From an uncultured Actinomycetota bacterium (GTDB taxonomy: Bacteria; Actinomycetota; Actinomycetes; Mycobacteriales; QHCD01): a stretch of DNA of 64,000 bases. The stretch's first letter is position 1. Each line of letters starts with the position of its first letter. Where the stretch lies: the NCBI GenBank assembly GCA_963837545.1, contig CAWINQ010000004.1, forward strand, positions 44,838 to 108,837, written 5' to 3'. The translations under genes and the position numbers were made by a program. This document shows, in pieces, positions 1 through 64,000 of this stretch. The notes beneath the pieces were generated by a model. That model was not told the origin of the DNA. It did no database searches and saw only the letters and a program-made list of their open reading frames with translations.

Positions 1-506
1 TTCGACTCCGCCCAGGCGTCGAGGTCGGCGTCGGTCGCCGTCCGCAGCGGCGGCGAGATGAGCACCGCACCGACCACGTCGGCGTCGCACCCGTGCCGGA
101 GCGCGAGTTCGGTCCCGAAGGACCAGCCGACCAGCCAGGGCTCGGGCAGGTCGTGGTAGTCGACCAGGTCCAGTGCTGCGGCGACGTCGTACCGCTCGCT
201 GTCCCCACCGCCGAATTCGCCCCCGCTGCGGCCGTGGTCGCTCGCCGTACCCCGGGTGTTGAAGCGCAGCACCGCCAGACCGGCCAGCGCCGGGAGCCGG
301 TAGGCCGCCTTGCGAAGCAGGTGGCTGTCCATCATCCCGCCGTGCGTGGGCAGCGGGTGCAGGCAGACCAGGGTGGCGACCGGCGAGCGATCCTCGGGAA
401 GCGCCAGCTCCCCCACCAGCTCGAGTCCGTCGGAGGTGTGCAGCGTCACTGCCCGACGCTCGGCCGGCAGTACGGTGTTGCCGCGGATATCGGGCATGGC
501 GCTCAC
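1..506 (-). CDS. alpha/beta-hydrolase fold protein (partial, C-terminus off the left edge)
   Basis: Absent from the ORF track because there is no stop in the window. My minus-strand translation from GTG 506 / ATG 497 reads MPDIRGNTVLPAERRAVTLHTSDGLELVGELALPEDRSPVATLVCLHPLPTHGG...PWLVGWSFGTELAL, with a GxSxG nucleophile elbow (GWSFG). GTG 506 overlaps the upstream stop as GTGA. Confidence 0.6.
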   Translation of the reverse strand, partial: MSAMPDIRGNTVLPAERRAVTLHTSDGLELVGELALPEDRSPVATLVCLHPLPTHGGMMDSHLLRKAAYRLPALAGLAVLRFNTRGTASDHGRSGGEFGGGDSERYDVAAALDLVDYHDLPEPWLVGWSFGTELALRHGCDADVVGAVLISPPLRTATDADLDAWAES

Positions 507-796
507 GCGCGCCGGCGGGCTGGGGCGAGACGCCGCTCCCGGGCCCGCCAGCAGGCGGTGTGCCAGTGCCGCCGGAAATCGGCGTCGCCGTCGGTGACGG
601 CCCACACCACCACATGCGGGGTGGCCGGTCGGATCTCGTGATCACAGCCCGGACAGCGGTAGTGCCGGGTGCTCGAGCTCCCGGTCAGCGGGCGGACGAC
701 GTAGTCCTCACCGCGCCACGTCTCCTGCCGGTCGGCGCCGAGCACGGGCCGAGGCCGGTCCGGACGTGGCGATCGGCGTCTCCTCACGCCTGTCAC
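503..796 (-). CDS. conserved hypothetical protein with zinc-knuckle-like CPGC...HxxC motif
   Basis: ORF track, 97 aa. Contains HYRCPGCDHEI and RRHWHTACW. The stop overlaps the start of the next gene (GTGA). Start codon uncertain. Confidence 0.5.
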   Translation of the reverse strand: MTGVRRRRSPRPDRPRPVLGADRQETWRGEDYVVRPLTGSSSTRHYRCPGCDHEIRPATPHVVVWAVTDGDADFRRHWHTACWRARERRLAPARRRA

Positions 797-889
797 TGTA
801 GTCAGCGACTGCGGCGCCCGGGCGGCGGCTCAGACGCGCGGAACCCGCCCGGCGGACCGAAATCGTGGCATCGCGCCCCTCGACCGTTC

Positions 890-1918
890 ATGATGGAGAT
901 CGGCCGGTACGAGGAGCCGCTCATGGATCCAGACCCGACGCCGGCGTACGCGACGCCCCGCTCGCTGGCCGAGCTGGCCGGCCTCGCCACCGACGCGGTC
1001 ATCGGCATCGGCGTCGAGGCGAGCCAGCTCGCCTGGCGCGGCCTCGGCGTCTTCGGCCGGACCGCCCGACCGGTGACGGCGCTGCTGCCGCGACCACCGC
1101 TGCCGGCCGTGCCGAGCTGGCCCCGGGACCGGCTGCAGCGGGCGGCCGAGCGCGGCCGCCGCGCACGGGTCGGCGGTGAGCACGATCTCTCCGACCTGGC
1201 CGGGACGCTCATCCCCCGGATTGTGGCGGCGGTGCTCGACCGGCTCGACCTGACCGCGATCGTCCTCGACTACGTCGACCTGGACGGCGTGGTCGCGGCG
1301 GTGGACCTGGACGAAGCGATCGGCCGGGTCGACATCGACGCCATCGTCGACCGGGTCGACATCGACGCCATCGTCGACCGGGCCGACATCGACGCCATCG
1401 TCGACCGGGTCGACATCGACGCCATCGTCGACCGGATCGACATCGCCCGCATCATCCGGCGGATCGACGTCGACGCCATCGCCGCGTCGATCGACGTCGA
1501 CGCCATCGTCGCCCGGGTGGACATCGACGCCATCGCCGCGACGATCGACATCGACGCCATCGTCGCCCGGGTGGACATCGACGCCATCGCCGCGACGATC
1601 GACATCGACGCCATCGTCGACCGGGTGGACGTCAACGAGGTCGCCACGCGGCTCGACATCGACGCGGTCATCGACCGGATCGATCTGATCGGTATCGCCC
1701 GCTACATCGTGGATGCGCTCGACCTGCCGGAGATCATCCGGCAGTCCACCGGACTGATGACCTCCGACGCGGTGCGCGAGATGCGGATGCAGGGCATCCA
1801 GGCCGACGAGCTCGTGGGCCGTGCCGTCGACCGGCTGCTGCTGCGCCGCAAGGCCCGCAGCACCGACGTCGCGGGCTTCACGATTCCTGGGCCGGACGGC
1901 GACGATGACGACCGGTAG
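890..1918 (+). CDS. hypothetical protein with about 17 tandem nonapeptide repeats (consensus VDIDAIVDR)
   Basis: In frame with ORF 560..1918. ATG ATG at 890-895 (MMEIGRYEEPLMDPD) is the first plausible start after the minus-strand gene ending at 796. G/C third positions hold throughout the + frame, including the repeats. Confidence 0.6.
   Translation: MMEIGRYEEPLMDPDPTPAYATPRSLAELAGLATDAVIGIGVEASQLAWRGLGVFGRTARPVTALLPRPPLPAVPSWPRDRLQRAAERGRRARVGGEHDLSDLAGTLIPRIVAAVLDRLDLTAIVLDYVDLDGVVAAVDLDEAIGRVDIDAIVDRVDIDAIVDRADIDAIVDRVDIDAIVDRIDIARIIRRIDVDAIAASIDVDAIVARVDIDAIAATIDIDAIVARVDIDAIAATIDIDAIVDRVDVNEVATRLDIDAVIDRIDLIGIARYIVDALDLPEIIRQSTGLMTSDAVREMRMQGIQADELVGRAVDRLLLRRKARSTDVAGFTIPGPDGDDDDR
1301..1705 (+). 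repeat. fifteen head-to-tail 27-bp units (gtcgacatcgacgccatcgtcgaccgg and variants) inside the CDS
   Basis: Counted directly. Units 1328-1354, 1355-1381 and 1409-1435 are identical. 1517-1570 is repeated at 1571-1624 with one substitution. Degenerate copies flank the array. Confidence 0.9.
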
Positions 1919-2417
1919 CGCTCGCCGCCGGGTCGTCAAGCCGGTGTCGGTGCTTCCGTCCGCCGCGCGGCCCTACCAGGGCCTGCGCGCCGGCGTCGTG
2001 AGCCGGGTGCTGGCCAACACCGTCGACTTCCTCGTTCTGGTCGCGACGCTCGGGGGCATCTACCTGGTGGTCGCGGCGATCCTCTTCCTCGTCAACCCGA
2101 CGTCGTTCCACTTCCCCAGCGTGTCCTGGGGCGTGGTGCTCGCCGTCGGCGCCGGACTGTCCGTCATCTACCTGACCGCGTGCTGGGGCACCGTCGAGCG
2201 CACCTATGGCGACCACGTCCTCGGATTGCGGGTCGTCAGCTTCCGCGGGCACCGGATGCGATGGGCCGGCGCGCTGGTGCGGGCTGTGCTCTGCGTCGTC
2301 TTCCCGATCGGCGTGCTGTGGTGCGCGGTCAACTCGAGGAACCGGTCGGTGGCGGACATCATCGTGCGTAGCTCGGTCGTCTACGACTGGGGACCCGCGG
2401 GCGGTCAGCGGCCGTAG
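1905..2417 (+). CDS. RDD family membrane protein
   Basis: MTTGSARRRVV...YQGLRAGVVSRVLANTVDFLVLV...RTYGDHVLGLRVV...SVADIIVRSSVV, with hydrophobic helices, is typical RDD architecture. ATG 1905 overlaps the upstream CDS by 14 nt. Confidence 0.7.
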   Translation: MTTGSARRRVVKPVSVLPSAARPYQGLRAGVVSRVLANTVDFLVLVATLGGIYLVVAAILFLVNPTSFHFPSVSWGVVLAVGAGLSVIYLTACWGTVERTYGDHVLGLRVVSFRGHRMRWAGALVRAVLCVVFPIGVLWCAVNSRNRSVADIIVRSSVVYDWGPAGGQRP

Positions 2418-3895
2418 ATCCGCTGCACGGTGTTGACCAGGCGCGACACGGCCCGCTCGCTGCGGCGGAAGGTCATCACCGCTAATGGGGAGGGGAACCG
2501 CGCCCGGGCCACCGAACGGACCCGGCTGAACTCCCGGAGCCCGTCCGCACCGTGGATCCGCCCGAACCCCGACCTGCCCACCCCGCCGAACGGCAGCGCC
2601 GGCACCGCGGCGAACGTGACCACCGAATTGACCGACACCATGCCGGTCCGCAGCCGGTGGGCCAGCTCATCGCCGCGTTCACGGGAGTAGACCGTCGCGC
2701 CGAGCCCGTAGCCCGTGCCGTTTGCCCGGGTCACCGCCGCGTCGACGGTGCCCACCCGGCTCACGGTGAGCACCGGGCCGAACGTCTCCTCCTGCTCGGC
2801 CGCGGCGTCGGCCGGGACGTCGACCAGGACGACCGGATCCACGTAGGGAGGGCGCACCGACTCCGGACCGCCGACGACGGCGCGGGCCCCGCGGGCGAGC
2901 GCGTCGTCGATGTGCCGGCGGATGACGTCGATCTGCTCCGGAACGGTGATCGGCCCGTAGCTGGCCCAGCGGTCGTCGCCGGGGCGCAGGGCCAGCGCTC
3001 TGCTGGTGAGCCGCGCCACGAAGTCGTCGTAGACGGGATCGACGACGTAGACCCGTTCGACTCCGACACAGGTCTGCCCGCCGTTGGTGAAGCCGCCCCA
3101 CAGGGCCCCGTCGACGGCGGCGGCAAGGTCGGCGTCTGCGGCGACGATCAGCGGGTCCTTCCCGCCGCATTCGATGACCACCGGGGTCAGCGACTCGGCC
3201 GCGGTGGCCATCACCCGCTTACCCGTCCGGGTCGATCCGGTGAAGGCCAGCTTGTCGACCCGCGCGGCGCTCAACGCGGCGCCGGTCTCACCCAGTCCGG
3301 TGACGACCTGGAAGACCGGCCGTTCCGGGACCACCTCCGCGAACGCCTCGGCGAGCCACCGACCCACCAGCGGGGTGTGCTCGCTCGGCTTGAACACCAC
3401 CGCGTTGCCGGCCGCCAGCGCATAGCCGATCGAGCCCATGGGGGTGAAGACCGGATAGTTCCACGGGCCGATCACACCGACCACGCCGTAGGGCACGTAG
3501 TCGACCGAGGCCGCCACGTTGGGCATCAACAGCCCCGGCGGGACCTGGCGCCGGCGCAGAACCCGCTCGGCGTGTCCGGCTGCCCACCGCAGGTGGTCGA
3601 TGGTGAGGACGAGTTCGAGCAGCGCGTCGTCGACCGGCTTGCCGTTCTCGCGGTGGATCAGCTCGGCGAGCTCACGCATCCGGCGGGCCAGGACGGCGGC
3701 GTAGGCGCGCAGCCGCTCGCCCCGCCCCGAGTAGCCGATGCCGGCCCACCACCCCGCCGCGTCGCGGGCCCGCTCGACGGCGGCGTCGACCGCGGCAGCG
3801 TCGTAGACCGGGAAGGATCCGAGCGTGTCGCCGGTGGCCGGATCATGCGAGGCGAACGTCACCGCGGGGGCACCACCGCCGACACTGTCGGTCAT
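2405..3895 (-). CDS. NAD(P)-dependent aldehyde dehydrogenase family protein
   Basis: 496 aa. Motifs FTGSTRTGKRV, VIECGGKDP and GQTCVGVERVYV (catalytic Cys region). Confidence 0.9.
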   Translation of the reverse strand: MTDSVGGGAPAVTFASHDPATGDTLGSFPVYDAAAVDAAVERARDAAGWWAGIGYSGRGERLRAYAAVLARRMRELAELIHRENGKPVDDALLELVLTIDHLRWAAGHAERVLRRRQVPPGLLMPNVAASVDYVPYGVVGVIGPWNYPVFTPMGSIGYALAAGNAVVFKPSEHTPLVGRWLAEAFAEVVPERPVFQVVTGLGETGAALSAARVDKLAFTGSTRTGKRVMATAAESLTPVVIECGGKDPLIVAADADLAAAVDGALWGGFTNGGQTCVGVERVYVVDPVYDDFVARLTSRALALRPGDDRWASYGPITVPEQIDVIRRHIDDALARGARAVVGGPESVRPPYVDPVVLVDVPADAAAEQEETFGPVLTVSRVGTVDAAVTRANGTGYGLGATVYSRERGDELAHRLRTGMVSVNSVVTFAAVPALPFGGVGRSGFGRIHGADGLREFSRVRSVARARFPSPLAVMTFRRSERAVSRLVNTVQRIYGR

Positions 3896-3920
3896 GGCTC
3901 CAACGGTACTGACCGGATGG

Positions 3921-6056
3921 TCAGGCGCTGTGCTGGTCCGGCCTGTCCCAGTAGAAGGTCTCCGGGTCGTAGATCGCGGGGCACGGGACCTGCCACGGAT
4001 TGGTGATGCCGCCGGTGGCGAGGTTCTCGTGGCTGGGAACGTTGCGGAGCGCGGTCTTCGCGATCACGACGTTGGGGAAGTCGGCGACGCACCCCATGAA
4101 GAACGGACCGTCCTTGACGTGGATCTTCATCATCTCCCACACCAGTTGGGTGCGTTTGAGGACGTCGGGCTCGCGCTTGGTCTTCGCGTAGAGGTTCCAC
4201 AGTTTGGCGATGGGGCCGCCGGCCTCGGGCTCGAGTCGCGGCGGATGGCGCTTCCACGGGTCGACACTCTTCTCGGTGTGCTCCTCCGGCGTTCCCTTCA
4301 CCGCGTAGTAGGAGCCCTCCAGCGGTGCCCACCGGGAGTTCTCGATCGGCACCAGCCACATCGGCGAGATCAGGCAGGTCGCACCGTTGCTGACCTCCCA
4401 GTTGGTGTGCGACATAAGCTGTCCCGCCGACCACTGGTCGCCGAAGGACTCCGGCGGTATCGGGCGCCGCACCATCTTGAGCCCGATGTCCTTGGCGTTC
4501 TGCACCAGCTGGTCGTCCTTCGCCCCTTCGGTCTGGGCGATGTCGGCCGAGTAGTCGATGTCGACGCTCAGCTTGCTGCCGTCCGGGAACTCGAGGTAGC
4601 CGTCGTTGTTGGTGTCCTTCAGACCGAGGTCGGCGAGCAGCTTCTTCGCCTTGCTGACGTCACGCTTGATGTAGGAGTTCTTCCAGGTGTTGTAGACGCT
4701 ATGGCCGTCGGAGCCCTGGAATTCCAGCGACTTCACCCCGAGCGTGCCGGTCGTCTTCTGCCCCTGCTGGAAGTAGAGCGTCTTGCGCGCCCAGTCGCGA
4801 TCGAAGGCGTAGGAGAGCGCCTGCCGGAATCGCGGGTCGCGGAAGAGCTTGCGCAGCTTGGGATCGGGATAGTCGTAGTTGAGGAAGAACATCGACCCGG
4901 TGCCGGATCCGCTGTCCCACAGGTTGATCTCGATGCCGGCCCGGGCCTTGTTCTGGCTCAGCGCGGACACGTCTGCGAGGCCGATCTGGTTGAACGGGCC
5001 GTGGCAGTAGTCGATCTTGCCCTGCTGCACCTGAAGCTTGCCGACCTGCGCGTCCTGCACGTTGTTGATGACGATCTCGTCGATGTAGGGCAGCTGATCG
5101 CCCTCCTTGCTGACCACCCAGTAGTAGGGGTTGCGCTCGAGGACCACGCCCTTGTTGTTGTCGAACGACTTGCACTTGTAGCCGATCATGGTCGGGCAGT
5201 CCGGGTTGCGCATCCAGTCGGTCTTCTGCTCCCACAGGCCGCCGACCGAGTCCCAGTTCTTCGGGACGCTCTTGTTGTACTTCGGGTGGAACTGCTTGGC
5301 GTAGTGCTTCGGGATCACCCAGATGGCGCCGTTGTTTCCGATCGCGCCCTTGGCGTAGGACGCGAGGTGGCCGTCGACGATCGGCTGGGGCGCGTCGTAG
5401 GTCAGCTTCAGCGTCAGGTCGTCGACCTTCGACATCTTGCACAGGGTGCCGTTGGCCGATCGGCAGGCGTCCGGAGGCGTCTGCGCGAAGTGGCCGGGGA
5501 GGATGATGTCCTCCCACCAGAAGAGGACGTCATCGACGGTGAACGCCGTGCCGTCCGACCACTTCAGGCCGGGCCGGAAATGCAGGGTCCACACCGAGGC
5601 GTCGGCGTTCGAGGACCAGGCGTGGACGAGACCCGGTGCGATGTCGAGTCCGTCGTTGACCCATCGCAGCGGGGAGTGGCCGTAGAAGAATTCGCGGTTG
5701 GAGTCCGCCTTCGCGGTGCCCTGGCTGGAGAACACCATCATGTTCAGGGTGCCGCCGTACTTGCCTTGCTGCACCCACTTGTGGGGTACGACGAGGGGGC
5801 GGTCCGGGAGCCGCTTGGCGACAGCCGCCATCTTGCCGGACTTCACCTGGCTGGCCAGGGTCGGTGACTCGTTGAAACTCTTCGGAACAGGCAGCGGCTT
5901 CTTCGCCGAGCCCTTGGCGGTGCTTTCTGCGGCACCTCCGCCACCGCCACCGGAGGAGCCGGAACTGCTTGTGCACGCGGCCAGCATGGACGAGCCGGCC
6001 ACGACGGCCGAGCCGTACAAGAATTTCCGTCGGGAAAGCCCTGCCCCATTGTTCAC
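3921..6056 (-). CDS. ABC transporter substrate-binding lipoprotein, family 5 (peptide/nickel/oligosaccharide type)
   Basis: 711 aa. N-terminus MNNGAGLSRRKFLYGSAVVAGSSMLAAC has a Tat-like RRxFL motif plus lipobox LAAC, followed by a Ser/Gly linker. The body resembles SBP_bac_5 proteins. Confidence 0.8.
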   Translation of the reverse strand: MNNGAGLSRRKFLYGSAVVAGSSMLAACTSSSGSSGGGGGGAAESTAKGSAKKPLPVPKSFNESPTLASQVKSGKMAAVAKRLPDRPLVVPHKWVQQGKYGGTLNMMVFSSQGTAKADSNREFFYGHSPLRWVNDGLDIAPGLVHAWSSNADASVWTLHFRPGLKWSDGTAFTVDDVLFWWEDIILPGHFAQTPPDACRSANGTLCKMSKVDDLTLKLTYDAPQPIVDGHLASYAKGAIGNNGAIWVIPKHYAKQFHPKYNKSVPKNWDSVGGLWEQKTDWMRNPDCPTMIGYKCKSFDNNKGVVLERNPYYWVVSKEGDQLPYIDEIVINNVQDAQVGKLQVQQGKIDYCHGPFNQIGLADVSALSQNKARAGIEINLWDSGSGTGSMFFLNYDYPDPKLRKLFRDPRFRQALSYAFDRDWARKTLYFQQGQKTTGTLGVKSLEFQGSDGHSVYNTWKNSYIKRDVSKAKKLLADLGLKDTNNDGYLEFPDGSKLSVDIDYSADIAQTEGAKDDQLVQNAKDIGLKMVRRPIPPESFGDQWSAGQLMSHTNWEVSNGATCLISPMWLVPIENSRWAPLEGSYYAVKGTPEEHTEKSVDPWKRHPPRLEPEAGGPIAKLWNLYAKTKREPDVLKRTQLVWEMMKIHVKDGPFFMGCVADFPNVVIAKTALRNVPSHENLATGGITNPWQVPCPAIYDPETFYWDRPDQHSA

Positions 6057-6272
6057 GTCGATTCATCCCTTCTGTGCCTACCCCTGGCGCCTACCTCGGG
6101 CGCCCACCTGTCCGGGTGCCGTTGATACCCGCAGGAGGGTGGCTGGAAAACGCTTGCCGAAAACCCTCGCATCGCGAGCCGGGCATGTCAAGGCGGCACA
6201 TGTGACCCATCGCGGGCTCCCTGCAGCGAACCGTCAGCCCCTCGAGAACTCCCCACGTCACGGTCAGTTGAA

Positions 6273-6932
6273 TCAGAACAAGCGCTGAGACGGGTCGTCG
6301 ATGCCGCGCAGCGCGTCGTAGTCGAGCGTCAGACAGCCGATGGAGCGGTCGGCGGCCAGCACCCGCGCCTGCGGCTTGATCTCCTGCGCCGCGAGCACTC
6401 CCCGGACCGGGGCGAGGAGGGGGTCACGATTGAGTAACTGCAGGTAGCGGGTGAGCTGCTCGACGCCGTCGATCTCGCCCCGGCGCTTGATCTCGATCGC
6501 CACGGCGCCGCCGTCCGGGTCGCGCGCCAGGATGTCGACCGGGCCGATCGCCGTCGGGTACTCCCGGCGGACGAGCCGGTAGCCGGGCCCGAGGGTCTCG
6601 ATGTGCTCGGCGAGCAGCTCCTGCAGATGGGCCTCGACGCCGTCCTTGACCAGGCCGGGGTCGACCCCGAGCTCGTGGCTGGAGTCGTGCAGCACCTCGG
6701 CGACGGTGATGACCAGCTGGTCGCCGGACCGGTTGGCCACCGTCCACACGCCGTCGGCTTCCCGCAGGGTGCAGGGCGGGCTCATCCAGTTCAGCGGCTT
6801 GTAGGCCCGGTCGTCGGCGTGCACGGCGACCGACCCGTCGGCCTTGATCAGGATCAATCGGGACGCCATGGGCAGGTGGGCGCTTAGCCGCCCGACGTAG
6901 TCGACCGAACACCGCGCAATGACGAGCCGCAC
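6273..6932 (-). CDS. nucS: endonuclease NucS (EndoMS, non-canonical mismatch repair nuclease)
   Basis: [50 protein letters not shown] matches the NucS N-terminus. The start is set at GTG 6932. The ORF-track extension to 6989 runs through a G-rich leader. Confidence 0.9.
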
Positions 6933-6999
6933 CCGGCGGAGGCTACTGGATCGCCCCGCAGCCCACCCCACACCCCACCTCACCCCCACCTCCCCCCAT

Positions 7000-7082
7000 G
7001 TCCAAAAGCCACTACTAGTGGGTTTTGGACATCTCGAACGGCGTGTCGCCGACCAAAAGCCACTACTAGTGGGTTTTGTCGG
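7000..7082. repeat. composite palindromic intergenic element, copy A (two CAAAAGCCACTACTAGTGGGTTTTG palindromes plus a conserved spacer)
   Basis: Half-sites at 7000-7030 and 7049-7082. Near-identical copies lie at 27352-27431 and 58614-58697. Confidence 0.85.
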
Positions 7083-7133
7083 AGTGGAGATCGGGTCGCG
7101 GGCCCGTCCTCGGGGTCAGGCGGGTCAGGCGGG

Positions 7134-7949
7134 TCAGGCGGGCCAGGCGGGTGGGCGCTTGGCGAGGAATGCCGCCATGCCCTCCCGGGCCTCGGGTGTC
7201 TGGCTGGCGGCCGCCATCACCTCGACCGCGAAGGTGTAGGCGTCCCGCTCGGGCCGGTCCAGCTGTGCGTAGAGCGCCTGCTTCCCCACGCCCTTGGACC
7301 GGGCGCTCCCCCGCGTCGCCCGGTCGAGCAGGTCGAGGGCCGCCTTCTCCAGGTCGGCGTCCGGCACCACCCGGTTGACCAGGCCCCACGCGCAGGCCGT
7401 GCGGGCGTCGATCACGTCCCCGGTGAGCGCCATCTCGAACGCGCGTTTGCGGCCGACGTTTCGGGCGATCGGGACCATCGGGGTGTGGCAGAACCACCCG
7501 CCCCTGCCCCCTGGTGCGGCGAAGCCGGCGGACTCACCGGCCACCGCCAGGTCGCACGAGGCCACCAGCTGGCAGCCGGCCGCCGTGGCCAGCGCATGCA
7601 CCCGGGCCACGACGACCTGGGGGATGTTCTGCATGGTCTGCATCAGGTCGGTGCACAGGGCGAGCAACCGCCGCACGCCCGCCAGGTCGGCCTCGGCGAC
7701 GTCGGCGAAGTCGTGCCCGGCCGAGAAGACCCGCCCGGCGCCGGCGAGGATCACGCCGCGCGCGTCGGTCTCCCCGACCTCGGCGAACGCGGCCCGCAGT
7801 TCGCGCAGGTGGTCGAAGGACAGCGCGTTGCGCCGGTCGGGGCGGTTCATGGTCACGGTGGTGAACTCGCCCTCGCGCTCGACCAGCACGTGCGGATAGC
7901 TCCCCATGACCGCACCGTACGCCGACGGGCCCGCCGGCTCACCACTCAT
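7134..7949 (-). CDS. enoyl-CoA hydratase/isomerase (crotonase) family protein
   Basis: MSGEPAG...VLVEREGEFTTVTMNRPDRRNAL...GRVFSAGHDF. ATG 7949 overlaps the LysR stop as ATGA. The ORF-track start at 8357 lies inside the LysR gene. ATG 7907 is an alternative start. Confidence 0.85.
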   Translation of the reverse strand: MSGEPAGPSAYGAVMGSYPHVLVEREGEFTTVTMNRPDRRNALSFDHLRELRAAFAEVGETDARGVILAGAGRVFSAGHDFADVAEADLAGVRRLLALCTDLMQTMQNIPQVVVARVHALATAAGCQLVASCDLAVAGESAGFAAPGGRGGWFCHTPMVPIARNVGRKRAFEMALTGDVIDARTACAWGLVNRVVPDADLEKAALDLLDRATRGSARSKGVGKQALYAQLDRPERDAYTFAVEVMAAASQTPEAREGMAAFLAKRPPAWPA

Positions 7950-8839
7950 CGGCCGGCCTCCGTCCGGCAGGCCTCGACCAGGGCGGGCAGGTGCGGGGAC
8001 GTCCTGCCCAGCGGTACGGCGAACAGCGTCCGGACGCCCAGCTCGGCCCCCGCGAACGGGACGTAGGCGATCCCCGGTGCCGGGGTGATCTCGGCCTGCG
8101 AGGCGTAGAACACCGTCCACGTCGGCGGTCCGGTGGCGATGGCGGCGAGGGTGTCCTGGTCGGTGGTGAACGTCGGTCCCAGTAGCGGTTCGAAGCCCTC
8201 GTCCCGGCAGGCACCGGTCACCAGGTCGACCAGCTGCGGATTGGCGTCGTGCGGCGCGATGCGCAATCCCAGGGGGGCGAGGTCGGCGAGCCGGACGACC
8301 GGCTCCGCGGCCAGCCGATGATGGGCCGGCAGCGCCGCGACCAGCCGGTCCTGCCACAGCGGGACGAGCCGGACACCTTCGGTCGTCGGTCCGTCCCGGA
8401 CGAAGGCCCCGTCGAGCTCACCGTCGCGGACCCGGCGGAGCCGCACCGCCCGCGGAGCACTCACCAGGTCGAGGATCACCTCCGGCGCCTCGACGGCGAA
8501 GACCGCGAGCACCCGCTGCAGCCGGGTACCGAGGCCGACCGACGTCCCGATGCGCAGCACGGCGGCCTTGCACAGCGCGGCCATGCCGTCGAGTGCCTCC
8601 CGTTCGGCATCGACGACGGCGACGGCACGGGGCAGGAACTCCCGGCCGGCGTGGGTCAGGGTGACCGTCCGGGTCCCCCGGTCGAAGAGGTCGACCCCGA
8701 GTTCCCGCTCCAGCCGCCGGACCTGCTGACTGACCGCCGACTGCACGATGTGCAACCGCTCGGCCGCCCGACCGAAGTGCAGCTCGTCGGCGACGGCAAG
8801 GAAATAGTGCAGCTGGCGAAGCTCCACGAGCGCCTCCAC
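7946..8839 (-). CDS. LysR family transcriptional regulator
   Basis: N-terminal HTH LRQLHYFLAVADELHFGRAAERLHIVQSAVSQQVRRLERELGVDLFDR. Divergent from the SDR gene. Confidence 0.9.
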   Translation of the reverse strand: MEALVELRQLHYFLAVADELHFGRAAERLHIVQSAVSQQVRRLERELGVDLFDRGTRTVTLTHAGREFLPRAVAVVDAEREALDGMAALCKAAVLRIGTSVGLGTRLQRVLAVFAVEAPEVILDLVSAPRAVRLRRVRDGELDGAFVRDGPTTEGVRLVPLWQDRLVAALPAHHRLAAEPVVRLADLAPLGLRIAPHDANPQLVDLVTGACRDEGFEPLLGPTFTTDQDTLAAIATGPPTWTVFYASQAEITPAPGIAYVPFAGAELGVRTLFAVPLGRTSPHLPALVEACRTEAGR

Positions 8840-8950
8840 CGATCAGGACTCGTGATCACTCTAGGCGCGAGCTGGCCCTTGGTCACCGCAGATCTGCGCG
8901 CTGGAATAGCCCCAGCGGCAGTTCGGCTGAGACGGGCAGGAGGAGGCATC

Positions 8951-9616
8951 GTGGCGGGAGCTCTGATCATCGGCGCGGGACCGGGACTCGGCGGGTCCAT
9001 CGCCCACCGCTTCGCGCGGGAGGGAATGCCGGTCTCGCTCGTCGCGCGGCGTTCGGCGACCGTCGACGCGGTGGCGCGGACCCTCGGCGGGTCGGGGGCG
9101 CCCGTCCTGCCGCTGACCGCGGACGTCGCGGACGAGGTGGGCCTGCGGTCCGCGCTCGACGCGGCCACCGGCACGTTCGGTAGTCCGTCCGCCCTCATCT
9201 ACAACACGGGCCTCATCAGGTCGGACGCTCCCGGAGAGCTCTCCCCGGACGAACACCGGCACGCGTGGACGGTGAACGTCCTGGGTGCCCTGACGGCCGC
9301 CACGCACCTCGCGCCGGCGATGGCCGACAACGGCGGCGGGAGCATCCTCATCACCGGGGGAATGCCGCAGGTCGACGCGCGCTACACCAGCCTCTCGCTC
9401 GGCAAGGCCGGGGTCCGGGCCCTGACGGCCGTGCTGCATCAGCAGTACGGACCTGCCGGCGTCCACGTCGCGACGGTGACCGTCTACGGGGCCATCGCTG
9501 CCGGCACCGGCTTCGACCCGGGCGACATCGCCGAGCACTACTGGCGCCTGCACACCCAACCCCGCGGCGAGTGGCAACTCGAAGTCGCCTACCGGGGTGC
9601 CGCGGCGACCTCCTAG
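8951..9616 (+). CDS. short-chain dehydrogenase/reductase (SDR) family protein
   Basis: GTG 8951 is preceded by AGGAGG at 8941-8946. Contains a Rossmann loop IIGAGPGLGGSIA. The ORF-track start at 8249 lies inside the LysR gene. Confidence 0.8.
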   Translation: MAGALIIGAGPGLGGSIAHRFAREGMPVSLVARRSATVDAVARTLGGSGAPVLPLTADVADEVGLRSALDAATGTFGSPSALIYNTGLIRSDAPGELSPDEHRHAWTVNVLGALTAATHLAPAMADNGGGSILITGGMPQVDARYTSLSLGKAGVRALTAVLHQQYGPAGVHVATVTVYGAIAAGTGFDPGDIAEHYWRLHTQPRGEWQLEVAYRGAAATS

Positions 9617-10077
9617 TTGTTGATCTCCTCCGCGGCAAGTGCCTCGAGGACCGGGAGTGCGGTGACGAGCTGCGCGCGCTGGCTGTCGGTCAGGCCGGCG
9701 ACCCGGTTGGCGAGGTAGGCGGTCCGGTCGCGGCGCAACGACTCGAGCAGGTCGTGGCCGGCCGCACTGATGCCCACCCGGGAGGATCGCCGGTCGTCGG
9801 GATCCGGCTTGCGCTCGAGGTACCCGAGCTGGTCGAGGGCCGCGACCACCCGGGTCATCGTCGGAGCGGCCACACCCTCGCGGCAGGCGAGGTCACCGAT
9901 GCGCAGCGGGCCGAACTTCTCGACCGTCGCGAGCGCGGACACCTGACTCGAGGTCGGTCCCACCCCGCCGTGGACCCGCATCCGGCGACCGATCCGGTTG
10001 ATCGCCAGCCTCAGCCGGGCGATCGTCTCCAGGTCGATGCCTGGCTCGAGGGAGGAGCGGACCGTCGAACTCGGCAC
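9613..10077 (-). CDS. MarR family transcriptional regulator
   Basis: Winged-helix region LRIGDLACREGVAAPTMTRVVAALDQLGYLERKPDPDDRRSSRV. GTG 10077 is preceded by AGGAGG. Confidence 0.8.
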   Translation of the reverse strand: MPSSTVRSSLEPGIDLETIARLRLAINRIGRRMRVHGGVGPTSSQVSALATVEKFGPLRIGDLACREGVAAPTMTRVVAALDQLGYLERKPDPDDRRSSRVGISAAGHDLLESLRRDRTAYLANRVAGLTDSQRAQLVTALPVLEALAAEEINN

Positions 10078-10184
10078 GGTTCTGTCCTCCTGCTCGCGGG
10101 TGTCGGCGGCGACACGGTGATGACGATAGCAACAGTGCACCACCCGCGAGCCGCAACGCAGCAGGGGTCACCCCGTCGGCAGAG

Positions 10185-10520
10185 TCATCGTGCACCAGAC
10201 CATGACAACGCCGAGACGGCGGTTCGCTCGACCGTGAGAATCCGGTCGAGGCGGGTGAGCAACAGGATGCGGACGACCCGTGGCGGCGGATCGCGGAGCA
10301 CCAGCCGGCGACCGACCAGACCGGCGCGCCGGTGGGTGCCCACGAGCACTCCGAGACCGGTCGCGTCGATCAACTCGAGGTCACCCATGTCCACGACGAG
10401 CGCGCCTTCACCGTCGGCGACGGCACGGTGCAAGGCATCCCGCGCCGTCGCGGACCCGGTCACATCCAACCTGCCCGCCAGCTCCACCAGCTGGCCCGGA
10501 CACACGGTCGTGGCATGCAT
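10185..10520 (-). CDS. STAS domain protein (anti-sigma-factor antagonist-like)
   Basis: 111 aa. LVELAGRLDVTGSATARDAL...VVDMGDLELIDATGLGVLV is a SpoIIAA-like pattern. No partner kinase or anti-sigma gene is nearby. Confidence 0.7.
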   Translation of the reverse strand: MHATTVCPGQLVELAGRLDVTGSATARDALHRAVADGEGALVVDMGDLELIDATGLGVLVGTHRRAGLVGRRLVLRDPPPRVVRILLLTRLDRILTVERTAVSALSWSGAR

Positions 10521-10631
10521 CGAACTCCCGCTTCACTCGGCCCCCGCGGTGCTCCTCTTCTAGGAGAGACGTATGAGGTGCCTGATACGTTGCCTCGTGC
10601 GCAAAATCGCCACCGGTGCGACACTCCACCC

Positions 10632-10955
10632 GTGGCGATAGCGGCGACCGATACCCCGGCCGCCCTCGATCCGGTGATCGCGCTGGTCGTCGTCGGGCTG
10701 CTCGCCATCGTGCTGCGCTGGACCTTCGGTTCCCGACGGACGGGGTTGATCCGATCGGGCAGGTCGGGCGACACCGGTCTGCTGCGGCCGGTGGCGGTGG
10801 TCGAGACGAGAGCGCAGGCCAACGCCCTGCGCGCCCTGCTCTCCGACGCCAACGTCCGGTCGACCCTCGACACCGGCCCCGACGGCCGGATCCGGCTGCT
10901 CGTCTTCGCCGAGGACGCCGACCGCGCCCAGGGCGTGGTACCCCCGACGCTCTAG
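10632..10955 (+). CDS. small hypothetical membrane protein
   Basis: C-terminal part of ORF 10332..10955. One hydrophobic helix ([14 protein letters not shown]). The start guess is GTG 10632. Its stop overlaps the murA stop in a shared CTAG. Confidence 0.4.
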
Positions 10956-12220
10956 AGTTGGTCGTCGCGCAGGTCGATCCGCTCGACGTCGGCGCCGAGA
11001 GCGCGCAGATGCCCGGCGAAGCCCGCGTAGCCCCGGTCGATGTGCTTGATCTCCGCCACCGTCGTCACGCCGTCGGCGACGAGTCCGGCCAGCACCAGAG
11101 CGGCACCGGCCCGGATGTCGGTCGCGCGGACGGGCGCCCCGGACAGGCGCGGCCGGCCGCGGATCACGGCGTGGTGTCCGTCGGTGCGGACGTCCGCACC
11201 GAGCCGGGACAGCTCGTCGATGAACATGAACCGGCCCTCGAAGATGTTCTCGGTGACCATCGCGGCGCCCTCGGACACGGCCGCCAGTGCGATGACGGCC
11301 GGCTGCAGGTCGGTCGGGAAGCCCGGGTAGGGCAGGGTGACGACGTCGATCGCCGTGGGCCGGCGGTCCATCCGCACCCGGAACCCGTCCGGCACGACCT
11401 CGACGGAGGCACCCGCGGTCGTCAGCTTGTCGAGCGTGATCTCCAGGTGCTCGGCCACCGAATGGCGCACGACGACATCACCCTGGGTCATCGTGGCGGC
11501 GATCGCCCAGGTGCCGGCGACGATGCGGTCGGGCACGGTGTGATGGACGACGGGAGCCAGCGCATCGACCCCGTCGACGACCAGCGTCGAGGTGCCGGCG
11601 CCGGAGATCTGGGCGCCCATCGCCTGCAGCATGGCGGCGATGTCGACGATTTCCGGCTCTCGCGCGGCGTTGTCGATCACGGTCGTGCCCTTGGCCAGTA
11701 CGGCGGCCATCAGCAGGTTCTCGGTGGCGCCGACGCTCGGGAAGTCCAGCCAGATGGTGGCACCGGTCAGTTGGCCGGCCGAGGCGACCAGGAATCCGTG
11801 CTCGTTCGTGACCACGGCGCCGAGCCGCTCGAGCCCGGCGATGTGCATGTCGAGCCCGCGGGAGCCGATGTTGTCACCGCCGGGCAGGGCGACCTTGGCC
11901 TCACCGCACCGGGCGACCAGCGGCCCGAGCACGCAGATCGAGGCCCGCAGCCGGCGGACCAGGTCGTAGTCGGCCTCGCTGTTCGGCCGGGCCGGAACGC
12001 TGATCGAGAGCCGGTCCGCCGTGGAGTCGACGTCGCAGCCCAGCCGCCGCAGCACCTCCGTCATGATCGCCACGTCGACGATGTCGGGCACGGCGGTCAG
12101 GGTGGTGGTGCCCTCGGCGAGCAGCGCGGCGGCCATCAGCTTGAGCACGCTGTTCTTCGCACCGGTCACCGGCACCTCGCCGGCCAGCCGGGCTCCACCG
12201 GACACTCGGAACTGGGGCAC
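10952..12220 (-). CDS. murA: UDP-N-acetylglucosamine 1-carboxyvinyltransferase
   Basis: [34 protein letters not shown]...[20 protein letters not shown] 12220 gives 422 aa. The ORF-track extension to 12871 is an artefact. Confidence 0.92.
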
Positions 12221-12301
12221 CGAGACATCGTACGGACTGTCCGGACGCGCTCCGCACGGCCACGCCGGGAGCACCCGGTCGGGGCGCCGTAGGGTGGCGC
12301 C

Positions 12302-12874
12302 ATGGCCGTCCACTTGACCCGCATCTATACCAAGACCGGCGACGACGGGACGACGGCACTCGGCGACTTCAGCCGGGTCCGCAAGACCGATCCCCGGCTC
12401 GTCGCCTACGCCGACGTCGACGAGACCAACGCCGCGGTGGGTGCCGCGGTCGCGCTCGGCGCGCTGCCCGAGGACGTGCGCGCCGAGCTGCAGCGGGTGC
12501 AGAACGACCTGTTCGACGTCGGGGCCGACCTGTGCGCCCCGCTGGACGCGGAATCGACCCAGTCCCGCCTGCGGATCACGTCCGGCTACGTCGACCGCCT
12601 CGAGGCGGCGTGCGACGAGTTCAACGACCGGTTGGCGGCGCTGGACAGCTTCATCCTTCCCGGCGGCACCCCCGGAGCGGCGCTCCTGCATGTCGCGCGG
12701 ACCGTCGCCCGGCGGGCCGAGCGCAGCGCGTGGGCCCTGGTGGAGGCCGACCCGGAGCGCACCAACGCCCTCACCGGGCGCTACCTCAACCGGCTCTCCG
12801 ACCTGCTGTTCGTGCTGGCGCGGGCCGCCAACCCCGACGGTGACGTCCTGTGGCAGCCCGGTGGCGACCACTGA
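12302..12874 (+). CDS. cob(I)yrinic acid a,c-diamide / cob(I)alamin adenosyltransferase, PduO type
   Basis: [47 protein letters not shown] is the characteristic PduO-type N-terminus. Confidence 0.9.
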
Positions 12875-12889
12875 GGCTGACGCCGGGCC

Positions 12890-13330
12890 TCAGCCGAGGG
12901 CGAATCCGGGCATCGTGAAGCCCGGCGGGGAGGACTCCAGCCAGGAGAGGAAGCCGGTCACCGCGTCCTCGCTCATCGCCAGCTGGACCGCGTCGGGCCC
13001 GCTGCGACACTCGATGATGACAGCGCCGGACTGCACCGCCCAGGATTCGGCGCCGGACGGGATGCGTTGGCGGGACACCTGCAGGGCCGGGCGGGACAGC
13101 ACCCGGGCGGGGCGGGGCGAGAAGGTGAAGACCCGGAACCACTGCAGCTCGTCGCCGGCGTAGCGGCCCACGCCGAGGGCCCAGCCACGCCCGACCGTTC
13201 CGGTCCGGGTCCGCAGGCTCATGTCGACCGCGCCGCCGCCGCGCAGCAGGAAGCGGCGGCGCAGGACGAAGGCGCCGAGCGTGCCGGCGGCGAGAGCGAG
13301 CACGAGGGCGACGATCTCGATCAGCTCCAC
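12890..13330 (-). CDS. DUF2550 family membrane protein (Rv1312-like, follows atpC in actinobacteria)
   Basis: 146 aa with an N-terminal TM helix. Contains GRYAGDELQWFRVFTFSPRP. Sits immediately downstream of atpC. Confidence 0.8.
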   Translation of the reverse strand: MELIEIVALVLALAAGTLGAFVLRRRFLLRGGGAVDMSLRTRTGTVGRGWALGVGRYAGDELQWFRVFTFSPRPARVLSRPALQVSRQRIPSGAESWAVQSGAVIIECRSGPDAVQLAMSEDAVTGFLSWLESSPPGFTMPGFALG

Positions 13331-13369
13331 GCCGCTCTCGCCCCTCCGTCCCTCACTGCGGAGCGCGTC

Positions 13370-13759
13370 TTAGACGGCCTGTCCCGCGGCGCGCAGCCGG
13401 GACAACGCGCGGGCCTCGGCGTCTTTCGCGTCGGGGTCGTCACCGCCGGACCGGGCGCGCTCGAGCGCCGCCTCGGCCCGCGATACGTCGATCTCGTCGG
13501 AGAGCTCCGCCATCTCGGCCAGGATGGACACGCCGTCGGACGTCACCGAGAGGAATCCGCCGTGCGCCGCGACGACCAGTTCCTCGTCGTTGTCCTGCCG
13601 GATGCGCACCACGCCTCCGGGGGCGAGCTCACCGAGCAGCGGAATGTGGCCGGGAAGCACCCCGAGTTCGCCCTCGGTGGTGCGGGCCAGCACCATCGTC
13701 GCGTCACCCGACCAGATCGGGCGCTCGACGGCGACGAGCTCGACGTGCAGTGTGGCCAC
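13370..13759 (-). CDS. atpC: F1 ATP synthase subunit epsilon
   Basis: [48 protein letters not shown] 13759 lies 5 nt after GAAGGAG. Confidence 0.9.
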
Positions 13760-13992
13760 CAACGCTCCTTCGACGTGCAAGTGGTTTCCGCAGTGTATCG
13801 ATCGGGTCGCGCGTCCTTCATACGGCCTCGGCGACCCGGGGGCTAGCCGTGGTGGGCGGCCCAGATCGCCACGACGACGATCACGAGGACGGTCCCGGCG
13901 AAGCCGACCAGCACCATCCAGCCCTGCCGTCCCTGGCCGGGACGCTGCGGATCGATCGGCACGCGTCCGAGGGTACGACGCCCGTGCGGCGG

Positions 13993-15813
13993 TCAGTGCC
14001 GCCGGTAGCCGATCCCGAAGCCGCGCGGGTACAGCGGGCCGCTCCCGTCGGCGCGCGGCACCGTGACAGGCAGCCGGCCGGTCGGGTTGGCCCCCACGAG
14101 GGTGTCGACCAGGGCGGTCAGCGAGGGCCGCTGGTAGCCGTAGGCGGCGAGGTAGGTCGGGGTGTCCGGGACGTAGGCGATGTCGTACGGCCCGCCCAGG
14201 GCGGCGACCACGACCGGCGTGCCGGAGCCGAGCAGCGCGGCGACCAGCCGCTGCTGGCCGACGTCACCCCACCCGTTGTAGGTGGTGACCACCACGACGT
14301 CGTTCTGCTTGGCGGCCGCGACCGCCGCGTCGATCGCCGACCGGCTCGGGTTCGCCCCGAGGTACGCCGAGTTGTAGTAGGCCTGCGCGGTCAGCCCCTT
14401 GGCGTTCAGGTCGGCGGCGACCGTCCCGGTCGACGTCGCCCCCCAGCCGGTGACCAGCACGTGCTTCCCGGGCGCCGGCGCGATCGGGAGGGTGCCCGCG
14501 GCGTTCTTGACCAGCGTCACCGAACGCCGGGAGATCCGCGCCATCGTCGCGAGGTGTGCCGGCGTCCCGACCGTGGCGTCGACCGCCGCCGAGGTGGTGT
14601 AGGGGTTGTCGAAGAGGCCGAGCTGGAACTTCATCCGCAGGATCCGGAAGACCGACCGGTCGATCCGGGCGGTGCTGATGGTCCCGTCCTGCACGGCGCC
14701 GATCACCGCCTGCACCGCGCTGGGCAGCTTCGGCGGCATGAGCAGCTCGTCGTCGCCGGCGTTCACCGCGTCGAGTGCCACCTGGTCCGGCGGAATGCCG
14801 GCGAGCGCACCGGCACCGAGTGAGTCGGTGACCACCACGCCGTTGTAGTCGAGGGTGTGGCGGAGCAGCCCGGTGACGATCGGCTTGGACAGGCTGGCCG
14901 GCGTCCCGGACGGGTCGAGCGCGGGGGCCACGATGTGTGCTGCCATGATCGACTTCACCCCGGCCCTGATCGCCGCGCGGAACGGCGGGATGTCGGTCGC
15001 CATGATCTGGGCCCGCGTCTCGTGGGTGATCGCCACACCGTTGTCGGTGTTGACGGTGGTGTCCCCGAGCCCGGGGAAGTGTTTGGCCTGCGCAGCGACG
15101 CCGGACCGCTGGTAACCGGCGACCGCGGCGGCGGCGAAGCGGGACACCGTCGTCGGGTCATCGCCGAACGAGCGCGGGCCGTCGGCGGCGTTCTTCGGGT
15201 TGGTGTTGACGTCGACCACCGGGGCGTCGTCGACCGAGATCCCCTGGGCCCGCAGTTCGGCACCGGTGACCGACGCGGCGGCTCCGGCGTTGCCCGGATC
15301 GCCGGTCGCCCCGATCGCCATGTTGCCGGGCGACACCGCCCCGGGCGAGCCGATGCGGGTGACGATGCCGCCCTCCTGGTCGGTACTGATCTGCAGCGGC
15401 ACCGCCGGCGACCCGGACAGCGCCGCGCTCTGCAGGCCGTTGGAGAGGGCCGCGGTCTGCTGTGGGCTCTTCAGGCTGTCCGTCCAGGCGAAATAGATCA
15501 CCCCGCCGAGGTGGTACCTGGCGACCAGTTGCGCGCCGTTGTCGACGTCGTCGCCGTAGAGGGCATGGTTGGCCGCGACGTAGGACGGTGCCTCGGTGGT
15601 CGCGGTGTCGCCGTAGGCGTAGCTGACGAACATCTGGCCGACCTTCTCCGGCAAGGTCATGCGGCTCATCACCGCCCGGACCCGGGCGTCCAGTCCGGGT
15701 CTCGTCGCACCGGCGGCCGGCGCCGCGTCCGCAGGGACGACCGCCGCCGCGACACAGGCCGCGGCGGCGGTGGTGGCGAGCAGGGCGGATCCGGTCAGGC
15801 GACGAGCGGTCAC
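13993..15813 (-). CDS. glycoside hydrolase family 3 protein (NagZ/LpqI-like beta-N-acetylhexosaminidase or beta-glucosidase), exported
   Basis: [11 protein letters not shown] and [16 protein letters not shown] are GH3 motifs. The signal-like N-terminus [20 protein letters not shown] may carry a lipobox. GTG 15813 follows GGGAG. Confidence 0.85.
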
Positions 15814-15926
15814 GCGAACTCCCAGAGGCCGAGTGTGGCGAAATAACCGTTCCGAGCCGAAGATCGGAAAGGATTCCACCCCAGCCGGAGCGTCCTGTCA
15901 ACGCCCTCTCTGGGACCCTCTGGGCG

Positions 15927-17414
<1,488 letters not shown>

Positions 17415-18341
17415 TCAGGCGGACGCGGCGAGCGCGTCGGCGCCGCCCACGATCTCGCTGATCTCCTGGGTGATCTGGGCCTGGCGAGCCTGGTTGGCCT
17501 CACGGGTCAGCGTCTCGACCAGCTCGTCGGCGTTGTCGCTCGCCGACTTCATCGCCCGCTGCCGGGCGGCCGACTCCGACGCCGCGGCCTCCAGCAGCGC
17601 AGAGTAGAGCCGGGTGGTGACGTATTTCGGCAGCATCGCGTCGAGGAGCGCCTCGGGCTCCGGCTCGAACTCGTACTGCGGCAAGGCTCCCTCCGGCGGG
17701 GCCTCCTCGGACTCCTCCACCACCATCGGCGCGATCCGCGTGGCCACCGGCTCCTGGGTCACCATCGAACGGAACTCGGTGTAGACGATGTGGATCTCGT
17801 CCACGCCCTCGATCTCGTCGCCGCCAGGGCCCTCGGCGGTGTCGTCCGCGCCGGCCTCGAACGCCCTGATCAAGGTCTGGCTCGCCTCGCGGGCGTCGGT
17901 GTAGCGCGGCTGCTCGGAGAATCCGGTCCACTCCGCCACGATCGGACGGTCCCGGAACCGGTAGTAGCCGACGCCCTTGCGGCCGATCACGTAGAGCCGG
18001 GACTCCTTGCCCTCGTCCCTGAGCAGGGCCTGCAACTCCTCCGCCTGCCGGATCGCGTTGGCGCTGTAGCCACCGGCCAGGCCGCGATCGCTGGTGACCA
18101 GCAGCACGGCCGCGCGTTTGGGCTCGGGCCGCTCCACCAGCAGCGGATGGTCCACCGACGCGTTGCTGGCCAGGGCGGTGAGCGCCCGGGTGATCTCGTC
18201 GGCGTAGGGCCGGCTGTCCTCGACCCGGGCCCGCGCCTTGGCGATCCGCGACGCCGCGATGAGCTCCATCGCCTTGGTGATCTTCTTGGTCGACTGGATC
18301 GACCGGATCTGCTGCCGGTAGACGCGAAGGCTGGTCGCCAT
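17415..18341 (-). CDS. atpG: F1 ATP synthase subunit gamma
   Basis: [32 protein letters not shown] is the typical gamma N-terminus. Confidence 0.95.
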
Positions 18342-18344
18342 CGG

Positions 18345-19994
18345 TCAGTCCTTCTTCTCGGGCTTCGGCTGCCGGTAGCGGGTGACCTTCTCCTGGCCGA
18401 CCTCGGACTCGTCCATGGCCTCGGCCTCCTCGTGCCCGAGGACCGAGCCGTCGGAGGTCTCGAACCCGTCCCGGAAGTTCGTGATCGCCTCCTTGAGGAG
18501 GGTCTCGTTCTCCTCGTCGAGCTTGCCGGTGTCCCTGATCGAGCGGTAGACGTCCTCGTGCTGGCGCCCGACGTAGTCGAGGAACTCGTCCTCGAACTTC
18601 CGGACGTCGGCGACCGGCACGTCGTCGAGCTGCCCGGTGGTCCCCGCCCAGATCGCCACGACCTGCCGCTCGACCGGCATCGGGGAGAACTGCGGCTGCT
18701 TGAGCAGTTCGTAGATCCGCTCACCACGGGCGAGCTGGGCCTTGGATGCGGCGTCCAGGTCGGAGCCGAAGGACGCGAAGGCCTCCAGGTCGCCGTACTG
18801 CGCGAGGTCGATCCGCATTGTTCCGGAGATGCTCTTCATCGCCCGGATCTGCGCGCTTCCGCCGACCCGGGAGACCGAGTTTCCGACGTCGATCGCCGGT
18901 CGTTGCCCGGAGTTGAACAGGTCGGGGTCGAAGTAGATCTGGCCGTCGGTGATCGAGATGACGTTGGTCGGGATGTAGGCCGAGATGTCGTTGGCCTTGG
19001 TCTCGATGATCGGCAGGCCGGTGAGCGAGCCGCTGCCGAGCTCGTCGGAGAGCTTCGCGCAGCGCTCGAGCAGCCGGGAGTGCAGGTAGAAGACGTCACC
19101 GGGGTAGGCCTCGCGGCCCGGCGGGCGGCGCAGCAGCAGGGACACGGCGCGGTAGGCCTCGGCCTGCTTGGTCAGGTCGTCGAAGATGATCAGAGCGTGC
19201 TGGCCCTGGTACATCCAGTGCTGGCCGAGCGCCGAGCCGGTGTAGGGCGCCATGTACTTGAAGCCCGGCGGGTCGGAGGCCGGCGCCGCCACGATGGTCG
19301 TGTAGTCCATCGCGCCGTGCTCCTCGAGCGCGGACCGGACCGTGGCGATGGTCGAGGCCTTCTGCCCGATGGCGACGTAGATGCACTTGACCTGCCGCGC
19401 GGGGTCGCCGGACTCCCAGTTCTCACGCTGGTTGATGATCGTGTCGACCGCGATCGCCGTCTTCCCGGTCTGCCGGTCGCCGATGATCAGCTGCCGCTGG
19501 CCGCGCCCGATGGGGGTCATCGCGTCGATGGCCTTCAGGCCGGTCTGCATCGGCTCCTTCACCGGCTGCCGCTCGACGACCGAGGGTGCCTGCGTCTCCA
19601 GCGGGCGGCGTTCGGTGGTCTTGAGCTCCCCCTGCCCGTCGAGCGGGTGGCCCAGCGGGTCGACGACCCGGCCGAGGTAGGCGTCGCCGACCGGCACCGA
19701 GAGCACCTCGCCGGTCCGCTTGACCGGCTGCCCCTCCTCGATCTTGCTGCCGTCACCCAGGAGGATCACGCCGATGTCGCGGACGTCGAGGTTGAGCGCG
19801 AGCCCGAGGACGCCGCCCTCGAACTCCAGCAGCTCGTTGGCCATCGCCGAGGGCAGGCCCTCGACGTGCGCGATCCCGTCGCCGGTGTCGGTCACCGTCC
19901 CGACCTCTTCGCGGGAGATCTCCGGCGAGTAGGAGGACACGTAGTTCTCGATCGCGCTCCGAATCTCTTCGGAGGAGATCGTCAGCTCCGCCAT
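18345..19994 (-). CDS. atpA: F1 ATP synthase subunit alpha
   Basis: 549 aa. Walker A GDRQTGKT and conserved alpha-subunit sequence throughout. Confidence 0.97.
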
Positions 19995-20079
19995 GGGGGT
20001 CTCGTCTCTGCTCTCGTGGTGGGTGCGGTAATCGTCATCAGGCCCTGGATGTCAATACTGTGGTCGGGACCGTCGCCGG

Positions 20080-20898
20080 TCAGCCGGCGAGGTCACGGCG
20101 TACCTCGTCGATCCGGTGCAGGATGGTCCCGTCGATCACGTCGTCGCCGACCCGCACGAGCACCCCGCCGAGCACCGTCGGGTCGACATCGATCTGCAGG
20201 ACCACATCTCGACGGTAGATCCGCCCGAGGACCGCGATGAGCCTTTCCTGCTCGTCGTCGGTGAGCGGAACGGCGGTCCGTACCCGGGCGACCGAGCGGT
20301 CCCGGCGGGCCGCGGCCTGGTCGCAGAGGTCCTCGATCGTCCGCTCGAGGCTGCGTCCCCGCGGTACGGCGACGGCCCGGTCGAGCAGCCGTCGGGTGGC
20401 CGGGCGCACCCGGTCGGCGATCAGGGAGTCCAGCAGCTCCTGGCGGCGCTCGGGCGAGACGGCCCGGTCGCCCAGAGCGGTCTGCAGCTCGGGCTCGGCG
20501 TCCAGGATCCGACCGAAGCGGAACAGCTCGTCCTCGACCTCGTCGAGCGCCCCGTCGCGATCCGCGCCGGTGAAGGTGGCCTGCCGGGCGAGGAGCTCGA
20601 TCACGTCGACGAGGTCGGCCGGCTGGGACCAGTGCGCCCGGACGGCGTCGCGGAGGACCTCGAGGGTGACCTCCCCGACCCGCTCGGAGAAGAGGGACTC
20701 CAGCAGCCCGACGCGGGCCTGCTCGGGCGTCGACGCGTCGGCCAGCATCCGGCGCAGCACCGGCTCGTCGTCGAGCACGCCAAGCACGGCGTACAGCTCG
20801 TCGCCGACCTGCAGGGCGCCGGCGCCATCGACGTCACGTAGCGCGCCGTCCAGCCGCTCGTCGAGGCGGGACTGCGACTCCCTGCTCACGCCGTGCAT
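20080..20898 (-). CDS. atpH: F1 ATP synthase subunit delta
   Basis: 272 aa, OSCP/delta-like, positioned between atpF and atpA. Its start overlaps the atpF stop (TGATG). Confidence 0.88.
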   Translation of the reverse strand: MHGVSRESQSRLDERLDGALRDVDGAGALQVGDELYAVLGVLDDEPVLRRMLADASTPEQARVGLLESLFSERVGEVTLEVLRDAVRAHWSQPADLVDVIELLARQATFTGADRDGALDEVEDELFRFGRILDAEPELQTALGDRAVSPERRQELLDSLIADRVRPATRRLLDRAVAVPRGRSLERTIEDLCDQAAARRDRSVARVRTAVPLTDDEQERLIAVLGRIYRRDVVLQIDVDPTVLGGVLVRVGDDVIDGTILHRIDEVRRDLAG

Positions 20899-21446
20899 CA
20901 GCGGGGCACCGAGACGTCCGGGCTGTCGCCGCCGGCGGACAGCTCGTCGAGCTCGCCGATGAACCGGTCGACCGTGCCGTGCCGGCGGGCGTCGTCATCG
21001 AGGGACTCGCCGACGATGCGGCTCGCCAGCTGAACCGACATCTGCCCGATCTCGGTCCGCAGCTCGGCGACAACCTGCCGCCGCTGGGCGGCGAGCTGCT
21101 CCTCGCCGCGGACCCTGATCCGGTCGGCCTCCGCCTGGGCCTGCGTGCGCATCTCCTCGACGATGCTCTGCGCCTCGGCCCGCGCGCCCTCCCGGATCTC
21201 CGCCGCCTTGGCGCGCGCCTCGTGCAGCGACTCCTCGTACTCGGAGCGGGCGGCCTCGAGCTTCTCCTTCGCCTCCCGACTCTCCTCGAGCTGGGTCCTG
21301 ATGATCTCCTGCCGCTCGCGCATCGCCTTCTGGATCGGCGGGACGGCGTAGCGCCAGATGACGAACAGGATGACGAGGAACGCGACCAGCTCCGCGATGA
21401 ACGTCGCGTTGGGGATGAGGAAGATGCTCGCTGCATCGGTACGCAT
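20898..21446 (-). CDS. atpF: Fo ATP synthase subunit b
   Basis: 182 aa. One N-terminal TM helix followed by a long charged helix (AKAAEIREGARAEAQ...). Confidence 0.9.
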   Translation of the reverse strand: MRTDAASIFLIPNATFIAELVAFLVILFVIWRYAVPPIQKAMRERQEIIRTQLEESREAKEKLEAARSEYEESLHEARAKAAEIREGARAEAQSIVEEMRTQAQAEADRIRVRGEEQLAAQRRQVVAELRTEIGQMSVQLASRIVGESLDDDARRHGTVDRFIGELDELSAGGDSPDVSVPR

Positions 21447-21457
21447 TGGAGCCTCGA

Positions 21458-22480
<1,023 letters not shown>

Positions 22481-22484
<4 letters not shown>

Positions 22485-22891
22485 GCTTTCCGCAACTCCT
22501 TGATCACCGGAACGGACGCGTTGCCCACCATCAACAGCTGGAAGATCGCCAGGCCGGCGAGCACACCGATGCCGTCCGGGTGCACCAGCAGAAGAATGAC
22601 CAGCGCCACAACGGTGATGGCGAGGAGCCGGCCGAACACACCGCCGACGAAGCGCTGCTTGCGGTTGGGGCGGTTCTCCGCCGCGAAGCGGGCCACCGAG
22701 CGCTGCACCAGGGCCGTGTTGCCTGCCCCCATGGCCAGGCCGACGACGACGAAGACCCCCACCCAGGCATGGCCGAGCACTGCCGAGACCACCACGGCCG
22801 CCACTGCGACCGGTACGGCCAGCAGTATCGACCGCCGTAGGTTCGCGACGGCATGCCCCGGTTGGGCGGAGATAGCCGGGCCCTCGTTCAC
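22481..22891 (-). CDS. atpI: ATP synthase protein I-like membrane protein
   Basis: Hydrophobic protein directly upstream of atpB, overlapping it (ATGATGA). The start guess is GTG 22891. The ORF-track start at 23221 overlaps the preceding small gene. Confidence 0.6.
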
Positions 22892-22908
22892 CGCGGTTGT
22901 CCTCGCTC

Positions 22909-23115
22909 TCAGCCTTTGAGAAATGTTCGGATCCGTAGATACGTGGTCAGGCAGGCTCCAACGATACCGACCCCCGTTCCGACCACCGCATACAGCGGGG
23001 TGGTGTGGAACTCGGCGTCGATCACGAGCCCGATGACCAGACCGCCCACGACACAGCCGACGATCAGCGACCCCAGGGTGATCAGGTCCCACGCGCTCGG
23101 TGTGCGTTGGTCCAT
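22909..23115 (-). CDS. AtpZ/AtpI-family small membrane protein
   Basis: 68 aa with two TM helices (LITLGSLIVGCVVGGLVIGLVI, LYAVVGTGVGIVGACLTTYL). First gene of the atp cluster. Confidence 0.6.
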   Translation of the reverse strand: MDQRTPSAWDLITLGSLIVGCVVGGLVIGLVIDAEFHTTPLYAVVGTGVGIVGACLTTYLRIRTFLKG

Positions 23116-23320
23116 GTGACTCGCCTACTACCGCGGCAAGGGCTTTCGCATATCGCTCCCAGTGACCACATCGACCGGCCAGCCACCGCATGCGCGATGC
23201 CAGAACCGGTCGATCCCGCACTTGGTCGGGACGTCGGCGACGCTATCACATGGTCATGAGTCCTTTGCCCGTCGGGGTGGGACGCCGGTCTCCCCTGCCG
23301 AAGGGCGATTCCGGGGGTGC

Positions 23321-24433
23321 TCAGCGGGTGGGCCGACGCAGTGCCCGCAGCCGCGGGATGCTCGACAGGACCAGCGCGACCACGGCGAGAGCACCGACCA
23401 TCGAGAGCACGAGGGCGGGGCTGGAGGTGATCGATATCGACACCCCGCCGAAGGCGAGCAGGGCGGCCCAGAAGTAGATCAGGAGCACCGCACGGCGCTG
23501 GGAGTGGCCGATCTCGAGCAGCCGATGGTGCAGGTGCAGCTTGTCCGCGCTGAACGGCGAGCGTCCCGCCTTGACCCGCCGGACGACGGCGAGGATCAGG
23601 TCCACGAAGGGCACCGCCAGCACGATGAGCGGGATCAGCAGCGGCAGCAGCAGGGGCAGGGCGCCGGCCAGGCTGCCGAAGGACTGCGGGTCGGCCGTCG
23701 TCGCAGTGGTGGCGGCCGAGGCGAGAAGCAGGCCGACGAGCATCGCCCCGGAGTCGCCCATGAAGGTGCGGGCCGGTTGGAAGTTGTGCGGCAGGAAACC
23801 GACGCAGGCCCCGGCCAGCACGGCGCTGATGAGCGTCGGCGTGTAGGCCACGTCGCCGTAGCCGACCTTTCCGAGGTGGTAGGCGTAGAGGAAGAACGCC
23901 AAGCCGGCGATCGCCGCCACGCCGGCGGCGAGCCCGTCGAGCCCGTCGATGAAGTTCAGTGCATTGACGATGAGCACGCACAGCAGCACCGTCAACGGGA
24001 CCGCCTCGTCGCGGCCGAGCAGTACCGTGCCCACCCCGAAGGGCAGATAGAAGAGCAGCAGCTGCACGCCCAGCAGCACCATGACCCCGGCGGCGACGAT
24101 CTGGCCCGCCAGCTTGGTCAGGGCGTCGAGCTCCCACCGGTCGTCGATCACGCCGACGGCGCAGATCAGCCCGCCGGCGATGAGGATGGCCGAGGTTTCC
24201 GAGGAGTTGGCGAAGGTCCGTTGCAGGGTCGGCATGTGGTGGGCGACCAACAACGCCGCTGCGACCCCGCCGTACATCGCGACGCCGCCGAGCTTCGGGG
24301 TCGGGATCGTGTGCACGTCCCGGTCGCGCGGCTGCGCCATCGCCCCCCACTTCACCGCCACCACCCGCATGAGCGGGGTCAGCAGAAACGTGACCGCCGC
24401 GGCGACGCAGAGGACGAGGGCATATTCACGCAT
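23321..24433 (-). CDS. wecA: undecaprenyl-phosphate GlcNAc-1-phosphate transferase (MraY/WecA family)
   Basis: 370 aa polytopic protein. Contains VNALNFIDGLDGLAAG (the NxxNxxDGxDGL motif). Same position as rfe/Rv1302 next to the atp operon. Confidence 0.88.
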   Translation of the reverse strand: MREYALVLCVAAAVTFLLTPLMRVVAVKWGAMAQPRDRDVHTIPTPKLGGVAMYGGVAAALLVAHHMPTLQRTFANSSETSAILIAGGLICAVGVIDDRWELDALTKLAGQIVAAGVMVLLGVQLLLFYLPFGVGTVLLGRDEAVPLTVLLCVLIVNALNFIDGLDGLAAGVAAIAGLAFFLYAYHLGKVGYGDVAYTPTLISAVLAGACVGFLPHNFQPARTFMGDSGAMLVGLLLASAATTATTADPQSFGSLAGALPLLLPLLIPLIVLAVPFVDLILAVVRRVKAGRSPFSADKLHLHHRLLEIGHSQRRAVLLIYFWAALLAFGGVSISITSSPALVLSMVGALAVVALVLSSIPRLRALRRPTR

Positions 24434-24442
24434 CGGCCCGGG

Positions 24443-25747
24443 TCAGCCCCCGACCGCCGCCGTCTGTTCCGGCCGGGGATAGGCCGGGTAGCGGGCGACC
24501 AGGGCCTCGACGGTCGAGGACACCTCCGCGAGGGCCGCCCGGCCGGCGTCGGTCTGCGGATCGGACCGCACGGCGCGGCCGATGAGCGACGCGACCTCCT
24601 TCATGTCGCTCTCCCCCATGCCCTGGGTGGTGACGGACGGGGTCCCGACCCGGATCCCGGAGGCGATCATCGGCTTGGCCGGGTCGTAGGGGATGGCGTT
24701 CTTGTTCAGCGTGATCCGGGCCGCGTCGCAGCGGGCCTCCGCGTCGCGGCCGGTGACCCCGAGCTCCTGCAGGTCGATGAGCGCCAGATGGGTGTCGGTG
24801 CCACCCGAGACCGGGCGCATCCCCTCGGCCGCCAGCCCGTCCGCCAGCGCCTGGGCGTTGGCGACGACCTGGCGGGCGTAGTCCTGGAAGGCCGGCTGCT
24901 GCGCTTCCTTGAGCGCGACGGCCTTGGCCGCCACCGCATGCATCAGCGGGCCACCCTGACCGAACGGGAACACCGCCTTGTCGATCCGCTTGGCCATGTC
25001 GTCGGTGCACAGAATCATCCCGCCGCGGGGGCCGCGCAGGACCTTGTGGGTGGTGAGGGTGACGATGTCGGCGTAGGGCACCGGGCTCGGGATCGCCCCG
25101 CCCGCGACCAGGCCGATGAAGTGCGCGGCATCGACCATCAGGGTGGCACCGACCTCGTCGGCGATGGCCCGGAACGTCGCGAAGTCGATCAGCCGCGGAT
25201 ACGCCGTCGCGCCGCAGATGATCATCTTCGGCCGGTGCTCGCGGGCCAGGTCGAGCACCTCGTCGTAGTCGATGAGTTCGGTGTCGCGCTTCACCGAGTA
25301 GCCGATCGTGTGGAACCACTTGCCGGAGAAGTTGACCGGGCTGCCGTGGGTGAGGTGGCCTCCGTGCGGAAGCGACATGGCCAGCACCGTGTCGCCGGGT
25401 TGCAGGATCGCCGCGTAGGCGGCGAGGTTGGCGCTCGCCCCGGAGTGCGGCTGCAGGTTGGCGTGCTCGGCGCGGAAGAGCTCCTTGGCTCGGGCGATGC
25501 CGATCTCCTCGGCCTTGTCGACCTCGGCGCAGCCGCCGTAGTAGCGGCGACCGGGGTAGCCCTCGGCGTACTTGTTCGACAGGGTGCTGCCGAGCGCCGC
25601 GAGGACCGCAGGGCTGGTGAGGTTCTCACTCGCGATCAGCTGCAGGCCGCCGCGCAGGCGCTCCAGCTCGCCGAGCACGACCCCGGCGATCTCCGGATCC
25701 TCCGCGGCGAGCGCGTCGAAATCCGGACCCCAGAACGGTGTGCTCAT
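24443..25747 (-). CDS. glyA: serine hydroxymethyltransferase
   Basis: 434 aa. PLP-lysine motif TTHKVLRGPRGG. N-terminal LQLIASENLTSPAVLAALGS. Confidence 0.97.
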   Translation of the reverse strand: MSTPFWGPDFDALAAEDPEIAGVVLGELERLRGGLQLIASENLTSPAVLAALGSTLSNKYAEGYPGRRYYGGCAEVDKAEEIGIARAKELFRAEHANLQPHSGASANLAAYAAILQPGDTVLAMSLPHGGHLTHGSPVNFSGKWFHTIGYSVKRDTELIDYDEVLDLAREHRPKMIICGATAYPRLIDFATFRAIADEVGATLMVDAAHFIGLVAGGAIPSPVPYADIVTLTTHKVLRGPRGGMILCTDDMAKRIDKAVFPFGQGGPLMHAVAAKAVALKEAQQPAFQDYARQVVANAQALADGLAAEGMRPVSGGTDTHLALIDLQELGVTGRDAEARCDAARITLNKNAIPYDPAKPMIASGIRVGTPSVTTQGMGESDMKEVASLIGRAVRSDPQTDAGRAALAEVSSTVEALVARYPAYPRPEQTAAVGG

Positions 25748-25820
25748 CGCGATGCTCCTCGACCGTGGGTGCTTTCCAACTCTACGGCGATCCCCGCGTC
25801 ACATGATGCGGGTTGTGACG

Positions 25821-26483
25821 CTAGCGCCCCGGGGTGTCGTCCGGTACGACGAGGTCGGGGATGATCTCGCGGATCGCTTCCGCGGAGACCGCCCCGGCCC
25901 GCCGCAGGACCGGGTCGGAACCGGTCAGATCGACGATGCTGGACGGAACCGGATCTGCGCACGTACCGCCGTCGAGGTAGACGGTGACCGATTCACCCAG
26001 CTGGTCCCGGGCGTCGGCCATCGTGAGTGCCGGCGGCGACCCGGTGCGATTGGCGCTGGAGACGGCCATCGGGCCGGTCCGGGTCAGCAGGTCGAGCGCC
26101 ACCGGATGAGCGGGCATCCGCACCGCCACGGTGCCCCGGGTGTCGCCCAGATCCCAGGCCAGCGAGGAGGCGTGCTCGACGATGATGGTCAACCCGCCCG
26201 GCCAGAACGCCTCGACCAGCTCCCGGGCGTCGGGGTGGACGGCGACGACGAGGCCGTCCAGCCCGGACCAGGAGCCGACCAGCACCGGGGTGGGCATGTC
26301 GCGGCCGCGGCCCTTGGCCGTGAGTAGGGCGTCGACCGCCGTCGGGCTGAACGCCTCCGCGCCCACGCCGTAGACGGTGTCGGTGGGGAGTACGACAAGC
26401 TCGTCCCGCTTCACCGCCGCCTCGGCCGCGACGATCCCGTCCGCCCGGTCCTGCGGGTCGGAGCAGTCGTAGAGCAGGCTCAC
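25821..26483 (-). CDS. tsaC: L-threonylcarbamoyladenylate synthase (Sua5/YwlC/TsaC family)
   Basis: VSLLYDCS...LVVLPTDTVYGVGAEAF. GTG 26483 overlaps the prmC stop (GTGA). The ORF-track extension to 27050 overlaps prmC. Confidence 0.85.
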   Translation of the reverse strand: MSLLYDCSDPQDRADGIVAAEAAVKRDELVVLPTDTVYGVGAEAFSPTAVDALLTAKGRGRDMPTPVLVGSWSGLDGLVVAVHPDARELVEAFWPGGLTIIVEHASSLAWDLGDTRGTVAVRMPAHPVALDLLTRTGPMAVSSANRTGSPPALTMADARDQLGESVTVYLDGGTCADPVPSSIVDLTGSDPVLRRAGAVSAEAIREIIPDLVVPDDTPGR

Positions 26484-27343
26484 CGGGCACCGTTCCTTCC
26501 TGCGTCGTGCGCTACGTCCGGTGCCCGCACGGCCGTGGCGAACCTCGGCCTCCCGGCGAGATCGCGGTGGTCGGTCACCTGCTCCCAGCCTCCCATTGCC
26601 GACAGGAGCGCCGGCACGCACTCCCCTTGCCGGTCCGCGTGCTCGACACCGAAGAACCCACCCGGGCGCAGCAGCCGCGCGGCGGTGGCCGCGACGACCC
26701 GGACGACGTCGAGCCCGTCCGGGCCGCCCCACAGGGCGGCCGCCGGGTCGTGCCGGGCGACCTCGGGCTCCACGGTCGAACCGTCCGGGATGTAGGGCGG
26801 GTTGGCCAGCACCAGATCGACCCGGCCGGTGTGCTCGGGCAGGGCACCGTCCGCGTCGGTGCAGTGCATCTCGACCCGCCGGTCGGCGTTGTTGCGCTCG
26901 GCCCACGCCACCGCGAAGCGCTCCCGCTCGACCGCGTGGACCTCGGCCTGCGGCGCCTCGTCGGCGACGCTCAGCGCAATGGCCCCGCTGCCCGAGCACA
27001 GGTCGACGACCACCGGCGCGGGCAGCCCGGCCAGCCGGGCCAGTCCCCACTCGACCAGGACCTCGGTCTCCGGCCGTGGGACGAACACCCCCGGCCCCAC
27101 GGCGAGCTCCAACCGCCGGAAGCCGGCGGTGCCGGTCAGGTGCTGGAGCGGGACCCGGTCGGCCCGCTGCTCGATGAGCGCGAGGTAGGCGACGCGTGCC
27201 TCGGCCGGGACCTCGCCGACCGTGATCAGGAGGCCCGGGGCGATCCTCAGGGCGTGGGCGAGCAGCAGCCGGGCGTCATGTTCGGGGCTGGCCACCCCGG
27301 CCTCCCGCAGCCGCTCGCCCCCCTGCCGCACCAACCCCTCCAC
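26480..27343 (-). CDS. prmC: peptide chain release factor N5-glutamine methyltransferase
   Basis: NPPYIP motif and LLLAHAL...LTGTAGFRRLELAV. The start is placed at GTG 27343 (GTG 27331 is an alternative), just downstream of repeat copy B. Confidence 0.85.
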   Translation of the reverse strand: MEGLVRQGGERLREAGVASPEHDARLLLAHALRIAPGLLITVGEVPAEARVAYLALIEQRADRVPLQHLTGTAGFRRLELAVGPGVFVPRPETEVLVEWGLARLAGLPAPVVVDLCSGSGAIALSVADEAPQAEVHAVERERFAVAWAERNNADRRVEMHCTDADGALPEHTGRVDLVLANPPYIPDGSTVEPEVARHDPAAALWGGPDGLDVVRVVAATAARLLRPGGFFGVEHADRQGECVPALLSAMGGWEQVTDHRDLAGRPRFATAVRAPDVAHDAGRNGAR

Positions 27344-27351
27344 CCCCGCGC

Positions 27352-27431
27352 GAACAAACGCACTACCAGTGCGTTGTGGAGGCTCCGTACGGCGCGTCGC
27401 GGACCCAAACGCACTAGTAGTGCGTTTGTTG
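27352..27431. repeat. composite palindromic intergenic element, copy B
   Basis: Half-sites at 27354-27379 and 27406-27428. The second is a perfect 23-nt palindrome, CAAACGCACTAGTAGTGCGTTTG. The spacer contains GTACGGCGCGTC. Confidence 0.85.
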
Positions 27432-27473
27432 CCGAGGTCGCCGGGGTCGCGGGGCATGGGACGAATCGGGCGG

Positions 27474-28562
27474 TCAGCGGGTGCGGGAGGAGGGTTCGGT
27501 GTCGGCGAGCATCGCCTCGGCATCGGCGCGGGTCAGGGCGTCGATCACGGCGTCGAGGTCGCCGTCGAGGACCTGCTCGAGGTTGTATGCCTTGTAGCCG
27601 ACCCGGTGGTCGGAGATGCGGCTCTCCGGAAAGTTGTACGTACGGACCCGCTCGCTGCGGTCGACCGTCCGCACCTGGCTCCGGCGCGCGTCGGAGGCCT
27701 CCTGGTCGGCCTGCTCCTGTGCCATCGCGAGCAGGCGGGCCCGCATCACCCGCAGCGCCGCCTCGCGGTTCTGCAGCTGGCTCTTCTCGTTCTGCATCGA
27801 GACGACCGTGCCGGTCGGCACGTGGGTCAGCCGGACGGCCGAGTCGGTGGTGTTGACGCTCTGCCCGCCCGGCCCCGACGAGCGGAACACGTCCACCCGC
27901 AGGTCGCCGGGCTCGATCGCGATCTCGACGTCCTCGGCCTCGGGCAGCACCACGACCCCGGCCGCCGAGGTATGGATGCGGCCCTGCGACTCGGTCACCG
28001 GGACCCGCTGGACGCGGTGCACGCCGCCTTCGAACTTCAGCCGGTTCCAGACGCCTCCCCCGCCGCGCGCCTTCACTCCGACGCTGACGTCGCGGTAGCC
28101 GCCGAGCTCGGTCGGTTCGGCGTCGAGCACCTCGGTCTGCCAGCCGCGGCGTTCGGCATAACGCAGATACATGCGCAGCAGATCGCCGGCGAACAACGCC
28201 GACTCCTCGCCGCCCTCGCCCGCCTTGATCTGCAGGATCACGTCCTTGGTGTCGTTGGGGTCCTTGGGCAGCAGCTGCTCGCGCAACTTCGCCTGCAGCT
28301 CGTCGATCCGTACGTCGAGGTCGGCGGCCTCGCGGGCGAAGGACGAGTCCTCGTGGGCGAGCTCCCGGGCGGCGTCCCGGTCGTTACGGGCGGTCTCGAG
28401 CGCCCGGGCGGTCTCCACGACGGGGCCGAGCTCGGCGTAGCGTCGGCCGAGCGTACGGGCCCGGGCCTGGTCGGCGTGCACCGCCGGATCGGCGAGGATG
28501 CGCTCGAGCTCGGCGTGCTCGGCGAGCAGGCCGGGCAGCGCTTCGGGAGTCGTATCGCTCAT
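27474..28562 (-). CDS. prfA: peptide chain release factor 1
   Basis: 362 aa. GGQ motif in [20 protein letters not shown]. Confidence 0.97.
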
Positions 28563-28616
28563 CGCTCACCTCACTCTCGAGCGGAGTCCACCCGGGGAAT
28601 CTGTGCAGACAGCGCA

Positions 28617-28649
28617 CGACGCCCGACCCAGATCGGGTCGGGCGTCGTG
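28617..28649 (-). terminator. GC-rich hairpin between rpmE and prfA (candidate intrinsic terminator or attenuator without a U-tract)
   Basis: Perfect 14-bp inverted repeat, ACGACGCCCGACCC (28617-28630) and GGGTCGGGCGTCGT (28636-28649), with a 5-nt loop. It lies 7 nt downstream of the rpmE stop. Confidence 0.5.
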
Positions 28650-28655
28650 TGATCG

Positions 28656-28880
28656 CTATTTGGAGTCGTTGCGGGCGCGCTTGCCGAACCGCTTCTCGAA
28701 GCGAGCCACCCGGCCGCCGGTGTCGAGAATCTTCTGCTTGCCGGTATAGAAGGGGTGGCAGGCCGAGCACATCTCGGCGTGCATCGACCCGGACTTCGCG
28801 GTACTCCGGGTGGTGAACGTGTTGCCGCACGAGCAGGTGACCTGTGTCGTCACGTACTGCGGGTGAATTCCAGCCTTCAA
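28656..28880 (-). CDS. rpmE: 50S ribosomal protein L31 (Cys-containing, zinc-binding form)
   Basis: (L)[21 protein letters not shown]...[16 protein letters not shown] 28880 reproduces the family N-terminus MKxGIHP and follows GAGAGGA. ATG 28898 is the ORF-track alternative. Confidence 0.9.
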
Positions 28881-29017
28881 CGGATGTCCTCTCGTCATGG
28901 TCGCCGGGTCGCCCGAATCGGACGTGAACCGGAACCGTCTCCGTCACCAGTGTGCCAGACCCGCCCATTTCGGTGGACGGGCCGGCCACTGGCCAATGAA
29001 CGCCGTGGCGTCGCGGA

Positions 29018-31063
29018 TTAGTCCTGGGGCGCCATATTGGTCGTCTTCTGGACCTGCATCAGGAATTCGACGTTGGTCGCCGACTTCCGCAACCGGTCCA
29101 GGACCAGCTCAAGCGCCTGCTGGGACTCCAGGGCGTGCAGCACCCGGCGGAGCTTGATCACGATCGCCAGCTCGTCCGGCGGGAGGAGGATCTCCTCCTT
29201 CCGGGTGCCGGACGGGTCGATGTCGATCGCCGGGAACACCCGCTTGTCGGCCAGCCGGCGGTCGAGGTAGAGCTCGGCGTTGCCGGTGCCCTTGTACTCC
29301 TCGTAGATCACGGTGTCACCGGTCGACCCGGTCTGGACCAGGGCCGTGGCGATGATCGTGAGCGAGCCGCCGTTCTCGATGTTGCGGGCGGCGCCGAGGA
29401 ACCGCTTCGGCGGGTAGAGGGCGGTCGAGTCGATACCACCGGAGAGGATGCGGCCGCTGGCCGGCGACGCGTTGTTGTAGGCGCGCCCGAGCCGGGTGAT
29501 GGAGTCGAGCAGGACGACGACGTCGTGGCCGCTCTCGACCAGCCGCTTGGCCCGCTCGATCGCCAACTCCGAGACCGTGGTGTGGTCCGACGGCGGACGG
29601 TCGAAGGTCGAGGCGATGACCTCGCCCTTCACCGACCGCTGCATGTCGGTGACCTCCTCAGGCCGCTCGTCGACGAGGACGACCATGAGGTGACACTCGG
29701 GGTTGTTGGTGGTGATGGCGTTGGCGATCGCCTGCAGCACCATGGTCTTGCCCGCCTTGGGCGGGCTGACGATCAAGGCACGCTGGCCCTTGCCGATCGG
29801 CATCACCAGGTCGATCACCCGAGTGGTGAGCACGTGCGGTTCGGTCTCGAGCCGCAATCGATCCTGCGGGTAGAGCGGCGTCAGCTTGTGGAACTCGGGA
29901 CGCTTGCGCGCCTCGTCCGGCTCCAGGCCGTTGACGGTGTCGAGCCGGACCAGGGCGTTGTACTTGTCCCGCCGCTCGCCGTCGCGCGGCTGGCGCACGG
30001 CACCGGTCACCGCATCGCCGCGCCGCAGACCGTTCTTGCGGACCTGGGAGAGCGAGACGTAGACGTCGTTCGGCCCGGTCAGGTAGCCCTGGGTCCGGAT
30101 GAACGCGTAGTTGTCGAGGATGTCGAGGATCCCGGCGACCGGCAGCAGGACGTCGTCCTCGGCGATCACCGGCTCCGGCTCGCCGCCGAAGCGGTCCCGG
30201 CCGCCGCTGCCGCCGCTACGCCGCTGGCGGTCACGGAACCGGCCACGCCGACGGCGCCCGCCGCCTCCGCCGTCGTAGTCGTCGTCGCGCTGCGAGGAGC
30301 GTTGGTTGTCCTGCCGGTTGTCCGAGCGCTGGTTGTCCTGCCGGTTGTCCGAGCGCTGGCTGTCCTGCCGGTTATCCGAGCGCTGGTTGTCCTGCCGGTT
30401 GTCCGAGCGCTGACGGTTGTCCTGGCGGCGCTGGTTGTCCGGGCGGTCCGAGCGCTGGTTGTTGTCCTGCCGGTTGTCGGAGCGGTTGTCCGAGCGCTGG
30501 TTCTCCGAGCGCTGGTTCTCCGAGCGCTGGTTGTCCGACCGCTGGCCCTCGCGGGGCTTGTCGTCGGCCGACCGGCCCGGCTGATCGCCGGACGCCGCGA
30601 CGACGGCCGACTGGTCGGGAGAGCCGCCGGCGGAACCGTCGGCGGCGCTGGCCGCAGGCCGCTCGGAGCTCTCGTCACCGGAGGGCGATCCGGCGGGACG
30701 GCGGGCGGCGCGGCGACCGCGGGCGGGAGGCGCCTGCTCGGTCGCCGGCGACGGGGACGCCGCGGCCGCCGGGCGATCGGAGGAGCCGCCCTGCTTCTCC
30801 TTGATCGCGGCGATGAGGTCGCTCTTGCGCATGCGGCCGGTGTCCGCGACGCCGATGCTGCGGGCGAGCTCCTGGAGCTCGGCGAGCACCATTCCGGACA
30901 ATCCGGCACGACGACGGGGGCGAGCGGTCCCGTCCGTGGTTGGCGTGGCAGAAGAGTCGCGCGCCGACTGAGATGACCGACCGGAGGATGTGGTCGGTGG
31001 GGAAACGTCGCCCTGTGCCTGGGAGTCAGGCACGTCGGTGCGAACGTCTGTGATGTCGCTCAA
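29018..31063 (-). CDS. rho: transcription termination factor Rho with a long low-complexity N-terminal insertion
   Basis: 681 aa. Rho_N-like LSGMVLAELQELARSIGV...MRKSDLIAAIKE, Walker A PPKAGKT, and conserved C-terminal ATPase sequence. Confidence 0.95.
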   Translation of the reverse strand: MSDITDVRTDVPDSQAQGDVSPPTTSSGRSSQSARDSSATPTTDGTARPRRRAGLSGMVLAELQELARSIGVADTGRMRKSDLIAAIKEKQGGSSDRPAAAASPSPATEQAPPARGRRAARRPAGSPSGDESSERPAASAADGSAGGSPDQSAVVAASGDQPGRSADDKPREGQRSDNQRSENQRSENQRSDNRSDNRQDNNQRSDRPDNQRRQDNRQRSDNRQDNQRSDNRQDSQRSDNRQDNQRSDNRQDNQRSSQRDDDYDGGGGGRRRRGRFRDRQRRSGGSGGRDRFGGEPEPVIAEDDVLLPVAGILDILDNYAFIRTQGYLTGPNDVYVSLSQVRKNGLRRGDAVTGAVRQPRDGERRDKYNALVRLDTVNGLEPDEARKRPEFHKLTPLYPQDRLRLETEPHVLTTRVIDLVMPIGKGQRALIVSPPKAGKTMVLQAIANAITTNNPECHLMVVLVDERPEEVTDMQRSVKGEVIASTFDRPPSDHTTVSELAIERAKRLVESGHDVVVLLDSITRLGRAYNNASPASGRILSGGIDSTALYPPKRFLGAARNIENGGSLTIIATALVQTGSTGDTVIYEEYKGTGNAELYLDRRLADKRVFPAIDIDPSGTRKEEILLPPDELAIVIKLRRVLHALESQQALELVLDRLRKSATNVEFLMQVQKTTNMAPQD
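30299..30406 (-). repeat. four 27-bp tandem units inside rho (encoding SDNRQDNQR-type repeats); degenerate 15-27 bp units continue to about 30545
   Basis: Units at 30299-30325, 30326-30352, 30353-30379 and 30380-30406, counted directly. Confidence 0.85.
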
Positions 31064-31385
31064 GTGAGGGGTCCTTCCCTACGACGGTCCCATCGGAATG
31101 TGGGGCCGGTGCGGAGCGACCGGCGAGGCCGGGTGGGTCGCCCACCGTGTGGTGAACGACGATCAGGGCAGCCAGGGCGCATCCGGACTCGGTCATGATG
31201 CGCTGCAGGATCCCTGAGCCATCTGACCGAAATCTCGGAGAATGCGGGTTGTCGACGTACGCCGGAAAGAACGACTTCGGCAATTCCGCCTCGAGCACGC
31301 CCACGGGCGGCTGATGCCGCAACAGTAGTCGGTCCGCTCACCCTGGGCAACACTGACTCGCGATCCCACATTCCCCGAGCCCGCG

Positions 31386-32300
31386 TCAGGTACCCTGCCC
31401 CACCCACGCGCCCGCCTGGTCGACGGGCAGCCGGGTCACCGTCCAGCCAGTGGGTGCCCAGCGCTCGATCGGGTCGCCGGCGGCGGTCTGCCCGGCGAGG
31501 AACACGAGCACGCTCGGTCCGGCGCCCGAGATCACCGCCGGCAGTCCGGCCGCCCGCAGCCGGGCGACGAGCGCCGCCGACGCCGGAATCGCCGGCGCGC
31601 GGAACGGCTGGTGGAGCCGGTCCTCGGTCGCCGCCATCAGCAGCGCGGGATCGCGGGTCAGGGCGTGGACGAGCAGGGCGGACCGGCCGGCGTTGTGCGC
31701 GGCGTCCCCGTGCGGCACGGCCGCCGGAAGCATCCCCCGGGCCTGCGCGGTCGACGATGTGGTCGGCGGCACGAAGGCGACGGGGACGAGGTCGCGGTGC
31801 GGCTCGAGCCGCACCGCGCGGTCGTCCGCACCCTCCCGCCACGCCAGGGTCAGGCCCCCCAACAGGCACGCCGCCACGTTGTCCGGGTGCCCGTCGAGGC
31901 GGGCGGCCAGGGCGAGCGTCTGGAGGTCGTCGAGCTGTTTCGCGCCGTCCGCGACCAGCCCGCGGGCGGCCAGAACCCCTGCCACGATGGCGGCCGCCGA
32001 CGAACCCAGCCCCCGCGCCTGCGGGATCCGGTTGACGCAGCGGAGCCGCAGTCCGGGCAGGTCGGCCCCCAGGACCCCGGCGGTGGTCCGCGCGGCGGTC
32101 GCCACCAGGTGATGCTCGTCACGGGGCAACTCGTCGGCACCCTCGCCCTCGATGATCACGTCGACGCCGTCCCCTGCGGTGGCGGCCTCGATCTCGTCGT
32201 AGAGCCCCAGGGCGAGGCCGAGGGCGTCGAAGCCCGGGCCCAGGTTCGCGCTGGTCGCCGGGACCCTGATCCGCACCCGACCTGCGGTCAACCCGCTCAC
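31386..32300 (-). CDS. thrB: homoserine kinase
   Basis: [19 protein letters not shown] is the GHMP kinase N-terminal motif. Follows thrC with a 4-nt overlap. Confidence 0.93.
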
Positions 32301-33349
32301 ACCAGGCCGAGCGCGTCGGCGGCGGCCGCGGCGTCGATCGGCACGGTCACCGGCGTCGGCGCTCCGGAGATCGCCCAGTCCGGGTCCTTCAGCCCGTTGC
32401 CGGTCACCGTGCAGACCACGCGGCTGCCGGCCGGCAGCCGGCCGTCGGCCGCGGTGGCGAGGAGTCCCGCGACGCTCGCCGCCGAGGCCGGTTCGACGAA
32501 CACGCCTTCACTGCGGGCCAGCAGCCGGTAGGCCTCGAGGATCTGCCGATCGGTCACCGCGTCGATCAGGCCCTTGGACTCGTCCCGCGCCGCGACCGCA
32601 GACCCCCACGAGGCCGGCTTGCCGATCCGGATCGCGGTGGCGATCGTGATCGGCCGGTCGACCGGGGCACCGGTGACGATGGGAGCCGCGCCGGAGGCCT
32701 GGAAACCGAACATCCTGGGGCGATCGGGCACGATCCCGTCACGGTGATACTCGCCATAGCCGCGCCAGTACGCGGTGATGTTGCCCGCATTCCCGACCGG
32801 GAGGCAGTGCACGTCGGGCGCGGCGCCGAGGACGTCGCAGATCTCGAACGCCGCGGTCTTCTGGCCTTCGATGCGGTCCGGGTTGACCGAGTTGACCAGC
32901 GTCACCGGGTAGTGCTCCGCGAGGTCCCGGGCCAGCGTCAGGCAGTCGTCGAACGACCCGTCCACCTGCAACAGCTGGGCACCGTGCACGAGTGCCTGTG
33001 CCAGCTTGCCCAGCGCGATCTTGCCCTGCGGGACGAGGACCGCGCAGGTCAGCCCGCCCCGGACGGCGTAGGCGGCCGCGCTCGCACTGGTGTTGCCGGT
33101 ACTCGCACAGATCACCGCCTGGCTCCCGGCCGCGAGGGCTCGGGTGATCGCCACCGTCATGCCCCGGTCCTTGAACGACCCGGTCGGGTTGGCACCCTCG
33201 ACCTTGAGCAGCACCTCGCAGCCCGTACGCCGGGACAGCTCTGGCGCGGCGAGCAACGGCGTCGCGCCCTCGAAAAGGGTCACCACGCGGTCGTCCCGCG
33301 AGACCGGCAGCCGGTCGGCGTATTCGGCGATGACTCCGTGCCAGCTCAT
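32297..33349 (-). CDS. thrC: threonine synthase
   Basis: [12 protein letters not shown] (PLP lysine). N-terminus [14 protein letters not shown]. Confidence 0.95.
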
Positions 33350-34644
33350 GTGACGGCCTCCCCTTCCACCCGCATCACGCTGGTGACCTCCCGGACGACG
33401 TCGAGTCCGCGCAGATCCTGCACCGTCCGGGACAACGCCGCATCGGGCGCGAGGTGACTCACCAGTACCAGGGTCGCGTCATCGCCGCGCCCTTCCTGGC
33501 GCACCGTCGAGATGCTGACGTCGTGAACGGCGAACGCGTGTGCGACCGCGGCCAGCACGCCCGCGCGGTCCCGGACGTCGAGGCTGACGTGGTAGCGGGT
33601 CATCGCCTCGCCGATCGGGCGCACCGGCAGGTCGGCGTAGGCCGATTCCCCCGCCCCGCGCCGGCCGGCCACCCGGTTGCGGGCCACCGCCACCAGGTCC
33701 CCCAGCACCGCGCTCGCGGTCGGCGGTCCCCCGGCGCCGCGACCATAGAACATGAGCTGACCCGCCGCGTCGCCCTCGACGAAGACCGCATTGAACGCGT
33801 CGCCGACGCCGGCCAGCGGATGGGTACGGGGGATCATGGCCGGGTGCACCCGCACACCGACCGACTCGCCACCCGGGCCTGCCAGCCGCTCGCAGATCGC
33901 CAACGCCTTGATCGTGCACCCCATGCTCTTGGCGCTCACGACGTCGGCCGCACTCACATCGGAGATGCCCTCGCGGTGGACGTCGGCCGCAGTGACCCGG
34001 GTGTGGAACGCCAACTCGGCGAGGATCGCGGCTTTCGCCGCCGCGTCGAACCCGTCGATGTCCGAGGTCGGGTCGGCCTCGGCGTAACCCAGCGCTGTCG
34101 CCTCCTCCAACGCCTCCCCGAACCCGGTGCCGGTCTCGTCCATCCGGGACAGCACGAAGTTGGTGGTGCCGTTGACGATGCCCATCACCCGGGTGATCCG
34201 GTCTCCGGCAAGTGATTCGCGCAGCGGCCGCAGCAGCGGGATCGCGCCCCCGACCGACGCCTCGAAGTAGAGATCGACATCGGTCGCGCGGGCGGCGGCG
34301 TGCAGCGCGGCGCCGTCCTCGGCGAGCAGTGCCTTGTTGGCGGTCACCACCGACTTCCCCGACTTCATCGCCGCCAGCAGCAGGGAACGGGCCGGTTCGA
34401 TACCGCCGATCACCTCCACCACGACGTCGACGTCGGGCCTGGTCACCAACTCGTTCGCGTCCGCGGTGAGCAGGTCGTCCGGCACGTCGTGGTGCCGCCG
34501 GGGGCGGCGTACGGCGATGCCGGCCAGCTGCACCGGCGCACCGACCCGGGCGGCGAGATCGTCGGCCTGGTGCTCGATCAGCCGGGCGACCTGGCTCCCC
34601 ACCACGCCGCACCCGAGCAGCGCGACGCGGATCGGCGCGGTCAT
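33346..34644 (-). CDS. hom: homoserine dehydrogenase
   Basis: [13 protein letters not shown] Rossmann motif with an ACT-like C-terminus. Overlaps lysA and thrC by 4 nt each. Confidence 0.95.
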
Positions 34645-35984
34645 CGTGCCTCCTGCGTCACGACGTCCAGCCGGAGCAGGTCGTCCTCGGTCTCGCGCCG
34701 CACGATCAGCCGCGCGGCACCGTCGCGCACCGCCACCACCGCCGGTCGGGGCACGTGGTTGTAGTTACTCGCCATGCTGCGGCAGTAGGCGCCGGTGGCC
34801 GCGACGGCGAGCAGGTCACCGGGCACGACATCGGCCGGAAGCCAGGCGTCGCGGACGACGATATCCCCGCTCTCGCAGTGCTTTCCGGCCACCCGGGCGA
34901 GCATCGGTGGTGCCGAGGAGACGCGCGAGGCGAGCGTGCAGGTGTAGGTGGCGTCGTAGAGTGCGGTGCGGATGTTGTCGCTCATCCCGCCGTCGACCGC
35001 GACATAGGTGCGCAGGTCGTCGACGTTCTTGACCGTGCCGACTTCATACAGCGTGATCGTCCCCGGCCCGGCGATGGCCCGGCCGGGCTCCACCGCAAGC
35101 TTCGGGAGCGGGTATCCGATCGCCGCGCACTCGCGGCGCACGATTCCTATCAGCTGGGCGGCGACGGTGCCGATCGGGACGGGGTCGTCGGCGGGCGTGT
35201 AGGCGATGCCGAGCCCGCCGCCCAGATCGAGCAGCGGCACGGTGACCCCGAGCTCATCGCGCATCTGCGCCAGGAGTTCCACCGCGCGGTGCGCGGAGAC
35301 CTCGAAGGCCGCGGTGTCGAAGATCTGCGACCCGATGTGGCTGTGGATGCCGGCCAGCTCCAGCGACCGGTGACCGCCGACCCGGCGTACCGCCTCCAGC
35401 GCGGCCCCGGAGGCCAGCGAGAAGCCGAACTTCTGGTCCTCGTGCGCGGTGGCGATGAACTCGTGGGTGTGCGCCTCGACGCCGACCGTCGCCCGGACCA
35501 GCACGGGCTGCCGGACGCCCCGGTGCTCGGCGATCGCCGCAAGCCGGGCGATCTCGACGAAGGAGTCGACGACGATCCGCCCCACACCTGCGTCGACGGC
35601 ACGCTCCAGCTCGGAGATCGACTTGTTGTTGCCGTGTACGGCGATCCGCTCGACGGGAAAGCCCGCGCGCAGGGCGGCGGTGAGTTCGCCGCCGGTGCAG
35701 ACGTCGAGACCGAGCCCCTCGTCGGCGACCCAGCGCAACACCTCGAGGCAGCAGAACGCCTTGGCCGCGTAGTGCACGTCGGCGCCGCGGAACGCGTCGA
35801 GGAAGTCGGTACAACGGAAACGGAAATCCGCTTCGTCGACGACGTAGGACGGCGTACCGAACTGCGCAGCGAGATCACGGATGTCGACGCCGGCCGCGAG
35901 AAGTGCCCCGTCGGCACCGCGACCCAACCCACGGGGCCACACCGTCGGCGCGAGCGCCGACAGGTCGTCCGGCGGCGGCGGCAT
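34641..35984 (-). CDS. lysA: diaminopimelate decarboxylase
   Basis: [13 protein letters not shown] (PLP lysine) and LAPTVWPR near the N-terminus. ATG 35984 gives 447 aa. GTG 36071 is the ORF-track alternative. Confidence 0.9.
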
Positions 35985-36105
35985 ACCGGCCGGCGCCTGG
36001 GTCACGTCGGCGTGCAGCGCTCCGGCTTCATGCGTCCTCACGGCGTGCGCCGCCCCTCGTCTCCCTCGCACCCCCGCCGGTGCAGAACCCTCCGCACGGC
36101 GTCGT

Positions 36106-37779
36106 TCACATCCGCTCGGGCGCGCTCACACCCAGCAGCTCGAGCCCGTTGGCGAGCACCACCCGGGTCGCCTCGCACAGCCACAGCCGGGCCGTCGTCA
36201 ATGCGGTCGCCTCGTCGTCTCCCTGGGGCAGCACCCGACAGGCGTCGTAGAAGCGGTGGTAGGTGCCGGCGAGCGCTTCGAGGTAGCGGGCGACCCGGTG
36301 CGGTTCGCGCAGTTCTGCGGCCGCGGTGACGACACGGGGGAATTCGCCGAGTGCGGCGAGCAGGTCGGTCTCGCGCGGATGGCCGAGCAGCGCCGGGTCG
36401 AAGTCGGTGCCCCGCCCGATGCCCAGCTCGGCCGCGTTGCGTTGCAACGACGCGAGCCGGGCGTGCGCGTACTGCACGTAGAACACCGGATTGTCGCTGG
36501 TGGCACTCGCCCACAGGTCGAGGTCGAGGTCGATCGTCGAGTCCATCGACCAGCGCACCAATGCATAGCGGGCCGCGTCGGCCCCGATCGCCGCGACCAA
36601 CTCGTCGAGGGTGAGCAAATTCCCGGCCCGCTTGGACATCTTGCCGCCGTGCAGGGTGACGAACTGGCCGATGAGAATCTCCAGCGTCCGGTCCGGGTCC
36701 TCGCCGAGTCCGGCGACGAGGGCCCGCATCCGCGCGACGTAGCCGTGATGGTCGGCGCCGAGGATGATCGCCACCCGGTCGAAGCCGCGCTCCCGCTTGT
36801 CGACGTAGTAGGCCAGATCGGCGCAGAAGTAGGTGGGACGGCCCGTGCGGCGCACGATGACCCGGTCCTTGTCGTCGCCGAAGTCGGTGGTGCGCAACCA
36901 GACCGCACCGTCGGCTTCGTAGACGTGCCCGGCGTCACGAAGCCGCTGGACGACCGCATCCACCGCGCCGGAGGTGTAGAGGTTGTGCTCGTTGAAGTAG
37001 ACGTCGAAGACGACCCCGAAGTCGGCCAGCGACTGCTTGATCTCGGTGAACATCATCTGGACGCCGTCGCGGCGGAACACGTCGATCGCCTTGTCTTCAG
37101 CGGTCTTGTCCTCAGCGGTCTTGTCCTCAGCGGCGCCCAGCACGCCGGGGTTGGCCTCGACGACCCGCGCCGCGATGTCGGCGATGTAATCGCCCTGGTA
37201 ACCCTTCTCCGGGACCGGCCGGCCCGCCGCGACGGCGTAGAGCGACGCGGCGAACCGGTCGATCTGCCCGCCGGCATCGTTGAAGTAGTACTCCCGGGTG
37301 ACCGCCGCGCCGCCGGCCTGCAGGAGCCGGGCCAGCGCATCGCCCACGGCCGCCCACCGCACCGCCCCGATGTGCACCGGCCCCACCGGGTTGGCGGACA
37401 CGAACTCGAGGTTGATCTTCAGCCCCGCCAGCTGATCGGTGCGGCCATACGCCGTCCCGGCCGACACCACGGTCCGGGCCAGCTCGCCGAGCGCCGCCTG
37501 AGCGAGGGTGATATTGAGGAATCCGGGCCCGGCCACATCGACCGCTGCGACGCCGTCGTGCTCCCGGAGCCGGGCCGCGAGCAGCTCCGCGACCTCCCGC
37601 GGCGGCCGACCGGCCGGCTTGGCCAGCCGCATCGCGACATTGGTCGCGTAGTCACCGTGATCGCGGTTACGGGGTCGCTCGACCACGACGTCGCCCGGCA
37701 CCGGCACGCGCAGGGAGCCATCCTCGACGGCGCGCTGGACGGCGTCGCGGATGGCATCGGCAAGGTCGGCGGGGGTCAC
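36106..37779 (-). CDS. argS: arginine--tRNA ligase
   Basis: [14 protein letters not shown] at the N-terminus, a HIGH-type PVHIGAVR and a KMSK-type [12 protein letters not shown] 37779 is chosen by family N-terminus. The ORF track extends to 37896. Confidence 0.92.
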
Positions 37780-37900
37780 TCCTGCAAGGCTACCGGGGAG
37801 ACAGGGTAAGGCTGCAGCGCGTTCCTTCCGGTCCCGACCCGGAGTGCGCACCGCCGCGGGCGGTGCCGCCGACCAGGCTGATAACCTCTCGACCACCCGG

Positions 37901-37972
37901 GCCCCCGTAGCTCAGGGGATAGAGCACCGCCCTCCGGAGGCGGGTGCGCAGGTTCGAATCCTGCCGGGGGCA
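37901..37972 (+). tRNA. tRNA-Arg (anticodon CCG)
   Basis: Hand-folded cloverleaf: acceptor GCCCCCG/CGGGGGC, D arm GCTC-AGGGGATA-GAGC, anticodon stem CCGCC/GGCGG with loop CTCCGGA, T arm GCAGG-TTCGAAT-CCTGC, discriminator A. No CCA is encoded. Confidence 0.9.
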
Positions 37973-38003
37973 CCGAGAGTTCACCCGGCGCCGGCCCGCC
38001 TCC

Positions 38004-38642
38004 TCAGGCCCGGTGGCTGCCGGCATCGTCCCGCCGCGCGTCGGCGGAATCACGGTCATCCAGCCGCGCACCGGCGGGATCGCGGTCATCCAGCCGCGCG
38101 TCGGCGGAATCGCGGTCATCCAGCGGCGCACCGGCAGAGTCGCGGTCCAGCCCGTCGCGGCCCTCGGGCACCGTGCGGCCCTCGTCCAGCGGGCGATCCT
38201 GGACCAAGGTCGGGCCGTCGACGGAGTTTCGTCCGTCGACCTCTGCGCCGTCTCGGTCGACGTCCGCGTCCCGTCGCCCCTCGGCGGGAACATCGGGGTC
38301 CACGTCGTCCGCGGCGCGCAGCCGCTCGTGTTGTTCGGCCATCCGGCGGGAAGCGTGCTCCCCGCGCTCCTCCGCCTGCAGCTGGAGCTTCTCCGCGGCG
38401 GCGGCCTGGCGGTCGGACTCCGCGCGGGCCTGACGCGCAAGCGCCTCCTTCTCGGCCGCCTCGGCCTCGTGCCGGCGCGCCGCTCGCTCGTCGGAGGCTG
38501 CGCGGCTGCGCATCTCCTCGGCTTCCCGGCGGCTCCGGTTGTCCCGCTTGGTCTGCGCACTCTTCCGGGCGGCGACGAGCACCACGGCCAGCACGATCAG
38601 CACCACGAGAACGACGATCAGCACAACACCGGTACTGCTCAC
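38004..38642 (-). CDS. hypothetical membrane-anchored protein with a charged coiled-coil-like region and an acidic C-terminal repeat
   Basis: GTG 38642 follows AGGAGGAAGCC. TM helix VVLIVVLVVLIVLAVVLVAA, then an Ala/Glu/Arg-rich stretch. The C-terminus carries RLDDRDSADA repeats encoded by 30-bp units at 38036-38155. Confidence 0.5.
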   Translation of the reverse strand: MSSTGVVLIVVLVVLIVLAVVLVAARKSAQTKRDNRSRREAEEMRSRAASDERAARRHEAEAAEKEALARQARAESDRQAAAAEKLQLQAEERGEHASRRMAEQHERLRAADDVDPDVPAEGRRDADVDRDGAEVDGRNSVDGPTLVQDRPLDEGRTVPEGRDGLDRDSAGAPLDDRDSADARLDDRDPAGARLDDRDSADARRDDAGSHRA

Positions 38643-38776
38643 GGCTTCCTCCTGGATCCAGAGTCTCGAAGGCGGGCAACATGTGCCGGACCCCGAACCG
38701 GCGCGGAGCATCACCTACCCGCTGGACCCCGCGGTAATCACCGTGTCGCGCATCGGGCAGGGGCGGCGGGCTGTAC

Positions 38777-39298
38777 TCACCGGCCCCGTCGCCCGCGGAC
38801 CATCCGCAGTTCCCAGAGCCCGGTGTCGTCGTCGACCTGCCGCTGACCGTCCGGCTCGAATCCGTGCCTGCGGTAGAACCGGTGCGCTCTCGGGTTGTCC
38901 TCGAAGACCCACAGCCGCGCGGGCGAGGAGCCGATCGCCTGCTCCAGCAATACCGCCGCAATCCCCGAACCGCGGTAGTCCGCCGCGACGTAGAGGCTCT
39001 TCAGTTCCAGGCGGGGTGCCGGCCACTCGTCGTTGCCGTCCGCCCAGCTGGCGACGCCGACCATCCGCTCGCCGACCACGGCGAGAACGGCCCGTCGGGC
39101 CCCGCTGACGAGCCGGTCGCGCCAACGCTGCGCCCGGTCGTCGACATCGACCCGGTCGAGGTATTCCTGCGGGACGAGCCCCCGATAGGCCTCCCGCCAG
39201 CATTCGGTGTGGAACTGCGCGAGCGACCGGCTGTCCGACGCCTCTGCGGACCGCAGCAGAGCCGCCGGGGCGCCGGTCGGGAGGCGTTCTCTCGGCAC
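38777..39298 (-). CDS. GNAT family N-acetyltransferase
   Basis: LYVAADYRGSGIAAVLLEQAI (acetyl-CoA binding R-x-x-G-x-G/A) and RFYRRHGFEP. Confidence 0.75.
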   Translation of the reverse strand: MPRERLPTGAPAALLRSAEASDSRSLAQFHTECWREAYRGLVPQEYLDRVDVDDRAQRWRDRLVSGARRAVLAVVGERMVGVASWADGNDEWPAPRLELKSLYVAADYRGSGIAAVLLEQAIGSSPARLWVFEDNPRAHRFYRRHGFEPDGQRQVDDDTGLWELRMVRGRRGR

Positions 39299-39402
39299 AG
39301 CGGCAGTGTGTCACGCGACCGTCCGAATGAGGACCAATGGCCCCACCACGGGCGGGACGACGGGCGCACACTGGACACAGCGCTCACGGGGAGGGGTCGA
39401 CC

Positions 39403-39774
39403 ATGAGGTACGGAACGACTGTCCAGGACGAGTTGCATGGCCCTACCCGGGATCTCCGCCGGTCGATCCCGACCGTCTATCAGGGATTTGCCCACCTGCA
39501 CGATGCGGCTCTCGCACCGGGTTCCGTGGACGCCAAGACCAAGGAGCTCATCGCGCTGGCGATCGCCGTCAGCAAGGAGTGCGACGGGTGCATCGCCGCG
39601 CATGCGAGGGGTGCGGCGGGCAAGGGCGCGACCCCGGAGGAGGCGGCGGAGACGATCGGGGTGGCGATCCTGATGAACGGCGGCCCGGGCACGGTCTACG
39701 GACCCCGAGCCTTCGCGGCATTCCAGGAGTTTTACGACGCACAGACCCGCCGGGCCGAGCCGGCGCTCAAGTGA
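39403..39774 (+). CDS. carboxymuconolactone decarboxylase / AhpD-like family protein
   Basis: KELIALAIAVSKECDGCIAAH (the AhpD-type CxxC). ATG 39403 follows GGGGAGGGG. Confidence 0.8.
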   Translation: MRYGTTVQDELHGPTRDLRRSIPTVYQGFAHLHDAALAPGSVDAKTKELIALAIAVSKECDGCIAAHARGAAGKGATPEEAAETIGVAILMNGGPGTVYGPRAFAAFQEFYDAQTRRAEPALK

Positions 39775-40234
39775 AGATGATCTGGCCACCGGCCGCCATG
39801 TCGTAGAACTCTCCGACCGTGATGATGTCCTTGACCTGCCCGATGAAGTCGTCCGCGGTGAACCCGAAGAGATCGACCGAGGCCTTGCAGGCGTACAGGC
39901 CTGCGCCGGTGTCGGCGATCATCTCGATGAATTCGGGGATCGGCGGGATGTCCTGGGATTCCATCTTGCCGGCCAGGTAGCGTGTCATCGCCGCGGAGGC
40001 ACCGGGCAGGCCACCGGCCCAGGTGGCGAGGTGCAGCCCCGGGTTACCGACGGTCGCAAGCTTGATGTGTTCGTACCGCGACTTGTGCACGGCGTCCAGC
40101 CCGAAGAAGGTGAAGAACAGGTTGGCCTCGATGCCCTCCGCCCGGGCGCCGTTCGCCATGATCAACGCTGGGTAGATCCCCTCGAGGGACCCCTTGGAGA
40201 CGACGATCGATACCTTTTCGATGGTGTCGGTCAC
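39767..40234 (-). CDS. DsrE/DsrF-like sulfur-relay family protein
   Basis: KVSIVVSKGSLEGIYPALIMANGA...LFFTFFGLDAV...GLYACKASVDLFG matches the DsrE2/YrkE-type pattern with the conserved Cys. GTG 40234 follows GAAGGAG. GTG 40255 is an alternative start. Confidence 0.7.
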   Translation of the reverse strand: MTDTIEKVSIVVSKGSLEGIYPALIMANGARAEGIEANLFFTFFGLDAVHKSRYEHIKLATVGNPGLHLATWAGGLPGASAAMTRYLAGKMESQDIPPIPEFIEMIADTGAGLYACKASVDLFGFTADDFIGQVKDIITVGEFYDMAAGGQIIFT

Positions 40235-40255
40235 GATAAGCACTCCTTCGTGCAC

Positions 40256-40573
40256 TCAGATGCAGCCGCGGGGCTTGGGGATCCCGGCGATCTTCGCCGC
40301 GAGCTTCGCCGGTCCCTTGGGGAACAGCTGATAGAGCTCCTTGACGCTCACCCCGGAGGTCTTGCCGAGCGACCGGACGGTCGGTCCGGTGCCCTTCTCG
40401 TCGTACTCGTGGCGCATGAACTTGATGACCTGCCAATGCCGGTCGGTCAGGTCGTCGACACCGGTCTGGTGCGCGATGTCCGGCACCATCTCCTCGCGCC
40501 ACTGCTGCGGCTCGGTGAAGAATCCTTCGTCGTCCAGCGTGACCTCGGTGCCGGCGTACGTGGCGGTGGGCAT
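40256..40573 (-). CDS. TusE/DsrC/DsvC family sulfur-relay protein
   Basis: 105 aa. Contains DDEGFFTEPQQW and HWQVIKFMRHEY. The C-terminal arm IPKPRGCI has a penultimate Cys, and no second Cys lies about 10 residues upstream, so it is TusE-like. Confidence 0.85.
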   Translation of the reverse strand: MPTATYAGTEVTLDDEGFFTEPQQWREEMVPDIAHQTGVDDLTDRHWQVIKFMRHEYDEKGTGPTVRSLGKTSGVSVKELYQLFPKGPAKLAAKIAGIPKPRGCI

Positions 40574-40582
40574 GGCATCTCC

Positions 40583-41830
40583 TCAGTGGTCCGCGCCGAC
40601 GGGGAATTCCTTGCCGGCGCGCGGCATCGTGCTGGACACCCCGGGGATGTCCCGGGCCGGAAGCAGGCTGTGCCAGTACAGCCAGGCGAACATGAGCTTG
40701 CCGAGATGGTTGAGCCTGGAGTCCTTGAGCAGCGGCAGTCCGACTGCGCCGGGGTAATGGCCCGGCAGCGGCTCGGTGTCGTAATTGAAGTCGATGAGCA
40801 GCGCCTTGTGGAAACCGCTTTCGATGAAGCAGTTCGTGTGGCCGTCGAAGCTGGCGTCGGGTTCCTGGCCGGCCAGGAACCGGCCGACGTTGCGGGCCAG
40901 GACCTCGCCCTCGAAGTGGGTCACCGACCCCGCCTTCGACGTCGGGACGGCGGCGGCGTCGCCGAGGACGAAAATGTTGGGGCGCGCCTTCGATTGCAGC
41001 GTGTGCTCGTCGACGGGGACGAAGTCGAACTCGTCGCCGAGCCCGGTGGAGCGCCCGACATAGGCGGCGCCACCGTGCAGCGGGACGACGACGGCCAGGT
41101 CGAAGTCGACACGACGGTCGTCGAAGGAGATCAACCGGCCGGCGTCACCGTCGACCTCCCCGGTGTTGAACTCGGTGACCAGCTCGATGCCCTTCTCCTC
41201 GAGCAGGCCGGCGAGAGCGTGCGACGCGACCGGCTTGGTGAACGCCCCGTCCAGCGGCGTGACATAGGTCAGCTCGACGGAGTCCCGGATTCCGCGCTCA
41301 CGGAAGTACCAGTCGGCCAGGAAGCAGAACTCCAGCGGCGCCACCGGGCACTTGATCGGCAGGTCGACGACGTTCACCACGACGCGGCCGCCGCGGAAGT
41401 CCCGCAGCGCCGTCTCCAATGCCGCGGCGCCGGCCAGGTCGTAGAAGGTGAAGACCTTGGTCAGCCAGCCCGGGCCGGTGAGACCCTCGGTCTCGTCGGT
41501 GAGCAGCCGCGCACCCGAGGCGATGACCAGCACGTCGTAGGCCAGCACACTCCCGTCACCCAGGTGGACCTGATCGTTTTCGATGTCGACGTCGTGGACG
41601 GTCGACTTGCGGTACCCGATGCCGGCGTGGAGCTGCCGGGGCCGGGACCGGACGAGGTCCTCGGGGTCCGCCAGCCCGAACGGCAGGAACAGCAGCCCCG
41701 GCTGGTAGATGTGGGCGTCGTCCCGGTCCACGACCGTGATCTCGACCTCCTCGGCCTGGGCACGCCGCAGTCGGTTCGCCGCGATGGTGCCTCCGGTGCC
41801 CCCACCGAGGATCACGACCTGCTTCGTCAT
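40583..41830 (-). CDS. FAD-dependent pyridine nucleotide-disulfide oxidoreductase, sulfide:quinone oxidoreductase-like
   Basis: VVILGGGTGGTIAANRL dinucleotide fold, with Cys in IKCPVAP and GHTNCFIE at SQR-like positions. Confidence 0.75.
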   Translation of the reverse strand: MTKQVVILGGGTGGTIAANRLRRAQAEEVEITVVDRDDAHIYQPGLLFLPFGLADPEDLVRSRPRQLHAGIGYRKSTVHDVDIENDQVHLGDGSVLAYDVLVIASGARLLTDETEGLTGPGWLTKVFTFYDLAGAAALETALRDFRGGRVVVNVVDLPIKCPVAPLEFCFLADWYFRERGIRDSVELTYVTPLDGAFTKPVASHALAGLLEEKGIELVTEFNTGEVDGDAGRLISFDDRRVDFDLAVVVPLHGGAAYVGRSTGLGDEFDFVPVDEHTLQSKARPNIFVLGDAAAVPTSKAGSVTHFEGEVLARNVGRFLAGQEPDASFDGHTNCFIESGFHKALLIDFNYDTEPLPGHYPGAVGLPLLKDSRLNHLGKLMFAWLYWHSLLPARDIPGVSSTMPRAGKEFPVGADH

Positions 41831-41903
41831 GCTCCTCAGTCTTCGGTGGACCGCTCGTGGCTCACAGGGTCATAGGTCCCCGGCGCGTCCTGCCGAAAGT
41901 CGG

Positions 41904-42863
41904 TCAGCCGATCAACTCGGCCGTGGTCAGATGCGGCCGCCCCAGTTCCTCGCCTCCGACCTGGAGGGCGTACAGGCCGGTCGAGACGCGCTCCAGGAAG
42001 CCCCACTCCCAGATCGCCGCCTCGTCCATCCCGCTGCGGGTCGCGAGCAGCCGGCAGTAGCGACGGGCCAGCAGCCGTGGTTCGGGCGCGGCCAGCAGCT
42101 CCGGACACCAGTCGCGCAGCACGACGCCGAGGTCGTAGGCCGGATCGCCGACGAACCCGTCCGGATCGACGAAGACGAACCCGGACTCGGCTCCGGGCCG
42201 GGCCACCGGAGCACGCAGAGCGTTGGCCGGCGCCGCGTCACCGTGCACGACGACGCAGCGGTCGTCGTCGAACGCGGCAGCGCGTCGTTCGGCGAACTCC
42301 AGAGCCCGGGCGACCACCTGCTCCGGGCAGGGCCGGCCGAGCTCCTCCCACAGCCCGGCGACCAGCTCAGCGAGCCCGCTCGCCTTGTTCAGCGCCGGGT
42401 CGGCCGGCGGTCCCGGGTCGCGCGGGACCGCCCACGCCAGGCGCAGCAGGCCGCAGAGCGTTTCGATCTGGCGCTCGGGCGTCCGCCCGACCCGGTTCAG
42501 CGATGGGCCGAGACTCTCCAGCAGCATCGCGTGCCGGTCGTCGTCGTGGGCGTACAACTCGACGTAACCCCGACCGCCGGCAGCCGCTATGGTCCGCACC
42601 TCGCGGGCGAAAAGGGGGTCGGGCAGGCAGACCTTGACGACCGCATCGGTTCCCTGCGCGGTCCGCGCCCTGGCGACGTAACCGGTGAAACCACCGGTCA
42701 ACGGCTCCCCGATCTCGATCGACCAGCGCCGCTCGAGGTCGGTGAGCCGCGTGGCCAGCCCGGCCAGCCACGCCTCCCCCGCTCCGCCGAGGTGCAGCGC
42801 CTTCTGGCGGACCACAGGGGACACGAGGACGTCCCGGTCGGTCCTGGGCGGCCGTCGTCGCAT
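41904..42863 (-). CDS. aminoglycoside phosphotransferase family kinase (APH(6)/Hur-like)
   Basis: VVHGDAAPANAL (catalytic HGD..N) and FVDPDGFVGDPAYDLGVVLRDW. Confidence 0.7.
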   Translation of the reverse strand: MRRRPPRTDRDVLVSPVVRQKALHLGGAGEAWLAGLATRLTDLERRWSIEIGEPLTGGFTGYVARARTAQGTDAVVKVCLPDPLFAREVRTIAAAGGRGYVELYAHDDDRHAMLLESLGPSLNRVGRTPERQIETLCGLLRLAWAVPRDPGPPADPALNKASGLAELVAGLWEELGRPCPEQVVARALEFAERRAAAFDDDRCVVVHGDAAPANALRAPVARPGAESGFVFVDPDGFVGDPAYDLGVVLRDWCPELLAAPEPRLLARRYCRLLATRSGMDEAAIWEWGFLERVSTGLYALQVGGEELGRPHLTTAELIG

Positions 42864-42872
42864 CGACGCCGT

Positions 42873-43388
42873 CTAGTCGAAGACCCCGCCGGCGGTCTGC
42901 ACGCGCAGGTCCTCCAGCGTCTCGATCTGCTCGTGCGCCCGGTCAAGCAGCAGGTCCAGACGCTGGACGTCGAAGCGGCCGTCCCGCTCGCCCAGATCGC
43001 GCAGCGTGCGCCATCCCGCGGCCTTGCCCTCGACGCCCAGGCGCAGCGTCTCCAGTTCGATCAGGCTGCTGAGCGGGGACCGGCCGCGCAGGTGGCCGTT
43101 GAGTTTGAGACGAGCGAGCCGTTCGGCGACCCACGCGCCCCAGATCTTGTAGTGGCGGGTCGGGACGCCGAGTTTGGCCATCATGTCCAGTAGTGCACCG
43201 CGGTCCTCAGCGATCTCGCTCGCGTGACGGGCGAGGGTGCCCCCCATCGGCGAGCCGCGGTGGGCCGCCGCGAGCCGGCGGGCGAGCTGGACACCGCCGG
43301 TCGCCCCGGCCAGATGGTCGTTGAGATAGACGCCGAGAAGATCGGACCCGGACCGGTCTGTCTCCGCGTGTCCACGGACCCTCGCCAT
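42873..43388 (-). CDS. hypothetical protein (helical, no motif recognised)
   Basis: ORF track, 171 aa with coding-like G/C third positions. It ends 10 nt upstream of the APH-like gene start. Confidence 0.5.
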   Translation of the reverse strand: MARVRGHAETDRSGSDLLGVYLNDHLAGATGGVQLARRLAAAHRGSPMGGTLARHASEIAEDRGALLDMMAKLGVPTRHYKIWGAWVAERLARLKLNGHLRGRSPLSSLIELETLRLGVEGKAAGWRTLRDLGERDGRFDVQRLDLLLDRAHEQIETLEDLRVQTAGGVFD

Positions 43389-43499
43389 GACTCCTCCTGC
43401 TCCGACGGCGGGCTCGTGCCCGCGCCCGGCACCCTACCGGTAACCGGTTCGGCGCCTCGGCCTGTGAGCGGACTTGTCCCTGCGGCTACATTTCCGAAG

Positions 43500-44528
43500 A
43501 TGAGCACCGCAGAGCGCTGGGTCGTGGTCGGCCTCGACAACGGCGGGACGGCGAACAACGCCACCGCACTCGACTCCTCGGGCCGATTCCTCGTCGACCA
43601 GCTCGTCGAGACACCAAGCTTCGTGCAGGAGGGCCCCGGGGTCGCGGTGGAGGCTCTGGTCCAGGCCCTGGAGAACGTCCTCAAGATCACCGCGGTCCCC
43701 CAGTCCGCGCTCCGGGCGATCGGCCTGGATACTCCGGGACCGGCCAGCGCCGACGGCGTGATCTCCTCGAAGGGAGCCACGAACTTCTCCCAGCCGGCCT
43801 GGCGCGGGTTCGACATCCGCGGTGCGCTGCAGGAACGGGTCGGGGTGCCGGTCATCTACAACAACGACGGCAACGCCGCGGCACTTTACGCCCATCACGC
43901 GCATTTCGGGGCACAATCGGCGGCCCGCTCGTCGATCTCCGCGATCGTCGGCACCGGCCTGGGTGGCGGGGTGATCGAGTCCGGGCAGGTCGTCCGCGGG
44001 GCCGCCGGCATGGCCGGGGAGCTCGGCCACGTGCATATCCCCATGCCCGGCCTCCTCGAGGAGGGGCAGCCGATTCCGGCGTGCAACTGCGGCAGCGTCG
44101 GCGACGTCGAGAGCATCGCCTCGCTGTGCGGGATCGAGAACAACCTGCTGCCCTACTGGCTGACCCGCTTCGAGGGCCACGAGCTCGGCGGCGTGGCCTC
44201 CACGGCGAAGGCCGCACGGCTCGTCCGGACCCTGGGCGAGCGGGGCGACCCGCTGGCGCTGCGGATCTTCGAGCAGCAGGCCATGGCGCTCGGACGGCTC
44301 TTCAGCATCGCCGCGAACTACAGCGACCCGCACGCCTACTTCCTCGGCGGAGGCGTGGTCGAGACCACACCGGCGTTCCGGGAGTGGTTCCTCGCCAAGG
44401 TGCGCGAGCACAGCGCCCTGCGGGAGGAGCAGGAGCGCGTCGCGACCTTCGCCCTGGTCCCGGATCTGGACATGGCGGGCGCCCGTGGATCCGCGGTGGC
44501 GGCCGCTGAATCGCTGTCCGATCGCTGA
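43500..44528 (+). CDS. ROK family sugar kinase/regulator
   Basis: VVVGLDNGGTANNA, GTGLGGGVIESG and ELGHVHIP...ACNCGSVGDVES (ROK zinc-motif region). ATG at 43500. Confidence 0.85.
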   Translation: MSTAERWVVVGLDNGGTANNATALDSSGRFLVDQLVETPSFVQEGPGVAVEALVQALENVLKITAVPQSALRAIGLDTPGPASADGVISSKGATNFSQPAWRGFDIRGALQERVGVPVIYNNDGNAAALYAHHAHFGAQSAARSSISAIVGTGLGGGVIESGQVVRGAAGMAGELGHVHIPMPGLLEEGQPIPACNCGSVGDVESIASLCGIENNLLPYWLTRFEGHELGGVASTAKAARLVRTLGERGDPLALRIFEQQAMALGRLFSIAANYSDPHAYFLGGGVVETTPAFREWFLAKVREHSALREEQERVATFALVPDLDMAGARGSAVAAAESLSDR

Positions 44529-44561
44529 CATACCGCCCCGGAGAGGCACATCCGCTGCGTA

Positions 44562-45932
44562 GTGTCGAGGTATGAAAGTCACCCCGGCATGAGCGGGTAC
44601 CGGAGCGTCGACGTGCCGGCCGCGGAGGTCCGCGAGGTCCTCGGCCGGCACCTTCTGGTCGAGGCGTTCCGATTGGTCCTGGATCCCGCGCGCAGCCGGG
44701 GCGCGTGGCTGGTGGACGCGATCACCGGCGATCGGTACCTGGACTTCTACACCTTCTTCGCCTCCGCCCCACTGGGCGCCAACCCGCCCGGCGTCGTCGA
44801 CGATCCGCAGTTCATGGCGACCCTCGCCGAGATCGCCGCGAACAAGCCCGCGAACTCCGACATCTACTCGAGCCAGCTCGCCGAGTTCAGCGAGACGTTC
44901 TTCCGGGTCCTCGGCGACCCCGCCCTGCCCCACCTGTTCTTCGTCGAGGGCGGCGCGCTGGCCGTCGAGAACGCCCTCAAGACGGCGTTCGACTGGAAGA
45001 GCCGGCGCAACGAGGCGGCAGGTCGCTCGCGTGACCTGGGCACCCAGGTCATGCATCTGACCAAGGCGTTCCACGGACGCAGCGGCTACACGCTGTCGCT
45101 CACCAATACCGATCCGGTGAAGATCGACCGCTATCCGCGGTTCTCCTGGCCGCGTCTCGACGTCCCGATGATGCACTTCCCGATCGAGGCCCACCTCGCG
45201 GACGTGGAGGCCGCCGAGGAGCACGCGCTGGCGCAGGCCCGCGCGGCGTTCGCGGCCCACCCCCACGACATCGCCTGCTTCCTCGCCGAGCCGATCCAGG
45301 GCGAGGGCGGCGACAACCACATGCGGCCGCAGTTCCTCCAGGCCATGCAGCAGCTGTGCCTCGACAACGACGCGCTGTTCGTCCTCGACGAGGTCCAGAC
45401 CGGGGTCGGGGTGACCGGCACCCCGTGGGCCTACCAGCAGCTGGGGCTGGAGCCGGACGTGGTCGCCTTCGCCAAGAAGGTCCAGGTCGGCGGCATCATG
45501 GCCGGGCGCCGGGTCGACCAGGTGCCCGACAACGTGTTCGAAGTCCCCAGCCGCATCGGTTCGACCTGGGGCGGCGGGCTGGTCGACATGGTCCGCTCCC
45601 GCCGGATCCTGGAGATCATCGAGCGCGACGGACTCTTCGACCACGCCTCGCGGGTGGGGAAGTGGTTCCTCGCCCAGCTGCAGAATCTCGGCGACCGGCA
45701 CCCGGAGACCGTGTCCAACGTCCGTGGTCGTGGGCTGATGTGCGCGTTCGACCTGCCGGACACGCCGACCCGGGACGCGGCGATCGCCCGGCTCCACCAG
45801 GAGCACGTCCTCGTCCTGCCCTGCGGCGGCCGGTCGATACGGTTCCGGCCACCCCTGCAGATCACCGAAGACGAGCTCGACATCGGGCTCGCCGCACTCG
45901 ATCGGGTCCTCGCCCTCCCACTCGGATGGTGA
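44562..45932 (+). CDS. lat: L-lysine 6-transaminase (lysine epsilon-aminotransferase)
   Basis: YLDFYTFFASAPLGANPPGVVDDPQF...NKPANSDIYS...GDPALPHLFFVEGGALAVENALKTAFDWKSR closely matches my recollection of mycobacterial Lat. ATG 44589 is an alternative start. Confidence 0.85.
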   Translation: MSRYESHPGMSGYRSVDVPAAEVREVLGRHLLVEAFRLVLDPARSRGAWLVDAITGDRYLDFYTFFASAPLGANPPGVVDDPQFMATLAEIAANKPANSDIYSSQLAEFSETFFRVLGDPALPHLFFVEGGALAVENALKTAFDWKSRRNEAAGRSRDLGTQVMHLTKAFHGRSGYTLSLTNTDPVKIDRYPRFSWPRLDVPMMHFPIEAHLADVEAAEEHALAQARAAFAAHPHDIACFLAEPIQGEGGDNHMRPQFLQAMQQLCLDNDALFVLDEVQTGVGVTGTPWAYQQLGLEPDVVAFAKKVQVGGIMAGRRVDQVPDNVFEVPSRIGSTWGGGLVDMVRSRRILEIIERDGLFDHASRVGKWFLAQLQNLGDRHPETVSNVRGRGLMCAFDLPDTPTRDAAIARLHQEHVLVLPCGGRSIRFRPPLQITEDELDIGLAALDRVLALPLGW

Positions 45933-45937
45933 CCTCC

Positions 45938-47497
45938 ATGGCACGCCACATCTCGTCCGTGATCTCCGGACGGTCCGTCGCCGACCGGGCCGACACCCGT
46001 CTCGACTCCCGAAATCCGGCCGACACCGACGACGTCGTCGCCACGGTGGCGCTCGGGACGGCCGGCACGTTCGTCGACGCCTGCCGGGCGGCGCGGGAGG
46101 CACAGCGGGCGTGGGCCGACGTACCCGCACCGGTGCGCGGCCGCGCCATCGCCCAGATCGGCCGACTGGTCGAGGACAACGCCGAATCCCTGGCCCGGCT
46201 CGTCACCCGCGAGATCGGCAAGCCCTACCAGGAGGCGCTCGGCGAGGTCCGGGAGATCGTCGACACCTGCGACTTCTTCCTCGGCGAGGGCCGCCGGCTC
46301 TACGGCCAGACCGTCCCGAGCGAGATGCCGGACAAGGCGCTGTTCACCTTCCGCAACCCGGTCGGAGTCGTCTCGGTGATCACGGCGGGGAACTTCCCGG
46401 TCGCGGTGCCGTCGTGGTACCTCGTGCCCGCACTGCTGTGCGGCAACTCCGTGGTCTGGAAGCCGGCCGACTACTCACCGGCCTGCGGCGAGGCGCTCTA
46501 CGACCTGTTCGTGCACGGCGGGGGGCTGCCGGACGGCGTACTCAACCTCGTACTGGCCGACGGGACGCACACCTTCGCCGGGCTGGAACAGGCGCTGGAG
46601 GCCGGCCTGGTCGACAAGGTCGGCTTCACCGGGTCGTCCGCGGTGGGCGCGGAGATCGGCGCGCTGGCCGGGCGGCACCTGCAGTCGGCCTGCCTGGAAC
46701 TCGGCGGCAAGAACCCCATGGTGATCACGCCGAGCGCCCCGCTCGACCTCGCCGTCGAGGGGGCACTCTTCTCCGGATTCGGCACCGCCGGCCAGCGGTG
46801 CACCTCGCTGGGGACGGTGATCGTGCACGAGTCCGTGCACGATGAATTCGTCACCCGGTTCGCCACCGCGACCCGGGAGGCCCGGATCGGCGACCCGTTC
46901 CAGGACGTGGTCTGCGGACCGATGCTCGACCAGAAGTTCGCCGACCGGTTCGAGGACTATCTGGGCTGGATCGCCCCGCACCACAAGGTCCTGGGCTCCT
47001 CGGGCACGGGGCGGATCACCGCGCAGAACCCCAGGGCCGGCTTCGTCGGTGACCCGTCGGCCGGCATCTACTACCACCCGATGATCGTCGACGGCGTCCG
47101 CCCCGACGACGACCTCTTCCGTACCGAGACCTTCGGTCCCCTCGTCGGCGTGACGACCTATTCGACGCTGGACGAGGCGATCGCGCTGGCGAACGCGCCC
47201 GGCTACGGCCTGTCCTCCTCGATCTACACCACCGACCCGGCCGAGGCCTTCCGGTTCCGCCGCGGGATCTCGGCGGGCATGGTCAGCGTCAACAACTCCA
47301 CCTCGGGTGCGGAGGCCCACCTGCCGTTCGGCGGCAACGGCAAGTCGGGCAACGGCAGCCGGCAGTCCGGCATCTGGGTGCTCGACCAGTTCACCCGCTG
47401 GCAGGCGATGAACTGGGACTACTCCGGCCGACTGCAGAAGGCGCAGATGGATGTCGCCGAACTCACCGGTGACGCGGGCTTCCGGCTGGACGGTTGA
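45938..47497 (+). CDS. pcd: aldehyde dehydrogenase, piperideine-6-carboxylate dehydrogenase-like
   Basis: FTGSSAVGAEIG, CLELGGKNPMVI and GQRCTSLGTVIVHE. ATG 45938 lies 6 nt after the lat stop. Confidence 0.85.
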   Translation: MARHISSVISGRSVADRADTRLDSRNPADTDDVVATVALGTAGTFVDACRAAREAQRAWADVPAPVRGRAIAQIGRLVEDNAESLARLVTREIGKPYQEALGEVREIVDTCDFFLGEGRRLYGQTVPSEMPDKALFTFRNPVGVVSVITAGNFPVAVPSWYLVPALLCGNSVVWKPADYSPACGEALYDLFVHGGGLPDGVLNLVLADGTHTFAGLEQALEAGLVDKVGFTGSSAVGAEIGALAGRHLQSACLELGGKNPMVITPSAPLDLAVEGALFSGFGTAGQRCTSLGTVIVHESVHDEFVTRFATATREARIGDPFQDVVCGPMLDQKFADRFEDYLGWIAPHHKVLGSSGTGRITAQNPRAGFVGDPSAGIYYHPMIVDGVRPDDDLFRTETFGPLVGVTTYSTLDEAIALANAPGYGLSSSIYTTDPAEAFRFRRGISAGMVSVNNSTSGAEAHLPFGGNGKSGNGSRQSGIWVLDQFTRWQAMNWDYSGRLQKAQMDVAELTGDAGFRLDG

Positions 47498-49734
47498 TGG
47501 CGGAAGCACACCGTGAGCCCTCGGGCGAACCGGTCGACCGGCATTTCCTCGAGGCAGCGGCGGACCTGCGTGCCGGCCGGCCGCGGGACCCGCGCGGACC
47601 GGTCCGGGACGCCACGGAGCTGTCCGGCATTCAGACCATGGCGCTGTTCGAGGCGCAACTGGGCAGCCGGCATCTCGACCTCGCCGCGCGGCGCCTTCGC
47701 GGGGAAGGCAAGAGCTTCTACACGATCGGGTCGGCAGGTCACGAGGGCAACGCCGCCGTCGCCGAGGCACTGCGACCCACCGATCCCGCACTGCTGCACT
47801 ACCGCTCGGGTGCCTTCTATCTCGCCCGGGCGGCGCAGGTCGGCGGCAGCGAGCCCCTGCGCGACGTCCTGCTCGGACTGGTCGGCGCCGCCGACGAACC
47901 GATCGCCGGCGGGCGGCACAAGGTCTTCGGCAACCACGCGCTCGCCGTCATCCCGCAGACCTCGACCGTCGCGTCCCATCTCCCCCGGGCGCTCGGCGTC
48001 GCCTTCGCCATCGACCGGGCGGCGAAGCTGCGGGTGCCCTGTGCCTGGGCGACGGACGCGATCGCGGTGTGCAGCTTCGGCGACGCGTCGGCCAACCACT
48101 CGACGGCCACCGGAGCGATCAACGCCGCCGGCCACAGTGCTCACCAGCGGCTGCCGGTCCCGCTGCTGCTCGTCTGCGAGGACAACGGCCTGGGGATCAG
48201 CGTGCGCACGCCGCCGGACTGGATCGAGACGGCGTACGGCGACCGACCCGCCCTGCGGTATCTCTCGGCCGACGGCTGCGACGTCGCCGCCACCTACGAC
48301 GCCGCCCTGGCCGCCGTCGCGCACGTCCGGCAGCGGCGGGCCCCGGCGTTCCTGCACCTGCGGATGGTGCGGTTCATGGCCCACGCCGGGAGCGACGCGG
48401 AGGTCGGCTACCGGACCCCGGCCGAACTCGCCGCCGACCTCACCCGCGACCCCCTGCTCGTCACCGCGGGACTGCTCGTCGCGGCCGGCCTGCTGACGCC
48501 CGATGACGTGCTCGCCCGCTACGAGCGCGCCCGGGAGGCGGTGGCCGCACTGGCGGAGGATGCGATCACCCACCCGAGGTTGCGCAGCGCCGAACAGGTG
48601 ATGGCGCCGCTGGCCCCGCAGCATCCGGACCGCGTGGCCGCGGCGGCCGGCCGCGCAGCGGACGAGGCTTCCCGCGCCCGGGTCTTCGACGGGAAGCTGC
48701 CCGAGTCCCAGGGCCCGCTCACCCTCGCCGACGCGATCAACCGTGGTCTCGCCGACGCGCTCGCCGCTCGGCCCGCCATGCTGGTGTTCGGCGAGGACGT
48801 GGGGCGCAAGGGCGGGGTCTACGGCGTGACCCGCCGGCTGGCGGGGGCCTTCGGGGTGGGCCGGGTCTTCGACACGCTGCTCGACGAGCAATCGATCCTG
48901 GGACTCGCGCTGGGCGCCGGGGTCTCCGGGCTGCTCCCCGTACCCGAGATCCAGTACCTCGCCTACCTGCACAACGCCGAGGACCAGATCCGCGGCGAGG
49001 CGGCCAGCCTGCAGTACTTCTCCACCGGCCAGTACCGCAACCCGATGGTCGTGCGGGTGCCCGGACTCGCCTACCAGAAGGGCTTCGGTGGTCATTTCCA
49101 CAATGACAACGCGGTCGCCGTGCTGCGTGACATCCCGGGGCTGGTCATCGCCGTACCCGCCCGGCCGGACGACGCCGCCGCGATGTTGCGCACGTGTCTG
49201 GCCGCGGCCGAGACCGACGGCGCCGTGTGCGCCTTCCTGGAGCCGATCGCGCTCTACCACCTCCGGGACCTGCACGAGACCGGCGATCACGGCTGGCTGG
49301 CGCCCTACCTGCCGCCGGATCGGTGGGAGGCGGCCCACGTCCCGGTCGGCAGCGGCCGGGTCTACGGCGAGGGCGGCGACCTCACCCTCGTGACCTTCGG
49401 CAACGGGCTCTTCCTGTCGCTCCGGGTGGCCCGACGGCTCGTCGAGTCGGGGATCGGCGTACGGGTGCTCGACCTGCGCTGGCTCGCCCCGCTTCCCGTC
49501 GACGACATCCTGCGCGAGGCGCGCGCCACCGGCCGGGTGCTCGTCGTGGACGAGACGCGGCAGTCCGGGGGGGTGTCCGAGGGCGTGCTCGCCGCTCTCG
49601 TCGACGCCGAGTTCGACGGCCGGCTGGCCCGCGTCACCAGCAGGGACAGCTTCGTCCCCCTCGGCGACGCCGCGCAGCACGTACTGCTCGACGACGCGAC
49701 GATCGAGAAGGCCGCGCGCCGCCTGCTGCACTGA
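47497..49734 (+). CDS. fused alpha/beta E1 component of a thiamine-diphosphate-dependent 2-oxoacid dehydrogenase
   Basis: The N-terminal half is E1-alpha-like (FYTIGSAGHEGNAAV). The C-terminal half is E1-beta/transketolase-like (GEDVGRKGGVYGVT...FDTLLDEQSILG). The ATG overlaps the pcd stop (TGATG). Confidence 0.8.
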   Translation: MAEAHREPSGEPVDRHFLEAAADLRAGRPRDPRGPVRDATELSGIQTMALFEAQLGSRHLDLAARRLRGEGKSFYTIGSAGHEGNAAVAEALRPTDPALLHYRSGAFYLARAAQVGGSEPLRDVLLGLVGAADEPIAGGRHKVFGNHALAVIPQTSTVASHLPRALGVAFAIDRAAKLRVPCAWATDAIAVCSFGDASANHSTATGAINAAGHSAHQRLPVPLLLVCEDNGLGISVRTPPDWIETAYGDRPALRYLSADGCDVAATYDAALAAVAHVRQRRAPAFLHLRMVRFMAHAGSDAEVGYRTPAELAADLTRDPLLVTAGLLVAAGLLTPDDVLARYERAREAVAALAEDAITHPRLRSAEQVMAPLAPQHPDRVAAAAGRAADEASRARVFDGKLPESQGPLTLADAINRGLADALAARPAMLVFGEDVGRKGGVYGVTRRLAGAFGVGRVFDTLLDEQSILGLALGAGVSGLLPVPEIQYLAYLHNAEDQIRGEAASLQYFSTGQYRNPMVVRVPGLAYQKGFGGHFHNDNAVAVLRDIPGLVIAVPARPDDAAAMLRTCLAAAETDGAVCAFLEPIALYHLRDLHETGDHGWLAPYLPPDRWEAAHVPVGSGRVYGEGGDLTLVTFGNGLFLSLRVARRLVESGIGVRVLDLRWLAPLPVDDILREARATGRVLVVDETRQSGGVSEGVLAALVDAEFDGRLARVTSRDSFVPLGDAAQHVLLDDATIEKAARRLLH

Positions 49735-49752
49735 TCCCTGGCCCCGTCCCTT

Positions 49753-49813
49753 ATTCCGCGTCAACGTGACGTTGATGCGGCTAGAGCGCTTGAACGTCAC
49801 GTTCACGCGGAAT
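49753..49813. terminator. long imperfect hairpin between convergent genes (candidate bidirectional terminator)
   Basis: ATTCCGCGTCAACGTGACGTTGA (49753-49775) pairs with TTGAACGTCACGTTCACGCGGAAT (49790-49813), giving 21 of 23 base pairs. Confidence 0.4.
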
Positions 49814-49848
49814 GGGAGGCGGTGTGGCGGTCGGGCGGTGGCGGCGGG

Positions 49849-51042
49849 CTACGCGGATCGGGCGGCGGCCTTGTCCCGTGCGCGGCTGCGGTCCTGGGCC
49901 GCAGCGGTGATGTCGGCGTCGGTGAGTACACCGATCGGGCGCCCGTCGTCCTCGACGACGGCGACACCGCCGTGCAGGCGCAGGGGAACGACGATGTCCG
50001 GCAATTCCGCGTCGGGTCTGACGACGAGTGGCTTCGAACGCCGGGCGGCGGCGAGGTCGCGGAGGCGGGTGTCCTCGCGCTGGCCGGTCGGCACGCGTTC
50101 GAGGTCGCGCATGCTGAGCGCGCCCACAGCGCGGCCGCCGAAGTCTGCCAGCGGAAACACCTGCTGGGTGAGTTCTTCGGGCGTGAGCCGGGCGAGGAAG
50201 TGGTGCACCGTCCACCACTCGGCCGCGACGACCGGCGACGGGGTCATGACCTCCCCGGCCCGAAGGCCGCGAAGGTGCTCGGCGCGCGTGGCGAACCGCT
50301 CGCCGGACGCGCTGATGATGATGAACCAGCCGACGAGGATGAGCCACAGGCCGGTGAATGCGCCGACGAGCAACTGCAGGCCGCCGAGACCGACGAGGAC
50401 GACACCAAGCACGCGCCCGGCGCTGGCGGCCCCGGCGGCAGCGCGGACCCGGTCCTGGTAGCGCCACCACAACAACGCCCGCAGCAGATGTCCGCCGTCC
50501 AGCGGAGCGCCGGGGAGCAGATTGAATGCACCGAGCAGCACGCTGACCCAGGCCAGCCAGCTCAATGCGGCGCCGGGGAGCCCGGAACCGCCTATCCACC
50601 AGGCGATTCCCGCACTCGCCGCTCCGAAGCCGAGGCTGGCCGCCGGGCCGGCGAACGCGATGAGCGCGTCGGCCCGCGGAGTCGACGGATCACCGTCGAG
50701 CTCGGTGAGTCCGCCCATCACCCAGAGCGTGACCCGCCGGACACGGATGCGGTAGTGGCGGGCGACGACCGCGTGGGCAAGTTCGTGCGCAAGCAGGGAA
50801 ACGAGAAAGACCACAGCGGTGAGCAGGCCGGCGAGCCAGTAGGCGGCCAGGGAGTGACCCGGCCGCGCAGCCGGAAACGCCGCCGTCGCCAGCATCTCGC
50901 CGAACAACACCAGCACGACGAGAACCGACCAGTGCGCCGACACCGTGACACCGGCCCAGCGACCCAGCGGGATGGTACGGGCGGCCGCCGTATGACGCCG
51001 CGTCGGTGGGCTCTCGGGCCTCGAGGGATCCGACCAGGTCAT
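49849..51042 (-). CDS. site-2 protease (M50) family zinc metalloprotease with C-terminal CBS pair
   Basis: HELAHAVVA (HExxH) inside a polytopic region, with a CBS-like C-terminus. ATG 51042 follows GGAG. The ORF track starts at 51114. Confidence 0.85.
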   Translation of the reverse strand: MTWSDPSRPESPPTRRHTAAARTIPLGRWAGVTVSAHWSVLVVLVLFGEMLATAAFPAARPGHSLAAYWLAGLLTAVVFLVSLLAHELAHAVVARHYRIRVRRVTLWVMGGLTELDGDPSTPRADALIAFAGPAASLGFGAASAGIAWWIGGSGLPGAALSWLAWVSVLLGAFNLLPGAPLDGGHLLRALLWWRYQDRVRAAAGAASAGRVLGVVLVGLGGLQLLVGAFTGLWLILVGWFIIISASGERFATRAEHLRGLRAGEVMTPSPVVAAEWWTVHHFLARLTPEELTQQVFPLADFGGRAVGALSMRDLERVPTGQREDTRLRDLAAARRSKPLVVRPDAELPDIVVPLRLHGGVAVVEDDGRPIGVLTDADITAAAQDRSRARDKAAARSA

Positions 51043-51217
51043 CCGAACTCCGCCCGTACAGCCGTCAGCGGCCCGCCCGTGCCGGCCGATGCTTCGATGA
51101 TGCGGATCCCGCACGGGCGGCCGGTAGTGAACAAGGTCCTCAACCGCAGAGTCCCTGGTCAGGTATCAACGGTTTCGCCCGGCTTCGGCCGCATATCGGC
51201 CTACAGGCCGCTGCACC

Positions 51218-51862
51218 TCACGCGAGGATCTCCGGCGTGAGGTCACCGATGGTGGCCAGTTCGAAGGTCGCCAGCTGCCGCACCTCGGGCGGCGGCGGGA
51301 AATGCGGGTTGGGGATGGCGACGACGGTCATCCCGGCGAGGGCTCCCGACCGGATTCCGCTGGCGGAGTCTTCGATCACGGCACACCGGGAGGGGTCGGT
51401 GCTCATTCGCCGGGCGGCTTCGAGGTAGACGTCAGGAGCCGGCTTACCCCGGGCGACCTCCTCGGAGGACACGGTCACCTCGAACAGGTCGTCCACGTGA
51501 GCCAGCGCAAGGACTTCGTCGATGACCGGACGGTTGGACGACGTGGCCAGCCCCAACGGCCACCGCCGGGCCATCCTCGTGACCGCCTCGACGGCACCGG
51601 GCAGGAGCGGCAGGTGCGCCCGGTAGTGCACCAGCAGGCGCCCTGCGACGTCGCTGCTGATCTCCCGGGGCGGGAGCGGTACGCCGAGCTGGTGGTGCAG
51701 ATAGGCCGACCACTCGGTCGAGCTCATCCCCAGCATGGACTCGGTGGCGTCCGGGCGCCATCGGCCGCCGGTGCGCTCGACGATCTCCCGTCGAGCCTGG
51801 TCCCACACCTGTTCCGAGTCGATCAGTACGCCGTCGAGGTCGAAGATCACCGCATCGATCAT
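51218..51862 (-). CDS. HAD superfamily hydrolase (beta-phosphoglucomutase-like subfamily IA)
   Basis: MIDAVIFDLDGVLIDSE (the DxDG motif I). ATG at 51862. Confidence 0.85.
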   Translation of the reverse strand: MIDAVIFDLDGVLIDSEQVWDQARREIVERTGGRWRPDATESMLGMSSTEWSAYLHHQLGVPLPPREISSDVAGRLLVHYRAHLPLLPGAVEAVTRMARRWPLGLATSSNRPVIDEVLALAHVDDLFEVTVSSEEVARGKPAPDVYLEAARRMSTDPSRCAVIEDSASGIRSGALAGMTVVAIPNPHFPPPPEVRQLATFELATIGDLTPEILA

Positions 51863-51881
51863 GTCCCGATGCTGCCGCACC

Positions 51882-52673
51882 TCATTGCGGGCAGGTGCCG
51901 TAGACCGGCGATGTCGGCGGCGGCACGTACCGCCCGTAGACCGCGGTCGTGCAGCCGGTCCGCACGTACTGCTTGTTCTGCAGCAGCAACGTCTCCCAGT
52001 AGGTCCCGCCGTCGGCGTAGTCGGGCTGGTAGTTGTTCACCGGCACCTGCAGATCGAGATCGCCGTCGCCGTCGAGGTCGGTCGCCTTGATCTCCGTCGT
52101 GTCGCTGGTGACGATCGGCGGTTCGAGGAAGGCGCCGTTGACGACCAGATAGAGCTGCGCCTCCGAGCCGTGCGCACCGGTGCCGGCGAGCACGACGCAG
52201 TGCAGGTGCTCGGTCTGGGTCGAACATTCCATGTGCGGTTGGTAGGCGAACGGCTGGACCGCCCACTGCACGGCCGATCCGCCCGAGAGCAGCTCGACGA
52301 CCGCACTGCTGTTGACCGAGGCTCCGGTCCCCTGCCGCAGCACGATCTGGTAGCCGTCCTTGACCAGGGAATGGGACAGCTCGGCGCAGGTGCCTCCCGG
52401 ACATACCGATGGCGGGGCGGCGTTCGGCGGCGCAGCCGCTGACGATTGCGGCGCGACCGTCGTCGGCACCTCGCTCGCCGTGGTCGGCGGCGGCGTCGGC
52501 GACGGCGTGGGAGACCGGGTCGGCGACGGGCTCGGGGAGGGCGACGCGGACGGGCTGGACTTGCTGGTCGCAGCCGGCTCCGCCTGCCCGCCGACCGTGG
52601 ACGCACACCCGGCAACCATGATCAACCCGACCAGCCCGGCCAACGCGGCGAGCCCACGGCGCTTCGTCAGCAT
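51882..52673 (-). CDS. hypothetical lipoprotein with Pro/Ser/Thr linker
   Basis: MLTKRRGLAALAGLVGLIMVAGC (signal peptide plus lipobox), then SPSASPSPSPSPTRSPTPSPTPPP. Contains a DLDGDGDLD calcium-binding-like loop. ATG at 52673. Confidence 0.55.
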   Translation of the reverse strand: MLTKRRGLAALAGLVGLIMVAGCASTVGGQAEPAATSKSSPSASPSPSPSPTRSPTPSPTPPPTTASEVPTTVAPQSSAAAPPNAAPPSVCPGGTCAELSHSLVKDGYQIVLRQGTGASVNSSAVVELLSGGSAVQWAVQPFAYQPHMECSTQTEHLHCVVLAGTGAHGSEAQLYLVVNGAFLEPPIVTSDTTEIKATDLDGDGDLDLQVPVNNYQPDYADGGTYWETLLLQNKQYVRTGCTTAVYGRYVPPPTSPVYGTCPQ

Positions 52674-52845
52674 GACCACGTCCCCATGACCACGTCCCCC
52701 CGGCGGCGACACAGCGGCCCGCCCACCGACGCGGGCCGCCCACCGCTGTCACCCTCTCGCGATCGTGACAGCTTGCGGCCGCCCGTGTCAGCGGATGTCC
52801 AACATCACGGGCCACCTGACCGTGCGCCTGGGGAAAATCAGGCGG

Positions 52846-54567
52846 TCAGGCCTTCACGGCGGCCAACCCTGCGCTCCGCAGCGCGTCGAGCAGTCCCGCC
52901 CCGTGCAGGCTGCCCAGCCCGGTGCAGGCGTCCCAGCGACCGCGAGTCGCCTTGTAGCCGGGGGTGGCCGGTCCGAAGTCGGCACTCTCCGGCGTGGAGT
53001 TGTTGCCGCTGGTGACGTTGCGGAACACGGTGCTCCGGTGTGCCGCGGGTACGGCGTACAGCTGGGGCAGCAACTCGCCGACCGGGGAGCCCATGGCCTC
53101 GTTGAGCAGGGCGACGAGGCCGGCGTAGAGCGGCGCGACCGCGCTGGTGCCGCCGACCGGGCCCCACTGGCCGTCGGCGAGGACGAGGTAGCCGCTGGTG
53201 ATGTCGGCGTTGCCGGCGACGTCGGGTACGCCGCGGCCGACCCGGCCGTCGCCGTTGAGCGACGCCGGCATGGTCATCCCGTGCTGGTAGGACGGCACCG
53301 GGAAGGCGTCGCTGATACCCCCGCCGCCGGCCCAGCCGTCCTCGTCGTTCCAGACGACCTCGCTGACGACCTGACCGTCGGTGCCCACCAGCGTCGTGCC
53401 CCCGCAGCCGACCACGTGCGGACTGGACGCGGGGAAGTCGGCGTGCACCTTGCCGTCCCTGGCCGCATCGCCGGCACCGTGGTCGCCCGACGCGGCGAGC
53501 ACGGTCACCCCGAGGGTCGCGGCGTCGGCGAACGCCTGGTCGAAGACCTTCATGCCCTGGGCGGTCCAGCCGGCCTCGGGCGCACCCCAGCTGATCGAGA
53601 TCACCGACGGCGCGTGGGTCTGGTCGTGGACGGCGGTGGTGATGGCGTCCAGGAACCCGCGGTCGCTCGGATCGGCGAAATAGACGACGATGTCGGCCCC
53701 CGGAGCGACGGTGCCCGCGACCTCGATGTCGAGGAGGACCTCGCCGTCGGCGTCGCCGCCCGGGGAGTTCTTGCCCTTGTCGACGCCGACCGCGACCACG
53801 GTCGGCGCAGCGACGCCGGCCTTGGCGAAGTACTTGGTCAGCTCGGCCTGGCGGAAGCCACCGCCGAGTTCGATGATCCCGATCGTCTCGTGGGTGCCGT
53901 CCACGTCGGTCGGGAAGCCGTAGAGCTGGGCCACCTGCGTCGCCCACAGCGGCACCGGCTTGGCCGCCCGGCTGGTCCGCCGGGAGCGGTCCTCGGCGCG
54001 GCCGAGAAGGGCGAACGCGTCGTGGTCGGGCGCCGGGAGGTCATCTTCGGACAGGACCTTTCCACGCTTGGCGCGGGAGTGGGCCTGCGGGCGGTCGTCG
54101 AGACCGAGTACCGCGACGACCACGTCGGCCAGCTCGGGCGGCACGTGGACATGGCCCTCGCGCCCACGGTAGGTCAGGTTCCCCGCCTGGTACCGCCCGA
54201 GGTTCACCCCGAACGCCGCCCCGAGCGCGGCGACGGTGCCGCCCAGCGTCACCGTCCGGCGCGCGGCGTCGCTCGTCTCGACCCGCAGGTGGTGAGCGGC
54301 GGCGAAGTCGGCGACCGCTCTCAGGTCGGCGGGATCGGCGCCCGTCGACGTGGCCAGCTGGGCCCGGCGCTCCCGCCGACGCCGCACCGGGTCGTTCGCG
54401 CCGTTCTCCGACGGCGGAGTGGCGGCTGCGGCGGCATCAGCGGTGCGGGGCCGGAGCACCACGCTGACCAGCAGTTCCTCGGCCGGATCCGCGTCGCCGA
54501 CCCGGCGAGCACCCGCGACCGGGGCTCGTGAACTGTTCGGCAGCGGGACAAGGTGGACATCAGGCAT
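52846..54567 (-). CDS. S53 (sedolisin/kumamolisin-like) serine peptidase with pro-domain
   Basis: Catalytic-Ser motif GGTSAVAPLYAGL, plus SGDHGAGD and ISISWG. The N-terminal roughly 180 aa resemble a pro-kumamolisin activation domain. Confidence 0.8.
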   Translation of the reverse strand: MPDVHLVPLPNSSRAPVAGARRVGDADPAEELLVSVVLRPRTADAAAAATPPSENGANDPVRRRRERRAQLATSTGADPADLRAVADFAAAHHLRVETSDAARRTVTLGGTVAALGAAFGVNLGRYQAGNLTYRGREGHVHVPPELADVVVAVLGLDDRPQAHSRAKRGKVLSEDDLPAPDHDAFALLGRAEDRSRRTSRAAKPVPLWATQVAQLYGFPTDVDGTHETIGIIELGGGFRQAELTKYFAKAGVAAPTVVAVGVDKGKNSPGGDADGEVLLDIEVAGTVAPGADIVVYFADPSDRGFLDAITTAVHDQTHAPSVISISWGAPEAGWTAQGMKVFDQAFADAATLGVTVLAASGDHGAGDAARDGKVHADFPASSPHVVGCGGTTLVGTDGQVVSEVVWNDEDGWAGGGGISDAFPVPSYQHGMTMPASLNGDGRVGRGVPDVAGNADITSGYLVLADGQWGPVGGTSAVAPLYAGLVALLNEAMGSPVGELLPQLYAVPAAHRSTVFRNVTSGNNSTPESADFGPATPGYKATRGRWDACTGLGSLHGAGLLDALRSAGLAAVKA

Positions 54568-54719
54568 GGCGTCTCCCCCGAAGTGACGGCCGCCGGCCCA
54601 GGCCGGCGACGGACCGACTCACTCATATGAGGTCGACCCGTTACAGCCTGATACACCGGCACCCGCCACGGCAATAGGCAACGGCGGAGTCGACCCTGTC
54701 GATCAAGGAGAAGGGTCGA

Positions 54720-55721
54720 TCAAGCCGGGAGCAGCACGCCCGCGCCGCGCATGCCACCGTCGGCCAGCGTCCGCAGCGCCGCATCGGCCTCGGTGAGCGG
54801 GAACCTGGTCACGGAGACGGTGACCCCGAGCCGGTCGGCGAGGCGCAGAAACTCCTCGCCGTCGGCCCTGGTGTTGGCCGTGACGCTCTGCACGGTGCGC
54901 TCGTAGAAGAGGTGCTGTTCGTAGTTCAACGGAGGAATGTCGGTGAGGTGGATGCCGGCGATCGAGAGCGTGCCGCCGCGGTCCAGTGCCGCGAGCGCGA
55001 CCGGCACCAGGTCGCCGACCGGGGCGAAGAGGACCGCCGCGTCGAGCGGCTCCGGCGGCGCGTCGTAGGCCTCACCGACCGACGCCGCGCCGAGCGACGT
55101 CGCCAGCTCCCGGGCGTGCTCGCCCCGGGTGAGCACGTGCACGCGTGCCCCTTGCGCGATCGCGACCTGGGCCGCGATGTGGGCAGACGCACCGAACCCG
55201 TAGATGCCCAGCCGGCCCCCCGCGGGGAGCTGCGCCCGCAGCAGCGAGCGGTAGCCGACGATGCCGGCGCACAGCAACGGCGCCGCCTCGGCGTCGGAGA
55301 ACCGGCCGGGCAGCCGGTAGGCGAACCCCTCCGCGACCGTGGCGTAGTCGGCGTAGCCGCCGTCGGCGTCCCAGCCGGTGAAGGTCGCAGCGGGGCAGAG
55401 GTTCTCCCTCCCGCTGCGGCAGAACCGGCACCGGCCGCAGGTCCCCCGCAGCCAGGCGATCCCGATCCGGTCGCCAACGGCGAACCGGGAGGTTCCCGGG
55501 CCGAGCGCGTCGACCCGGCCGACGACCTCGTGGCCCGGGGTCGTCTGCGGCCGGTGCACCGGCAGGTCACCCTCAGCCAGGTGCAGGTCGGTCCGGCAGA
55601 CCCCGCAGGCGAGGACCTGCACCCGGACCTCGCCCGGTCCCGGCTCGGGGACCGGCCGGTCGGCGCGGCGCAGCGGCCCGGTCGAGACCGGGCCCGGTCG
55701 GTCCACCACCCAAGCCAGCAC
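54720..55721 (-). CDS. zinc-binding alcohol dehydrogenase family protein
   Basis: [25 protein letters not shown], and a second zinc lobe [15 protein letters not shown]. Confidence 0.9.
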
Positions 55722-55758
55722 AGCACCGCCCCCTAGGTCCCGTCCAGCATGCGCGCCC

Positions 55759-57930
55759 TCAGGACGTGGTGTCGCCTTCCTGGTGGTGCCGGCCCGCGTG
55801 CGGCACCGGCTCGCCGAGGATCCGGCTGATCTGCTGGTCGGACAGGCCGAGCTCCCGCAGCCGCCGCAGTGCGCCGTCGTACTCCCGCCGCCGGCCGTCG
55901 AGCTGGGACTGCAGTCGCTGCATCTCGGCTCGCGCCCGGTCGGCGGTCATCACGGCGGTGACGGCCTCGTCGGGATCGGGCATGAGCACGGCGGTCAGCC
56001 GCTCGAGCGCCTCCTCCTCGATCGGGCCGGTGGCGATCGAGGTGGCCAGCGCACTGCGCCGGGCGGCGGTCGAGCCGTTGCCCCCGACCGGGATCGGGCG
56101 GTCGTCGTCCCGGACGGCCGGTTCCGACGGCGGACCGTCGCCGGAGATGGCGAGCCTGCTGCCTTCGTCGTCGGCACCGCCGTCGTCCGCGACGACGGCC
56201 TGCGGCTCGGTCACCGGCGTCGCCCCCGACGGACCCTGCTGTGCCGCCTCCTGCCGGGCCTGGATGGCCGACTGCGTGCGCAGCGGTACCTCCTTCATGA
56301 AGGCCAGGAGGATGAAGGCGACGAAGATGACGGCCGCGCCGATGATGAAGACGATGTCCATCGACTGGGAGAAGCCCACGAAGAACGGCTCGGCCAGCCG
56401 GTGGTCGGCGTGCTTGAGGAACGCGGTGTCGTTGAGTGCCGAACTGCCGACACCGCCTCCGCCGTGCAGGATGCCGAGTATCGGTTTGTTCCCCGGGTTG
56501 GCGACGACGGACGGGTCGTGCACCGCCGACTGGAAGGATGCGGTGTGGCCGGCGGAGACGAACGCGTTCTTGATCTTGCCCCCGACGGTGCTGAACAGCA
56601 CCGAGAGGAAGACCGCCGTACCCAGCGCACCGCCCATCTGGCGAAAGAACGTCGCCGACGAGGTGGCCACGCCGATGTCCTGCGGCGGCATCGCGTTCTG
56701 CACCGCGAGGGTGATCGGCTGCATCACGTTGCCCAGGCCGAGGCCGAAGACCGCGGTGTAGATGCCGGCCTGCCAGATCGGGGTGTCCGCCCCGATGAAG
56801 TGCATCAGCCCCATGCCGACGACCATCAGGGCGGCGCCGACGACCGGGAAGATCTTGTACCGGCCGGTGCGGGAGATCAGCTGGCCGGAGAACACCGAGG
56901 AGGCCATGATCCCGGCCGTCAACGGGAGCAGCAGCAACCCGGACTGGGTCGGTGACATGCCCTTGACGATCTGGAAGTAGAGCGGCAGCAGCGCGATGCC
57001 GCCGAACATTCCCATACCGACGAGCAGTCCTGCCCCGGACGTGATGCTGAAGACGCCGTTGCGGAAGAACCGCAGCGGTATCAGCGCGTCGTCCCCGATC
57101 CGGCTCTCCGCCAGCACGAAAAGTCCCAGCCCGACGACACCGATCGCGTAGCAGATCAGCGCGCCGGCCGATCCCCATCCCCAGGTGCGGCCCTGCTCGG
57201 CGACGATCAGGAGCGGGACCAGCGCGATGCTGATGGATGCGGCGCCGTACCAGTCGATCCGGTGCTCCCGCCGGATGTGCGGGATGTTGAGGGTGTGCCA
57301 GACCACGAAGAGGGCGACCATCCCGATCGGCACGTTGACCAGGAACACCCAGCGCCAGCCGGAGATCGTGAGGATCGACGCGGCGCCGGCGAAGAAGCCG
57401 CCGATCACCGGGCCGATGACGCTCGACGTACCGAAGACCGCGAGGAAATAGCCCTGGTAGCGGGCGCGCTCGCGGGGGGCGACGATATCACCGAGGATCG
57501 CCAGCGCCATCGAGAACAGGCCACCGGCACCGAGTCCCTGGAACGCACGGAACGCGGCCAGCATGTACATCGACGTCGAGAACGCCGAGGCGGCCGAGCC
57601 GATGAGGAACAGCGTGATGGCGATCAGGAAGAGCGGCTTGCGGCCGTAGATGTCGGACAGCTTGCCGTAGAGCGGCGTCGAGATGGTGGCGGTGATGAGG
57701 TAGGCGGTCGTCACCCAGGCCTGGATGCTCAGCCCGTGCAGGTCGTCGCCGATCGTCCGGATCGCCGACGCGACGATCGTCTGGTCGAGGGCGGCGAGGA
57801 ACATGCCCATCATCAGTCCGCCGAGGATCGTCAGGATCTGGCGGTGGGTGAAGCCTCCGGTCGTCGGTGCCTGGCCGTTCTGGGCCGCGGACACCGGACC
57901 CGCCGGCGCTCCGGCGGTGGTCCCACTCAT
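55759..57930 (-). CDS. MFS transporter, DHA2 (EmrB/QacA, 14-TMS) family, with a 178-aa C-terminal extension
   Basis: [17 protein letters not shown] and a DHA2-like TM pattern. The hydrophilic tail follows FMKEVPLRT. The start overlaps the MarR stop (ATGA). Confidence 0.88.
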
Positions 57931-58499
57931 CTGGTCTCCATCTGGGGTCGTGGTGCTGGGGAGGTCGTCGCGTCACGAAGCGGCGACTTCTTGTCGGCGG
58001 CGTGGACGGCGGATTCCAGCTCGCCGGCGAGCCGGTCGAGGAGCACGGCGAGCTGTGTCCGGTCATCCGGGGACCAGTCGGCGACCAGTTCGGTGAGGAA
58101 CCCGTCCCGGATGTCGCGGAGCCGCTCGCAGGTGCGGACGCCCTCGTCGGTGGCCGCCAGGATGCAGGCGCGCCCGTCGGCCGGGTCGGCCCGCCGTTCG
58201 ACGAGACCGATCTCGACGAGGTGGCCGACCAGTCGGCTCACGCGCGACGGATCGACGTAGGCCGCATCGGCGAGCGCACTGGACCGCTGCGGACCGGACT
58301 CGACCAGCGGAACGAGGACGGCGAACGCCGACCAGTCCACTCCCTCGAGCTGTCCTCCCCCGAACATGTGGCCCTTGGCCTTGCCGGCCACCCGGAACAA
58401 CCGGGACAGCGACCGGCCGACCTGCCCACCGCACGGGCCGTCGGAGTGTTCGCGGTCGATGCTCCCGGTGAAATCCCGGAGCTGCTCAGAGATCGTCAT
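57927..58499 (-). CDS. MarR family transcriptional regulator
   Basis: RSSALADAAYVDPSRVSRLVGHLVEIGLVERRADPADGR (winged helix). ATG at 58499. The ORF track starts at 58529. Confidence 0.8.
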   Translation of the reverse strand: MTISEQLRDFTGSIDREHSDGPCGGQVGRSLSRLFRVAGKAKGHMFGGGQLEGVDWSAFAVLVPLVESGPQRSSALADAAYVDPSRVSRLVGHLVEIGLVERRADPADGRACILAATDEGVRTCERLRDIRDGFLTELVADWSPDDRTQLAVLLDRLAGELESAVHAADKKSPLRDATTSPAPRPQMETR

Positions 58500-58613
58500 G
58501 GTCCCGCCGTGACTCCTTACCTGACTCACGCAACTACTTGCTCGCGTCCAGCATCCACCTGTGCATCACTCCCGGCAACGTGTTTTCGTGTGATCCGAGT
58601 CTCGCCACCCCCA

Positions 58614-58697
58614 CCGACAAAACGCACTACTAGTGGGTTGTGGTCGTCCGGAACGGCGTGTCCTCGACCAAAACGCACTACTAGTGGGTTTTGTCGG
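58614..58697. repeat. composite palindromic intergenic element, copy C
   Basis: Half-sites at 58614-58646 and 58664-58697. The second half differs from copy A only by CG versus GC. The spacer contains GAACGGCGTGTC. Confidence 0.85.
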
Positions 58698-58705
58698 CGG
58701 GCGGG

Positions 58706-59371
58706 TCAGGCGGGAACGGCGGTCAGCCAGGAGCGATCAGACGTGCACCAGGCGTCAAATCGCAGGCCGACCCGGGCGAGATCGCGGTCGAGATCGCCCG
58801 GGGTGAGCCGGCGTGCGACGAAGTCGTGCTCCCAGCGCCGGTCGCCGGCCTCGTAGACCGCGGTGGCCTGCAGCAGATCGCCCTGCCGCCGAACGCCGGA
58901 CAGTCCGGTCCGCACGGGTCCCACCGACCCGCCCGTCCCGGCACGCACGGTGTCGAACCACTCCGGCGGGTGCCACTGCGCGACCAGGACGCCGTCGGCG
59001 GCGAGGTGGGCGGCGGCCGTCGCCAGCATCGCGATCCGGTGGCCGCCGTCGGGGGTGTTGATCAGCTGACTCGCCACGAGTACGGCGTCGAAGCGGCGAC
59101 CGAGGTGGAGGTCGGCGATCCCGGCGAGAACGGTCCGTGCGTCCCGGACCCGTGCCAACATCTCCGGCGACTCGTCCACCGCGACGACCGGGTGCCCGAG
59201 TGCGGCGAGCGGTCGTGCGAGCCGGCCGACGCCGCACCCGAGATCGAGCAATGAGCCACCGGGCCGGATCGCGCCGTGGATGATCTCCGGCTCGCCCATC
59301 GGCGGAAGCAGGGAGTACAGCTCCACCGCGCAGCCGTCCGGCGCGATCGGGCCGGGGCCGCGACCGGTCAT
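58706..59371 (-). CDS. class I SAM-dependent methyltransferase
   Basis: Motif I LLDLGCGVGRLARPLAALGHPVVAVDES. The start overlaps the upstream MFS stop (ATGA). Confidence 0.8.
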   Translation of the reverse strand: MTGRGPGPIAPDGCAVELYSLLPPMGEPEIIHGAIRPGGSLLDLGCGVGRLARPLAALGHPVVAVDESPEMLARVRDARTVLAGIADLHLGRRFDAVLVASQLINTPDGGHRIAMLATAAAHLAADGVLVAQWHPPEWFDTVRAGTGGSVGPVRTGLSGVRRQGDLLQATAVYEAGDRRWEHDFVARRLTPGDLDRDLARVGLRFDAWCTSDRSWLTAVPA

Positions 59372-60852
59372 TCGGCCGGGACGCCGACCGGCCGGGCGTC
59401 GAGCGGTTCGCCCTCGTCGCCCCGTGCCCGGGCCGGCTCGCCGCCCCGCGGGGCCATCGTGCCCGCGGCGTCCCGATCACGCAGCGCACGGCCGAACACC
59501 AGGCCGGTCAGGACCAGTGCCGCAGCGGCGAAGAACGCCGCGTGGTAAGCGGTGAGGTTCGGGACGGAGACCCCACCGGCCACGGTCGTCGGGCCGACCG
59601 AGATGATCACCGTACCCAGCACGGCGACGCCCACCGCGGCGCCGAGTTGCCGCACCGCGCTGAACAGCGTCGACGCCCGCCCGGTGTCTGCGGAGGCGAC
59701 GGTGGCCAACGACGCCGCCTGGGTCGGGATGAAGATCGAGCCCATCATCAGGCCCGCCGCGAACATGATGATCCGGACCAGCCAGAGGTTGGTCGTGGCG
59801 TCGACGAAGCCGAGCGATATCAGCAGGAGGGGAACGGTCAGGAAGCCCGTCGTCACCAGCCTGCGCGGGCCGATCCGGGGGTAGATGCGGGTGACGATCT
59901 GGGATGCGGTCATCACCCCGATCGCCTCGGGAAAGGTGTTGAGCCCCGACGCCAGCGCCGACATGCCCAGCCCGTCCTGGAGCAGCAGCGGGAAGGCGTA
60001 GAGACAGCCCAGGAAGCCCGCCGCCGAGCAGATGGTGAGCAGGTTGGTGTTGCGGAACAGCCGGTCCCGGTAGAGCCGGAGGTTGAGCATCGGCTGATCG
60101 ACCCGCAACTCGACCGGCACGAGCACGGCGATGAGGAGGAGCCCGACCAGCCCGGTCGTCAGGATCTCCGCCGACCCCCATCCCTGGGTGGCGCCCTGGG
60201 TGAGCGCGTACATCACCAGCGCGAATCCGACGCCGGACAGCAGGAAACCCGGCAGGTCGAACCGGCCGGGGACCTTCTCCCGGTGCTCGGTGAGGTAGGC
60301 AAGCCCGAAGAAGAACGCCGCGATCCCGATCGGCACGTTCACGTAGAAGACCCAGCGCCAGGACAACTGGTCGACGAGCAGACCGCCGACCACGGGGCCC
60401 AGAGCCGGCGCGGTAGCGGTCGGGATGGTGAGGATGCGCGAGGCCCGGATGCGCTCGGCCGGCGGAAAGGCCCGGTAGAGCATCGCCATCCCGACCGGGA
60501 GGAGCATGCCGCCGCCCGCACCCTGGAGCACTCGGAAGCCGATGAGTTGGGGCAGGCTCTGCGCCAGCCCGCACAGTGCGGAGGCGCCGGTGAAGATCGC
60601 CAGCGCGATGAGCACCACCCGCTTCGTGCCGAACCGGTCGCCGACCCACCCCGACGCCGGGATGAAGATCGCCAGGCTGACCAGGTAGCCGACGGCCACC
60701 GCGCCGCTGGACGCGGCCGGCATGTGGAAGTCGCGGCTGATCGTCGGCAGGGCGACGTTGACGATCGTCGTGTCCATGATGTTGACGAACATCGAGGCGA
60801 CGAAGACGACGCTGACGGCCACCCGCGGGGTGATCGCGCGACCGAATAACAA
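59368..60852 (-). CDS. MFS transporter, DHA2 (EmrB/QacA) family
   Basis: MDTTIVNVALPTISRDF and a 14-TMS-like pattern. The start codon (TTG 60852) is uncertain. Confidence 0.88.
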   Translation of the reverse strand: MLFGRAITPRVAVSVVFVASMFVNIMDTTIVNVALPTISRDFHMPAASSGAVAVGYLVSLAIFIPASGWVGDRFGTKRVVLIALAIFTGASALCGLAQSLPQLIGFRVLQGAGGGMLLPVGMAMLYRAFPPAERIRASRILTIPTATAPALGPVVGGLLVDQLSWRWVFYVNVPIGIAAFFFGLAYLTEHREKVPGRFDLPGFLLSGVGFALVMYALTQGATQGWGSAEILTTGLVGLLLIAVLVPVELRVDQPMLNLRLYRDRLFRNTNLLTICSAAGFLGCLYAFPLLLQDGLGMSALASGLNTFPEAIGVMTASQIVTRIYPRIGPRRLVTTGFLTVPLLLISLGFVDATTNLWLVRIIMFAAGLMMGSIFIPTQAASLATVASADTGRASTLFSAVRQLGAAVGVAVLGTVIISVGPTTVAGGVSVPNLTAYHAAFFAAAALVLTGLVFGRALRDRDAAGTMAPRGGEPARARGDEGEPLDARPVGVPAE

Positions 60853-60949
60853 GGCGGCTCCGGACGGATCGAGGACACTGATGCCGAGCGGTCGCCGCGC
60901 TGCGCCGAACCAGCATCGTTAGCCTACCTCACGATGCGGGTGCCCTGGC

Positions 60950-62326
60950 TCAGCGGATCAGCGCCTGCTTGACGAGCGTGCGGCCGAAGTCCCAGACCAG
61001 CCCGCCGCCCCGGTGCGCGTCCTCCATCACGTCGCCGAAGGCCTCGAGGAAGGTGGACACCTCGGCCGCACCGATGGTCAACGGCGGCAGCAGTTTGATC
61101 ACGTCGATGTGGTCGCCGGCGACCTGGGTCAGGATGTGATGCCGCTGAAACAGCGGTACGACGACCATCTGCGCGAACAGCCCCTGCCGGGCGGCCTGCA
61201 GCATGTTCCAGCCGCCGCGGAGCTTCAGCCCGCGCGGCTTGCCGAATTCGATGCCGATCATCAGACCCCGGCCGCGGATCTCGGAGATCAGCTCGTAGCG
61301 CTCACTCATCGCCTGCAGCCCGGCGCGCAGCTCCTGGCCGGTGCGCTCGGCGTTGGCGACCAGACCCTCGTCCTCGATCACCGCGAGAGTCGCCAGGCCG
61401 GCGGCCATCGCCAGGGCGTTCCCGGCGAAGGTCGAGGCGTGGACGAACACGCGGTCCAGCGAGGAGTAGACCCGCTCGAAAATCCACTTCTTGGTCAGCG
61501 TCGCGCCGATCGGGACGAATCCGCCGGAAAGCGCCTTCGCCACGGTCACGATGTCGGGCTCGACGTCGTCCTCGTACTGGTGGGCGAAGAACCGGCCGGT
61601 CCGGCCGATGCCGGTCTGCACCTCGTCGCAGATGAGCACTGCGCCGTATTCGTGCAGCAGTCGCTGGGCGGCGCCGAGGAACCCGGGCGGCGAGATGTAG
61701 ACGCCCTTGCCCTGGATCGGCTCGACGAGGAACGCCGCGACGTCACCCTTGCGGAGCTCGCGCTCCAGTGCCTCGAGGTCGCCGAACGGGATCCGGGTGT
61801 CCGGCAGCAGCGGAGCGAACCCGGCGCGGAACTCCTCGGCGCCGTTGACCGACAGGGACCCCGCGGTCAGGCCGTGGTAGGCGTGCTCGGCGTAGAGGAT
61901 CCGGCCACGACCGGTAGCGCACCGCGCGAACTTCAGCGCCGCCTCGACCGCCTCCGACCCGCTGTTGCAGAAGAACGCCCGCTCGAGACCCGGCGCCTTC
62001 GCGAGGAGCTGCTCGGCGAAGAGGCCGGCCAGCAGCGGGCAGTCGAACTGGACCATGTCGGCGAGCTCGCCGTCGATGACCGTCCGGAGGGCGTCGCGGA
62101 CCACCGGGTGGTTGCGACCGACGCCGAAGACCCCGAAGCCGGCCAGGAAGTCCAGGTAGCGGGTCCCGGCCCGGTCATAGAGGTAGGCGCCCTCGGCCCG
62201 GTCGTACTCCTTGTCGAAGCCGATGGCATGCAGCATCCGCGGCACCTGGTGGTTGATGTGCCGGCCGTGCAGCTCGTACCCCTCCCCCCGGCGCGCGTCG
62301 AGGAGGCCGTTCAGGTCGAATCCCAT
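60950..62326 (-). CDS. class-III pyridoxal-phosphate-dependent aminotransferase
   Basis: CNSGSEAVEAALKFAR, DEVQTGIGRTGRFFA and TVAKALSGG (PLP lysine). ATG at 62326 (MGFDLNG). The ORF-track start at 62455 overlaps the next gene. Confidence 0.88.
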   Translation of the reverse strand: MGFDLNGLLDARRGEGYELHGRHINHQVPRMLHAIGFDKEYDRAEGAYLYDRAGTRYLDFLAGFGVFGVGRNHPVVRDALRTVIDGELADMVQFDCPLLAGLFAEQLLAKAPGLERAFFCNSGSEAVEAALKFARCATGRGRILYAEHAYHGLTAGSLSVNGAEEFRAGFAPLLPDTRIPFGDLEALERELRKGDVAAFLVEPIQGKGVYISPPGFLGAAQRLLHEYGAVLICDEVQTGIGRTGRFFAHQYEDDVEPDIVTVAKALSGGFVPIGATLTKKWIFERVYSSLDRVFVHASTFAGNALAMAAGLATLAVIEDEGLVANAERTGQELRAGLQAMSERYELISEIRGRGLMIGIEFGKPRGLKLRGGWNMLQAARQGLFAQMVVVPLFQRHHILTQVAGDHIDVIKLLPPLTIGAAEVSTFLEAFGDVMEDAHRGGGLVWDFGRTLVKQALIR

Positions 62327-62403
62327 ACCCGCAGTCTGCTCGACCGACCGCCGGCTAGTCGAGCGGGCACGGCGATAGCCGCAATATTGCTCCTGCCACG
62401 CGG

Positions 62404-62964
62404 TCAGCAGCCCGGGATCGCCTTGCCGGAGTGGACCAGGGCGAGCAGGCCGCACAGGCTCTTGGTCCCGACCTTCCAGGTGCCGTTGTCCAGCACCGAC
62501 TCGCCGGTGCCGTTGGGCAGCACCACCCGGCCGCTCAGCAGGATCTGGTAGCCGACCGCGGCCGCCGTCGCGCTGGTGAACGTGACCGACGTGACCTTGG
62601 AGCTGACCGCCCGGCCCTGCGAGGTGCCGCTCAGCGCCGTGATCGCCGGCCTCAGAACCTGCCCGTTCTGCAGCAACGCGACCCGCTGGGAGGTGGAGGT
62701 CTTCGGGTCGAAGAACGTCTCCCAGTTCTTGGTGATCTGCGTCTTCGCCGCCGCCGGGTCGGCCGGTTGGGAGGCCGACGTGGACGACGACGGGCTGGCC
62801 GACGCACTCGGCGACGTTGAGCTGCTCGCGCTGGCCGACGACGACGCCGAGGTGCTCCCGCTCGATGAGGAACTACCGCAGGCGGCCACCAGCACCAGTA
62901 CGGCGGCACCGAACCCCACGGCCGCCAGCGCCTGCCGCACCGTCCGAAGCTGACCACCCAGCAT
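62404..62964 (-). CDS. hypothetical lipoprotein with Ser-rich linker
   Basis: MLGGQLRTVRQALAAVGFGAAVLVLVAAC (lipobox) followed by a poly-Ser/Ala linker. ATG at 62964. Confidence 0.5.
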   Translation of the reverse strand: MLGGQLRTVRQALAAVGFGAAVLVLVAACGSSSSSGSTSASSSASASSSTSPSASASPSSSTSASQPADPAAAKTQITKNWETFFDPKTSTSQRVALLQNGQVLRPAITALSGTSQGRAVSSKVTSVTFTSATAAAVGYQILLSGRVVLPNGTGESVLDNGTWKVGTKSLCGLLALVHSGKAIPGC

Positions 62965-63114
62965 CCGAATCACCGCCCCCGGGGCAGACCGGCGATCGAT
63001 CCCTGCGATCCCCGGCTCCCCCCAATAGTCCCTCACCTCCCCCACGCGCATCAGCCGAATCACCGGGGCGCACGGGCTACCGTTGATCACAACGGGTCAC
63101 TCAGGTGGTGAGAC

Positions 63115-63585
63115 ATGGCCGGTATGTCCCGGCGCCCGGGCGGACGCGCGATGCCGCCGCACCTCGGCTGGGCCGTGGGGGGCATCGGCGTCGTGCTCCT
63201 GGTGCTCGGCTGGTACGGCGCCTCCGGCGAGGCCCTCGTCGCCAAGCAGCTGCCCTATCTGGCATCGGCCACCGTGCCCGGCGCCGCTCTCCTGGTGGGC
63301 GGAGCGGTCCTGGTGGCCACCGAGCGGAGCGCCCGACGGACGGCCGCCCTCGAGCGCCGGGTCGGCGAGTTGCACGAGCTCCTGGTCGAGCCCGCCGGAG
63401 AGACCCCGCAGGCGAGCGGCCCACCCGGGCCGGGAAGCCTGCTGGCCGTGACCGGAGGGAGCCGGGTCCACCGGCCGGGCTGCCCGCTGCTCGCGGGAAA
63501 GGAGGCCCGCCCGGTCAGTCCCGAGGACGTCACCGCGCTCGGGCTCCGGGACTGTCCGCTGTGTGAACCCGCGCCGGAGCACTGA
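63115..63585 (+). CDS. hypothetical two-TM protein with C-terminal H/C-x...C-x2-C zinc-finger-like motif
   Basis: TM helices WAVGGIGVVLLVLGWY and ATVPGAALLVGGAVLVA. The C-terminus is VHRPGCPLLAGKEARPVSPEDVTALGLRDCPLCEP. Confidence 0.45.
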   Translation: MAGMSRRPGGRAMPPHLGWAVGGIGVVLLVLGWYGASGEALVAKQLPYLASATVPGAALLVGGAVLVATERSARRTAALERRVGELHELLVEPAGETPQASGPPGPGSLLAVTGGSRVHRPGCPLLAGKEARPVSPEDVTALGLRDCPLCEPAPEH

Positions 63586-63588
63586 ACG

Positions 63589-64000
63589 ATGCTCGCCGTC
63601 GACCTCGCGATCGCCGGCGTCGCCATCGGAAGCATCGCCGCACTGGCCGGACTCGGCCTGCTGGCCACCTACCGCGCCACCGGGGTGTTCAACATCGCCT
63701 TCGGTGCGATCGCGATGGTCGTCGCCTACCTGCTCTGGCAGATGGTCCAGGTCTGGGGCTGGCCGGTGGCCGTCGCCGCACCGGTCGACCTGCTCCTCGT
63801 CGGCCCGGGGCTGGGGGTGCTCCTCGACCGGGCGGTGTTCCGCCGGCTCGAGCGGCGCGGGGCCGCACCGGCGGAGAAGCTCGTCGCCTCGATCGGCGTA
63901 TTCGTCCTGCTCGTCGGCCTCGCGTTCCTGCTCTGGGGCGGACAGTCCCGGGTCGACGCTCCCTCTCTCCTGCCCGGCCGGGCACTTTCCCTGCCCGGCG
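63589..64000 (+). CDS. branched-chain amino acid ABC transporter permease (LivH-like), partial, runs off the right edge
   Basis: Absent from the ORF track because there is no stop in the window. My translation is MLAVDLAIAGVAIGSIAALAGLGLLATYRATGVFNIAFGAIAMVVAYLLW..., a LivH/LivM-type N-terminus. The ATG lies 4 nt after the preceding stop. Confidence 0.75.
   Translation, partial: MLAVDLAIAGVAIGSIAALAGLGLLATYRATGVFNIAFGAIAMVVAYLLWQMVQVWGWPVAVAAPVDLLLVGPGLGVLLDRAVFRRLERRGAAPAEKLVASIGVFVLLVGLAFLLWGGQSRVDAPSLLPGRALSLPG

Follow-up and report, generated by a model that had tools for sequence, protein, structure and literature searches.

An ~86-bp palindromic doublet repeat, probably of the REP/REPIN kind, in a lineage of uncultured soil Actinomycetota

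A 64,000-nt stretch of DNA, referred to as a whole as the window, carries three intergenic copies of one composite palindromic element, which raises the question of what this element is, how it came to be repeated and what it does to the genes next to it. A preliminary description of the window likened it to REP/MIRU/MITE-like dispersed intergenic repeats or, alternatively, to a common terminator or protein-binding module, and its anatomy largely matches that of published REP dimers and REPINs. In our view the copies probably belong to a family of ~86-bp REP-doublet repeats (REPIN/BIME-like), non-autonomous in their movement, whose hairpins probably attenuate transcription.

Motif and profile searches both show that the window holds exactly three copies (Table 1). 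The core CACTASYAGTG occurs there as six half-sites only, versus 0.02 expected from shuffled sequences. The same six half-sites, and no other in the window, were recovered with a 20-mer core allowing up to 3 mismatches and with an nhmmer profile of 56 family members. The coordinates given in the preliminary description stand, with the start of copy A at 6999. As reported there, each copy consists of two near-identical palindromes, whose centres lie 51 bp apart in all three copies (about 50 bp had been claimed). The spacer between them is conserved and reads (A/T)ACGGCG(T/C)GTC in the window copies, and GC versus CG is the sole difference between units A2 and C2. The copies are located 51, 42 and 8 nt behind the stop codons of the enoyl-CoA hydratase, prfA and methyltransferase genes, with nucS, prmC and marR ahead of them. 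Pfam confirmed the identities of these neighbours (enoyl-CoA hydratase followed by NucS, PrfA by PrmC and a class I methyltransferase by MarR). The flanking genes are on the minus strand at all three sites. The family consensus orientation of copy A is on the plus strand, antisense to its flanking genes.

Table 1. Coordinates of the three window copies and their parts (T1 and T2 are the two subfamilies described in the text)
Feature	Position	Strand	Details
Copy A, composite	6999..7082	+	nhmmer E=1e-24; nucS start ~6932
Copy A, flanks		 	enoyl-CoA hydratase stop at 7134-7136, minus strand; then nucS
Unit A1	7000..7030	+	centre 7015; 31-nt palindrome GTCC-AAAAGCCACTA-C-TAGTGGGTTTT-GGAC; one G.G mismatch
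Copy A, variable linker	7031..7036	+	family-wide, length fixed and sequence varying like flanking DNA
Copy A, conserved spacer	7037..7050	+	AACGGCGTGTCGCC
Unit A2	7051..7080	+	centre 7066; GAC-CAAAAGCCACTA-C-TAGTGGGTTTTG-TC; direct copy of A1
Copy B, composite	27352..27431	+	prfA stop at 27474-27476; prmC RBS and start at ~27331-27343
Unit B1	27353..27379	+	centre 27366
Unit B2	27404..27430	+	centre 27417; perfect palindrome CAAACGCACTA-G-TAGTGCGTTTG
Copy C, composite	58614..58697	+	methyltransferase stop at 58706-58708; then conserved marR leader/promoter region
Unit C1	58615..58646	+	centre 58630; left arm T2-like (CGC), right arm T1-like (GGG)
Unit C2	58666..58697	+	centre 58681

The window copies are members of a larger family. 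An exact scan with AAASSCACTASTAGTGSGTT over one genome from each of 185,579 species returned 40 loci, 36 of them in a single metagenome-assembled genome (MAG), MFD01213.bin.1.215, of an uncultured Actinomycetota bacterium. Nearly all loci of this MAG are pairs 51 bp apart, an arrangement of the core found in no other of the species genomes; the remaining 4 loci are single chance matches in other phyla. Further copies, for which the preliminary description proposed a genome-wide search, exist in the form of 54 composites in the 36 MAG loci. Together with the three from the window, the composites extracted from the window and the 36 8-kb MAG loci number 57 (114 units), 56 of which were aligned. 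The MAG is distinct from the window genome, with a nucleotide identity of about 83-86%; two of its loci are syntenic with the window at 82-84% identity, and a third region is 85-91% identical. By its PrfA homologues, the group falls among MAGs labelled Mycobacteriales; outside the group, identity is about 80% or less. A scan of JGI metagenome contigs with a looser core gave 112 loci, all of them single hairpins in unrelated and mostly low-GC contigs, and no composites. Among sequence runs, the window region was found in three soil-metagenome DNA runs only, and a full-text literature search for the core sequences found no paper. The element family is thus lineage-restricted, being confined to a few related uncultured soil Actinomycetota.

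The architecture of the composite is highly regular. Across the 57 composites the period ranges over 50-52 bp, with 51 in almost every case, and the conserved part spans ~86 bp in the 56-copy alignment. Palindromic units of 25-36 nt are joined by a variable linker of 8-10 nt and a conserved block, CGGCGTGTCG; the spacer block CGGCGTGTC is near-invariant across the family. The outer ends are inverted over 17-20 nt (GTGGACAAAAC...GTTTTGTCCAC in the main subfamily). Two subfamilies, T1 and T2, can be recognized side by side in the MAG. Unit 1 of the T1 consensus reads ccc-GTGGAC-AAAACCCACTA-s-TAGTGGGTTTT-GGaC, followed by a variable linker of 8-9 nt and then by CGGCGTGTCGTGGACC-AAAACCCACTA-s-TAGTGGGTTTT-GTCCAC. 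The T2 consensus reads sTGACC-AAAACGCACT-(AGG/CCT)-AGTGCGTTTT-GGGGg in unit 1 and, after its variable linker, ACGGCGTGTCGCGGACC-AmAACGCACT-(AGG/CCT)-AGTGCGTTTT-GGTCa. In T1, arms and feet are 96% conserved and the linker 62%, the same as the flanking DNA; each of 35 T1 linkers is unique (0 of 595 pairs match). Spacers that differ in sequence from copy to copy have likewise been reported for REPINs (PMC3337134). Tandem micro-repeats at the element ends were also seen and are among its unusual features.

The window copies are variants of these forms, with a mean column identity of 84% among the three. The arms are GCC...GGG in copy A and CGC...GGG in copy C, each of which has one mismatch that is present in both of its units. 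Copy B is T2-like, with CGC/GCG arms, and its A/T tracts, 4/4 of them, are cut to 3 nt. The feet of the family differ as well. GTGG precedes both units in most T1 copies of the MAG and CCAC closes unit 2, making a ‘double foot’; GTGG feet and the ‘double foot’ are among the described forms of REP (PMC6006769, PMC3733652). The T2 foot is sTGACC, not GTGG, and GTGG is missing from all three window copies, which have ATGT, GCGA and ACCG instead. The lack of a GT[AG]G foot in T2 and in the window copies counts against the REP-doublet explanation. The direction of the units counts against a REP reading as well. The centre base of the two units is the same in 23 of 36 T1 copies, and the T2 loops agree in 7 copies and are inverted in 4. 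Feet, centre bases and loops together indicate a mostly direct (head-to-tail) arrangement of the two units, and classical BIME/REPIN dimers are inverted.

Sequence changes between copies preserve the pairing. What distinguishes T1 from T2 is a C-G to G-C swap, compensated in each of the two units (CCCAC/GTGGG vs CGCAC/GTGCG), with 35-37 T1 copies and 18 T2 copies at this swap. Four more compensated changes were found, each inside a single unit, so the compensatory changes that the preliminary description suggested looking for are present. The outermost feet also covary (GGAC...GTCC, GACC...GGTC, GCCC...GGGC). Base pairing accounts for 93% of cells in a model with two hairpins and for 93% in a model with one long hairpin; the inner arms fit the former slightly better, and the feet favour end-to-end pairing. 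Over the 56 copies, 97% of cells are paired in unit 1 and 90% in unit 2. A single unit is predicted to fold with -18 to -22 kcal/mol. T1 is predicted to form one hairpin (-64.8 kcal/mol, z = -10), and T2 two hairpins plus a mini-hairpin in the spacer; in the spacer of copy A such a mini-hairpin could form through GGCG-TGT-CGCC. These predictions agree with the earlier proposal that each half folds as a hairpin and that the whole element can form a single long one.

Strong predicted folding, with z between -4 and -10, would suit a structured small RNA gene or a cis-regulatory RNA. Such an RNA is extremely unlikely. No Rfam family was matched at the gathering threshold, and a permissive search gave only sub-threshold matches to generic long hairpins (miRNA precursors). 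Copies point either way relative to genes, the element showed no promoter-like site, and the covariation is palindromic, with no strand excess of G-U pairs. Since palindromic symmetry runs throughout the element, RNA structure, DNA structure and recognition by a symmetric protein are not separable.

The last of these would make the composite an operator pair for a dimeric DNA-binding protein, either nucleoid-associated or a global regulator, with T1 and T2 serving two paralogues. The units include perfect 11+1+11 palindromes. They lie five helical turns apart, which could place two dimers on one face of the DNA, and the strict period of 51 +/- 1 bp is kept with a linker that is free in sequence. 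The centre base or loop flips freely, as expected for recognition of a symmetric duplex, and the compensated swap between T1 and T2 keeps the symmetry. We nevertheless consider an operator pair improbable. The copies are not concentrated at promoters and are depleted per base between divergent genes, the neighbouring genes have unrelated functions, and the copies have no linked candidate for a binding protein. A repeat population explains the conserved feet, the spacer block and the restriction to few genomes more readily than a regulon does.

The placement of the copies was examined in the window and the 36 MAG loci. All 57 composites are intergenic; copies equally common inside coding regions, which would have spoken against the preliminary description, were not seen. 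The 36 occupied intergenic regions that could be classified comprise 22 between co-directional, 9 between convergent and 5 between divergent genes, and 31 face at least one gene end. By region count, this class distribution equals the random expectation; by base count, copies are scarcer than expected between divergent genes (p = 0.02) and more frequent between convergent ones (p = 0.01). A position after a stop codon, which had been described for all copies, is thus true of the window and, given the five divergent regions, does not hold as a strict rule for the family. The same applies to the single orientation: the three window copies share it, and in the related MAG the copies are split 14 vs 8 relative to the upstream gene, with no significant orientation bias. 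Orientation showed no link to GC skew or gene strand (24 vs 33, a comparison to which 8-kb loci give little power), and gives no support for insertion at the lagging-strand template. At 7 or more MAG sites the upstream ORF enters the element and terminates at the TAG of a palindrome centre. Because ORFs run into this TAG, miscalled gene starts and gene stops are likely.

Some sites hold two composites, 43-101 bp apart (14 sites in the MAG and one in a JGI contig). The adjacent composites are one T1 and one T2 in 15 of 15 cases, in tandem or inverted (P about 8e-6 under random pairing). This constant adjoining of T1 and T2 and the rigid direct doublet are unusual features of the family. The hetero-pairs suggest that a new copy inserts by preference beside a member of the other subfamily, or that this is the only place where it survives. 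Genes enclosed between two elements at four MAG loci (L002, L004, L005 and L022) were considered as transposases and rejected; from translations alone, they look like ordinary genes (hydrolase-like, acetyltransferase-/TetR-like and Rpf-like).

No direct repeat of 3 bp or more was found at any pair of boundary offsets, so the flanking target duplications that the preliminary description had thought worth checking are missing. The lack of target duplication argues against a DDE-type MITE and is compatible with HUH/Y1 enzymes such as RAYT and the TnpA of IS200/IS605, which act on single-stranded DNA hairpins. A classical MITE, that is, an internally deleted IS moved via its terminal inverted repeats by a DDE transposase, is therefore very improbable, although inverted ends of 17-20 nt, a length of ~86 bp and a multicopy intergenic distribution would be expected of one. 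In addition, the interior is built from one hairpin in two copies and not from IS ends, and no transposase gene turned up beside the copies or among the ~36 window proteins scanned against Pfam. In the flanks we saw no systematic complementarity; a longer flanking palindrome is present at L012 alone. The flanks carry one signal, an abundance of C on the 5' side, where it makes up ~70% of the three positions preceding the foot. Covariation between linker and flank of the ‘guide’ type known from IS608 was not detected either; strong mutual information exists only between the feet that define the subfamilies.

Under the REP-doublet explanation, the element would move, or would once have moved, as single-stranded hairpin DNA, and an enzyme acting in trans would mobilise it. 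We infer that this enzyme is most likely an HUH/Y1 tyrosine transposase, of either the RAYT or the IS200/IS605 type. A Y1/RAYT gene was not found in the 352 kb of the window and MAG loci by phmmer with E. coli RayT and an HUH...Y regular expression applied to all six-frame ORFs, and Pfam on ~36 of ~55 predicted window proteins gave no transposase and no integrase.

Comparison of orthologous sites shows that the copies are both persistent and variable. All three window sites are filled in the MAG too, in the same orientation relative to the genes. At the site of copy A (ech to nucS), the window has one composite, the MAG (L008) has a T2 copy in antisense plus a T1 copy, and a JGI contig (L156) has a T2 copy in sense plus a T1 copy; the T1 copy is common to all three (NucS 94% identical), and its T2 neighbour is absent from the window. 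At the site of copy B (prfA to prmC), the arms are of T2 type in the window and of T1 type in the MAG (L155), and the site is empty in two other close relatives, L154 and L157, whose PrfA proteins are 96% and 94% identical and whose flanks align on both sides of the empty site. The linkers of the window and MAG copies are related despite the different arm types, which suggests that arms switch type in place. Such switching would point to conversion among copies. The site of copy C (methyltransferase to marR) is filled in the window, in the MAG (L015) and in a further relative (L158). The filled, empty and variable sites show that copies persist over ~15% divergence and yet are gained or lost, as published for REPIN populations (PMC3337134; 10.1101/2022.05.22.493013). 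Occupancy of all three sites in genomes ~15% apart also fits old, immobile sequences kept by selection.

Each unit consists of an A4 tract, the stem CCCACU/AGUGGG, a loop of 3-5 nt and a U4 tract, and is thus built exactly like a bidirectional intrinsic terminator. In 112 low-GC metagenome contigs the core AAAACCCACT-NNN-AGTGGGTTTT, a 23-mer pattern, makes up a lone A-tract/hairpin/T-tract site, and unit A2 scored as terminator-like on both strands in a consensus scan. The per-base scarcity of copies between divergent genes and their surplus between convergent ones also fit a terminator-like effect. An effect on transcription is suggested by the site of copy B. In an element-free relative the prfA-prmC gap is 15 nt, so these genes are presumably co-transcribed. 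On the transcribed strand of this site both U-tracts are damaged in both genomes, by different mutations: TTTT is shortened to TTT twice in the window, and in the MAG one tract has become TTAT and the other TTGT. Outside this site, at least 52 of the 56 copies retain undamaged outer tracts, and copies A and C, which are at the ends of transcription units, keep all of theirs. This single site suggests attenuation of transcription by canonical copies, with selection against it inside the operon. Taken with the form of the units, the hairpins probably attenuate transcription. When transcribed, the unit could weakly terminate or attenuate transcription in both directions and form a barrier at the mRNA 3' end, and such an effect would account for the tolerance of copies mainly behind genes. 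The short U-tract counts against this effect. Mycobacterial RNA polymerase needs the U-tract and terminates poorly at weak ones (PMC3993855), and four U residues make a weak terminator for an actinobacterial polymerase.

The same data allow a different emphasis, in which the element is a portable tandem terminator or insulator, acting in two directions and kept by host selection in a genome of 70%+ GC with few canonical terminators. In form the unit exactly matches low-GC bidirectional intrinsic terminators, U-tract erosion is seen only at the intra-operon site, and copy C lies between a gene end and the conserved marR leader. Selection would also be consistent with the filling of all three window sites in the MAG and with arms far better conserved than linkers and flanks. 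TRIT, a sequence-conserved terminator motif with 147 copies in mycobacteria, offers a precedent (PMC3152330). As the primary explanation this is unlikely. The U-tract is just 4 nt, 5 of the 36 occupied regions are between divergent genes, and sites have been gained or lost among close relatives; dozens of near-identical copies, two subfamilies and heterotypic doublets would still require a copying mechanism. A host-selected terminator is also compatible with the REP-doublet explanation, and the two are not exclusive.

Our analysis shows that the family is real and well defined. It is probably of the REP/REPIN kind, in a phylum without reports in the surveys examined. A more far-reaching version of the REP-doublet explanation can be put forward tentatively, and on balance we would not expect it to be right in full: the family could be the first REPIN-like population in Actinomycetota, with two co-evolving and mutually adjoining subfamilies, a single-copy HUH enzyme that may be distant from known RAYTs, and co-option as a portable two-way attenuator in a high-GC genome with few canonical terminators.

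To our knowledge, work on REP/REPIN systems has been confined almost entirely to Proteobacteria. An actinobacterial family that combines a rigid head-to-tail doublet with cross-pairing subfamilies and with filled and empty orthologous sites would carry REP biology to a new phylum and provide a tractable case for two questions, how the repeats get copied and why hetero-pairs are favoured. The mode of transcription ending in high-GC Actinobacteria is still debated; if the units attenuate transcription, they would form a natural, sequence-defined set of terminators for these bacteria. The family is also a specific marker of an uncultured lineage and a likely source of assembly breaks.

A number of known systems can be compared with this element. 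A CRISPR array has at least 3 repeats and unique spacers of at least 26 nt, whereas the element always has exactly two units and a partly conserved spacer of ~20 nt. Integron attC sites, Xer/dif-like sites, NrdR boxes and parS were dropped on unit number, spacing or sequence and on the unrelated neighbours. Elements derived from the ends (LE+RE) of IS200/IS605 share with it two similar direct subterminal hairpins, the lack of target duplication and a biased, C-rich 5' flank that could be a target motif. They differ in that no parent IS or TnpA was seen in the DNA searched, that guide-flank covariation was lacking and that orientation was not biased with GC skew.

Canonical bidirectional Rho-independent terminators resemble a single unit in their A-tract, GC-rich stem of 5-7 bp, loop of 3-5 nt and U-tract. 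The U-tract of the element is 4 nt, however, and the unit lies inside a repeated 86-bp composite with near-identical copies genome-wide. TRIT, by its description, is likewise an actinobacterial, multicopy, conserved palindromic hairpin near gene ends that is mostly bidirectional, and the upstream ORFs ending at the central TAG recall TRITs that overlap stop codons. In contrast to TRIT, the element is a fixed doublet with a spacer, has two subfamilies and is also found between divergent genes.

The closest resemblance is to the REP/BIME/REPIN elements and RAYTs of Proteobacteria (E. coli, Pseudomonas, Stenotrophomonas). In REPINs, palindromic units are paired into a hairpin-folding element of ~89 bp, with a spacer that differs in sequence between copies and is kept in length (PMC3337134, PMC3733652, PMC6006769). 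A genome may have several REP families with hetero- or hybrid dimers, possibly favoured since long perfect palindromes are unstable (PMC3337134, PMC3733652, PMC6006769). REPs prefer co-directional and convergent gene pairs; their feet are of the form GT[AG]G, at times GTGG, and some units are of the ‘double-foot’ form (PMC3337134, PMC3733652, PMC6006769). Actinobacteria are absent from the main text of three REP surveys (PMC3733652, PMC6006769, PMC5581495), and none of the papers searched joins REP, RAYT and Actinobacteria. The Actinomycetota family differs from the proteobacterial systems in its mostly head-to-tail units at a rigid 51-bp period, in a spacer of which half is a conserved block, in T2 and window copies without a GT[AG]G foot, and in the lack of a RAYT in the 352 kb searched. 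It agrees with them in palindromic units of 20-40 nt paired over ~86-89 bp with the capacity to form one long hairpin, in being extragenic and multicopy without target duplication, in spacers constrained in length and variable in sequence, in co-resident families that form hetero-pairs, in vertical persistence at orthologous sites, in the A/T runs beside the stems, and, in most T1 copies of the MAG, in a GTGG foot and a ‘double foot’.

An ATG or GTG codon about 17 nt past the prfA stop is kept in all four related genomes (the window, the prfA-prmC locus of the related genome MFD01213.bin.1.215, hereafter the MAG, and two close relatives with an empty site, L154 and L157). In both element-bearing genomes, the reading frame from this codon is open across element B, the repeat copy between prfA and prmC, and is in frame with prmC. 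Element B could be read as a translated in-frame insertion extending PrmC, to which it would contribute 26 codons (NKRTTSAFGSATRRTEPPQRTGSAFV). The true prmC start more probably lies downstream of element B, because a GGAGG motif directly follows the element and because of where the PrmC_N domain starts. One of the empty sites is on a long contig, L154 (ERZ25039463 contig_86001), in which many genes are called as fragments, including argS, lysA, hom, thrC and atpB. This fragmentation looks like indel errors of a long-read assembly. Such errors do not account for its empty prfA-prmC site, where the difference is 80 bp. The 43-nt filler at this site holds GGCCG-GTGT-CGGCC, similar to the mini-hairpin in the element's spacer.

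At seven MAG loci tabulated as examples, the upstream ORF enters the element and stops at the TAG at the centre of the outer palindrome, as in a TetR-like protein with the C-terminus ...GPLDKTH*. At such loci the element insertion took the place of the final few codons and provides the stop.

Element ends are abutted by short tandem repeats with units of 5-15 nt in 2-12 copies. Zones within 60 nt of an element make up ~13% of intergenic DNA and hold 34 of the 74 intergenic TRF arrays. In L003, a MAG locus, the unit GTCCACGG, present in 9 copies, is the 3' foot of the element itself. Four copies of GGGTCAGGC in the window give the hydratase gene three in-frame TGA codons in succession.

Coordinates of features at and around the elements
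Feature	Sequence	Position	Strand	Note
Open frame through element B	window	27343-27457	minus	
Open frame through element B	L155 (MAG)	11104-11245		
Tandem repeats abutting element ends	window	7113-7152		
Same	window	27431-27454		
Same	L003	922-992		
Same	L039	4473-4553		
Same	L034	5826-5853		
Same	L005	3476-3518		
Conserved marR leader	window	58530-58592		
ORF stopping at palindrome-centre TAG	L004	1309-1953		
Same	L024	4937-6274		
Same	L037	2190-3014		
Same	L014	4749-7514		
Same	L030	3191-4996		
Same	L007	2390-4177		
Same	L035	132-920		
L31-Actinobacteria ribosomal-protein leader, upstream of rpmE	window	28899-28938	minus	Rfam, 52.8 bits
tRNA gene	window	37901-37972	plus	Rfam, above threshold

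The L31-Actinobacteria leader and one tRNA are the only above-threshold Rfam matches in the window. Element A is separated from the start of nucS by a C-rich tract (window 6945-6998; coding-strand G-runs GGGGGGAGGTGGGGGTGAGGTGGGGTGTGGGGTGGG). This tract keeps its composition but not its sequence in the MAG, and as a putative G-quadruplex sequence it could fold in the nucS 5' leader. Contig L159 comes from the JGI sample with an empty prfA-prmC site. Its last 56 nt (1409-1464), which directly follow the methyltransferase stop, contain nothing more than a degenerate CAAACGCAC...GGGGTTTG hairpin, which may be a decayed solo unit at site C, the site downstream of the methyltransferase gene. The marR leader of ~60 nt is nearly identical in the window, the MAG and L158, a relative with an occupied site C, and the intergenic DNA around it has diverged. 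It holds the palindrome GCAAGTAGTTGC followed by AAGGAG, probably a MarR autoregulatory operator and a ribosome-binding site, respectively.
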